A DNA stretch of 64,000 nucleotides from the human T2T-CHM13v2.0 reference genome, Homo sapiens: the NCBI RefSeq assembly GCF_009914755.1, contig NC_060930.1. The stretch is one strand, 5' to 3'. The position numbers and the translations under genes are program-made. The notes beneath the pieces were generated by a model. It was not told the origin of the DNA, made no database searches, and saw only the letters and a program-made list of their open reading frames with translations. Positions 1-64,000 of this stretch are shown here, piece by piece (positions within the stretch are counted from its first letter, which is position 1; each line of letters starts with the position of its first letter).

Positions 1-259
1 AATTATCAAACAAAAACTAACCACTGGATCTCTTGCATATTACACACTGCTGTTGCATTGATACTTTTCTCTCCTCTGTATGCATCCTTTTTTTAACTTC
101 AGTCTTCATTGATTCTACAATTGGGAATATTTTCCCATTAGACATTTATGTGATTCTTATCTTTAAATGTTGTGATATATTGTCCTTGGCCTTCAGGAGA
201 TCTATCAATTAACATTGCTAATGAATAGGAAAAATAGTAAAACACTAAAAATGAAAATA

Positions 260-548
260 GACTGGGTGTGGTGGCTCATGCCTGTAATCCCAGCACTTTG
301 GGAGACTGAGGCGGGCGGATCACTTGAGGCCAGGAGTTCAAGACCAGCCTGGCCAATGTGGCAAAACCCCATCTGTATCAAAAATACAAAAATTAGCCAG
401 GTGTGATGGCACATGCCTGTAATCCCAGCTACTCGGGAGGCTGAGGTAGGAGAATCACTTGAACCAGGGAGGCAGACAGAGGTTGCAGTGAGCCAAGATC
501 ATGCCACTTCACTCCAGCCTGGGTGACAGAGTGAGACTCTGTCTCAAA

Positions 549-579
<31 letters not shown>

Positions 580-580
580 A
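260..580 (+). mobile_element. Alu (AluS-type) with (TAAA)n tail
   Basis: Alu dimer consensus; flanking duplication AAAATGAAAATAG. Confidence 0.95.
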
Positions 581-782
581 ATGAAAATAGATATCTGAAA
601 AAAAAGACTTTGGCACAATTGTTCACCTTATAAATCTGTGGTTTGTGTTTATTATTTCCTTGTCAATATGATTAGTGTCAGAGTTACTGTTCTTTTTAAT
701 TTTTTGCCTTGTAAACAGGTGGTAAAGAGATCATTTATTAGACCATGTGCTATAGGTAGTGCACTACATGAACAATCAGTTT

Positions 783-1176
783 ATATACACCATGGAATAC
801 TATGCAGCCATAAAAAAGAATGAGTTCATGTCCTTTGCAGGGACATGGATGAAGCTAGAAACCATCATCCTCAGCAAACTAACACAGGAACAGGAAACCA
901 AACACCGCATGGTCTCACTCATAAGTGGGAGTTGAACAATGAGAACACATGGACACAGGGAGGTGAACATCATATACTGGGGCCTGTCACGGGGTGGGGG
1001 AAAAGGGGAGGGAGAGCATGCGGGGCTTAAAACCTAGATGAGGGGTTGATAGGTGCAACAAACCACCATGGTACATGTATACCTATGTAACAAACCTGAG
1101 CATTCAGCACATGTAGCCCAAAACTTAAAGTAAAATAAAAGAAAAAAAAATAAAACTGAGCAAGAAAAGAAAAAAA
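783..1176 (+). mobile_element. L1PA 3' end fragment (older L1PA)
   Basis: ACACCATGGAATACTATGCAGCCATAAAAAAGAATGAG..., 3' UTR and A-rich tail. Confidence 0.9.
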
Positions 1177-1604
1177 CGGCAAATAATTTTTTAGTGTTGC
1201 ACAGAAAATAATATCTGGCTTGTCGTATTCTAGCATAAAGTGAGTCAACATCATTGTTTAAAAGTCAGACAGATTTCAATTCAGCATTTTTCTCCCCAAT
1301 CTAATTATTTCAGAAGCTCAGGTAGGATCAGAAAGAGGCAGTATCCTTCCATGTAGGAACACACCAAAGGAGCTAATTACATAAAAACAGAAAATACATA
1401 AACAACACATGTAAAGAGGGTAAATGACAGATGGCTAAATGCCATAACTAAGTTTTATTATACTACCATTAACCACCAAAATTATGCATTTCCTAAAGTA
1501 GCATAGTTTGGAAACAAATAGCATATATTTTAGAAACTGTCCCCTTGAACTGTATAAATTGCAAAATAAACAGATATATTACCCTTTCTCTGCCTCCCCT
1601 ACAG

Positions 1605-1733
1605 TAACTCATTAACAGATAGACTTAAGCTCCTGCACTTTCTGACCCTCCCAGGACTTGAGTTGCCTTGTCTGGTATCCTTATGCAGAATGAACTGAAA
1701 TAATCATCAATCTGAAAAGCTACTCTTAAACAG
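1605..1733 (+). other. Candidate internal non-coding exon (129 nt)
   Basis: Acceptor CCCTTTCTCTGCCTCCCCTACAG| (1604) and donor CAG|GTAATT (1733/1734) in unique sequence. Confidence 0.5.
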
Positions 1734-2764
1734 GTAATTCTAACTTAATCTACTTGTATATTTTATGGAACACCTAGGGACAGACTGTTAGAACAATGGG
1801 AATCTTATAAAAATATATTAATCTAATTCTCTTATTTTACAAATGGAATAATTCATAGAGAGTTCTGATCTGTTCAAGGGCACACACTCATTTAGTGGCA
1901 GAGCCCAGACTAGAACCCAAGTAATCTGTCTCCCTCTCCAGTGCTTTTTCCCACAGGCTTTGCCAGATACTGTTTCATGTCTTGGATTACATTGGTAGAA
2001 CCTTTTGTTAATACATAGGTGAATCCTTGTCTTCCAGATTAGGCTCTTGAATTTCCTTATCCCAACTCTATATTTATGTTTTCTGATTTTATGGAATGTC
2101 ATATTCCTTTTTCTCCAAAGTATTTTAAGGGCTACAATATATGGCAAATTTTAACTGTTGTTTCTGTTACTTATTTGAATTTAGATGAATTATTTGTATA
2201 GTTATAAAGATAAGATGTCCAGAAACCATATTCATGATGTAAATGAGATCACCTTGTATCTGCTAAAAACATTCTAGTTAAACAGAAGATAAACAATAAA
2301 TAAGTAGTCCCTGCAGGAGATAATTTCATCAGGGGACCCTAGTTACAATTCAGGTGAAACAGACCAAATGCCAGAGCTCTTTATCACCCTCGCCAAGACT
2401 GTATCCATGACAAGCTTTAGTAAGCAAAGAGAGCAATAGGAAGCACTTTCTTTTTGAGGTAGAAAAGGGCTCTATAAGTTGAATATTCCCCAAATTACAT
2501 TATTTGTATTAGTTAAAAGAACACAATAGTGTAGCAGCCAGAAAACAAATATTTGCTCATAAGTTTTTATCATTTTTTTCCAACTGGACCTGGGGATTCC
2601 TATTGCTCATATGTTTACTCACAGCTGATACTCTTTCAACAATAGGGGAGATACCATATTACTGTTTTCTACCATGGAAGATTCAGTGCAATGGGTTCAT
2701 TTTAATTACCATGTAAAGTGACTCAGACTTTGAGGTCGTGAAATGATCCCCTTTATAAGACTAA

Positions 2765-4190
<1,426 letters not shown>

Positions 4191-5120
4191 TCAATAGGCT
4201 TTTAATCTAGCTTATAAAGTGTAAAGAATCCTAGAGGATATATTAATGACACATATTTGTATGAAAAAATTATTTCATATTGAAGACCAGTACCTTCTCA
4301 AAACTGCCACAGCAGATGAATTTCTTCTAAGAGGACATCAATTTGGGCCTTTATTATACCTTGAGTTTAATAAGTGAGAACTTCAAGGTAGTATATGTAA
4401 AAGCATTTTGAAAAATATGTATAATTTTAATTCCTATATGAATTTATTGTTCAATATGTTTCAAGAAAAAAGATGAAGCAATTCACAGTTTTTAAAAATG
4501 TAAAAATAAAATTATCCAAACAGAAGCCTTGGATGAGATTCTACTGAATGACTCTGAGCTTCCTGGCAGCCAAAGCAAAAGAGAAATGCAAAGTGTTATT
4601 TCTTTTCTTTTCTTTTGACTGACAAGAAAAAACATACAAGTTCATGTGAAAAACCTATCTTCTCACATGAAATTGTATATATTATCTCATTCAAAGTTTC
4701 TATTTTAATCATTTCCTTTTTATATGTTTTAGAATTATAAACATTATATGTGAATGCGAGATGTGGCATACCACAATGGACAAATTTTTAAATTGCAGTT
4801 TTTGAAGATACCTCAGAGGCATTCTTCATATAAGCATTTTTTATGAAAAAACTTAAGAAAGTAAAATTAATTATTGAGTTTAACTCCTAAATTAGTGGAG
4901 TTGAGCATGTCACCAAGCCTTGTTCTAACTTGATTCAGGGATTTAGCTTAGACAGACTAGAGCAGCATTTCTGAAAGGGTGTTTAGAAGATGTCCTGCAT
5001 CAAATCATTCAAGGCTGTTTCAAAGGTGAAGATTTCTAAGCCCCACTCTACAACTACTGAATCAGAACTCTGGTACAGATTTCAAAATTCTCAATTGTAA
5101 ATAAGTTATCCTGGTGAATT

Positions 5121-5780
5121 GTGTGTCTGCAGTGCTAGTTATTAGTACTCTTTCAGGATCAAACCCGCTCTTCCATATTTGGCCTTGTGATGCTGAAGCC
5201 GGTTGTGGGTAACCTCCAGTGTCATTTTTGCCACCTGGCTTCCGGTTAGATTCTGCCAATGGGGGAGCTAGAGAGAGAACAGACGGGAGGAAGGAGGTGG
5301 AACACACTCCTTCCCGTTTGCTTGCTATTCTTGTCAGTATCACCTAGCTGTGGTTCTTCACGCCAGCAGTTCTAGCTTTTTCTAGTAGCAGTTGGTTCCA
5401 GTTTCCACTATTTCCCCATCTCCCAGAACCTAGTTCATGCCACTCTCTCAGAGCATCTTCTGAAATCTGGGTTCCAGCTCCACTGGACTCTCCTCTGCGT
5501 TCTGAAGCACCAGTGCCATCCAGGCAGCTTCCTCACCTCAGAGGTCTGGATTCCAGCTTCCACCTTCTCCAAGCTTGTAGTTTCCAACAACCCCAACCTT
5601 TCACCTTTCCCCCCAGGCCTAGTGGTAGCAGCTGCTTTCTGCAATTACTTTCCCTGTGTATTTGTTCCTTTTTCCCCTGTCAGTCCTCCAATATCTATAT
5701 AACTAAATTTCCCTGTGTAAATTATCTCTTAAAATAGTTGGTGTGGTTTCTTTTTTCCTGACTAAACCCTGACTGATACA
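5121..5780 (+). mobile_element. LTR33-like ERVL solo LTR
   Basis: TG start, CTGGCTTCCGGTTAGATTCTGCCAAT motif, and end CCCTGACTGATACA. Confidence 0.7.
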
Positions 5781-6123
5781 AATGTTAATATTTGAGTTCT
5801 AGTGAGTTGGGACATTAAGGAGACAACGTATCTCTAAGACAGTCTCTTCCAATTGTCAATTGTTTAAACCCTCTTTCGGTACCAGTATACAAAAGAGTGG
5901 TGCCAGGAGTTTCAACCACTATATTTTATTGCCTTAAGAAATTTCTAGGCCAGGCGCAGTGGCTCATGCCTGTAATCCCAACATTTTAGGAGGCCAAGGC
6001 GGGCAGATCACCTGAAGTCAGGAGTTCAAGACCAGCCTGGCCAACATGGTGAAATCCCGTCTCCACTAAAAATACAAAAATTAGCTGGGCATGGTGGTGG
6101 ATGCCTGTAGTCCCAGCTACTCA

Positions 6124-6273
<150 letters not shown>

Positions 6274-6705
6274 CTAGAATAGCTGATAACAAAGTTGAAA
6301 TTCTATTATCAAAAATGAAGAATTCTTACATAATCTTTCCCAGAATCAGAGCCAATCCAGTTCAACAGAGAGGAAGACCACGTATGATAAATCCGCAAGC
6401 AGAACAAAAATATTTTTTTAAAAAGATTTTTAGGCCAGGCGCAGTGGCTCATGCCTGTAATCCCAGTACTTTGGGAGACCGAGGCAGGCGGATCGCAAGG
6501 TAAGGAGATCGAGACCATCCTGGCCACCATGGTGAAACCCTGTCTCTACTAAAAATACAAAAATTAGCTGGACGTGGTGGCGTGTGCCTGTAGTCTCAGC
6601 TACTCCGGAGGCTGCATTTCTTGAATCTGGGAGGCAGAGGCTGCAGTGAGTCGAGATCACACCACTGCACTCCAACCTGCGACAGAGCAAGACTCTATCT
6701 CAAAA

Positions 6706-6708
<3 letters not shown>

Positions 6709-6743
<35 letters not shown>

Positions 6744-6750
6744 TTATTTA
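6709..6750. repeat. (TA)n followed by (TTTA)n
   Basis: Direct reading. Confidence 0.97.
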
Positions 6751-7721
6751 TTCTTCTTAAGGGCTTCCATAGGATGCATTACTTGCACTATCTACAGGAC
6801 AAAAGACCAAATGTTGGATTTATATGTAAGGGCATCCATGATGTTATGCACTTCTTCAAAATGATTTCAAGTTTATCTTTCTTTATTAGGGCACTGCTTC
6901 CACATGAGCTCATTGTTGTTCCCTGCTGCACCTTATATATGTATTTCTACCTTCATGTCTTGACTCAGGCAGTTTCTTTTATCTGAGAGTCCTTATTGAA
7001 TATACAAATACCTGAGCAGTCCTCATAATGGATACTCAACACATGTTGGAACTGGCTTGGATTGCCTTTCTTCTACAGTGAGTCTTCCTCAGAATTAGTC
7101 TGCTTTGAAGTGCTATAGCAGTTACTTTATGTGCACATTTTAAACAGAGCACATGTTCTCTTCTGAATTGCTTGTGTCTATGTTCAATCTTTCCTCCTAG
7201 ATTTATAAACTCTTTAAAGACATGCCATATATCTTACAGATTCTCGTATCACCACAGTAACCCACAGACCTTGCATAGAATATTGACCAATAAGTGCCGA
7301 GTGAATAAGGACCTAACAAATAGTCATCTACTATTTGATGGGTCTTTCCTTTCTCCTCTTCTTATGTTGTAGATATCTCAAAAGCTTTTCAAAATGTAGA
7401 GGGTATAAATAATATCTAATGTGCTTTATACTGTGTCCACAGTATTATAAAATAATATTTTCACTTTTCTAGATCTGCATGATACTTCCCATACATTAAC
7501 TATTTAAGTTTCGGTGACAACTCTTCCATTTTAACCAAGAAAACTGAGACTCTGAGAACTTAAGTAACCATGTCCAAGGTCACGTAATGAGACAGTGATG
7601 TTTCTGGAATTCGAAAAGGGCTCTTTCACATACATTGCATGGTCTCTTGGGAAGTTAGAGCTTAGACAGTGACGATAACAGTGATGAGCTCACCTGACAG
7701 ATTGCTCTTTTTCCTCTGCAG

Positions 7722-7824
7722 AGACTTGCTTCAACACCAGGAAGAACATGAAAGGGTGACTCATAATTCCCAGCAGCAGTGCCAGTTCATGTGCTGGGAT
7801 TCTGACCACAAGTCTAACAATCAG
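7722..7824 (+). other. Candidate internal exon (103 nt; alternative donor at 7987)
   Basis: Branch-like CTGAC near 7694, acceptor CTCTTTTTCCTCTGCAG| (7721), donor CAG|GTCAGG (7824), and a perfect CAG|GTAAGT at 7987/7988. Confidence 0.45.
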
Positions 7825-8738
7825 GTCAGGGAGTCAGATTTCTGTTGGATTTAGAAAAGCATCTATGTGTTTATGAAAGAAACCCACTGGATTTTTAATA
7901 GTTCTGCAGCTCTTGGAGGCTCTACATCTACCCTTTCTCCCCAGCCAAGAGCATGGCTATGGGAGAAGGAAGGCAGGCAGCAGGCAGGTAAGTGTGACTT
8001 CCTCACTTCCCCTACCTTCTCATCTTAAAGCCATAGAGTGGTTGCTGGGTAACCCACTCCTACATATATTGGTTCATAAAGCCTAGTGAGCCACTGAAAT
8101 TCTTACTGATCTGTAAAATTTCAAACACACTAGTAACACAGACAGCCATGGTGTAGATGACTTGAGCACACATAGTATATTTTCTGCTCCCATTGGGCTG
8201 TTTGAAGAATAGCATTGGCTGGGCACAGTGGTGTGAACCTGCAGTCCCAGCTACTCTGGAGGCTGAGGTGGGAGAATCGCTTGAGCCCAGCAATTAGAAA
8301 TCAGCCTGGGAGACACAGTGAATCTCTGTCTTTTTTTTTTTTTAAGGCCGGGTACAGTGGTTCATGCCTATAATCCTAATACTTTGGGAGGCCAAGGTGG
8401 ACAGATCGCCTGAGCCCAGGTGTTCAAGGCCAGCCTGGGCAACATGGTGAAACCTCATCTCTACAAAAAATATAACAAAACAAATTAGCCAGCCATGAAA
8501 AACTAGCCAGGCATGGCAGCATGCATGGTGGTGTGCGCCTGTCATCCCAGCTACTCAGGAGGCTGAAGTGGGAGGATTACCTGAGCACGGGGGAGGTCAA
8601 GGCTGCAGTGAGCCAAGATTGCACCACTGTACTCCAGCCTGGGCGACAGAGTGAGACCCTGTCTCAAAAAAAAGCAAGGTTTAATATCAACTTTGGTGGC
8701 ACCCTCCACAGAGTATTTATACTATAGAATATGTTTTA

Positions 8739-8990
<252 letters not shown>

Positions 8991-8995
8991 TCAAA

Positions 8996-9115
8996 ATATA
9001 TATATGTGTGTATATATATATATGTATATATATGTGTGTATATATATATATGTATATATATGTGTGTATATATATATGTATATATATGTGTGTATATATA
9101 TATATGTATATATAT
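8996..9115. repeat. Compound (TA)/(TATG)/(TG) microsatellite derived from an Alu tail
   Basis: About 120 bp of uninterrupted purine-pyrimidine alternation. Confidence 0.97.
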
Positions 9116-12100
9116 TTGCTAATAACTTTACAGAACTTTCATATAATTTAGACAGGTGTCTAGGTTCTCTGGAGTCTCAGAAAAATAATACCTAGTCTTT
9201 CTCTACATAACATTTGATACATAAAATGGTCTTATTGCAAGACAAATATCAGAACAAAGATCAAACTGCTTAATTTCCTACATCAATTCAAGCAGAAACT
9301 TTTCAATTCAATCTCAAACTTTTAGGCAAAATAATTGTCCAGATTACTTTGCTTCTCTCACTCCTGCTCCTCCTCCTTCACCCCTCCCTTGCCTCTCTTG
9401 CCTCTTTTTCTAACAACCTAGCCTTCCTTTTCTACCTCTCTCGCTTTTAATTCTCACCCCTTTCTTTCCTTTTGTAGAGGAGGGGCTTAAACTTTTAAGA
9501 AATTGCTTTGTTTGCTGTACTCTCTCAAAAGCTTGGTTTGAGCAGCCAACCCTGTTTGCATAAAATGAAAGTTAGAAAACTAAAAGTTTTGTGAACCAAG
9601 GGTGGAGGAAAAGGTTATGCATTTTATCACACAGTTCATCATCCTATCAGCCAAGAATGAGGTTCCGTTTTTCTGAGTAATCCCTCACCTACCCACATCC
9701 TATATTGGCAAAATACGTGCGTAAGAGGAATTGGCAGGAGCTATCAGAGAACTAAAAATTATCAATTAGGTGTAAAAATATGTCTGCAGTTACCAGTAAG
9801 TTAGTATTTTCACTATTAAAGAAATAGGATATTTTGCCATTACAAATAGTTATGTAATTTGTCTTTTCACCATTATTTAGGTACCTTTATAGAGTTATGA
9901 GTAATATTTCACTTTTTGACAAAAAGAAAATTAGAATCATGAAGATTAACTGTTTCTCGAGATAGGGCAAGGATAATAACAGTATAGATTTCTGAAAATG
10001 AGCCGATAGAAAATCAATCCAAAGAAACTGACAGAAGGAAGTCAAATTGGAACCATCCAAAATGATATAACAATGAAATGTGATCATTAAAACAGCCATG
10101 AAGTTAATTTACTTAACACTTTTTTTTCATACACTGGAGTCAGCAGATTATTCCAAGGTGAAGAAAAGGCATAGATGTAACCTTGTAAGAGGACAGCTGT
10201 GAGACACAGCTACAGACAAAGCCAGCCTGAGAAAAAGCACAAAGGCTGAATATTAAATTTATATGATGGTACTGGAAGGCAGCCAGGAGTGGTTTGCCCT
10301 GCCTTTTATTCCCAAATCTGTAGTTGGGATGGTACCATAAGATGCTCTAGGTAAACATGAAGGCTTAGACGCCCAGATGTAAATGGCTGCCTCATACAGT
10401 CACACAGGCTATTTACTGCACAACTCCAGTGGACGCCGTTCACATAGGCTACAATGTGAAAAAAGCCCCCTGAATTTGTGAACATGGAGGCCCTTCTGTG
10501 CTAAATCACTATGGTCATAGGGAATAATAGAAAAAAAGGAGAAGATAAAATTGTATTAAACTATCATAAAGATTTTTTCAAATAAAACATATACATAGAA
10601 AAATGATCAGAAGGAAGTACATCAAAATGAAATTTCTAGAGGCATACCTGAATTCATTTTTTCTTATTCCTAGTCTTCTGTATTTTAACATTGAATAAAT
10701 CAGCAGTTTTAAAATAAATTAACATTTAATAAAGTAGTACCTTAAAACATCCAAATTGATACTTTCTTATAGCTTCAATGCTATAAACTATCAGAGATGT
10801 AATGATTAGAATGGTTTCCATACCAATGGAAAATCCTTTAGAAAAATGAGCACTATTTTTCTACATTTGTTTGCATTTTAACCTAGCTTTATAATTTCAA
10901 CTATTCAACTAAATATAAGAATGAGCTTTGCTTGTGAAAATTCTGATATTATAAATACTAGAGAACTTCTATATTGTGTGTCCAAAGATAGATCAGGTTT
11001 CAAGCACAGTTCCCTCAGTCTCCAAAGTCCTCTCAGTTCTGCCTGCCTCTTGAGTTGGTGTCCATCAAGATAACTGCAAGCAATGAGGGCTACCTGCTTC
11101 CTGGTTCACAGCCAATGGGCAGAGACTGTCCACCTCTAAACTAATCACAGACTAAGAAGAGGATTTGGTTTAATTAGTGGGGAATAGATGGAATGAAGGG
11201 CAAATACCGATTTGTGAGGCCTGTAACATTTTCAGTCTGGGGGTTCTCTTTAACTAAAACAATAAAAAATTTATTCCAAAAATGAACATTTATTTGGAAA
11301 GAAAAAAACATAACAAATTATAATTTTTAATGCAAAATGCCTACATAGACATCACAAAATCCAGAAGAGATAATGTAATATTTGTATTAAGTTCCTGACC
11401 CATATCTATTATGCTTTTTTTTTTTTTTTTTTTTGTAAATGCAGTGGTGCCTGCCATCTTAGCTCACTGCAGCCTCAACCTCCTGGACTCAGGCAATCTT
11501 CCTCTCTCATCCTCCTGAGTAGCTGGGACTATAGGCACGAGCCACCATGCTTGATCAATATTTCATACTTTTTTGTAGGGATGGGGTTTTACCATGTTGC
11601 CCAGGCTGGTCTTAACTACTGGACTCAAGTGACCCACCTGTCTTGGCCTCCCAAAGTGCTGTGATTACAGGCATGAACCACCATGTCCAGCCTCCCATAA
11701 CACTTTTATCTGCATGTTTATGGCCACATACACTTTTTTTTTTTTTTGAGACAGAGTCTTGCTCTATCACCCAGGCTCACTGCAACCTTGCCTCCCGGGT
11801 TCAAGCAATTCTCTGCCTCAGCCTCCCGAGTAGCTGGAATCACAGGCATCCACCACCATGGCTGGTTAATTTTTGTATTTTTAGTAGAGACGGGGTTTCA
11901 CCATCTTGGTGAGGCTGGTCTTGAACTCTTGACCTTGTGATACACCCACCTCGGCCTCCCAGAGTGCTGGGATTACAGGCGTGAGCCACCACGCCCGGTC
12001 AACCACATACTCTTTGATTGCCTCTTCTTATGACAACTTTATAATAGTTAATAAAGAAAAAATTAGAAATAACAATTCAATCTTTCCTCTCACATATATA

Positions 12101-12970
12101 ATTGAAATTGTTACTGAAATTTTGAAAACTTTCTTCTAGTGTCACAATTTATTATGAGTGAAGTCATACAAATTTTCAGGAATATTGTCAAATTTTGGTA
12201 AATCTCTATTAAGTTGTTTTTTGATCTTTTCCTATAAGATTTTCCACAGTTTAGCTTCTGGATTCATACCTCTCAAATCTTGAATCTCCTCTATGCTCAC
12301 ATACTACCAGTACCAGCCACAGGACCTGCTCATGGCTGCATACATCCTATGTATGGGTCAGCACAGCACAGTGGATGGTAGGACTATTTCTGGAAGCCTT
12401 TTCTATACCAAGGCAGCTAGCTGTACATGGAGGTAGGTGCAAACCAGGTAAATAAATGCCATTAAATCCACAAAAAAAAAATCTCCCCATTCACTATCCC
12501 CTTATTAAATCTCAAAAATGTCCTATGCCACTGTACAGCTTTCAACCGAAGAGCAAGTATGATGGAGGGGAGGAAGTTGGAGAGTGAAACAAAAATCAAT
12601 CATATTATAACTATGAGAGTTAAAATATTTTATTGTTACAAATTTTCCAAAAACACATGAGCATGTTCAATCAGTATCTAGGCCCCAAAAGATTGAATTC
12701 TATTTGGGAATAAGCTACCAAAAAATATCGTCTGGAAAAAAAAATAGTGCACAATATATTTTTTGTTACACTGATCAAATTATATCTGCTTTTTAGCTAA
12801 TCCATTAATAATTAATGTATTGCACTAAGGTATTACATACCCGATGTGAGCCTTCATCCTATGGCATGGGAAGGAGGGGTTAGTCACAGAAATATCACCA
12901 GACACTGCCTTTGAAGAGCTACTGACCTGACAGAGGCATCAAAATCTATAAGCATTCATTTTCTCCTTTA

Positions 12971-13315
<345 letters not shown>

Positions 13316-13733
13316 TCATTAAAAATATCTTAATTTTGTATTACACAGAATAATTACATGAAAAAATAAAGGCTAGAACAGAGCTCTTTAAAAAATAGTT
13401 TGGTTGGAGATTCACAGTGAGTTTGCTCAAGAAATAATGCTTACCAAACTATAGTATGCGTTGTTTAATCTTGAATACAAAGCTATTTAACTTTTGCAGC
13501 AGTTTTATGGCTGAGGGACTAGAGCACATGATTAAATTTACAGATAATAGCAAATTAGAATAAATGGTTATTACTTGGGAGGACAGGATTAGAATTCTAA
13601 ATGACTTTGTAAAGCTGCAGAAGGAGGCATATAGACTAATGAGCAATAGCATTGAGAAATGTATGGGGAAGTATACTTAGGATTTTTTTTAAAGTTACAC
13701 AAACAAAATATAGCAAATTCCTGAACAAACTTT

Positions 13734-13763
13734 TTTAATTAATTAATTAATTAATTAATTAAT
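13734..13763. repeat. (TTAA)n palindromic microsatellite at an Alu tail
   Basis: About 7 TTAA units. Confidence 0.95.
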
Positions 13764-14344
13764 TTTTGAGGTAGGGTCTCACTCTGTCGTCCAAGCTGGA
13801 GTTCAGTGGTGTGATCTCGGCTCATTACAACCTCTGCCTCCTGGGTTCAAGTGATTCTCGTGCCTCAGCCTCCCGAGTAGCTGGAATAACAGGTGCACAC
13901 CACCATGCCTGGCTAATCTCTGTATTTTTAGGAGAGATGGGGTTTCACCATTTTGGCAGGCTAGTCTAGAAATTCTGGCCTCAAGTGATCTGCCCACGTT
14001 GACCTATCAAAGTACTGGGATTACAGGCATGAGCCACAGTGCCCAGCCGAACAAACATTTTTTTAATGTGGAAACTGCCATTCATCACAAATTGAACACA
14101 CATCAGAATGTATGGCAATTACGTTTAAAAAAAAAGTTTTACTTTGGACATGGTTTAACAGTGTAACTGGAAGGAAACAGAAAGCAATATGTTTTTCTAC
14201 TACATCTGATGCCATGCAATCTCTCTGGGATCCAGGTTCACTCTAAGTTAGGAGCAATGGTTCTCTGAGGACATTTGAATACAGAACTAGTAAACCTGAT
14301 ACATTTCTCCACTGAGTGAAGGTAATAACACAGAAGCCATCACC

Positions 14345-14356
14345 ACACACACAGAG

Positions 14357-14394
<38 letters not shown>
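14345..14394. repeat. (CA)n microsatellite
   Basis: Direct reading. Confidence 0.97.
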
Positions 14395-14396
<2 letters not shown>

Positions 14397-14575
14397 CTAA
14401 AACTGGGGTCTAAGCCAATGCAGTACTTACAAAACATTTATGCTGGGTGCAGTGGCTCAAGTCTATAATCGCAGCTATGCAGGAGGCTGAGGCTAGAGAA
14501 TTGCTTGAGCCCAAGAGTTAGCCCAGGCAACGTAGCAAGACACCATGTCTCTAAAAAATAATAATAAAATTGTCA

Positions 14576-14701
<126 letters not shown>

Positions 14702-14802
14702 TTAGTAAAGAATTTCATAAAGAATTTCTTTAGTAAAGAATTTCATAAAGAATTTCTTTACTAAAGAATTTAGTAAAGATTTCTGTACTAAATTCTTTAC
14801 TA

Positions 14803-15045
<243 letters not shown>

Positions 15046-16156
15046 TTAGGTAATAAAATACATGGGGTGTGGTCCCTGTGGATGAAGAAAGATTTAGAAG
15101 GATTAAAAACACAGTAATAGGACAGGCACAGTGGCTCAGCCTGTAATTCCAGCATTTTGGGAGGCCAAGGAGGGCAAATCACTTGAGGCCAGGAGTTTGA
15201 GACTAGCCTGGCCAACATGGTGAAACCCCGTTTCTACTAAAAATACAAAAAATAAGCCAGGCATAGTGGCATGCTTGTAATCCCAGCTACTCAACTTGGG
15301 TGCCTGAGGCACGAGAATCACTTGAACAGGGAGGCAGAGGTTGCAGTGACCCGAGATTGCACCACTGCACTCCAGCCTAGGCAACAGAGCGAGACTCTGT
15401 CTTAAAAGAAAAAAAAAAGCAATAATATGCATTTCCCTCCTTAATTAAATGGTGAATAAACTTCATTTATTCTATAACTAAAATTAGTGGCATTTGCCAG
15501 TTGTACATATGTGTCATATGATTCTTTCAGGGATAATATGAGGTATCGAATGTTAATAAATGTAGAAATATTTATAAAAATCAATGTAATACTTAGAGCA
15601 ACATCATAAACACATTTATAGTAGTTTTGATGAGTTAGTCACAAGGATTGTGCCTTTGTGATATCAAAGGATCACAAAGCTGACAGCCTTCCGGAAGATT
15701 ATGGCTAGTTAAAAATCAATAGCTATATTTAGGCTGGCCACGATGGCTCATGTTAAGTCCAGCACTTTTTTATTTTTTGAGACAGAGTCTCGCTCTTGTC
15801 AACCAGACTGCAATTCTCCTGCTTCAGCCTCCCGAGTATCTGGGTTTACAGGCGTGCGCCACCATGCACAGCTAATTTCTGTATTTTTTGTAGAGACAGT
15901 GTTTCACTGTGTTGGCCAGGGTGGCCTGGAACTCGTGACATCAGGTGATCCACCCACCTCGGCCTCCCAAAGTACTGGGTTTACAGGCTTGAGCCACCAC
16001 TCCCGGTCTGTAATCCCAGCACTTTGGGAGGCCGAGGCCGGTGCATCACCTGAGGCCAACAGTTCCAGACCAGCCTGGCCAACAAGATGAAACCACGTCT
16101 CTACCAAAATACAAAAATTAGCTGGGCGTGGTGGCGGGTGCCTGCAGTCCCAGCTA

Positions 16157-16252
<96 letters not shown>

Positions 16253-17139
16253 CTAGATTCTGTCTCAAAAAAAAAGGAAAAGGAAAAAGAAAAATCAATA
16301 GCTATATTTAATTTTGACACAGGTCATTTTATCCCTCTGCTTTACTGGTATTTGAAAACCAATCACAAAAGTTTAAGGATATCCCATTAATTTCCCAGAC
16401 AGAGTGAATTATATAACAAGATTAGATTAGATTAAAACAGTGGTATTCAAAAACATCTGAACTCAGGAATTTTCGTGGGGAACAAATCACCACTTATATT
16501 TTATCCATATAATTTTTATCCTGTTTTAAAATTGATGTATGACTTTATAATATTTTTCTACTGTAACATTTGTGTCAGTCGCGATAACTGTGTTTTATCC
16601 ACAAGGATAATAAATACTCTAAAGAATTTCTTTATAGTATTTCCTACTTAATAGAAAATAAGTATCACTACAAGAAAAAGCAGTCTTAATTTTTATTTAT
16701 TAGAAAAGGTTTTATTATATTATTTATGTAAATAATGATAAATACAACATTTAAACTATAACATATTTGATAGTCTTAGCAGCATAGTCTTTTTGTAACA
16801 TAAGGGTCCCCCTAAAGCATTCCAATTTAAAATTTTCCTCAAAGCAAAAAGCTCTATGACTTAATTCTGAGGATTGACACTTCAACTGGGTAACATGTCA
16901 AATGAATTAGAGAAAGTGGGAAAAGAGAGAATAAGAGTAGTGATGGGGAATTAAGGTTAAATAGTTTTAAAATTAAAATTAAATATTTGTTAAATTAAAA
17001 TTAAATTAAATATTTTTAGAAACTAAAGTGAAAGGGGCTTCCATGGATTCATGATGATAAAGTGAATGAATTAGAATAATGTTCTTAACCATTCTTAAGT
17101 TTACAAGTATTTTTAAGAGGGTGGGGACAGTAGAAGTAT

Positions 17140-17455
17140 TTCCTGGTCGAGGCAAATGTGGTTCCTGGACCAATAGCATCAACGTCCCCTGGGAATTGTT
17201 AGAATGCAAATCATCAGGCCCTATTCCAGACCTAGTGAACCAGAAACTGTGCAGTGGAGCCAGGAATCCTGATTTAACAAGCTCTACAGGTGATTCTAAA
17301 GCAGGATAAAGAGGAAAAACCATATTAGTAACACCTGGGAGATTTCAACACCAATGCCCAGGCCCAGGCTCAGATCAATTAAATCAGAATTTCTGGAAAC
17401 AGGGTTTTGGCATCAATATGGTTCTCAACGCTCCCAGTAGAGAACCATTGCCTTA
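17140..17455. mobile_element. MER5-family hAT MITE fragments (another at about 18640-18812)
   Basis: AGCATCAACGTCCCCTGGGAATTGTTAGAATGCAAAT...AATCAGAATTTCTGG...GGTGATTCT motifs. Confidence 0.65.
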
Positions 17456-19494
17456 GAGCGTACCTTTTCACCCCAGAGAAAAAAGCCAACTGGCTGAGTG
17501 CCAAAACTAACCCTCACTCAATGAATTAGTTGAATTCTGCATTTGTTTGTTTTACTTCTTTTTACAATGAAAGTTTTTCCTAAAAGAAGTGTGAAACCAC
17601 AAGCTGAGTACAATCAGTCAAGGTTGATTAATTCCACTTAAACCATTAACACCCTTGTCAGCAGATCAGAACCCTGAGGAAATAGGGACCCTACAGTTTA
17701 ATTTGTGTTTACATGGCAAGGGGGAAGGAGGGTGACTATCCTAACCCGTAGGGCACAATGAGGACACCTCAACCGCCAAGAATCTGGCGAAAGGGCCACG
17801 GCCCTAGTGAGAGAGAAGTTGGGGAGAATCCTACCAATGGAATACAGGCAGGCCCAGACAGGAGTTTAAAAGAACAGAAAAGAGGATGTAGTGTCACAGA
17901 CAAATTTCACTTGCATCAGTCAGAGTTTACCTGAGGCCAGTCTTGTATAGCCAAATGGAGATTAGTAAGAAAGAAAGATAAATTATCTCTGAAATTATTT
18001 TGCAAAATAGTGGGAAAATTTTTTAAATTTGCTGACATTAAATGTACATGCAAATTTTTAGCAAGGTTGTGCCTAATCACCACCATGAAAACTTCTTTGG
18101 AATATGAGCCTTGGTGTTTACCAGTAGGGAAATGACAGGTTGTTCAAAAGGAAATGTTTCCCAAGTTCTGGTTGGAAGCTGGCATCAGAGAAAGAGGGAA
18201 ATCTAGAACTGTTCTTAGTTTCTCTAGCAACAAGATTTCAAAAAATTGTACTGAAAGTTCAGTGAACATTGTTACAGGGATTTCCATTCTTCATAAAAAG
18301 AATAAACTTGCAAAAACTGAGACTGAATGATTTAGCAATTGAATTATAAAAGATCAATGTTGGATATTCTGTGTTTTAAAACATAATAAAAATTAGATTA
18401 GTTTAATTTGAATTCGAGACACTAAGTGATAAAGTTACATGTTCAGTATTTGAAGCTGTAGCTTTGCATAAGCAATAAATAATTAATAGGATTTTGAAAC
18501 TTGGTCCAAGCATATAAAATAGTGCAAATACCAAGAAATAGCATGCAAAAAGAAAAAAAGAAGTTGAGATTGCAAAAGAGATTTTCTTATTTTTTAAGAT
18601 AGCATGAAAATGTGCTTTAGTTTTTGCCTACAATAGTTCAAAACATTTAGCTGTCCCAGAATCACATGGAAGGCTTGTTAAAACACAGACTGATGGGCCC
18701 CACCTCCAGAGTTCTGATTCCAGAGGTCTGAAGTCCAAGCCAATTTTGCATTTCTAACAAGTTCTTTGGTGATGCTGATGATACTAGGTGTGGGAACCGC
18801 ATTTTGAGAAGTAATAATATTTATTTATTTATTTATTTTTATTTTTGAGATGGAGTCTCACTCTGTCACCCAGGCTGCAGTGCAGTGGTGCAATCTCAGC
18901 TCACTGTAACCTCCTCCTCTTTGGTTGAAGCAATTCTCCTGCCTCAGCTTCCCACATAGCTGGGATTACAGGTGTGCGCCACCATACCCGGCTAATTTGT
19001 GTTTTTTTAGTAGAGTAGAGGTTTCACCATGTTGGCCCATGCTGATCTTGAACTCCTGACCTAAGGTGGTCCACCCACCTTGGCTTCCCAAAGTACTGGG
19101 ATTACAGTCATGAGCCACCGTGCCTGGCCTGTAAAGTACTGATTTAGAATAATGAATAAATTCTAACCTGTAGAATTTGTTTAAAATTACATAACATGTA
19201 ATATTAACAAAGAGATAAAGAGTAATTCAATAAGTATACTTGATCTACCACCTAACCTGAAGGATTAAACATTACAATGCAGTTAAAATCCTCTGTATCT
19301 CCCTCCAGGATTCCATCCCACTTCCAACCTCAACCATAGGGGTACTCACTATCCTTCATGTTTAATCATTATTCTTTATGGTTTGCAAATCAACAAGGAA
19401 CAGGAAATCTAAAAGAAAATAGGCAAAGGATGGCCAGGTGTGTTGGCTCACTCCTGTAATCCCAGCACTTTGGGAGGCTGAGGCAGGCAGATCA

Positions 19495-19763
<269 letters not shown>

Positions 19764-20190
19764 TCAGCAAATGTGTGAAGATATGTTTAAACTTAATAAT
19801 CAGAGGTATACACATTTTTAAAAAATAATACAGTGACATAACCCTTTAGATCCATTAATGGACAAACATTGGAAAGTTGGATAATGCCAAGTGTTGGAGG
19901 GTTTGGGGGTGGGAGTAATAGGAATGTTCATGACTGTTGGTGGACACTGATACAGCCATCCAGAAGACAATCTAGAGTTTCTTGGTCAAATCAATATAGC
20001 TATGCACCATGCCCCTGCACTTTAGCTCCTGGGTATCCATCCCTAAGACATTTTGAACATCCAAAAGGAGACAAGTTTGAGGATGATGATGGAATCTGGT
20101 GTGCATGGTTGGAGAGTGAATAAACAAAATGTGGTAGATGCACTTACTCCTTGAACAACCTACCACCCAGCCACTAGAAAAGGCAGGAGC

Positions 20191-20280
20191 CCAGATGTAT
20201 ATAGAATCATAGATAGATCTTAAAATCCAGTCCTTAAAATCCAGATGTGTATAGAATCATAGATAGATCTGAAAATCCAG
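20191..20280. repeat. Local 40-bp direct duplication with 50-bp period
   Basis: CCAGATGT(A/G)TATAGAATCATAGATAGATCT(T/G)AAAATCCAG at 20191-20230 and 20241-20280. Confidence 0.95.
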
Positions 20281-20944
20281 GCACAATGGGTCACACCTGT
20301 AATCCCAGCACTTTGGGAGGCTGAGGCAGGCAGATTGCTTGAGGTCAGGAGTTTGAGACCAGCCTGATCAACATGGTGAAACCCCGTCTCTACTGAAAGT
20401 ACAAAAATTAGCCGGGTGTGGTGGTGCATGCCTGTAATCCCAGCTACTCAAGAGGCTGAGGCATGAGAATCCCTTGAACCCAGGAGGCGGAGGTTGCAGT
20501 AAGCCAAGATTGCTCCACTCACTGCACTCCAGCCTGAGTGACAGATAGAGACCCTGTATCACAAATGAAAAAAGAAAAGAAAAAAGAAAAAAGTTAGATG
20601 AAAATGAGATTTCTATCACAATACCATTTATGTAAGTTAAAATGCATGCACACAAAACAGGATGCATATTAAACACATCAGAATGGTTATGAGGGTGGCG
20701 GGGAGACGTAGAAATAGCAAATAGGACCCCGTCTCTACTAGGACCAAAATGGTGAAACGCCATCTCTGCTGAAAATACAAAAAAAAAAAATAGCCGGTCT
20801 TGGTGGCGGTCACCTATAATCCCAACTACTCGGGAGGCTGAGGTAGGAGAATCACTAGAACCCCGGGGGCGGAGGTTGCAGTGAGCCAAGATCACGCCAG
20901 TGCACTCCAGCCTGGGTGACAGAGCAAGACTCTGTCAAAAAAAA

Positions 20945-21005
20945 GGAAGGAGGGAAGGAAGAAAGGAAGGAAGGAAGGAAGGAAGGAAGGGAGGGAAAGA
21001 AAGAA
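20945..21005. repeat. (GGAA)n polypurine repeat
   Basis: Direct reading; derived from an Alu tail. Confidence 0.95.
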
Positions 21006-21374
21006 ATCCTCACAGAATGAATAGTGTGCCCTAAACTAAGGAGTATAATTAACTCAACCTGAGCTCTATATAGTTTAAAAGAAATCTGCATCTCATCCTA
21101 GAAGAGAGAAAACAATCAAAGCAGGTTTTCTTCTTCCATTACTAGTATCAATATCTCCCATTGCCTCCCTCTTAGCCTCCCTCTTAGCCAGGTATCTTAG
21201 CTAGATTCCCATTCTCTTTGGATAATTTTGCTAAGGAAAGGTTTGGGAGGTCAAGGCGGGTGGATCATGAGGTCAGGAGTTCAAGAGCAGCCTGGCCAAC
21301 ATAGTGAAACCCCTCTCTACTAAAAAAACAAAAAAATAGCCAGGCATAGTGGCAGGTGCCTATAATTCCAGCTA

Positions 21375-21503
<129 letters not shown>

Positions 21504-21931
21504 CTAGCACTAATAAAGGAATATCAGATTTTAGGACTGATATTTCCAACCTCTTTGCATTCATCTATCACCCCTTGATTGATGAACTTACCATATATTT
21601 CACCAAGCAATTAGAAGCAATCAGAAGGGCAAGCCCCTACTGTCTCCATCCAACTCCATTAAAAAAGATGCATTTATTAATAGATTTACCATCTCTTCCT
21701 ACTACTGTGAAATGTCACTACTGCCTTCTGAAAGCCAACCTCCTTACACCCTTAATGGCTTCACCCCTGTTTCTCTTTCACATCATCAATATTTCCCTCT
21801 GTACTATGTCATTTCCATCCAGCTTACAACCATTTCCTGGTGTCTCCCATCTTTTTCTGCCATTTTAAAATATACTGGTAAATACACATAACTTTTTTAC
21901 ATAGAATTTCCTCCATGTTTTAAAAACTCTC

Positions 21932-21953
21932 ATTTGGTGGATAAAGAAACTGT

Positions 21954-21999
<46 letters not shown>

Positions 22000-22371
22000 C
22001 ATACACAATGGAATACTACTCAGCCATAAAAAGGAATAAATTAATGGCATTCACAGCAACCTGGATGACATTGGAGAATACTAGTCTAAGTGAAGTAACT
22101 CAGGAATGGGAAACCAAACATCGTATGTTCTCACTCATAAGTGGGAGCTAAGCTATGAGGATGCAAAGGCATAGGAATGACACAATGGACTTTGGGGGAC
22201 TCAGGGGGAAAGGGTGGGAAGAGGGTGAGGGATGAAAGACTACAAATTGAGTGCAGTGTATACTGCTCGGGTGATGGGTGCACCAAAATCTCACAAATCA
22301 CCACTAAGGAAATTACTCATGTAACCAAACACCACCTGTTCCCCAATAACCTATGGAAATAAAAAAAAAAA
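21932..22371 (+). mobile_element. L1PB 3' end with internal (TG)n
   Basis: L1PB-type 3' UTR ending CCTATGGAAATAAAAA; TSD AAAAACTCTC at 21922 and 22367. Confidence 0.85.
21955..21996. repeat. (TG)n microsatellite
   Basis: About 20 TG units. Confidence 0.97.
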
Positions 22372-24139
22372 CTCTCCTTTGAACTCAAAAACTACTAAAT
22401 CTGACTTAATAATCTACTGCCTTTCCAAGTCACAGCAAAACTTTTCAAGAGTCCAACCTCTCCATATTCCTTCTTCCCATGTTGCCTCTCTCCAATCTCT
22501 CTTCAGTTCAGTTTTTGCCCCAAGACTCAATGATCTAACCTTATTCCATTTAATTTCTCCTTGGCGCTTCACATAGTTGACCAGTTTTCTCCTTGACTCA
22601 GTTTTCACTGACCTGACACTCGCTGGTTTGTCTTCCTTCACCGACTGCTTTTTTGAAATCTCCTTTGCCAACCTCTCCGCTGACCTCTACCTATTAAATC
22701 CACACTTCTTCACAAATCCTACATCCTTTCCATTGCTCTATATGCAAAATACATCCCATATTATCACCACCTCCACCCCTACCTGATTCATCCAAGCCAT
22801 GATCATGTCTCCTAAACTACTGCTCTAGCCTCTTATGTCGTGTTCCTAACCCTTGCAAACCATTCTCCATAAAACAGCCAGAAGCATCCTTTTATTTTTA
22901 TCTTCTTGAACTTGCAAACTACAAATTTAGAATAGTATAATGAGTTCCACTACCCATCACAACATTAATTAACATATGGCCAATCTTTTTTCAACTATAT
23001 CCCCCACTGCACCTTCTCCTGGCTGGATTATTTTAAAACAAAGCTGTGACATCATTTCATTCACAAATTAGAGTGCTCCTTTGAAGCATAAGCCAGTCAT
23101 GTGCTAGGGTGTCTCATGTCTCAGTTTGCCAGACTTGTCCCTGTTTTAAAACTGAAAGTTCCTTATCCCAGGAAACCCCTCAGTCCCAGGCATTCTGTGA
23201 TCATTCAGACGTCAACTAAAATGAACCCTCCTCAGGGAAGATCTGAAAACTTATTTTTCTTTCTTTCAATTATATCATCCTGCAGGTTTCCTTCTTGGCA
23301 CCTTTCAAAAGTTGCAATAGTCATATTGAAATATTTGGGTCTTGTTTACTGTCTAATCCTCCCACTAAAGTGTAAATTATAAGCTCTTTATGAAAAGGGA
23401 TATTATCTAACTTATTCACCATTTTGTCTTGTACTGAGAACAGTATCTGACAGGAAGAATAATAATTGTTCATTGAATAAATGCATCTATGTATTCATAA
23501 GGCAGAGTGTTGATGATTGAATGTGAGGAAGGATATATCACATGAACATGGAAAGAAGGTTGTGACCTACACACTGTGCCCATTCATCCAATTGGTTCCC
23601 CAGTCAAGAGCCCAATATTTGAGAAATAAACCCTAATCTTTACTGAAAGACCTGGGGCAAATCATGTAATGCCTCCTAAGTCAAGTGAAACTTATAATGA
23701 CATTCTCCTATCTGCCTCTAGCTTAATTTCTAGCAACTTTCTACCCAGCTCACAGTGTAATAAGAGTTTCTTTTAGATCCCCAAACAAAGTAGATTTCAT
23801 TTTACTCTTCGTGTTTATTTGTACACAAAAGCATTGATAGTCCCTTGTTATTCTGTTTTTAAGAGTTGTTTATAAAGTTTTTTTACAGATATAAAGAAAT
23901 GGAGTAGTCCAGAGTTTAATGAACTTTCAGATTTCAACCATTCATTTCCTTCACCACATTGTAATTCTCCGCCCCCAACCCCGTATTTCATGTAGAGGAG
24001 TTTCCTTTTCTGCCTATGAGCTGGTATGCCCTAATTCTACTTACAATGGTGGGGAGTAAAGACTACCAGACACTGTGCCTCAGACAGTTGTCCGGAGGGC
24101 TTTACCACAAATCATCTTAGTTTTCTAAACATTCTTTGA

Positions 24140-27744
<3,605 letters not shown>

Positions 27745-28579
27745 CAGGGGGGGATTTGTTAATGCTACACAGACCCCAGATTTAGTTCTCCACCTTTGTT
27801 CTTGCACTTTCCAACACTTATTTATTTAAAAACCACAAATTTGATTTAAGGCTTTCTTGCTTAAAACCCTTAAAGTTCCCCATTATCTCACCATTTCATA
27901 TTCCCTAGTATGGAATATAAATTCTTTCACAATCAGGAACTTGTTTAATTCCCTCTAGGGATTCCCTGTTTCTTTTCTGCCCACATCCCCCATATTCCAA
28001 AACCCACTACTCATCCACAACTCAGCTCCGAGGTCATAACCTCTTCATGAAAGCCTTTTTTGAATCCTAGGTCTCAGTTAGATGACCCTCTCTGATTTCC
28101 CTTAGCACTTTTTATTTTCCCTACTATAACACTTTCTGCATTACTGTTATTTATCTGTTATAATCTGAAGCCAGGCTTTGAATCCAGATTCAAATTATTT
28201 GTTGTGTGACATAACTTTTCTGTACCTCAGTTTCCTCATCTGCAATGTAAAGAAAATCACAATATCTACCTCATGGGTTTGTTGTGAGGATAAAATGAAT
28301 TTATACGTAGAACAGGCTTAGAACGGCACTAGGCAAGCACTTTAAACTGTTTGCTACTCACAGCAGTATTTATATGTCCTTATGCCACATTCCTACATAG
28401 GTGCTCTCAGTTTTCTTGTTTGTCTCCATCGTAGCAGCCTGTGAGCTATGTAGAGCCTGTGACCATGTCCTGTTTTTCCTTCTATTCCTCTCTCCAAGCA
28501 CAGCTCAGGGTACCAGGGTACATGGTAGAAATTCAGAAAAGGTTTATTGAGTTAATGTAAACACAACCCTGATTTAATT

Positions 28580-29452
28580 TTTCAAGGAAAATTTGTTCTA
28601 TTTTAATTATTTTTATGTACAGAAAACTCAACAGTGTACATTTAACCCAGCTTAGTTGCAAGTTCTTGAGCCTTTGCCTTTTTGAGCTTGCCAATGCAAG
28701 CCACAGACTTGGGACCCAGGACATTGCCTCCCCAGTGACGGCGGATCTCATTGTATCTGTCATTGTAGTCAGTCCTGATAGCTCCCACTAGCTTAGCCAA
28801 AGCGCCTTTGTCTTCTGAGTTAACCTGTATGAAGGCGACAGTGGTGCAGGTCTTCCTGTGGACTAGACGTCCCAGTCTTGCCTCCCCCTTGATAATGCAG
28901 TAAGGGACCCGCATTTTATGACACAGGGCAGGCAAGAAGACAACCAGCTCGATGGGATCCACGTCGTGTGCAATCACCACCGGCTGAGCTTTCTTATTCT
29001 CTAGCAAGGTGGTGATGGTGTTAACTCCTGCTCGAAGGACAGGTGGTCTCTTAGTGGGGATGCCCCCTTTGCCAGCAGCTTTCTTTTTGGCCAGGGCCAA
29101 CAGCCTCTGTTTCTTCTCTTGCTTAGTCTCTGATCTGTACTTGTGGGCCAGCTGAAGTAGCAGAGCAGCTGTTTGGTGGTCCAGGGCCTGGGTGAACTGG
29201 TTAATCTCAGGAGGCACTTTCAGCCACTTACAGAGGATGGCTCTCTGCCGCTGCAACCTGATATAGTGGGGGCCATTTCACAAAGCTGGTTAGGTCTCTT
29301 TTGGGCTGAATGTCCTGTCCAATGTCAAAATTCTTAGGCCGTTTCTCAAACAGGGGATTCACCACTTTCTTAACCTCCTGCTTCTTCACGACAGCAGGGC
29401 CGGAGCCACCTTCTTTCCCTTGGCCTTCTTTCCTTTCGGCAGGAGGAGAGAG
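28580..29452 (-). pseudogene. RPL7AP34: Full-length processed pseudogene of ribosomal protein L7a (RPL7A; probably RPL7AP34)
   Basis: Intronless [14 protein letters not shown]...[15 protein letters not shown]...[16 protein letters not shown]...ELATKLG*. It retains the 5' TOP pyrimidine tract and 3' UTR but has lost the ATG and has frameshifts near 29398 and 29270. TSD CCTGATTTAATT at 28568-28579 and 29453-29464. The symbol number is from recall. Confidence 0.95.
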
Positions 29453-29524
29453 CCTGATTTAATTATTTTTAAAGGTGATAAATGTTGACAAGATTTGAAG
29501 TTTTTTTTTTTAAAGAAAACCTTT

Positions 29525-30060
29525 ATGTGATATATATACACAATGGAATACTAATTATCCATACAAAAATGGAATCCTGTCATTGGCAGTAACACGGATA
29601 GAACTGGAGGACATTATGTTAAGTGAAAGAAGGCAGGAACCTAAAGTTAAACACAGATTGTTCTCACTCATATGTGGAAGCTAAAAAAAAAAGTTGATCT
29701 TATAGAAGTAAAAAGTAGAACAGGGTATACTAGAGGCTTGGAAGGGTAGAGGGAAGAGGAAAATAGGGAGAGATTTGTTAAAGAATACAAAATTGCAACT
29801 ACATAGGAATAAATTATAGTGTTCTGTAGCATTGTAAGATGCCTATAGTTAACAATAATATTCAGTTTCAAATTGCTAGAAGGAGGATATTGAATGTTCA
29901 CAACATAAAGAAGTGATAAATGTTTGAGATGAGGAACACACTAATTACTCTGATCTAATTAATCACTATATGTTATACGTGTCATATCACTATGTACTCC
30001 ATAATATGTGCAATTATTATGTGTCAACTTGAAACGTTTAAACAGATAAATTTTAAAAGA
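29525..30060 (+). mobile_element. L1MA 3' fragment
   Basis: CACAATGGAATACT...GAACTGGAGGACATTATGTTAAGTGAAA...GTTCTCACTCATATGTGGAAGCTAAAA. Confidence 0.8.
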
Positions 30061-30096
30061 AAAACTTTAAAACTGAGAAATGTGAGCCAAACTAGA

Positions 30097-30433
30097 TAAT
30101 CCTCAGTGATTGGTTTTTTAATCTACATAATAGATTCAAAACAAAATGCTTCATGAGCCCCTCCCTGGATTGCAATTAATGGCAGTGTGAAAAAAAGATT
30201 ATGTGATTAATCAGAGATAATGTAATCAACCAGGGCAGTGTGCCCGCCCTCTCTTTCTGGAGTATAAAAGGAGTTGTGAGAGGCTTGGGTCACCATTTGG
30301 TGAGCTGCGGGTGAAGCTACAAAGGTTGAAGCGTTCTTCAGACGACTCTACCTGAGGGTGAAGCTACAAAAATTGAAGCGTTCTTCAGACGACTCTACCT
30401 GAAGAAAGAACCCTGCTACAGAGAGGGGTGAGT
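30097..30433 (+). promoter_or_regulatory. Candidate distal TATA promoter plus ATG-free first exon (about 30292-30427) with DUX4/paired-like homeodomain motifs
   Basis: TAATCC 30097, TGATTAATCA 30204-30213, TAATGTAATCA 30218-30228, GC box 30242-30249, TATAAAAG 30263-30270, donor GGG|GTGAGT 30427/30428. Confidence 0.55.
30309..30402 (+). repeat. 47-bp tandem duplication (2 copies, 45/47 identical)
   Basis: GGGTGAAGCTACAAA(GG/AA)TTGAAGCGTTCTTCAGACGACTCTACCTGA at 30309-30355 and 30356-30402. Confidence 0.97.
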
Positions 30434-30569
30434 AGGCCACACCAACTTTCATGATAAAGGGCCTGTAAGAGCTCCTCGAGCCTTGGTTCGGGTGCATATG
30501 TGATTAGGAGGTTTGTTTTTTAACATTTCTATAGTGATATTTGTTTTTGGTTGGTTGGTTGGTTGGTTT

Positions 30570-31299
<730 letters not shown>

Positions 31300-31476
31300 G
31301 CTGTGGGTAATTTGGGCAACAACAACAAAAAATAGAAAATAGAAAATAAAATGTCCACAATTCATACTGATTCACAAATAGTCACTATATGCATTTTCAC
31401 CTATTTCTTTCCAGGCTTTTTTCCTATGTACAAATATTTTGTCTCAAAACTAGGATTCTGTCATATTAAGTTCATT

Positions 31477-32880
31477 TTTTTTAATTATACTTTAAGTTCT
31501 AGGGTACATGTGCACAATGTGCAGGTTTGTTACATATGTATACATGTGCCATGTTGGTGTGCTGCACCCATTAACTTGTCGTTTACATTAGTTATATCTC
31601 CTAATGCTATCCCTCCCCCCTCCCCCTACCCCACAACAGGCCCCGGTGTGTGATGTTCCCCTTCCTGTGTCCATGTGTTCTCATTGTTCAATTCCCAATT
31701 CCCACCTATGAATGAGAACATGTGGTGTTTGGTTTTTGTCCCTGTGATAGTTTGCTGAGAATGATGGTTTCCAGCTTCATCCACGTCCCTACAAAGGACA
31801 TGAACTCATCATTTTTTATGGCTGCATAGTATTCCATGGTGTATATGTGCCACATTTTCTTAATCCAGTCTATCACTGATGGACATTTGGGTTGGTTCCA
31901 AGTCTTTGCTATTGTGAGTAGTGCCACAATAAACATACGTGTGCATGTGTCTTTATAGCAGCATGATTTATAATCCTTTGGGTGTATACCCAGTAATGGG
32001 ATGGCTGGGTCAAATGGTATTTCTAGTTCTAGATCCCTGAGGAATCGCCACACTGACTTCCACAATGGTTGAACTAGTTTACAGTCCCACCAACAGTGTA
32101 AAAGTGTTCCTATTTCTCCACATCCTCTCCAGCACCTGTTATTTCAATGATTGGCATTCTAACTGGTGTGAGATGGTATCTCATTGTGGTTTTTATTTGC
32201 ATTTCTCTGATGGCCAGTGATGGTGAGCATTTTTTCATGTGTTTTTTTGGCTGCATAAATGTCTTCTTTTGAGAAGTGTCTGTTCATGTCCTTTACCCAC
32301 TTTTTGATGGGGTTGTTTGTTTTTTTCTTGTAAATTTGTTTGAGTTCTTTGTAGATTCTAGATATTAGCCCTTTGTCAGATGAGTAGGTTGCAAAAATTT
32401 TCTCCCATTCTGTAGGTTGCCTGTTCACTCTGATGGTAGTTTCTTTTACTGTGCAGAAGCTCTTTAGTTTAATTAGATCCCATTTGTTAATTTTGGCTTT
32501 TGTTGCCATTGCTTTTGGTGTTTTAGACATGAAGTCCTTGCCCATGCCTATGTCCTGAATGGTATTGCCTAGGTTTTCTTCTAGGATTTTTATGGTTTTA
32601 GTTCTAACATTTAAGTCTTTAATCCATCTTGAATTAATTTTTGTATAAGGTGTAAGGAAGGGATCCAGTTTCAGCTTTCTACATATGGCTAGCCAGTTTT
32701 CCCAACACCATTTATTAAATAGGGAAACCTTTCCCCATTTCTTGTTTTTGTCAGGTTTGTCAAAGATCAGATGATTGTAGATGTGTGGTATTATTTCTGA
32801 GGGCTCTGTTCTGTATCTCTGTTTTGGTACCAGTACCGTGCTGTTTTGGTACTGTAGCCTTGTAGTATAGTTTGAAGTCC
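31477..32880 (-). mobile_element. 5'-truncated L1PA element (about 1.4 kb; ORF2 C-terminus plus 3' UTR)
   Basis: ORF2 fragments [32 protein letters not shown] and WRFLRDLELEIPFDPAIPLLG; L1PA 3' UTR; short TSD GTTCATT at 31470 and 32881. Confidence 0.96.
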
Positions 32881-34391
32881 GTTCATTATTTTTAACATTG
32901 TTTTATGATCATAACCTTTTTTAATGAATATTCTTGGGAACTATGATGTAGGTAGTTGCACGAGAGTCTTCATACAGATGTACCAGCACTGTATTTAACT
33001 TGTCACCAGTTGCAAAGTAGTAGAGAGAATGTATATCTGTGTATATTGATTATATTCAAACCAGTTTTTCCTCCAAAGTATACAATTCAAATTTGAACTA
33101 CAAATTTTGCCTCATCAAATAAGTCCTCAGTAATTGTGTGATACAGCTTAGTTTAACGTAATCTGTTGATGATGTCAAAGCTCTGCTTTTAACACAAGGC
33201 TGAAATTTTGTACCCAAAACCATGCTTCAGGACCATAAAGTAACAGGATGCTGTTAGCGACTCGGGTTCAGATAGAATCTCCTGTGGTCACTGAATGATT
33301 TTCACACACAATTTTGGTCTCCATGACTGTGTGTTCAGTAGTGAAAGCCAAAGGTCAATGTGCTTCCTCCTTATAAATAACCAGTTACATGGGTGGCCTA
33401 AAAATAAGTTCTTCTTGGCCAAGACAGGTTAATGAAAGCCAGTTTGGTATCCTGTCATGCAGTATAGCTATTTTAGTGTCTCAGTGTAGCTAATTTGTCA
33501 GCCTTGCCTGGACATTAGCACATATTTAGATCTTGATGTTCTAACTAATGAATGACAGCTAAGGAATGTGTAGCTTCCTGGTAAAGAATTGATTGCATTA
33601 TCACTGATTAGGTTGGGGGAATTGGAATTTAGTATCTTTGTGTATAGGAGCAGGAAAGGTAAATTATGTTTTAAAATTCACTGAAGGATTGTAGGAGAAG
33701 AGAAAGGAAGAGGAAATTGTGGCAGGAACATAACCAAACTAAACAAAACCATTGCCCAGCCTGGGATTATAATTGTAATGGAGTACAATTAACGTATTTG
33801 AGTCAGGTTATTCAAAAGGTTATGGCTACAGTAGTTTAAAACAGAAAATACGAAAGAAAAATAGCAGGGCATCAAAGTTAGTGATATCAGTTGGCCTTAT
33901 TTTAAGAGGCTTATAACCACACCTGAAAATTTCCAATTACCAGTCTAGAAATTTCCATAGACATTGACTATATCTGAGGAGGGGAGGAGTAATTCAGTGC
34001 TGTAATTTAAATTTAAAAACATTCAGAAGACTGAAAGCACAAATATTCAAAGTAACAGATGGTAGCCTCCTCTCAGAGGCAATAAAAAGACTTTACAATC
34101 CTCACCAGAAGTGTATTTAGTTATAATTTAGTTTTGCAGTTTCTTTTTAAGTATATTCCATTACAGTAGGAATTTTCTCTATTCTTGTCAAGCTTCTTGT
34201 CTCTCTTAAACCTCAAAGTATATGAAAAGCATTCTATTCATGTTCTTTTATCATAATACTGGGAGTATCTTGTCCAGAACTTGACCAGAAATTCTTATAC
34301 ACTTTCTTCTAGACTGTAGTCCCAAATCCTTAGAAGACTGTTTCAAGGGCTTTACCTCCACTCCCACATTACAACCTTCCAGCCTGAATTA

Positions 34392-40637
<6,246 letters not shown>

Positions 40638-42120
40638 ACAAAGCCTAATTTTTGAAATTAAGTTCAATAGAAATAAAGTTACCCTGTCAAATCGCTGTAA
40701 AAGTTTTTAAATGCTTGCTCTCAGTTTCTATGCTTATCTCCTCTCAGACCAGTAACAGTTCATAGATTGGCACCAGTTCACAGACTACACTTAGAGTAGC
40801 ATTAGTCTGGGGAACAACATCTCTTGAAGTAGCCATCAGAATGAAAAGGAAGGGCAGATTTTCAGTAAAGTATTGCATAATCATATTTTATGATTCACTT
40901 TTACTAAACTCATGGAAGGATGAAATATAAGCCCAAATGCCAGTGCCTTTGTAATGGAATAATTCCTTTACAGGATCAGAACACGTAGGAAGCCAAATTA
41001 ATAATTGAAAGCTTGTTTGTTTAGCAAAGAACCAGAGCATAAGAAAGTAAATAACCTTAAGGGATATTTCAAGGCCATGAGTACAGCCTAACAGAGTGAT
41101 GGAAGCAGGGACTCTTGCAGTTAAGCCACTGGAATTTGAATTCCAGCTGCATCACATAATACTTGTATGACCCTAAGCTTTCTGAGGCTGCATGTCCTGA
41201 TTTTTATAATGGGAGTAATATCAATCTGGAGAGATTTATGAAAGGTTTAATATAGTGCTTAATACCCAACACATAGTAAGCACTCAATAAATGTCAGTCA
41301 ATGTTATTAATACTATCCTATAATAAGGTATATTTCTACAACAACCAGCACATTCAGTACAGATTCAATGCCTCTTCCCTAGACAGTGCCTGATAAACAC
41401 TGACAACCTTCATATCTTTAGACCTTTCTATTCTGTGTACCCAGTCATCATCTTCCTTCTGTTCTCACAATCTTCCTCTGGGCAGATAAAATAAAATTGA
41501 TTTTGTTTCCGCTTACAATCACATTCCAGGGCACTTACAATCACAACCCAGGTGACTTAGGTTATACCCAAGTCACCTTGGGTTTTAGATGTTTCCAAAC
41601 GTTTAGAGGTGATTTCTTGGTTTATAGCCACAAACATGATACATAAACAACTTTAATTTCCCAGGGAGCTTCTCACTGGTTGGGCATTATATTCTCACAT
41701 TTGATGGCAAACAAATACACATTGAAAGTAAATTATAATCAGATCAACTATCCAAGAACATGGAATCAGAACGAAAGTGATTATAAAGTTTTTGACAGCT
41801 GCTGTCAGGTTAGGATAACCTGGTGCTTCTATCTCTGCTGCAGAGAGTACAATAAGGCTACAGACCTATCGGTGCAACCTCTTTGAGCATTTATCTGAAA
41901 TGATTTTTCCCCAACTGTAAGAGTATCATTTTTGGAAAAAAAATACAAAATATAGGAAGTTATAAATAAAAAATTGTTTATCATCACATCACCCAGTGAC
42001 ACCCATAAAGTATTTAAATGTCAGTTATTACCTGTTAACATTTTAGTTTATTTCTTTCTATTTTTATAGCATTTCTTTTTATTTAACATTACAATTATTT
42101 ATTTATCTTAAAGACATTAA

Positions 42121-42311
<191 letters not shown>

Positions 42312-43934
42312 TAGTAGAGACAGCGTTTCTCCATGTTGGTCAGGCTGGTCTTGAACTCCCGACCTCAAGTGATCCAACTGTCTTGGCCTCCCAAAGTGCT
42401 GGGATTACAGGCGTGAGCCACCTTGACTGGCAAGATACTTTTAATATCCGAAAAGTATTTCATTATATAGATACTTCAAGTGATATCACCCACTATGAGT
42501 TGATTTTTTAACTAATTTCTATCTCAGAGTCTGAGTATTCTAATAAATTCAACAAAACAGTGCAAATATGTGTTTAGCACATGGCTTGGAAAACAACAAG
42601 AGCACAATAAGTTTTAGCTATTCTTGCTGTTATTGTAATCTATCAAGAGTTTAATTGTTCTCTTAATACCTAAATATACAACTTTTAGGAGTCCCGCTGC
42701 TATATTCTCAAAACCCTCAGAAATAGTGTCTTTCTCTAAGCATACTTTGAGTGCCTTTATTTATTTTAAGTTTCTGGTTTATTCCCTACAAACATATTGC
42801 TAATGAAAATGTGAAATTATGGAACTTTTCATCAGTGTGCCTATACATTCAGCACCATAGCATAAAACAGGCTCAAAACCATGGCCTTATATCTCTGTTT
42901 GGCCTTTGACAATTTTTAGAGGCAGTGTGGCATTTTGTGATGTAAAACTTCTCCATTTTATTTCCATATTTCTAATCTCTCCACTTTTCTCTGCCTCCAC
43001 TGTCCTGATCATAGTCAACACCAACATTGTCTTCCATTTGACAAGGCAGGAAATCTCAAGTGTTTCACCCTGTTAAAATAATTCTACTCTAGGGCCTTCT
43101 CCAATCCATTCTCCACAGAACAGAAAAACAATTCTCTTAAAACAAATTTCCTGATATGTGGTGTGATTCACTGTCAGCAAAATAAATCCAAATCCTTTCC
43201 ATGGCCTACAAGGTCCTACGTGATCCAGTCCCTGCTAGATGTCCAGGCTTATTTCCTTCCCTTGTATTGCTGCAGTCCCTCAGGTCTTCCAACTCCTTGA
43301 GTACCAACCAAACTCCCACCTGAAATTCTGTGTTGTCATTTCCTCCACCAAAAATATCTCTCTTCCTCCCCCTCTTTTTGTGATTCATTCTCATCATTTA
43401 GATCTGGATCTCCTGGGAGACACCACCCCTGACTTCACTGTCTAAAGTAAGTCACCCCAGCCATTCTGTTGACCTCCTTCACAGCACAGATTATAAATAT
43501 ATTCTATGCGTATTTACTTGTTATTTTCTCTCTTTTCTCACCTGTATATAAATTTCATTGGGGCAGAAAACATGTTTATGTTATTCATAAGATAGCAGAG
43601 TGCCTGGCATATGCTAGGCATTTAACACATATGTGTTGGGGAAGGAGGGAAGGTTGACAGCCACAGCTATGGATGTAGGTGAAAACCCCAAGGAAAGTGG
43701 AAAGTGAGTCCAGGAGGCCCTAGGACAAAACTCCAGTGAACACCATTGTTAACGGGATTGAGAGACTAAGAACCCTGCAAAGAAAACTTAGAAAAACTGG
43801 GAATAGGATGCCCTAATAGAATTTTATGTGGGAAAGTAATATGATAGTATGCAAATAAATAGTGGTTGAGTATTTACTATGTGCATTAATATGTCTGAGG
43901 ATTAAAGAAATACATTATAGGACAACTATATTTA

Positions 43935-44334
<400 letters not shown>

Positions 44335-45874
44335 CTAGTTAAAAAGCAACTGTGTTAGGATAAGAAAAAAGCATGACTGTTGTAGCTTTTGTTAAATAAA
44401 TGTTATTATGCTTGCAGGAAATTGTTCAACAACATTTCTCCTTATGTAAGGCCTGCCCCAGTAATGCTGCTTAGGTCACTGTCTGTCTGGATTATCTGCA
44501 GCCTAAATGCCAACTCTGTAAATTAAACCTGTCAAGTGACAGCTTTGCCATAGCATGCATATCCAACCTTTAAAATTTATTTATACTCCATTCCCTTTCT
44601 CTAGCCAGATTAAATTCTCCTTTCCTAAGCTATTTTTGCCTCAGTTCAGACTGTGGCATAATTCAACATGTTCTAAACAATCACATGGAGACTGTGGCCT
44701 TCCTGATTTTCAATTCCCAAATGATTTTTATTCAGGCTATAGAACAGCAACAGAAATTTCACCAAATTTGCTAAAATAAGAAGAGTCTTCTCAAACTAGA
44801 TTCCTCCAGGTACCAGTAGGCAAAACAGTCATGAGTTATGGATAGATTCATAATAAGTCCTTTATTCAGTGCCCCAAGGAAATGGTGCCTTTCAGCATGC
44901 AAATGAAAAGTATTCTCTTACTAATCAATCTGTCCATCATTTCTTTTTTGTTTTTCCTTGAGAGAGAGGGTCTTTGGTCTGTTGCCCCAGATGGAGTGCA
45001 GTGGCATGATCACAGCTCACTGCAGCCCTAACAACTCCTGGGCTCAAGCAATCCTCCCACCTCAACCTCCGAGGGAGCTACAACTACAGGAATGCACCAT
45101 CATGCCCAGATAATTTTTTTTTTTTTGTAGAGACAGGGTCTGACTGTGTTGCCCAGGCGGTATCTGTCACATCTTAATACACACACTAAGCTCCTACAGA
45201 AGTAAATACTATATTAAGCGGCAGAGTTACTAATGTGAATACACATTCTCATTTGATTTGGAGACTACCTAGACAACTTTCAGGTTTATATTTAAATTGA
45301 TTACAATTAGACATGAAAAAGGGACAGAGAATGGGCATAATAGAGATCGATTCAAGAGAATTGTTTCTTAAAATAGACTTTAAAAAAAAAAGTTGTTCAA
45401 AACTGCCTTAATCAATTTTACAGAGAAAATATTACCTCAAATGGTTTGATATGATGACTTGATAAGATGTTACTTCTGATCCAGCAGGATTCATTTATTA
45501 ATATAAATATTTACATCTGTAGTACCCTCCTAGGTGGGTGACTGTTTCTATATGTCTGACTCAACAAAACACAGTAGCCCACAGGCAGCTATTGGCCTTT
45601 GGACTTTGTCCTTAGGCCAGATTCCTTAAAAGGCTTGTTGTGACAAGCTTATTTGCTCATTGGAAATTTCTGTGTCTAAATTTCCCACAGAAATTAGGAT
45701 GTAGCTCTGCTACAGCATTTTGATTATTCATCAAAACTTACTCAAAAGACTTTTGATAAATCTTTAAATCAATGTCTTAAGGAAGAAAATTAAGTCACTT
45801 TTTAATATAGAGCATGTTTTAGTTTTGAACAATATTTAAGCACTGCAAATTATATGTTCATAGAGATTTAAGCA

Positions 45875-48641
45875 TAGGCATACCTTGGAGATATTGCAAG
45901 TTCAGCTCCAGACCACCACAATAAAACAGGTATTACAATAAAGGAAGCCACATGCATTTTTTGGTTTCCCATTTACACTACATTGTTGTCTGTTAAATGT
46001 GCATAGCACTATGTCTAAAAAATGTACATACCTGTTTTGTCCCACTGAACCCATAGCTGGAGTTGCCTTAAAAGCAGCAGCAGGAGAATTCGTACAACAG
46101 AGTACCCCAAACCATTTGAAGACAGGGCTGGTTTGAGATTTCAAAGAAAGCAGCTCTAAATGCCAGAGTGATCAGTCCAAAACATTTATTAAAGGAACTT
46201 GCAGGGTGTTGCAATGTATTATTGTGATGGACAGCAAGAGAAAAGGGATGTTTTACCCACATTAGTCTGTAGCCAGGGGGTGAGGGGATGGAGTTTACAT
46301 GAAAATTTAAGGAATTCGGCTCAGGGTCGGGGTCAGTTTCTTTCCAGTAAACCAAGACATTATTATCAGTGCCTGGGAATGTTCAAGCTGGTTTGGGTTC
46401 AAGCCAGCTGAGGAAAACCTATGGCTACAGCTGGCTGGGTCACTGTGATTTTGGTCAAGACACAGAAAGGAAGTGGGGAAAACGGGTACCCTAGAATACC
46501 TTAATTTAAAAATACTTTTGCTAAAAAATGCTAACAGTCATCTGAGCCTTCAGCAAGTCATAATCTTTGCTGTTGGAGAATCCTGCCTCAGTGATGATGG
46601 CAGCTGACTGATCAGGGAGGTAGTTGCTGAAGGTTAAGGTGGCTGTGGCAATTTCTTGAAATAAGACAATGGAGTTTGCTGCATTGATGACTCCACAAAA
46701 AATTTCTCTGTAGCAGGCAGTGCTGTTTGATAGTATTTTACACACAAGAGAACTCCTTTCAAAGTTGCAATCAGTCCTCTTAAAACTCACCCACTGCTTT
46801 ATCAGCTAAGTTTATGTGATATTCTAAATCCTTTATCATTTCAACAATGCTTACGGCATCTTCACCAGCAGTAGATTCTATCTCAAGAAACCACTCTCTT
46901 TTCTCCTTCATAAGAAGCAACTCCTCATTCATTCAAGTTTGATCATAAAATTGCAGCGATTTAGTCAACTCTTCAGACTCTGTTTCTAACTCCAATTGTC
47001 TTGCTATTTTCACCATATTTGTAGTGATTTCCTCCACTGAAGTCTTGAACGCCCTCAAGGTCATCCATGAGAGTTGGAGTTAACTTCTTTCAAACTCCTG
47101 TTCATGCTGATACTTTTACCTCCTCTCATGAATGTTCTTAATGGCATCTAGAATCCTTTCCAGAATGTTTTTGGTTTACTTTGCTTAGATCCATCAGAGG
47201 AATCACCATCTACAGCAATTTATAACCTTATGAAATGTACTTGTTAAATATTAAAACCTGAAAGTCAAAATTATTCCTTGATCCATGGGTTGCAGAATGG
47301 ATGCTGTGTTAGAAGGCATGAAAACAATATTACTCTCCTTGTACATCTCCATCAGAGCATTTCAGTGACCATGTGCATTGTCAAGGAGCAATAGTATTTT
47401 TAAATAAATCACGTTTTATCAGTAGGTCTCAACAGTGGACTTAAAATATTTAGTGAGCCATGCTAAACAGATGTGCTGTCAACCAGGTTTTGTTCTTCCA
47501 CTTATAGAGCACAGCAGAGTAGATTTAGCATAATTTTTAAGGGTCCTAGGATTTTCAGAATGGTAAATGAACATCTGCTTCAACTTAAAGTCACCAGCCA
47601 CATCAGCCCCTAACAAGAGAACTGCCTGTCCTTCGAAGCTTTGAAGCCAAGCATTGACTTCTATAGCTATGAAAGTCTTGGACAGCATCTTCTTCCAGTA
47701 TAAGACTGTTTTGTCTACATTGAAAATCTGTTATTTAGTGTAGCCACCTTCATCAATGTTCTTGGCTAAATCTTCTCAATAACTTGCTGCAGCTTCTCCA
47801 TCAGCACTTACTGCTTCACCTTTCATTTTTATGTTAGGGAGAGGGCTTCTACTCTTAAACCTCATGAATCCACCTCTGCTATCTTCAGACTTTTCTTCTA
47901 CAACTTCCTCACCTCTCTCAGCCTTCATAAAAATGAAGAGAGTTAAGGCCTTGCTCTGAATTAGGCTTTGACTTAAGAGAATGCTGTGGCTGGTTTTCTA
48001 TCCAGAACTCTAAAACTTTCTCCTTATCAACAATGAGGCTGTTTCACTTTCTTATCATTCCTGTGTTCACTGGAGTGGCACTTTTAACTTCCTTCAAGAG
48101 CTTTTCCTTGGCATTCACAACTTGACTGTTTTGGGTATGAGGCCTAGTTTTCGGCCTATCTCTGCTTTCAACTTGCCTTACTCAGCTTAATCATTTTTAG
48201 CTTTGATTTAAAGTGAGAGATGAATGACTCTTCCTTTCACTTGAACACTCAGAGGCCACTGTAGGGTTATTAATTGGCCTAATTTCAGTATTGCTGTGTC
48301 TCACTGAGGGACTGGCCCATCAGCGGAGCAGTCAGAATATATTCAACATTTATCAAATAAGTTTGCCATCTTAAATGGGTACAGTTTGTGGTGGCCCAAA
48401 ACAATTCCAATAACAATATCAAAGATCACTGTTCACAAATTGCCATAACAAATGCAATAATAATTTAAAAGTTTGAAATATTGGGAGAATTACCAAGATG
48501 TAACACAGAGACATGAAATGAGCACATGCTATTGGAAAAATGGCTCTGATAGACTTGCTCGACAAAAAGCTGTCACAAACCATCATTTTGTTAAAAAAAA
48601 AAAACAATATTTGCAAAGCACAATAAATGAAGGTATGCCTG
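45875..48641 (-). mobile_element. Near-full-length Tigger1 (TcMar-Tigger DNA transposon), degenerate
   Basis: Termini (T)AGGCATACCT ... AGGTATGCCTG followed by TA. Transposase remnant [35 protein letters not shown] at 47479-47688 on the minus strand. Confidence 0.93.
46033..46495 (-). mobile_element. Solo LTR (ERVL class, LTR47-like) nested in Tigger1
   Basis: Interrupts contiguous Tigger1 sequence. 5-bp TSD ATACC at 46028-46032 and 46496-46500; minus-strand AATAAA near 46185. Family call from recall. Confidence 0.7.
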
Positions 48642-50101
48642 TATACTACATATTTATTTTTAATAATCATATAAGAAAATTAATTGGATATAAAATAGGC
48701 TGTTCTAAAACAGCAAGAGGGAAATAAACTTTAACAATGCTGACAGCAGCCATGGCATACTTGAATTTTTAGGACTCTTGTTAAATATGGGTATGGGAAC
48801 TTACCCTCTGCACTAGTATCCAGACACTTACTAGATTATGGCCCATTGGGGTATTTGCCTCTATTACATATATTTGCTAGACTGTCATTATACCTTGCAA
48901 TCTAGTGTCTTTTTCTAGGTTGATATTGTCACGTTTAATCTATTATGGCAATGATATTACTCTTGCTATGTTAAATGTTTTTATCAGACTTCCTTGTAGC
49001 CCCAACCAATCTGAGAAGATTGAAAATCAAGGAATCCTTCACTCCTTTTGTAAACTTGGTAAAATGGAATCAATGTTTACTAGATCTGCTGTTCTTGTGA
49101 AGATTTCTCTGTTCTTCTTCATCAAGATTTGCCAATCTTCCTCTGCACTCTTGCCTTCTGCAGTCTTTCCTCTTCCATAAAAATATCGCTTATAATATTC
49201 TTTTTTTGAAATGAAGTCTCACTCTGTCTCCCAGGCTAGAGTGCAGTGCCATGATCTCGGCTCACTGCAGCCTCTGCCTCCCAGCTTTCCAGTGATTCTC
49301 CTTCTTCAGCCTCCCAAGTAACTGGGATTAGAGGTGCCTGCCACCATGCCCAGCTAATTTTTTGTATTTTTAGTAGAGATGGGTTTCACCATGTTGACCA
49401 GGCTGGTCTTGAACTCCTAACTCCTAATCTCAGGTGATCCACCCACCTTGGTCTCCCAAAGTACTGGGATTACAGGCATGAGCCTGTATGCCACCATGCT
49501 CAACTTCCTTATAATATTCTTCTAGTCTTATTTCCCAACTGCTGGCTTTTATATTTTGAATTGTCAATAGAAAGCCCTGCCTATCGTGATGAGGTTAAGG
49601 ACACATGTTTTGCTGAGAGAAGTAACTTCCAGCTGAGAATCTTGTTTAGCAGGAGAGAAAATCCTCTATTTTAGAGCCTCTCCTGGAGCTTAGAGTAAGC
49701 ATTGGCTTTTAGAGGTGTTTTCTCCCTTTTTGATGTCTGGAAGCACTATTTTCAAGTCTGTTAGAGACCCACTTTAAATAAGTACAGGTGCTAATGCTCT
49801 GAGTGCAAGTCTGTAAGGGTTAGTGAGTCCTCAAATCACAGAAGTCTCCTGACCAATGCTGGGATGTTCTACTGTTCTCCAAGAATCTGCAGCTTAAAAG
49901 TATTAAACTAAATACAGCAGACACCCTCAGCATAGCAGTGAACCACAATGGCAGCTGACAAGCAGGAACATTTAATGGATTGGTCAGCAAGACCACACTT
50001 ATATCTTGTTTAAAATGTGTCCTTTCCTTTGGGAGACTGAGGCAGGCAGATCTCTTGAGGTCAGGAGTTCAAAACTAGCCTAGTCAACATGGAGTTTTCT
50101 A

Positions 50102-50452
<351 letters not shown>

Positions 50453-52284
50453 TCAGCACTGCTTGTGGTAATTACAGGATCTGTGGATCACAAGGCTCAC
50501 AACTTGTATCACAAGTTCTACAAGAAAATTGGCTAACACATATTTGGCTCTGTTAATCATTTGCTGAGTTTATATCTTGTCCCACCAAATGTATTTTTTG
50601 AAATGCCATTACATGAAAAAGTTTCACTATTCCAATTATCTGTGTTTACCAACTTGTGGAGTAAGAGTGGCTGACTGAATATGTGCTTTTTAACTACACT
50701 ATTATATACATTGGCCAAGCTTTTTATATTAACCCTACCCATGAAGTATCACCAATATTTCCCCCAGTGTGAAATTGACATTTGTCAAAAGCCTTTTGCC
50801 ATATAAAAGTTTTTAGTTCTTATATATGAAATCTGTCCCTTTTTTTCGACATGAGTTCCCCAGCCTGCTTAGCTTTGCCCCTACCACCCAAGATTTTTAA
50901 GCTTTCTATATTTTCTTAGAATTTAAGATTTTAAAGTCTTTACTTTTTTAAATCATTTATTTGTAAAGGGACATATTTCTCAAGTGTGCTAGTTTTCCTT
51001 GATTTTAATGGATTAAAATGTGTCGTAGGTGAGCCATTTTCTTCCAAATGACGAAGAGTTTTTGTTCCTTTGAAAGTCTGGCCCAGGATTTTGTTTGTTT
51101 TTGTTTTTTTAAAGTTCTTATTTTACTTACAGAGTTAAGAAAGTTGAATAACTATACAACCAGTCTCTAAATAGAAGTTCTAATAAATCCTAAGATGTTG
51201 CAGGGCACTGAAAGAGGACAAAATTTGATCCCTAAAGCCCTCTCCAATCTCATACTCGGTGAAAATAACAAACAAAAGGCTTCAGTGTTAGTGGAAAACT
51301 GAGTTCTTAAAAAGCAGGTAAAGGTCCTGTTTGGTCCTTCTCCAGAGCTGAGGAGAAAGGGTTTTCAGATTATAAATAACAGAGGTGCCCTTGTATGGCA
51401 CAGAATTGCGATAAGACTTTACTTCTTAGGGGCTTAAATAATGAAGTCAGTAAAAGAGGACTGAAAACGAACATAAAGAAGAGCTTTAGCTTTGACGCAA
51501 AGAATTACATCAGTGCTTGACAAAACCGAGGATTCTTAATTTCTAAAAACGCTTTCTTTAAGCACTTCCTAACCTTTCATTATCTGAGACAACATATCAA
51601 GTGAGCAGCAGTACAAAGGATGCATGTGATTTCGAAATGCCACAATTGAGCCAACTGCAGTTGCACGCGTACGTAGTATAGAGAGGTGTGATCAAAAAAA
51701 GAATATAGGGAGCATAGGGCTTCGTCTGCATCAAAAGATACTCTCCCCATCTTCTATAGCCTTAAGTTTTGCGAAGGTAAGTTTCTCCCCGCTTGAAAGC
51801 GCCCCCAGGGACAAGAATTCATCTTGACCAAGCCTAAGGCCGTGGCATGCAAGGTGTTGAGTCACCGGGTACAGCGGTCTTGCGACATAAATATTATTTG
51901 ATGACGAAGGTACTCGGGGCCCAGGTGCCAAGGTAAACCACTGGCAAAGATGACCGTGGTTAAGGCAGTAGAAAGCAGGCTCGACACTGAGACGCGGTTC
52001 CAGCCCTAGAAGGATTGCATTTTACGATTCAGGCAAACTTCGAGTCTCCTCATGTGACATGTGTGCACTCCTGGACCGTTTTAATTATGAGAAACGTGGT
52101 TTGCAGCATGATTCCTTCCAGTCGATAAATCGGAATCTCTCTCGCTCCCACCCCTTCTTAACTTCAGGCTTCCTGCATCCCGGAGCACTCCCGGCAGCCC
52201 CTTCCCTCCCCCGCCCCGGGGATGCTCCGACTCGGCGCTTAGCCATTCATCAACCGGTTCACACCGGCGGCGGCCGCCGCGGAG

Positions 52285-52432
52285 TGACGTCCGGAGGGGG
52301 CGGGCCTCCGCCCCCGCCTGTCGGCTCCTGGCCCGCGGTTCCAGGCCGCGATTGGTGGCTGGAGGGTTGCACGTCGCGCCGGCTATAAAGGGGAGGGCTT
52401 GTGACGCAAGGGCGCCTCGGCGCGTGTATTGG
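52285..52432 (+). promoter_or_regulatory. PTP4A1: PTP4A1 core/proximal promoter with immediate-early architecture
   Basis: CRE-like TGACGTCC 52285, GC box GGGGCGGG near 52297, EGR1 consensus CGCCCCCGC 52309-52317, inverted CCAAT (ATTGG) at 52351 and 52428, TATAAA 52384-52389, TGACGCAA 52402. Confidence 0.88.
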
Positions 52433-52653
52433 CTCCTTCGGCTGCGGGCCGGCTCGGCTACGCGCTCTGCTCCGAGCCGCTCACTGCATGGTAGAGTCTG
52501 GTGCCCCCGCCGCCGCCTGCATCGCCGCCACCGCCGCTCCGCCACGACCACCGCCGCCTCCTGCCCTGCAGCCACCGCCACCGCCTGTGTCGCCGCCGCC
52601 TCGGGACCGGCTGTATGATTAGGCCACAATCTTCAATGAGTAAACATATTCCT
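52410..52653 (+). other. PTP4A1: PTP4A1 exon 1 (5' UTR, GC-rich); TSS position approximate
   Basis: Lies downstream of TATAAA (52384) in the CpG island and ends at donor CCT|GTGAGT (52653/52654). The start is inferred from the TATA position. An Inr-like CTCACT also occurs at 52480-52485. Confidence 0.85.
52488..52622 (+). CDS. Proline-rich upstream ORF (uORF1), 44 aa: MVESGAPAAACIAATAAPPRPPPPPALQPPPPPVSPPPRDRLYD*
   Basis: First ATG after the TATA box (tgcATGG). Its stop TAG (52620-52622) lies just past the uORF2 ATG. Translation is not demonstrable from sequence. Confidence 0.5.
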   Translation: MVESGAPAAACIAATAAPPRPPPPPALQPPPPPVSPPPRDRLYD

Positions 52654-55600
52654 GTGAGTAGCCGTCGCATCGTCGCCTCTCGGGCTGGGAATCCACGACC
52701 GGCCCCCCATCCCCGCTGTCGCCTTTGTTCGGAGCCCGGCGTCTCCTCCAGGTTGCCCCGGGTTGCGGTTCCGGTGGGTCCCGGGTGGGAGCGGGCGGGT
52801 TATGGCCCTGTGGCCGGCCGATTGCGGCCGGCTGTGCGGAGGCAGATGCCGGGCCCCTCGGGGCTGCGGGGTGGCGGTTGGCCGCCGGAGGCACCGGCTT
52901 TTGAGTCCCTCCCGAGCCCGGAGCGACGGGGGCGGCGCGGTCCGGCTTCTGCGGCGGCCGGGGGCAGTTTCGGCTTCCGCAGCGGGCCGGGTGGGTGGCA
53001 CAAAAGCCGCTTTGTGACCGCCGCCTCCGCCCTTGGCCCTTTGGTCTGGCGCGACCCGTCCGGGCATGGCAGGCTCCGCGGCGTCCCGGGGCCTCTTTGT
53101 TCGGCCGGAGGAGAGTGGCTGCACTGGGAGCGGGAGACGTGGCCCGGGGTGGGGCGAGGGCTGCGCGTGTCACTGCGGAGCCGGATACGGGGAGGGCGCG
53201 GCGGTGGCGGGTTCGCCTCCAGATCCGGGCGGGCGTGGGGTAGGCCGGACAGCCAGGCACGGGTGGTAACGATCTGGTTCCAGAGCTTCTCGGAGCTCCG
53301 GGGTGGGCGCGGGACAGCCACTGGGTGCAGCTACACTCTTGTGCTCGACGGCCGGGACCCGAGCCTCAGACAAAATGGCCTCGGCGCCCGCGCCTGACTG
53401 AAGGCGCGGCGCGAACCCGTGATTGCGGCGCGGAGAGGGGGCGCAGCGGGCGTGCTCGGGCGCACACAGCCGCGTGCGCGGGGCGGCGGCCCTCTGGGGC
53501 ATTCCGCGAGCTGCACCCCTGCCCGGGCCAGAGTGGGGTTCTGCTAGGTGAGAACTTCGGCCGTCCGCCCCGCCCTCCTCCCAGGCTCCACCTGGTAATT
53601 CGAGCTGTTCCGGATTTATCGCCCCACCTCGGGCTCGTGATAATGGGAACAAGTCTAGTCTTGTCCTTTCTCTGGGCCAGTCGTCGAGAAATGGCCTGGT
53701 TCGGAGCGTCTTGGAAACTGACAGGGCTACTGTTAGTTACACTGACGCGAAGGACTTCCCGTCCGGGCACCAGCATACATTTCCCCTGCCAATTTTGGAA
53801 GGGCCCTGGATGGCGCCTTTTAATCGGGGACTGTTTAGAACTATCCCTGAGCTCTGTGGTGTAATATGTTGTTGCCTCCTGTTGGTTTGTGGCAGCAGTA
53901 GCCAACCAGAGACGGAATTCTGAGGGTTTTTTATCTTCTGTCCGCGGAGCCCCCTACCAGTCCACGAGTATTAAGTTATTTACACTACGATTGGAACTGT
54001 TGACCTGCCCGACATCTAGATCCTGAGGCAGTGCTTCCTGTTACTCAGTCAGTTGAAAACTAGAAAACTAAATCATTCCCAAGAGTGAGCAGCATTTTAC
54101 ACATGCTTTCTTAGGTGCCCTAAGACCTAAATAGATGTGGAACAGACTATACAACGAATTGTTTGTGACAAAGGAGTTACACACATTAATTGGCTTGACT
54201 CTGCAGTATAATAATGATTTAAGCTTCTGCACAGAGATTACTCTTTCCTCCTCTCCCTTCTTGTATATGATTGTGATTATAATGCAACTGATAGGTGGGA
54301 GGGAAAAAAATCCCCATTATGGATAGTTTTTCCTGTGGGTAGGAGATTGGGAATGGAGGAGTGTCTTGGGCGGAACAGAAATCTATCGGTGGCCACCACT
54401 GCTTTAACAGACGAGTCCCCCCATCCACTAGGTGGCTCCACTCAGTAAAAATAACCATTTCAGGAAGGGAATTCTTAATATAGTTCTTTCTCTGCTTCCT
54501 GATGAAAGTGCTTACTTACATGAAGGGATATGGCCAGACTAGGTTGTAGCCGACAGGAGTTTTAGCTATTAAATATGGAAATAGTGGTGTGAAATACTGC
54601 CTCAAATTAGCTTTTAATTGAAAAAAAGGTAATACCTAGAAATTAGAATACTGTGATGAGTCATTATAAAGCTTTTAAAGATCATTGTATGTCATTGGGA
54701 AAGTGTCAGAATACACTTTTTATTCTACGGAGGTTGTATTTAGAATTTGGGGTGAAAGTATAATGAAATTATTTTCAGATTACTACAATCTGTATTCACT
54801 GTAACTGTGATGGCTTTGTAATTTAGACACTTAATTTTTTAACCCAGCTGACCAACTAGGTGAAGTAACCTCTGAGGGCTTGTTTGAACAAACTTGTGAT
54901 AATGAAAGTTACCTTTTTTATGGGACCTTTTGATAAATGATTGTTAATGCTAGTTGTATGTTTTACCAGAAAAGTAGACTGGGTTTTTGACTTGATGTTT
55001 TCTGCAGTAATCATCATAAGAATTATTCTTCAAAATTTAGCAAAGTTCTAGAAACTATAACTAGCATGGGACTATTTAAAGGTGTAAAATGGAAATGGGA
55101 GCAGATCGTTTGAATTTTAATTTTAAGACTTCAAATGCTTAAATTTAAGCATGGAAACTAATGGAACCTTTTGTTAAAACACTTTGGTAATGAGAGTACA
55201 CATGAAGTGCTTGAGGCAGTGACTATGAATTACTGCTCTTGTTAACCTGTTATTAATACTTTCCTTAGTGCCCTCTTTACTCCCGAGTACACAAGTACCT
55301 TATAAACTATTTGGAAGAAGACTGATTATTAACATCAGTGTCTTCCATGTACATATTTTAAAAATATGCTGTGACTATTGGTTTAATGTTTGATATTGGC
55401 ATAAAAATGGTTTAGTTCTTAAGGGGGAACTTAGAGAAAATATAAATACATTCATATTTGTTTATATTTATTGGTTACAGTAGTTACCTTGCTTTTGAGA
55501 CCTGCCACTTCCACCTTCAACATCCCTTTGTCCGCCTTCTCTGAGTTGGATTTCAGTTTTGAGTTGTATATGTGAAATTTTGGTTTTAAAATACAAAAGA

Positions 55601-56466
55601 ACATTATTAAAATTATGAATATTTTCTTTACAGTTATAAATGAGAGTTGTTTCCTTTTTAGATTCATAAGCATACATTCTTATGATATTTCACATAACAA
55701 GTTGATTTTCAGAGACTCATTTTCCTCGTCTTCAGTTTAATGGGAATGATAACAGATTGTTAAGGATAAAGTGAGATTCTAAATATAGGACTTAAATCAG
55801 TCTAAGAAAAGGATATAAAAGCATAAAGTTGGAAAAGAACTTAGATGTTTCAGTTTATGAGTTAAGTAAATTATGCAAGACTAATAACTTCAGAGTTATC
55901 TGGAGTTTGTATTAATGTGTAAAAATGTTTTTGTTAGTTGGAAAAATCAACATAAAGTGTATGTAATTACAATGTAAAGAAAACAACTATCGAAAGGGAT
56001 AATTATTAGAATCATATAATTATATATTATATATAGATAGTATATATACAGAGAATATAACTAGATAGAATATATATGAATATATATATGAATTTCACAA
56101 AAATGTAACAATGGGTTTGGTTTTTTTTTCTGAGGAATCTTGGTAATAGATCATGGATTTCAGTTTAATCTATCTGACTGCTTGTTTTATGCTGATTGAT
56201 TTAATCTGTACTCACCCCTTGAGTTTTGCAATTCAAGTAAAAGTCGATGAAGCGGCTCAGGCCCTGCTTTAGAAAAATAGTTGTGTACTTAAATAGTGTA
56301 AAACCCTAATGTATTTCTTTTGAATTGGAAAATAACTTATTCTCTCTTTCTGTCTTTTTCTTTTAAACAGCAATTCTGTGGTGTTCTTGGTCACACATTT
56401 ATGGAGTTTCTGAAGGGCAGTGGAGATTACTGCCAGGCACAGCACGACCTCTATGCAGACAAGTGA
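52615..56466 (+). CDS. Spliced upstream ORF (uORF2), 44 aa; join(52615..52653,56371..56466): MIRPQSSMSKHIPQFCGVLGHTFMEFLKGSGDYCQAQHDLYADK*
   Basis: 13 codons in exon 1 join in phase 0 to 31 codons plus TGA in exon 2. It corresponds, by recall, to the conserved Mg2+-sensitive uORF described for PRL-1/PRL-2 mRNAs. Confidence 0.88.
53647..53666. promoter_or_regulatory. p53 response element in intron 1
   Basis: GAACAAGTCT AGTCTTGTCC: two RRRCWWGYYY half-sites, zero spacer, 19/20 match. Confidence 0.75.
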
Positions 56467-56815
56467 ACTGTAGAAACTGATTACTGCTCCACCAAGAAGC
56501 CCCCATAAGAGTGGTTATCCTGGACACAGAAGTGTTGAATTGAAATCCACAGAGCATTTTACAAGAGTTCTGACCTGGATGGGGTAAACCTCAGTGCACT
56601 TCTTTTCTGTTGGCCTCAGTATTACTGGATTGAAGAATTGCTGCTTCTTGTTAGGAGGTTCATTTCACTTATCATTACTTACAACTTCATACTCAAAGCA
56701 CTGAGAATTTCAAGTGGAGTATATTGAAGTAGACTTCAGTTTCTTTGCATCATTTCTGTATTCAATTTTTTTAATTATTTCATAACCCTATTGAGTGTTT
56801 TTTAACTAAATTAAC

Positions 56816-60115
<3,300 letters not shown>

Positions 60116-61649
60116 AATTGGGGTGCCTAATGCTACTGGAAGTGGAACTTGAGATAGGGCCTAATTTGTTATACATATTAGCCAACATGTTGGCTTAGTA
60201 AGTCTAATGAAGCTTCCATAGGAGTATTGAAAGGCAGTTTTACCAGGCCTCAAGCTAGACAGATTTGGCAACCTCTGTATTTGGGTTACAGTCAACCTAT
60301 TTGGATACTTGGCAAAAGATTCTTGCTGTCAGCATATAAAATGTGCTTGTCATTTGTATCAATTGACCTTTCCCCAAATCATGCAGTATTGAGTTATGAC
60401 TTGTTAAATCTATTCCCATGCCAGAATCTTATCAATACATAAGAAATTTAGGAAGATTAGGTGCCAAAATACCCAGCACAATACTTGTATATTTTTAGTA
60501 CCATACAGAAGTAAAATCCCAGGAACTATGAACACTAGACCTTATGTGGTTTATTCCTTCAATCATTTCAAACATTGAAAGTAGGGCCTACATGGTTATT
60601 TGCCTGCTCACTTTATGTTTACATCTCCCACATTCATACCAATATACGTCAGGTTTGCTTAACCATTGATTTTTTTTTTTTTTTACCAAGTCTTACAGTG
60701 ATTATTTTACGTGTTTCCATGTATCTCACTTTGTGCTGTATTAAAAAAACCTCCATTTTGAAAATCTACGTTGTACAGAAGCACATGTCTTTAATGTCTT
60801 CAGACAAAAAAGCCTTACATTAATTTAATGTTTGCACTCTGAGGTGCAACTTAACAGGGAGGGCCTGAGAAAAGAATGGGAGGGGGCTATTAATTATTTT
60901 TAGCAAAATGTTGCCTTTGTCTTGTGCAAACATGTAGAATATGCTCTTTAATTTAGTAAAATATTTTTTTAAAAGGTAGAGATGCTTTGTTATTGTAATC
61001 ATAAACTTCCTGAAATTCTTGTAATTTTTTTCCCATACTTATCAGAAGTGTGTTTACCAACTTATTTTTGTTTGAAAGTGTGATTTTTTTTTTCCTTCCC
61101 AACCTCTCTTGCAAAAAAAGAAATGGGTTTCTGCTAATGAATTGAGCAGACATCTAATATTTTATATGCCTTTTGAGCTGTGTAACTTAATATTTGGATA
61201 CTTGACAATTTGTTTTATTATGTAATTGATAAAATGGTGATGTGTATTAATGTTAGTTCAACCATATATTTATACTGTCTGGGGATGTGTGGTTATAGTT
61301 CTGTGGGAGAAATAATTTTGTCAGTGTTCACCAGCTTGTAAAAACTTAGTGCGAGAGCTGAAACATCTAAATAAATAATGACATGCATTTATCATCATTG
61401 AGATTGGTTTGCTTAAAATTAACTTATTTTGTAGAAGACAAAATGAATTGCACTTCACTTAATGTGTGTCCTCATCTTTTTACAAATAAATGAAGGATTA
61501 TAAATGATGTCAGCATTTTAGTAAACTTTTAGACAAAATTTGTTAGGGTCATTCATGAAAACTTTAATACTAAAAGCACTTTCCATTATATACTTTTTAA
61601 AGGTCTAGATAATTTTGAACCAATTTATTATTGTGTACTGAGGAGAAAT

Positions 61650-61795
61650 AATGTATAGTAGAGGACAGCCTTGGTTTGTAAAGCTCAGTTCCACTAGTTC
61701 ATGGTTTTGTGCAACTTCTGAGCCTCAGTTTTCTCCTTTGCAAATTAATAATTACATACCTTTATAGATTTTGAAATTAATTTAAATATTAGTAT
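61650..61795 (+). mobile_element. MIR remnant within the 3' UTR
   Basis: Core-like ACTTCTGAGCCTCAGTTTTCTCCTTTGCAAA...ATACCT. Confidence 0.55.
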
Positions 61796-63506
61796 TTGGT
61801 ACATGAAGGCTTAATGTTAAGTTTCCTTTAATGATCCACAATAATCCCTTTGATCACGTTAATCTAAATCTAGATGTCTTTGTCTAATTTTTTTTGAATA
61901 GCAGTTATAAATGTAAAGGACTCAAAGTTTAAGTAAAAAGTGATACTCCACCTTGTGTTTCAAAGAATTTAGTTCCACCTCTTCATACCAGTTTAACACT
62001 TAATATATTTCATTGGATTTTAGACAGGGCAAAAGGAAGAACAGGGGCCTCTGGAGGCCCTTGGTTATTTAAATCTTGGATTATTTGTGATAGTAATCAC
62101 AAATTTTTGGCTAATTTTTAACCTGAGGTTTTGTTTTTTTTTTAAAGGAAATGCAGCCTAGTCTTGAGAACATAATTTTATATAATCAATTACTAAATGT
62201 TAAACTATTACCACACAGCCCATAAAACAGCATTTGCGTTTATTGAGAGAGAGGATGTGCCATCATGATTAATGAAAACTATCTTTTGAGTTTGAAAAGA
62301 AATTAATTTGCAGTGTTTGGATTGTATATATGGTGCTAAAAATAAATTAATTTACTTTATAAACCTTATCTGTACATTATACGATGTGATGAAATTTGCT
62401 TTTTATCCAAATATTTTGTATCTTGTAAATATGGCTAATTATAGGAATGCCTATAATACATCTTAGATTCCTTATATCTAATAAGAGTTCAAAGAGTTAT
62501 GAGTTGAAGTCTTGAATGCAGGAAACTATCTGATAGTGTTCTAAAATTTGGTTACTTGGGTTTGGATACCCTTAGTGGGATGATGTAAATAGAGGCTAGC
62601 TACCTAGGCTTGTCTATAGCAACCATAATGTTGATGTAAGTAATGCGGTTACTGAATCATAAGAAAATGCCATCTCTTTTTAGTTGAAGGAAAACTCTGG
62701 AAGTAGGTGCCATTGGTCATTCTGCAGTGCACTGCAACCATTGTTTCCCCTAGTGCCCTCTTTTCCCTAGGGCATTGCTCTCCTATTCCCACGCCTTAAC
62801 ACAGCTCTATACCTAGAAGCAGCCAGCCCAGGCATGCAGTCACATTTAATCACATCCCCCTTCTAGAGTGCTTCAAAATGATGTAGTCCCTCAACTTGGC
62901 TAAAGAATCTCAATCTCTTGAAATTTATTTTTTTAATGTCATATTCATCTGGTAAATATCTACTGTTTGCCAGGCATTTAAGAATATGGCAAAGAACATA
63001 AAAGATGGTGTCACCAGATTTTGGTCACCAATGAGTACCCGACCCGTTGCCATGATTAAGAGAGAATGCTTTCTATTGGAGTTTCAGGAAATATAATTTG
63101 AGAATACTTTAAAGGGAAGTGGAAGTATAAGTGAATGATATTTTTCTTTTACATGTAAACAATGAAGTTATTTCAAAGTTAAGTTTTAAACAAAATACAT
63201 GAAGTAGTGTCTGCCATACATGTTAATATTCTACATTCTTGCTTCCTTAAATTAATATGTTTGTGTGTATATATGTGCCTCACACCTGAATTGAAAATTA
63301 AAGACTGGTTTAAAAGTGGTTTAAAAGTGACATTTAATGTTTCTCCATTACGTTTGGGGTAACCAGCCTAAGTGGAATCTTGGAAGGAAAGTAAGGGAAA
63401 AACTTGTATTTGCCTTCAATGAATTAAACCAGTGATATGTGTTAACGTATGAATGAAAGGATTGATGGTGATTTTATAATTATATATATTGCCGCAGTAA
63501 CCAGTT

Positions 63507-63512
63507 AATAAA
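63507..63512 (+). terminator. PTP4A1: Probable distal polyadenylation signal
   Basis: AATAAA, a CA about 15 nt downstream, then T-rich sequence; repeats resume just after. Confidence 0.7.
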
Positions 63513-63717
63513 TTGATAGCTACCATTTATTAATGATTTTATTTTCAGGTAGTTTTTATAATTTGATTCCCTTCCAACAGTCTTGTCCCAATTTTACAGT
63601 AAGGGATTTGAGCCTCCAGATAGGGGACTAGCTAATAAGTGGTAGAAGTCAGGGATTCAGACCTGTGTTTGAGCTGGTCCACTACACCACACAGTTATGT
63701 AAATAAATATGCATGAC

Positions 63718-63900
<183 letters not shown>

Positions 63901-64000
63901 AGGAATTTTGTATTTTTAGGAGAAACCTAGCTGTGACAGAAGGCAAAAAGGGATTTAGAGTGTCTCACGGTGATTAAAAGCTTGACTAAGAAATCATACA

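What the first reader, a model, noticed from the sequence alone, without database searches (positions are those of the whole stretch)
30097..30433. Orphan DUX4/paired-like homeodomain TATA promoter and ATG-free first exon 22 kb upstream of PTP4A1: possible embryonic uORF-bypass promoter
Seen: in about 340 bp that I do not recognise as a repeat, between an L1MA and an Alu, motifs occur in promoter order on the + strand. They are TAATCC (30097), inverted CCAAT (30109), palindromic TGATTAATCA (30204-30213), TAATGTAATCA (30218-30228), GC box (30242), TATAAAAG (30263-30270), CA start candidates about 30 nt later (30292/30295), an ATG-free stretch of about 135 nt, and donor GGG|GTGAGT (30427). A GGCAGTGTG direct repeat (30181, 30234) brackets the central homeodomain sites, and several CpGs are retained. 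Known: TAAYBBAATCA is the DUX4 consensus, and DUX4 opens alternative promoters at zygotic genome activation and in FSHD muscle. Inference: splicing to PTP4A1 exon 2 (56371) would drop uORF1 and the first two ATGs of the Mg-sensitive uORF2. Only a 21-aa remnant from 56401, or an in-frame accCTG at 30413, would remain, so PRL-1 translation could be decoupled from Mg2+ control in that cell state.
Basis: partly seen in the sequence, partly recalled or inferred. Interest (0 to 1): 0.85.

Follow-up and report, generated by a model that had tools for sequence, protein, structure and literature searches.

The report
Known DUX4-driven alternative PTP4A1 promoter
This short single-copy stretch is a real embryonic promoter and first exon of the PTP4A1 gene, switched on by the factor DUX4, but published data tables already recorded it in 2013 and 2015, so only the idea that it changes translational control is new, and that idea is untested.

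Summary
On their own the motifs occur at chance frequency, so the sequence alone does not prove function. Published tables do.

- **DUX4 binding and splicing:** Young et al. 2013 (PMC3836709, Tables S1 and S4) list a DUX4 ChIP peak, flagged 'Unique', that maps to window about 30015-30448. It has 11834 and 9314 spliced reads linking it to PTP4A1 in DUX4-expressing myoblasts, against 14 and 0 in controls.
- **Embryo start site:** Töhönen et al. 2015 (PMC4569847, supplementary data) list a transcript 5' end here among those rising from oocyte to 4-cell, and again from 4-cell to 8-cell. Its peak maps to about window 30293.
- **Annotation:** RefSeq already has exon 30234-30427.
- **Copy number:** the element is single-copy in the genome (control).

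So the promoter reading is correct but already known.

The uORF arithmetic is also right. However, the conserved 21-codon core of the regulatory uORF lies wholly in exon 2 and is kept in this transcript. What is lost is uORF1, a GC-rich exon 1, and two in-frame AUGs, one of them conserved in the paralogue. Loss of Mg2+ control is therefore unsupported. Altered uORF usage remains a testable idea.

The parts
30097..30102 (+). TAATCC, a K50 paired-like homeodomain half-site about 195 nt upstream of the start site
   Evidence: Its function was not tested.
30109..30113 (+). ATTGG (inverted CCAAT)
   Evidence: Its function was not tested.
30204..30213 (+). Palindromic TGATTAATCA with two overlapping TAATC-type half-sites
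   Evidence: The fifth column of Young 2013's peak list reads 2 for this peak. I read that column as a motif count, but I did not see its header.
30218..30228 (+). DUX4 consensus site TAATGTAATCA, centred about 70 nt upstream of the start site
   Evidence: Young 2013's best-motif 17-mer at hg19 64260186-64260202 maps to 30215-30231.
30243..30249 (+). GC box CCCGCCC
30263..30270 (+). TATA box TATAAAAG, with its first T 30 nt before the 5'-end peak
30293..30293 (+). Peak of embryo STRT 5' ends (transcription start), mapped to within about 1-2 nt
   Evidence: The Töhönen 2015 promoter region chr6:64258264-64260763 is defined as peak -2000 to +500, so the peak is at hg19 64260264. The offset 64,229,971 comes.
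30234..30427 (+). Alternative first exon of PTP4A1 as annotated by RefSeq. The STRT-defined form is about 30293-30427 (135 nt). It contains no ATG.
   Evidence: Hub annotation. The pyrimidine fraction before 30234 is 0.35, against 0.65-1.00 at 9 genuine acceptors.
30305..30402 (+). 47-nt tandem duplication inside the exon
30428..30433 (+). Splice donor GTGAGT (GGG|GTGAGT)
56371..56920 (+). PTP4A1 exon 2, the likely splice target. It is the first annotated downstream exon that has an AG acceptor. The main ATG is at 56816.
   Evidence: Young 2013's linking reads join the peak to NM_003463. The exact acceptor used is inferred.
56401..56466 (+). Conserved 21-codon core of the regulatory uORF (MEFLKGSGDYCQAQHDLYADK, then stop), retained in the DUX4 transcript
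52414..52653 (+). Canonical exon 1, skipped by the alternative transcript. It is 69% GC, carries uORF1 (ATG at 52488) and the two upstream in-frame AUGs of the conserved uORF (52615 and 52636).

Best explanation
Window 30097-30433 is a single-copy, non-LTR, TATA-containing alternative promoter and non-coding first exon of PTP4A1.

DUX4 binds the consensus site at 30218-30228. Transcription starts about 70 nt downstream, near 30293, which is 30 nt after the TATA box. The ATG-free exon ends at the strong donor at 30427 and splices into the PTP4A1 gene body, most likely at exon 2 (56371).

The promoter fires in the earliest wave of human embryonic genome activation, from oocyte to 4-cell, and whenever DUX4 is expressed ectopically. 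The mRNA encodes normal PRL-1 behind a different leader. That leader lacks the GC-rich exon 1, uORF1 and two of the three in-frame AUGs of the conserved uORF. It keeps the conserved C-terminal uORF core.

- **Shown by published tables plus coordinate mapping:** DUX4 binding, DUX4 dependence, splicing to PTP4A1, and the embryo start site.
- **Inferred:** the exact acceptor, and any effect on translation.
For: **Sequence.** All motifs are present in promoter order.

**Young et al. 2013 (PMC3836709).** I read supplementary file 5 part 1 and passages of file 2 and of the main text.
- Its fifth row is chr6:64259986-64260419, Unique, NM_003463 PTP4A1. Linking reads are 11834 and 9314 with DUX4 and 14 and 0 in controls, a ratio of 1180.8.
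- The peak-list row reads 217, 2, 64260186-64260202, Unique, 10.73, 4.5e-7. I did not see that table's header. I read these as peak height, motif count, best-motif coordinates, repeat status, log2 activation and p-value.

**Mapping hg19 onto the window.**
- The two best motifs of adjacent peaks are 3372 nt apart in hg19. The two consensus sites in the window, at 30218(+) and 33590(-), are also 3372 nt apart.
- With the single offset 64,229,971, all 6 of 6 listed best-motif 17-mers between window 11167 and 56205 land on TAAT/ATTA-type sequences. Two are exact consensus in the same register.

**Töhönen et al. 2015 (PMC4569847).** I read supplementary passages, file 4 part 1 and main-text passages.
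- TFE FE479552 at chr6:64260232-64260448 (+) is labelled 'Intron PTP4A1'. It scores 64.8 (q 0.0054) in the oocyte-to-4-cell list and 44 (q 0.031) in the 8-cell list.
- The paper's promoter definition puts the 5'-end peak at hg19 64260264, which is window 30293.

**First exon, not cassette.** The pyrimidine fraction before 30234 is 0.35, against 0.65-1.00 at the 9 AG-preceded annotated exons.

**Single copy.**, with the positive control.

**Independent DUX4 response of the gene.**
- PTP4A1 protein tracks DUX4 in MB135-iDUX4 cells (PMC10657687 passage).
- PTP4A1 correlates with induced DUX4 in trophoblast organoids (bioRxiv 10.1101/2025.01.22.634317 passage).
- Nanopore read counts are 0/0/0 with DUX4-s against 12/50/29 with DUX4-fl (PMC8120133 Table S2).
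Against: - The RefSeq exon starts at 30234, 29 nt upstream of the TATA box and directly after an AG. The TFE region starts at about 30261. Some transcripts therefore begin, or are spliced in, upstream of the TATA-directed site.
- The hg19-to-window mapping is derived from motif spacing, not from an alignment.
- No read-level data were seen, so the acceptor (56371) is inferred.
- Seven PTP4A1 entries appear in a 5'UTR table in PMC10553841, and the rows shown carry Ensembl transcript ids. No exon string was found anywhere in that paper's supplementary files, where long cells are cut.
- Each motif on its own is at chance frequency.
Confidence: 0.9

Rival explanations
1. Exon 30234-30427 is mainly an internal cassette exon of long PTP4A1 transcripts that start far upstream. 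On this reading, the homeodomain and TATA motifs play no promoter role.
For: - An AG sits at 30232-30233, directly before the RefSeq exon start.
- That start lies upstream of the TATA box.
- The RefSeq gene span begins upstream of the window, and upstream internal exons exist at 1605, 2795, 7722 and 12239, each with an AG and a pyrimidine tract.
Against: - The pyrimidine fraction at -20..-4 is 0.35, against 0.65-1.00 at 9 genuine acceptors.
- STRT 5' ends cluster here in embryos.
- Linking reads are DUX4-dependent by about 1000-fold, and a DUX4 ChIP peak sits on the site.
Confidence: 0.05
2. In embryos the promoter is driven mainly by other paired-like homeodomain factors (LEUTX, TPRX, DUXA or OTX2-type, acting on TAATCC or the palindrome) rather than by DUX4. 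On this reading, DUX4 binding in myoblasts is an overexpression effect.
For: - TAATCC at 30097 and the palindrome at 30204 are present.
- The TFE is still rising from 4-cell to 8-cell.
- Töhönen 2015 flags the promoter as containing a sequence like their de novo motif, which they describe as resembling PRD-like homeodomain binding motifs among others.
- PTP4A1 did not separate FSHD from control myotubes.
Against: - The site is an exact DUX4 consensus with a ChIP peak.
- DUX4 alone switches it on in two myoblast lines.
- The TFE is in the earliest list, oocyte to 4-cell. From general knowledge, DUX4 is present at that stage, before LEUTX and TPRX proteins accumulate.
Confidence: 0.15
3. The element is a very old or unclassified solitary LTR, like the MaLR and ERVL LTRs that make up most DUX4-activated promoters.
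For: - The layout resembles a U3-R arrangement, with transcription-factor sites, a TATA box and then a transcribed region.
- 144 of 238 DUX4 alternative promoters in Young 2013 lie in repeats.
Against: - Young 2013 flag it as 'Unique'.
- The own-genome search found only itself, while the same tool found thousands of 77-81% identical copies of the flank.
- Three pattern searches allowing 3 mismatches found only hits with no homology in the flanks.
Confidence: 0.05
4. It is a chance cluster of motifs with no function.
For: Each motif alone is at chance frequency. About 50 such architectures are expected per genome.
Against: ChIP, RNA-seq linking reads and embryo 5'-end data all fall on this site.
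Confidence: 0.02

Closest known systems
DUX4-activated alternative promoters in unique sequence, as in the rows for LEUTX, RBBP6, SLC34A2 and KDM4E in Young et al. 2013 Table S4
   Same: It has a DUX4 consensus site under a ChIP peak, DUX4-dependent initiation, and a new first exon spliced to an annotated gene. This locus is itself the fifth row of that table, and it has the largest linking-read count among the rows I read.
   Different: Nothing differs, because it is a listed member. It was never discussed in the main text. The PTP4A1 + DUX4 full-text search did not return the paper.
LTR-derived (MaLR THE1/MLT1, ERVL MLT2) DUX4 promoters
   Same: It works the same way: a DUX4 site upstream of a TATA-type start gives a chimeric transcript with a host gene.
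   Different: It is single-copy, with no detectable family members, and is flagged 'Unique'. It is therefore not a member.
Early human EGA promoters defined by STRT far-5'-ends (Töhönen et al. 2015; 32 TFEs at the 4-cell stage)
   Same: It is listed as TFE FE479552, rising from oocyte to 4-cell and again to 8-cell.
   Different: It is marked as containing a sequence like the de novo motif but carries no asterisk as a source of that motif. That motif usually overlaps Alu elements. I did not locate the motif-like sequence. The homeodomain sites described here lie in unique sequence.
Alternative leaders that change uORF content, here set against the conserved, sequence-dependent PTP4A1/PTP4A2 uORF (Hardy 2019, known to me only through citing papers; Takahashi 2020; Andreev 2015)
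   Same: Swapping the first exon alters the set of upstream AUGs in front of an mRNA known to be repressed by its leader. That repression is about sevenfold in PMC4383229.
   Different: The conserved peptide-coding core and its stop codon are retained. This is a partial trimming of the uORF system, not a bypass. No translation data exist for this leader.

Membership tests
DUX4 direct-target alternative promoter | Match to the DUX4 double-homeobox consensus TAAYBBAATCA | tested here: met
   TAATGTAATCA at 30218-30228 is the only + strand match in the 64 kb window.
DUX4 direct-target alternative promoter | DUX4 occupancy by ChIP-seq | tested here: met
   The Young 2013 peak chr6:64259986-64260419 has a column value of 217, read as peak height. 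It maps to window about 30015-30448. This rests on a published table plus mapping; no raw data were seen.
DUX4 direct-target alternative promoter | DUX4-dependent transcripts spliced from the bound region to the gene | tested here: met
   Linking reads are 11834 and 9314 with DUX4, against 14 and 0 in controls.
DUX4 direct-target alternative promoter | Loss of activity when the motif is mutated | not testable with these tools
   This needs a reporter or genome-editing experiment.
TATA-directed core promoter | TATA box about 30 nt upstream of the dominant 5' end | tested here: met
   The first T of the TATA box is at 30263 and the STRT peak maps to about 30293. The RefSeq start at 30234 and the TFE boundary at about 30261 show that some 5' ends lie upstream.
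Human EGA far-5'-end promoters (Töhönen 2015) | 5'-end cluster significantly up-regulated from oocyte to 4-cell | tested here: met
   FE479552 scores 64.8 with q 0.0054.
LTR (MaLR/ERVL) promoter | Belongs to a multi-copy LTR family | tested here: not met
   The search found 1 candidate, itself, against 6326 candidates for the control flank. Young 2013 flag it 'Unique'. No profile (Dfam) search was available.
uORF-bypass leader | The regulatory uORF is absent from the alternative mRNA | tested here: not met
   The 21-codon conserved core at 56401-56466, and the 6- and 2-codon uORFs, remain. Only uORF1 and the AUGs at 52615 and 52636 are lost.
uORF-bypass leader | Higher or Mg2+-insensitive translation of the main ORF from the alternative leader | not testable with these tools
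   This needs leader-reporter assays or isoform-resolved ribosome profiling.

The most novel reading that the evidence does not exclude
The DUX4/EGA-specific leader re-tunes PRL-1 translation rather than only adding transcripts. It replaces a 240-nt, 69% GC exon (MFE -78 kcal/mol) with a 135-nt, 49% GC, AUG-free exon (MFE -35.5 kcal/mol). It also removes uORF1 and two of the three in-frame AUGs of the conserved uORF, one of which is conserved in the paralogue.

Fewer ribosomes would then enter the stalling uORF, and more would reach the PRL-1 AUG. That would raise PRL-1 output per mRNA and blunt, but not abolish, Mg2+ and eIF2 sensing at genome activation and in DUX4-expressing cells. No paper found in four searches states this.
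Probability: 0.3. Interest if true: 0.5.

Novelty: already known. Interest (0 to 1): 0.3.

Why it matters
The result shows that a blind reading of raw sequence correctly predicted a DUX4 promoter, its start site to within about 1-3 nt, and its splice donor. That is useful as a calibration of the scan.

Biologically, the promoter is among the strongest DUX4-dependent gene links in myoblasts. It is also one of the first loci to fire in the human embryo. Despite this, it has never been discussed in a main text I could find.

PRL-1 regulates magnesium transport through CNNM proteins, and its mRNA is under unusually tight leader-mediated control. If the embryonic leader changes that control, it would connect DUX4 to magnesium and energy metabolism at genome activation and in FSHD. 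That link is speculative. What is established here is ordinary: a known alternative first exon.

Tried and rejected
- **LTR or repeat origin: rejected.** The own-genome DNA search gave only itself. Three pattern searches with up to 3 mismatches followed.
  - 5 hits, of which 2 were self; the reversed-pattern control gave 11.
  - 5 hits, of which 1 was self; the control gave 1.
  - 1 hit, itself; the control gave 0.
  - A blastn of 30050-30520 against the 7 non-self loci showed no homology beyond the seeded 25-27 nt.
- **Internal cassette exon: considered and judged unlikely**.
- **Significance of the GGCAGTGTG repeat: rejected.** It arises in 7% of shuffles.
- **CpG-island character: rejected**.
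- **Monte-Carlo simulation of the whole architecture:** it timed out. I replaced it with an analytic estimate.
- **The exon in a published 5'UTR table:** three exon strings were absent from the PMC10553841 supplements, where long cells are cut. This is uninformative.
- **Isoform-resolved embryo transcriptome (PMC10616205):** no PTP4A1 in the 5 supplementary files held.
- **Hardy et al. 2019 (the Mg2+ uORF paper):** it is not held. Its content is known to me only through citing papers and recall.
- **Conservation in other primates or mammals:** not testable, because no other vertebrate genome is available here.
- **Supplements:** look-ups were exhausted at 15 of 15. PDF supplements of Young 2013 (figures S1-S13) and bioRxiv supplements could not be read, and they may show the locus.

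Full report
**1. What is in the sequence**

Reading 29400-31000 and a scripted check confirm every motif at the stated coordinate.
- TAATCC at 30097
- ATTGG at 30109
- Palindrome TGATTAATCA at 30204-30213
- TAATGTAATCA at 30218-30228
- CCCGCCC at 30243-30249
- TATAAAAG at 30263-30270
- CA dinucleotides with A at 30292 and 30295
- No ATG in 30234-30427
- Donor GGG|GTGAGT after 30427
- GGCAGTGTG at 30181 and 30234
- Six CpGs

It has 2.1 copies at 94% identity, and the two full copies differ at 3 of 47 positions.

**2. Is it more than chance?**

Taken one at a time, no.
- The DUX4 consensus TAAYBBAATCA occurs twice in the window, at 30218(+) and 33590(-), against 1.05 expected; 29 of 100 shuffles had at least 2.
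- TATAAAAG occurs 5 times against 4.99 expected.
- A 9-mer direct repeat appears in 1399 of 20000 shuffles.
- CpG observed/expected is 0.39, so this is not an island. Canonical exon 1 has 1.07.

The ordered architecture is rare per window, at about 0.0011 per 64 kb. However, about 50 such architectures are expected per genome by a rough analytic estimate. A simulation of this timed out. Sequence alone therefore cannot decide function.

**3. Repeat or unique?**

- A search of the window's own genome with 30080-30500 found one candidate, itself.
- The same tool with the upstream flank 29530-30050 gave 6326 first-look candidates. Of these, 40 were scored, and the 39 non-self hits had 77-81% identity. 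By my own recognition, that flank is the 3' end of an old L1.
- This control shows the tool sees diverged repeats, and that the promoter region has none.
- Three pattern searches with up to 3 mismatches gave only isolated hits, with no homology in the flanks.
- Alu copies cover about 30554-30873.

**4. First exon or cassette exon?**

The RefSeq exon starts at 30234, directly after an AG and 29 nt upstream of the TATA box. It could therefore be an internal exon. Against that, the pyrimidine fraction at -20..-4 is 0.35. At the 9 annotated exons preceded by AG it is 0.65-1.00. Three other annotated alternative exons (1653, 43393, 51733) have no AG at all, so they are first exons.

**5. Published evidence for DUX4**

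A full-text search for PTP4A1 plus DUX4 found 7 papers.
- PMC10657687 (passage read): PTP4A1 mRNA is up in DUX4-expressing cells. PTP4A1 protein tracked DUX4 in MB135-iDUX4 lysates and supernatants, but did not separate FSHD from control myotubes.
- A bioRxiv preprint (passage read): PTP4A1 is listed among genes correlating with induced DUX4 (r > 0.4) in trophoblast organoids.

The decisive source is Young et al. 2013 (PMC3836709).
- The fifth row is chr6:64259986-64260419, 'Unique', NM_003463 PTP4A1. Linking reads are 11834 and 9314 in two DUX4-transduced myoblast lines, against 14 and 0 in controls. The ratio is 1180.8. This is the largest read count among the rows I read.
- The peak-list row reads 217, 2, 64260186-64260202, Unique, 10.73, 4.5e-7. 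I did not see that table's header. I read these as peak height, motif count, best-motif coordinates, repeat status, log2 activation and p-value.
- The main text describes 238 such promoters, 144 of them in repeats. They were defined by spliced 100-nt reads joining a peak to an annotated gene.
- PTP4A1 is not mentioned in that main text, since one search did not return the paper.

A nanopore study (PMC8120133, Table S2) lists PTP4A1 read counts of 0/0/0 in DUX4-s cells and 12/50/29 in DUX4-fl cells.

**6. Mapping hg19 onto the window**

No lift-over tool was available, so I used internal anchors.
- The best motifs of two adjacent peaks start at 64260186 and 64263558, which are 3372 nt apart. 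The two consensus sites in the window start at 30218 and 33590, and these are also 3372 nt apart.
- Because the sites are on opposite strands, the equal spacing fixes the 11-mer at positions 4-14 of the 17-mer. That gives hg19 = window + 64,229,971.
- With this one offset, all 6 of 6 best-motif 17-mers listed between window 11167 and 56205 land on TAAT/ATTA-type sequences. Two are exact consensus in the same register. A third is in that register with one mismatch. The others are near-consensus or a TAATTA core.
- The ChIP peak is therefore window about 30015-30448.

**7. Embryo start-site data**

Töhönen et al. 2015 (PMC4569847) list TFE FE479552 at chr6:64260232-64260448 (+), labelled 'Intron', PTP4A1.
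- It appears in the table keyed to Fig. 3a (oocyte to 4-cell), as the second row in the passage I saw, with score 64.8 and q 0.0054.
- It appears again in the table keyed to Fig. 3c (4-cell to 8-cell), with score 44 and q 0.031.
- Two 3'-UTR TFEs of PTP4A1 carry negative scores in a third table whose header I did not see.
- The paper defines promoter regions as -2000 to +500 around the TFE peak. The listed region is chr6:64258264-64260763, which puts the peak at 64260264. That is window 30293.
- The TFE region as a whole maps to about 30261-30477, so some 5' ends lie upstream.
- PTP4A1 has 0 occurrences in that main text.

**8. The leader and the uORFs**

Canonical leader, exon 1 plus exon 2:
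- uORF1 of 44 codons, with its ATG at 52488.
- A 44-codon uORF with three in-frame ATGs at 52615, 52636 and 56401.
- A 6-codon uORF and a 2-codon uORF.

Alternative exon joined to 56371:
- The 21-codon uORF from 56401 remains, as do the 6- and 2-codon uORFs.
- The CTG at 30413 is in frame, giving 36 codons.

Exon 1 is 69% GC with a predicted MFE of -78.1 kcal/mol over 240 nt. The 135-nt embryonic exon is 49% GC with -35.5 kcal/mol.

**9. Which part of the uORF matters?**

Background from passages I read:
- The PTP4A1 leader lowers translation about sevenfold and resists eIF2 inhibition (PMC4383229).
- The uORF represses in a sequence-dependent way, because a frameshift relieves the repression (PMC7530721).
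- A review of Hardy 2019 says that rearranging the coding sequence abolished Mg2+ sensitivity even with the start and stop codons kept (PMC11855589).
- Hardy 2019 itself is not held.

My test used the exon-2 part of the uORF as a query against the genome.
- It found processed copies and a paralogous locus on contig 1 (L020).
- That locus carries a PRL-type N-terminus about 490 nt downstream, 83% identical to the PTP4A1 exon-2 coding part. From recall, this is PTP4A2.
- Its uORF reads TFMAILSVRADFCQAQHSIFADK followed by a stop. It aligns with PTP4A1 residues TFMEFLKGSGDYCQAQHDLYADK over 23 positions at 56.5% identity. There is no similarity upstream of that.
- The conserved core is therefore exactly the 21-codon 'remnant' in exon 2. 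The embryonic transcript keeps it.

I also located the paralogue's exon 1 through a processed pseudogene.
- That exon ends in CTTCAATG..., and this AUG is in frame across the intron.
- The same CTTCAATG context surrounds the PTP4A1 ATG at 52636.
- An exon-1 start codon is therefore a conserved feature too, and the embryonic leader loses it.

On balance the sensing peptide is retained, so 'decoupled from Mg2+' is not supported. Entry into the uORF may well be reduced.

**10. Verdict**

The promoter interpretation is correct, but it is already recorded in two supplementary tables (2013 and 2015) and as a RefSeq exon.

The translational hypothesis is new as far as four searches show. Searches returned 0 papers. 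Nothing I saw addresses it: titles and abstract starts for all listed papers, and passages for six of them. The evidence here weakens its strong form and leaves a milder form open.

Noticed in passing
window 33590-33600 (- strand); ChIP peak at about 33215-33801: A second exact DUX4 consensus, TAATGCAATCA, lies 3.4 kb downstream in the intron. It sits under the locus's largest value in Young 2013's peak-list column that I read as peak height (414 against 217). The column I read as log2 activation is 8.93. I did not see the table header. Whether this is an enhancer, an antisense start, or simply intronic signal from the new transcript is unknown.
   Followed up: partly
window about 56044-56367; motif at about 56191-56201 (- strand): A third, weak DUX4 peak lies immediately upstream of the exon 2 acceptor. 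Its peak-list columns read 42 and 5.82, which I take as height and log2 activation. It has a one-mismatch motif, TAAATCAATCA.
   Followed up: no
window 30305-30402: A 47-nt tandem duplication inside the alternative exon has two full copies differing at 3 of 47 positions. It holds 4 of the region's 6 CpGs. Its age and any function are unknown.
   Followed up: partly
window 1653, 43393-43446, 51733-51776: Three further annotated alternative PTP4A1 exons lack an AG acceptor, so they are additional first exons (alternative start sites). The latter two contain no ATG.
   Followed up: no
window 52636 and 56401; L023/L020 (contig 1, 31.78-31.80 Mb, - strand): PTP4A1 and its paralogue share the same split uORF design. 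Both have an exon-1 AUG in the context CTTCAATG and an exon-2 AUG in the context ACATTTATGG, with the intron 10 and 8 codons before the second AUG respectively. The residues between the two AUGs are not conserved.
   Followed up: yes
window 52488-52622 and 52615: uORF1 (44 codons) ends 8 nt after the first ATG of the conserved uORF, so the two overlap out of frame. This arrangement could couple termination of one to initiation of the other.
   Followed up: no
L014 (contig 2, about 158.52 Mb): A processed PTP4A1 copy keeps the uORF region at 87% identity with an internal TAG. PMC8120133's supplementary table lists PTP4A1P1 on chr2 with an MLT1A LTR among rows of DUX4-activated repeat-gene pairs. 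The pseudogene therefore appears to acquire DUX4 responsiveness by a different route.
   Followed up: no
PTP4A1 3'-UTR (window about 61536-63479): In Töhönen 2015, two 3'-UTR 5'-end clusters of PTP4A1 carry negative scores while the alternative-promoter cluster rises. This fits decay of maternal mRNA with replacement by the embryonic isoform. I did not see that table's header.
   Followed up: no

What the first reader, a model, noticed from the sequence alone, without database searches (positions are those of the whole stretch)
52615..56466. Hidden 44-aa microprotein/uORF split across a 3.7-kb intron
This ORF is invisible in the ORF track. ATG 52615 gives MIRPQSSMSKHIP, which splices in phase 0 to QFCGVLGHTFMEFLKGSGDYCQAQHDLYADK*. 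It has three in-frame ATGs (52615, 52636, 56401), all with T at -3, so leaky and graded initiation is possible. It stops 349 nt before the strong main ATG. Known (recall): a conserved uORF in PRL-1/2 mRNAs stalls ribosomes in a Mg2+-dependent way, and PRLs regulate CNNM Mg2+ transporters, closing a feedback loop. The Cys/His/Asp-rich C-terminal half could be the nascent-chain sensor or a trans-acting peptide (inference).
Basis: partly seen in the sequence, partly recalled or inferred. Interest (0 to 1): 0.7.

Follow-up and report, generated by a model that had tools for sequence, protein, structure and literature searches.

The report
Known magnesium-sensing uORF of PTP4A1
The spliced 44-codon upstream reading frame in the human PTP4A1 (PRL-1) leader is real, but it is already annotated and published as the conserved, magnesium-responsive brake on PRL-1/2 translation, so it is not a new discovery.

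Summary
ATG 52615 opens 13 codons, followed by a GTGAGT donor. After a 3,717-nt intron and a phase-0 acceptor at 56371 come 31 codons and TGA 56464-56466. The in-frame ATGs 52615, 52636 and 56401 all have T at -3. The stop lies 349 nt before a strong main ATG at 56816.

It is not hidden. The hub's RefSeq table lists these exact coding parts as LOC128125822 (NM_001415059.2). Published work describes the element as a conserved-peptide uORF that is translated, represses PRL-1/2, depends on its peptide sequence and responds to Mg2+.

My own checks agree:
- 5 of 6 human PTP4A1 retrocopies carry the exon 1-exon 2 junction fused, and 5 of 6 have lost the frame.
- The paralogue on contig 1 (PTP4A2 by my naming) has the same layout: a start in exon 1, a phase-0 intron and 31 codons in exon 2.
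- 56 database proteins keep the core.

I found no sign of an RNA element, an autonomous fold or a trans-acting role.

Verdict: real, functional, already known.

The parts
52414..52653 (+). Exon 1 of NM_003463.5 / NM_001415059.2 (5' leader, inside a CpG island)
   Evidence: Hub annotation. GC is 0.68-0.74 across 52100-53699. The GTGAGT donor at 52654 is seen.
52615..52653 (+). uORF coding part 1: 13 codons, with start ATG 52615 (T at -3, A at +4)
   Evidence: The coordinates equal the LOC128125822 coding part in the hub table.
52636..52638 (+). Second in-frame ATG (codon 8). It has the same TCAATG context as the start of the paralogue's uORF and is probably the older start (inference)
   Evidence: One search gives the context. 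One search shows the paralogue start ...CTTCAATG... In one search, M is present at column 8 in 24 of the 29 rows aligned there. All five non-M rows (P0026, P0027, P0028, P0036, P0040) read differently from the consensus through columns 4-13.
52654..56370 (+). Intron 1, 3,717 nt, GT...AG, phase 0 relative to the uORF
   Evidence: It is removed in 5 of 6 retrocopies. The paralogue has an intron at the same codon position.
56371..56466 (+). uORF coding part 2: 31 codons plus TGA. It holds the conserved core (TFM..L, D-Y/F-CQAQH, Y/F-ADK-stop)
56401..56403 (+). Third in-frame ATG (codon 24), conserved. For most alternative first exons it is the only entry into the conserved frame
   Evidence: M is present in 54 of 56 rows at column 24. 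The ATG is also present in the paralogue. One search covers the alternative exons.
56467..56815 (+). 349-nt spacer between the uORF stop and the main start. It holds one 2-codon ORF (ATG 56579)
56816..56920 (+). First coding part of PTP4A1 (PRL-1). Its ATG is in a strong context (A at -3, G at +4)
   Evidence: and the hub annotation.
52488..52622 (+). Out-of-frame upstream ORF of 44 codons (Pro/Ala-rich). Its TAG stop (52620-52622) overlaps codons 2-3 of the conserved uORF
   Evidence: I did not test whether the main transcription start lies upstream of it.

Best explanation
This is the published conserved-peptide upstream ORF of the PTP4A1 (PRL-1) mRNA, curated in RefSeq as LOC128125822. It acts in cis.

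Likely mechanism:
1. Scanning 40S subunits meet three weak-context in-frame AUGs. A fraction of them initiate and translate the 44-, 37- or 21-codon version.
2. All three versions end in the same conserved C-terminal stretch.
3. When Mg2+ is replete, that nascent stretch slows or arrests the ribosome at or near the TGA. The arrested ribosome blocks following scanners and limits reinitiation at the main AUG 349 nt downstream, so PRL-1 synthesis stays low.
4. When intracellular Mg2+ falls, the block is relieved by a route reported to need AMPK/mTORC2. PRL-1/2 rise, bind CNNMs and promote TRPM7-dependent Mg2+ uptake, which closes a feedback loop.

Shown here: the anatomy, the splice, the conserved layout in the paralogue and the conserved core.

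Shown in print: translation of the leader, repression, dependence on the peptide sequence, and Mg2+ and eIF2-stress behaviour.

Inferred: the exact pause site, which AUG matters, and whether the peptide senses anything directly.
For: Anatomy is exact, and the hub table gives identical coding parts for LOC128125822.

The splice is real. 5 of 6 PTP4A1-derived retrocopies in the same genome (L002, L003, L004, L006, L007) have exon 1 fused to exon 2 at exactly this junction.

Selection acts on the parent gene only. 5 of 6 retrocopies have stops or frameshifts in the frame, and their substitutions fall 28/28/28 on the three codon positions.

The paralogue on contig 1 (PTP4A2 by my naming) has:
- a start codon in exon 1, 8 codons and a GTGAGT donor;
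- an intron of about 18 kb in phase 0;
- 31 codons and TGA in the exon that also holds the main ATG.
Identity is 14 of 31 residues, clustered in TFM, D-Y/F-CQAQH and Y/F-ADK. dN/dS is 0.40-0.47 overall and 0.34 for the last 23 codons. This is the only frame open in both genes.

In the 1.84-billion-protein library, 56 proteins match the 31-residue part at E<=1e-3 and 37 at E<=1e-10. Columns 23-38 are 94-100% conserved except T/K28, G29 and S30. 29 of the 56 proteins end exactly at residue 44.

Literature (passages seen):
- PMC4383229: the PTP4A1 leader is translated, represses about sevenfold and resists eIF2 inhibition.
- PMC7530721: the PTP4A1 CPuORF served as positive control, and a frameshift raised reporter expression.
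- PMC3914846: the peptide is conserved from human to fish.
- PMC11855589 and PMC10083557: Mg2+ sensitivity, loss of it on rearranging the coding sequence, AMPK/mTORC2, and the PRL/CNNM/TRPM7 loop.

There is no RNA-family match and no unusual RNA folding in the conserved stretch.
Against: - The primary paper (Hardy et al. 2019, PNAS 116:2925) is not held. Its results reach me only through citing papers and my recall.
- The reporter work I could read used the PRL-2 leader, so Mg2+ control of the PRL-1 uORF specifically rests on what I could not read.
- The review words the stalling as 'likely'. I saw no toeprint or disome data.
- My paralogue test is weak on its own. The differences fall 10/10/12 on the three codon positions, so there is no clear third-position excess, and the conserved blocks are conserved as nucleotides too.
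Residues just upstream of ATG 52615 are also conserved in them (the 'LGTGC' reading), which shows some nucleotide-level conservation outside the ORF.
- Some transcripts may start inside the leader and bypass the uORF.
Confidence: 0.88

Rival explanations
1. The product is, in addition, a stable 44-residue microprotein that acts in trans, for example on PRL, CNNM or metal handling. The cis effect would then be only part of its role.
For: RefSeq lists it as a protein-coding gene of its own (hub table). The whole 31-residue part is strongly conserved, not only the last few codons. The conserved Cys34, His38 and Asp32 are shared with the paralogue.
Against: - No Pfam family and no solved relative.
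- AlphaFold2 with 32 aligned sequences gives only a low-confidence single helix (mean pLDDT 61.9, pTM 0.27).
- No paper pairs PTP4A1 with 'microprotein' (0 papers), and the C-terminal tryptic stretch occurs in no main text (0 papers). Supplementary tables were not searched.
- A cis mechanism already explains the conservation.
Confidence: 0.08
2. The element is a generic uORF. Repression and stress resistance would come from start-codon leakiness, uORF length and reinitiation distance, with the peptide sequence irrelevant.
For: All three AUGs are weak (T at -3). The 349-nt spacer allows reinitiation. The leader confers resistance to eIF2 inhibition, as other uORF leaders do.
Against: A frameshift that keeps start, stop and length derepresses the reporter. 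Rearranging the coding sequence abolishes Mg2+ sensitivity (review text). The peptide core is conserved in the paralogue and in 56 library proteins. The two modes can coexist.
Confidence: 0.03
3. The conserved stretch works as RNA, for example as a Mg2+-binding structure or an IRES-like hyperconserved leader, and the open frame is incidental.
For: The conserved blocks are also conserved as nucleotides, and the paralogue differences show no third-position excess. Conservation extends a few codons upstream of ATG 52615. The mouse leader was once reported as IRES-like (mentioned in the preprint read).
Against: - No Rfam match at E<=1 in 52300-57000.
- 56371-56480 folds no better than shuffles (z = +0.99; 170 of 200 shuffles fold at least as well).
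- Only this frame is open in both paralogues. Within the conserved block the changes are synonymous (GAT/GAC, GCA/GCT twice) or Tyr/Phe.
- Frameshift mutants derepress.
- The IRES-like activity was attributed to internal transcription starts.
Confidence: 0.01

Closest known systems
Mg2+-sensitive conserved uORF of the PRL-1/PRL-2 mRNAs (Hardy et al. 2019 PNAS, cited; paper itself not held)
   Same: It is this element: a conserved uORF in the PTP4A1 leader that is peptide-sequence dependent and derepressed when Mg2+ falls.
   Different: Nothing of substance. The details added here are the fused junction in retrocopies, the identical intron phase and 31-codon second part in the paralogue, and the shared TCAATG start context. 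They may or may not be in the paper, which I could not read.
RefSeq gene LOC128125822, transcript NM_001415059.2
   Same: The coding parts are identical: 52615-52653 and 56371-56466 (hub table).
   Different: RefSeq calls it 'uncharacterized' and models it as a separate protein-coding gene. The literature treats it as a cis regulator.
uORF of the paralogue on contig 1 (PTP4A2/PRL-2; name by my inference from the downstream N-terminus)
   Same: Start in exon 1, phase-0 intron, 31 codons and TGA in the exon that carries the main ATG. It shares the motifs TFM, D-Y/F-CQAQH and Y/F-ADK-stop.
   Different: It has 8 codons in exon 1 rather than 13 and no equivalent of ATG 52615. Identity is 14 of 31 residues. 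Cys16 and His21 are not kept. The spacer to the main ATG is about 495 nt rather than 349 nt.
Other metabolite-responsive arrest-peptide uORFs: AMD1 (polyamines), the fungal arginine attenuator peptide, the Mg2+-sensitive uORFs of TRPM7, and the bacterial mgtA/mgtL leader (recalled)
   Same: A short upstream ORF whose translation sets downstream initiation in response to a small molecule or ion. The C-terminal part of the peptide is the important part (general statement).
   Different: There is no sequence similarity. Here the response is reported to run through AMPK/mTORC2 rather than through binding of the ligand in the exit tunnel. The uORF is split by an intron.

Membership tests
RefSeq LOC128125822 / published PTP4A1 CPuORF (identity, not just resemblance) | Same start, splice junction and stop | tested here: met
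   Searches give 52615-52653 plus 56371-56466, identical to the hub's RefSeq coding parts.
Conserved-peptide uORF (CPuORF) | The amino-acid sequence is conserved across distant taxa or paralogues, in the uORF frame | tested here: met
   Paralogue: 14 of 31 residues identical in blocks, dN/dS 0.40-0.47, and the only frame open in both genes. 56 library proteins keep the core. Conservation from human to fish is reported in PMC3914846. Caveats: there is no third-position excess in the paralogue pair, and the library rows are unnamed and partly retrocopy-like.
Conserved-peptide uORF (CPuORF) | The uORF is translated in cells | not testable with these tools
   Ribosome profiling is reported in PMC4383229 (passages). 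I saw no footprint data myself.
Sequence-dependent regulatory (arrest-peptide) uORF | Changing the peptide but not the start, stop or length relieves repression | not testable with these tools
   Reported for PTP4A1 in PMC7530721 and summarised in PMC11855589. The supplement with the constructs could not be read.
Sequence-dependent regulatory (arrest-peptide) uORF | A ribosome pause is demonstrated directly at a defined codon | not tested
   The review says only that the uORF is 'likely' responsible for stalling. I saw no toeprint or disome data.
Mg2+-sensitive PRL uORF | Translation of the main ORF rises on Mg2+ depletion and this needs the uORF | not testable with these tools
   Passages. 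The reporter I could read about used the PRL-2 leader.
Stand-alone functional microprotein | Autonomous fold, known domain, or detected stable product | tested here: not met
   No Pfam family and no PDB relative. AF2 mean pLDDT is 61.9 and pTM 0.27. There were no main-text hits. Absence of these is weak evidence.

The most novel reading that the evidence does not exclude
The conserved internal AUG (56401, codon 24) may be a functional start as well as a residue, placed for ribosome queuing.

- Its P-site position lies exactly 60 nt, about two ribosome lengths, upstream of the last sense codon.
- The spacing has no indel in the paralogue or in any of the 56 library proteins.
- A ribosome arrested at the stop could therefore hold a queued scanning subunit over this weak AUG and raise its use. 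Repression would then reinforce itself when Mg2+ is high.
- This would also extend the control to transcripts whose alternative first exons lack an in-frame AUG (9 of the 11 listed exons).

The peptide could in addition have a trans role.
Probability: 0.1. Interest if true: 0.5.

Novelty: already known. Interest (0 to 1): 0.15.

Why it matters
PRL-1/2 are oncogenic phosphatases that set cellular Mg2+ through CNNM and TRPM7. This uORF makes their synthesis follow Mg2+ and energy status, and its PRL-2 counterpart is already used as a live Mg2+ reporter. For the scan, the value is calibration: a reader without tools correctly rebuilt a spliced uORF and named its function. Open points of modest interest remain: which of the three AUGs is used, where the ribosome pauses, and whether transcripts that skip or shift the frame escape the control.

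Tried and rejected
- Hardy et al. 2019 could not be opened by DOI or PMC id.
I did not pad it. I used the representative-library search instead, which takes 30 residues or more.
- The supplement of PMC7530721 is too large to read, so I could not check its construct or its stated taxonomic range for PTP4A1.
- Pfam, PDB sequences, Rfam and the RNA fold z-score gave nothing.
- AF2 gave a low-confidence helix, which I treat as uninformative.
- Paper searches:
  - PTP4A1 with 'microprotein': 0 papers.
  - The C-terminal peptide stretch: 0 papers.
  - LOC128125822: 4 papers, seen in the search listing only and not opened.
  - A broad sORF term search listed no paper holding PTP4A1 among its top 20.
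- Four papers that cite Hardy 2019 added only a reference or a one-line mention.
- Rejected: direct Mg2+ binding by Cys/His, on chemistry and because the reported route runs through AMPK/mTORC2.
- Rejected: counting the 56 library hits as independent lineages, because some rows resemble retrocopies such as L004.
Full report
**Observation.**
- ATG 52615-52617 opens 13 codons that end at 52653, directly followed by GTGAGT.
- After a polypyrimidine tract and AAACAG ending at 56370, exon 2 continues in phase 0 for 31 codons to TGA 56464-56466.
- Splicing by coordinates in a script gives a 44-codon ORF with in-frame ATGs at 52615, 52636 and 56401, each with T at -3.
- The main PTP4A1 ATG at 56816 has A at -3 and G at +4 and lies 349 nt after the uORF stop. 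The leader is 685 nt.
- The intron is 3,717 nt.

There are two corrections. The leader has three further out-of-frame ATGs, at 52488, 56453 and 56579. An unspliced ORF list does show ATG 52615, but as the start of a 260-codon read-through ORF into the GC-rich intron.

**It is not hidden.** The hub's RefSeq table lists LOC128125822 (NM_001415059.2) with coding parts 52615-52653 and 56371-56466, the same coordinates.

**Is the splice real?** I searched the window's own genome with the 31-residue part. The search found the locus itself, six PTP4A1-derived copies, and two copies of a paralogue.
- Five of the six PTP4A1-derived copies (L002, L003, L004, L006, L007) align across the exon 1-exon 2 boundary without the intron, so they are retrocopies of an mRNA spliced at exactly this junction.
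- The sixth (L005) starts at the first base of exon 2.
- Five of the six have lost the frame:
  - L003 has a stop at codon 5.
  - L006 has a stop at codon 5 and a 4-nt deletion.
  - L002 has a stop at codon 37 and has lost the stop codon.
  - L007 has three indels.
  - L005 has no exon 1 part and a 2-nt insertion.
- L004 keeps an open 43-codon frame by compensating indels, but has lost the Met at codons 8 and 24.
- Substitutions in the six copies fall 28, 28 and 28 on the three codon positions. This is the neutral pattern, so without selection the frame decays.

**The paralogue.** Locus L008 on contig 1 carries, in one exon, a 31-codon frame ending in TGA. About 495 nt downstream sits a main ORF whose N-terminus I recognise (recall) as PRL-2, so I call it PTP4A2.
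- A retrocopy of it on contig 17 (L009) shows the spliced leader.
- Searching with that leader found the true exon 1 about 18 kb upstream. It has an ATG in the context CTTCAATG, eight codons and a GTGAGT donor.
- Both paralogues therefore have a start in exon 1, a phase-0 intron and exactly 31 codons in exon 2.
- The 31 codons align without gaps. 61 of 93 nt and 14 of 31 residues are identical, clustered as TFM, L, D-Y/F-CQAQH and Y/F-ADK-stop.
- dN/dS is 0.47 (NG86) or 0.40 (LWL85), and 0.34 for the last 23 codons.
- The other two frames carry stops in one or both genes.
- Against this, the differences fall 10, 10 and 12 on the three codon positions, so the pair alone shows no third-position excess.
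- Within the conserved block the changes are three synonymous ones and two Tyr/Phe replacements.
- The 120 nt after the stop align only with many gaps (70 identities in 143 columns).

**Wider conservation.** A full HMMER pass over 1.84 billion representative proteins found 56 matches at E<=1e-3 and 37 at E<=1e-10, with 67-100% identity to the 31-residue part.
- Aligned to the 44-residue peptide, F23 is invariant (56 of 56).
- M24, H21, F26, G31, C34, Q35, Q37 and H38 are each kept in 54 of 56 rows, and A36 in 55 of 56.
- 29 of the 56 proteins end exactly at residue 44.
- Many rows read the intron's 3' end before the conserved part and differ completely there. This shows that conservation starts at the exon boundary.

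Caveats:
- The library has no names.
- Some rows resemble retrocopies such as L004.
- Several rows are also conserved for about five residues upstream of ATG 52615.
- In some rows reading continues past residue 44 with W, which I cannot explain.

**What is published.** I saw passages, not whole papers.
- PMC4383229: the PTP4A1 mRNA is among the ten most eIF2-resistant. It has an extensively translated leader, and the leader lowers reporter output about sevenfold.
- PMC7530721: the PTP4A1 CPuORF was used as the known sequence-dependent positive control, and a frameshift raised expression.
- PMC11855589 and PMC10083557:
  - Mg2+ depletion raises PRL-1/2 translation without a change in mRNA.
  - The uORF is 'likely' responsible for stalling at normal Mg2+.
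  - Rearranging the coding sequence abolishes the response.
  - AMPK/mTORC2 are needed.
  - PRL-1/2 then act on CNNM/TRPM7.
  - The PRL-2 leader serves as a Mg2+ reporter.
- The primary paper, Hardy et al. 2019, is not held.

**Mechanism.** The best-supported reading is a cis-acting arrest-type uORF. Weak AUGs let some ribosomes in. All entry points share the conserved C-terminal 21 residues. That stretch slows the ribosome near the stop at normal Mg2+ and blocks or diverts following scanners. Low Mg2+ relieves the block.

Direct Mg2+ sensing by the Cys/His residues is unlikely, because the reported route runs through AMPK/mTORC2 and because Mg2+ favours oxygen ligands (general chemistry, my knowledge).

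An RNA-level element is unlikely. There is no Rfam match, the stretch folds no better than shuffles (z = +0.99), and published frameshift mutants derepress.

A trans-acting microprotein is not excluded but has no support: no Pfam family, no PDB relative, a low-confidence AF2 helix and no main-text reports.

- ATG 52636 shares the TCAATG context with the paralogue's start. The most divergent full-length library row (P0039) keeps it but lacks the first Met, so ATG 52636 may be the older start.
- ATG 56401 is conserved in both paralogues. It is the only way into the conserved frame for 9 of the 11 listed first exons if each is spliced directly to 56371, which I assumed rather than checked.
- Its P-site lies 60 nt upstream of the last sense codon, which would suit ribosome queuing. 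This is speculation.

**Verdict.** The feature is real, functional and well described. Novelty: already known.

Noticed in passing
window 52488-52622 (+): A second 44-codon ORF (Pro/Ala-rich, out of frame) starts at ATG 52488. It ends at TAG 52620-52622, inside codons 2-3 of the conserved uORF. Ribosomes terminating there would be 14 nt upstream of ATG 52636. I do not know whether the main transcription start lies upstream of it.
   Followed up: partly
window 52639/52640 (alternative donor GTAAAC) with 56371-56480: The annotated alternative exon 52414-52639 shifts the frame. ATG 52615 and ATG 52636 then read a different 44- or 37-residue peptide ending at 56480, and the conserved frame is reachable only from ATG 56401. 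Of the 11 listed first exons, only 52414-52653 and 12239-12432 feed an ATG into the conserved frame. This assumes direct splicing to 56371.
   Followed up: partly
window 56368-56373; loci L002-L007: Four of the six retrocopies have CAG where the parent has CAA as the first codon of exon 2. The older acceptor was therefore probably a tandem CAGCAG (NAGNAG) site. Retrocopy L004 lacks exactly these 3 nt, and 7 of the 56 library proteins lack the matching Gln14.
   Followed up: partly
L004 (G000:C11:86372665-86375754): This old retrocopy (about 80% alike) still has an open 43-codon frame through compensating indels. It shares derived residues (Ala22, Pro30, Glu42, no Gln14) with a group of library proteins (P0041-P0046, P0050-P0052). 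It may be an ancient retrocopy lineage present in several species.
   Followed up: no
window 52458-53776, both strands: The CpG island (GC 0.68-0.74) carries seven ORFs of 67-260 codons on both strands. These include those behind the predicted antisense gene LOC124901228 ('IF-2-like') and a 260-codon read-through from ATG 52615. They look like chance ORFs of GC-rich DNA. I did not test them further.
   Followed up: no
library proteins P0019, P0022, P0030-P0034, P0036, P0037, P0041-P0043, P0050, P0052: In these rows the residue after position 44 is W and reading continues into what is 3' of the stop in human. Near-identical rows (P0023-P0025, P0028) end at 44. Either TGA was read as Trp by a gene caller or the stop is TGG in some genomes. 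This is unexplained.
   Followed up: no
window 56423: A published reporter cloned the 'PTP4A1 5' UTR' of Ensembl transcript ENST00000626021 with a forward primer that starts at 56423, inside the uORF and after its last in-frame ATG. A preprint states that about one-third of mouse Ptp4a1 transcripts start within the leader. Such transcripts would escape the uORF.
   Followed up: no
L012 (G000:C11:134165532-134168625): A further copy of the PTP4A2 leader (88% identity over 95 nt). My simple motif search did not find the uORF core in it.
   Followed up: no
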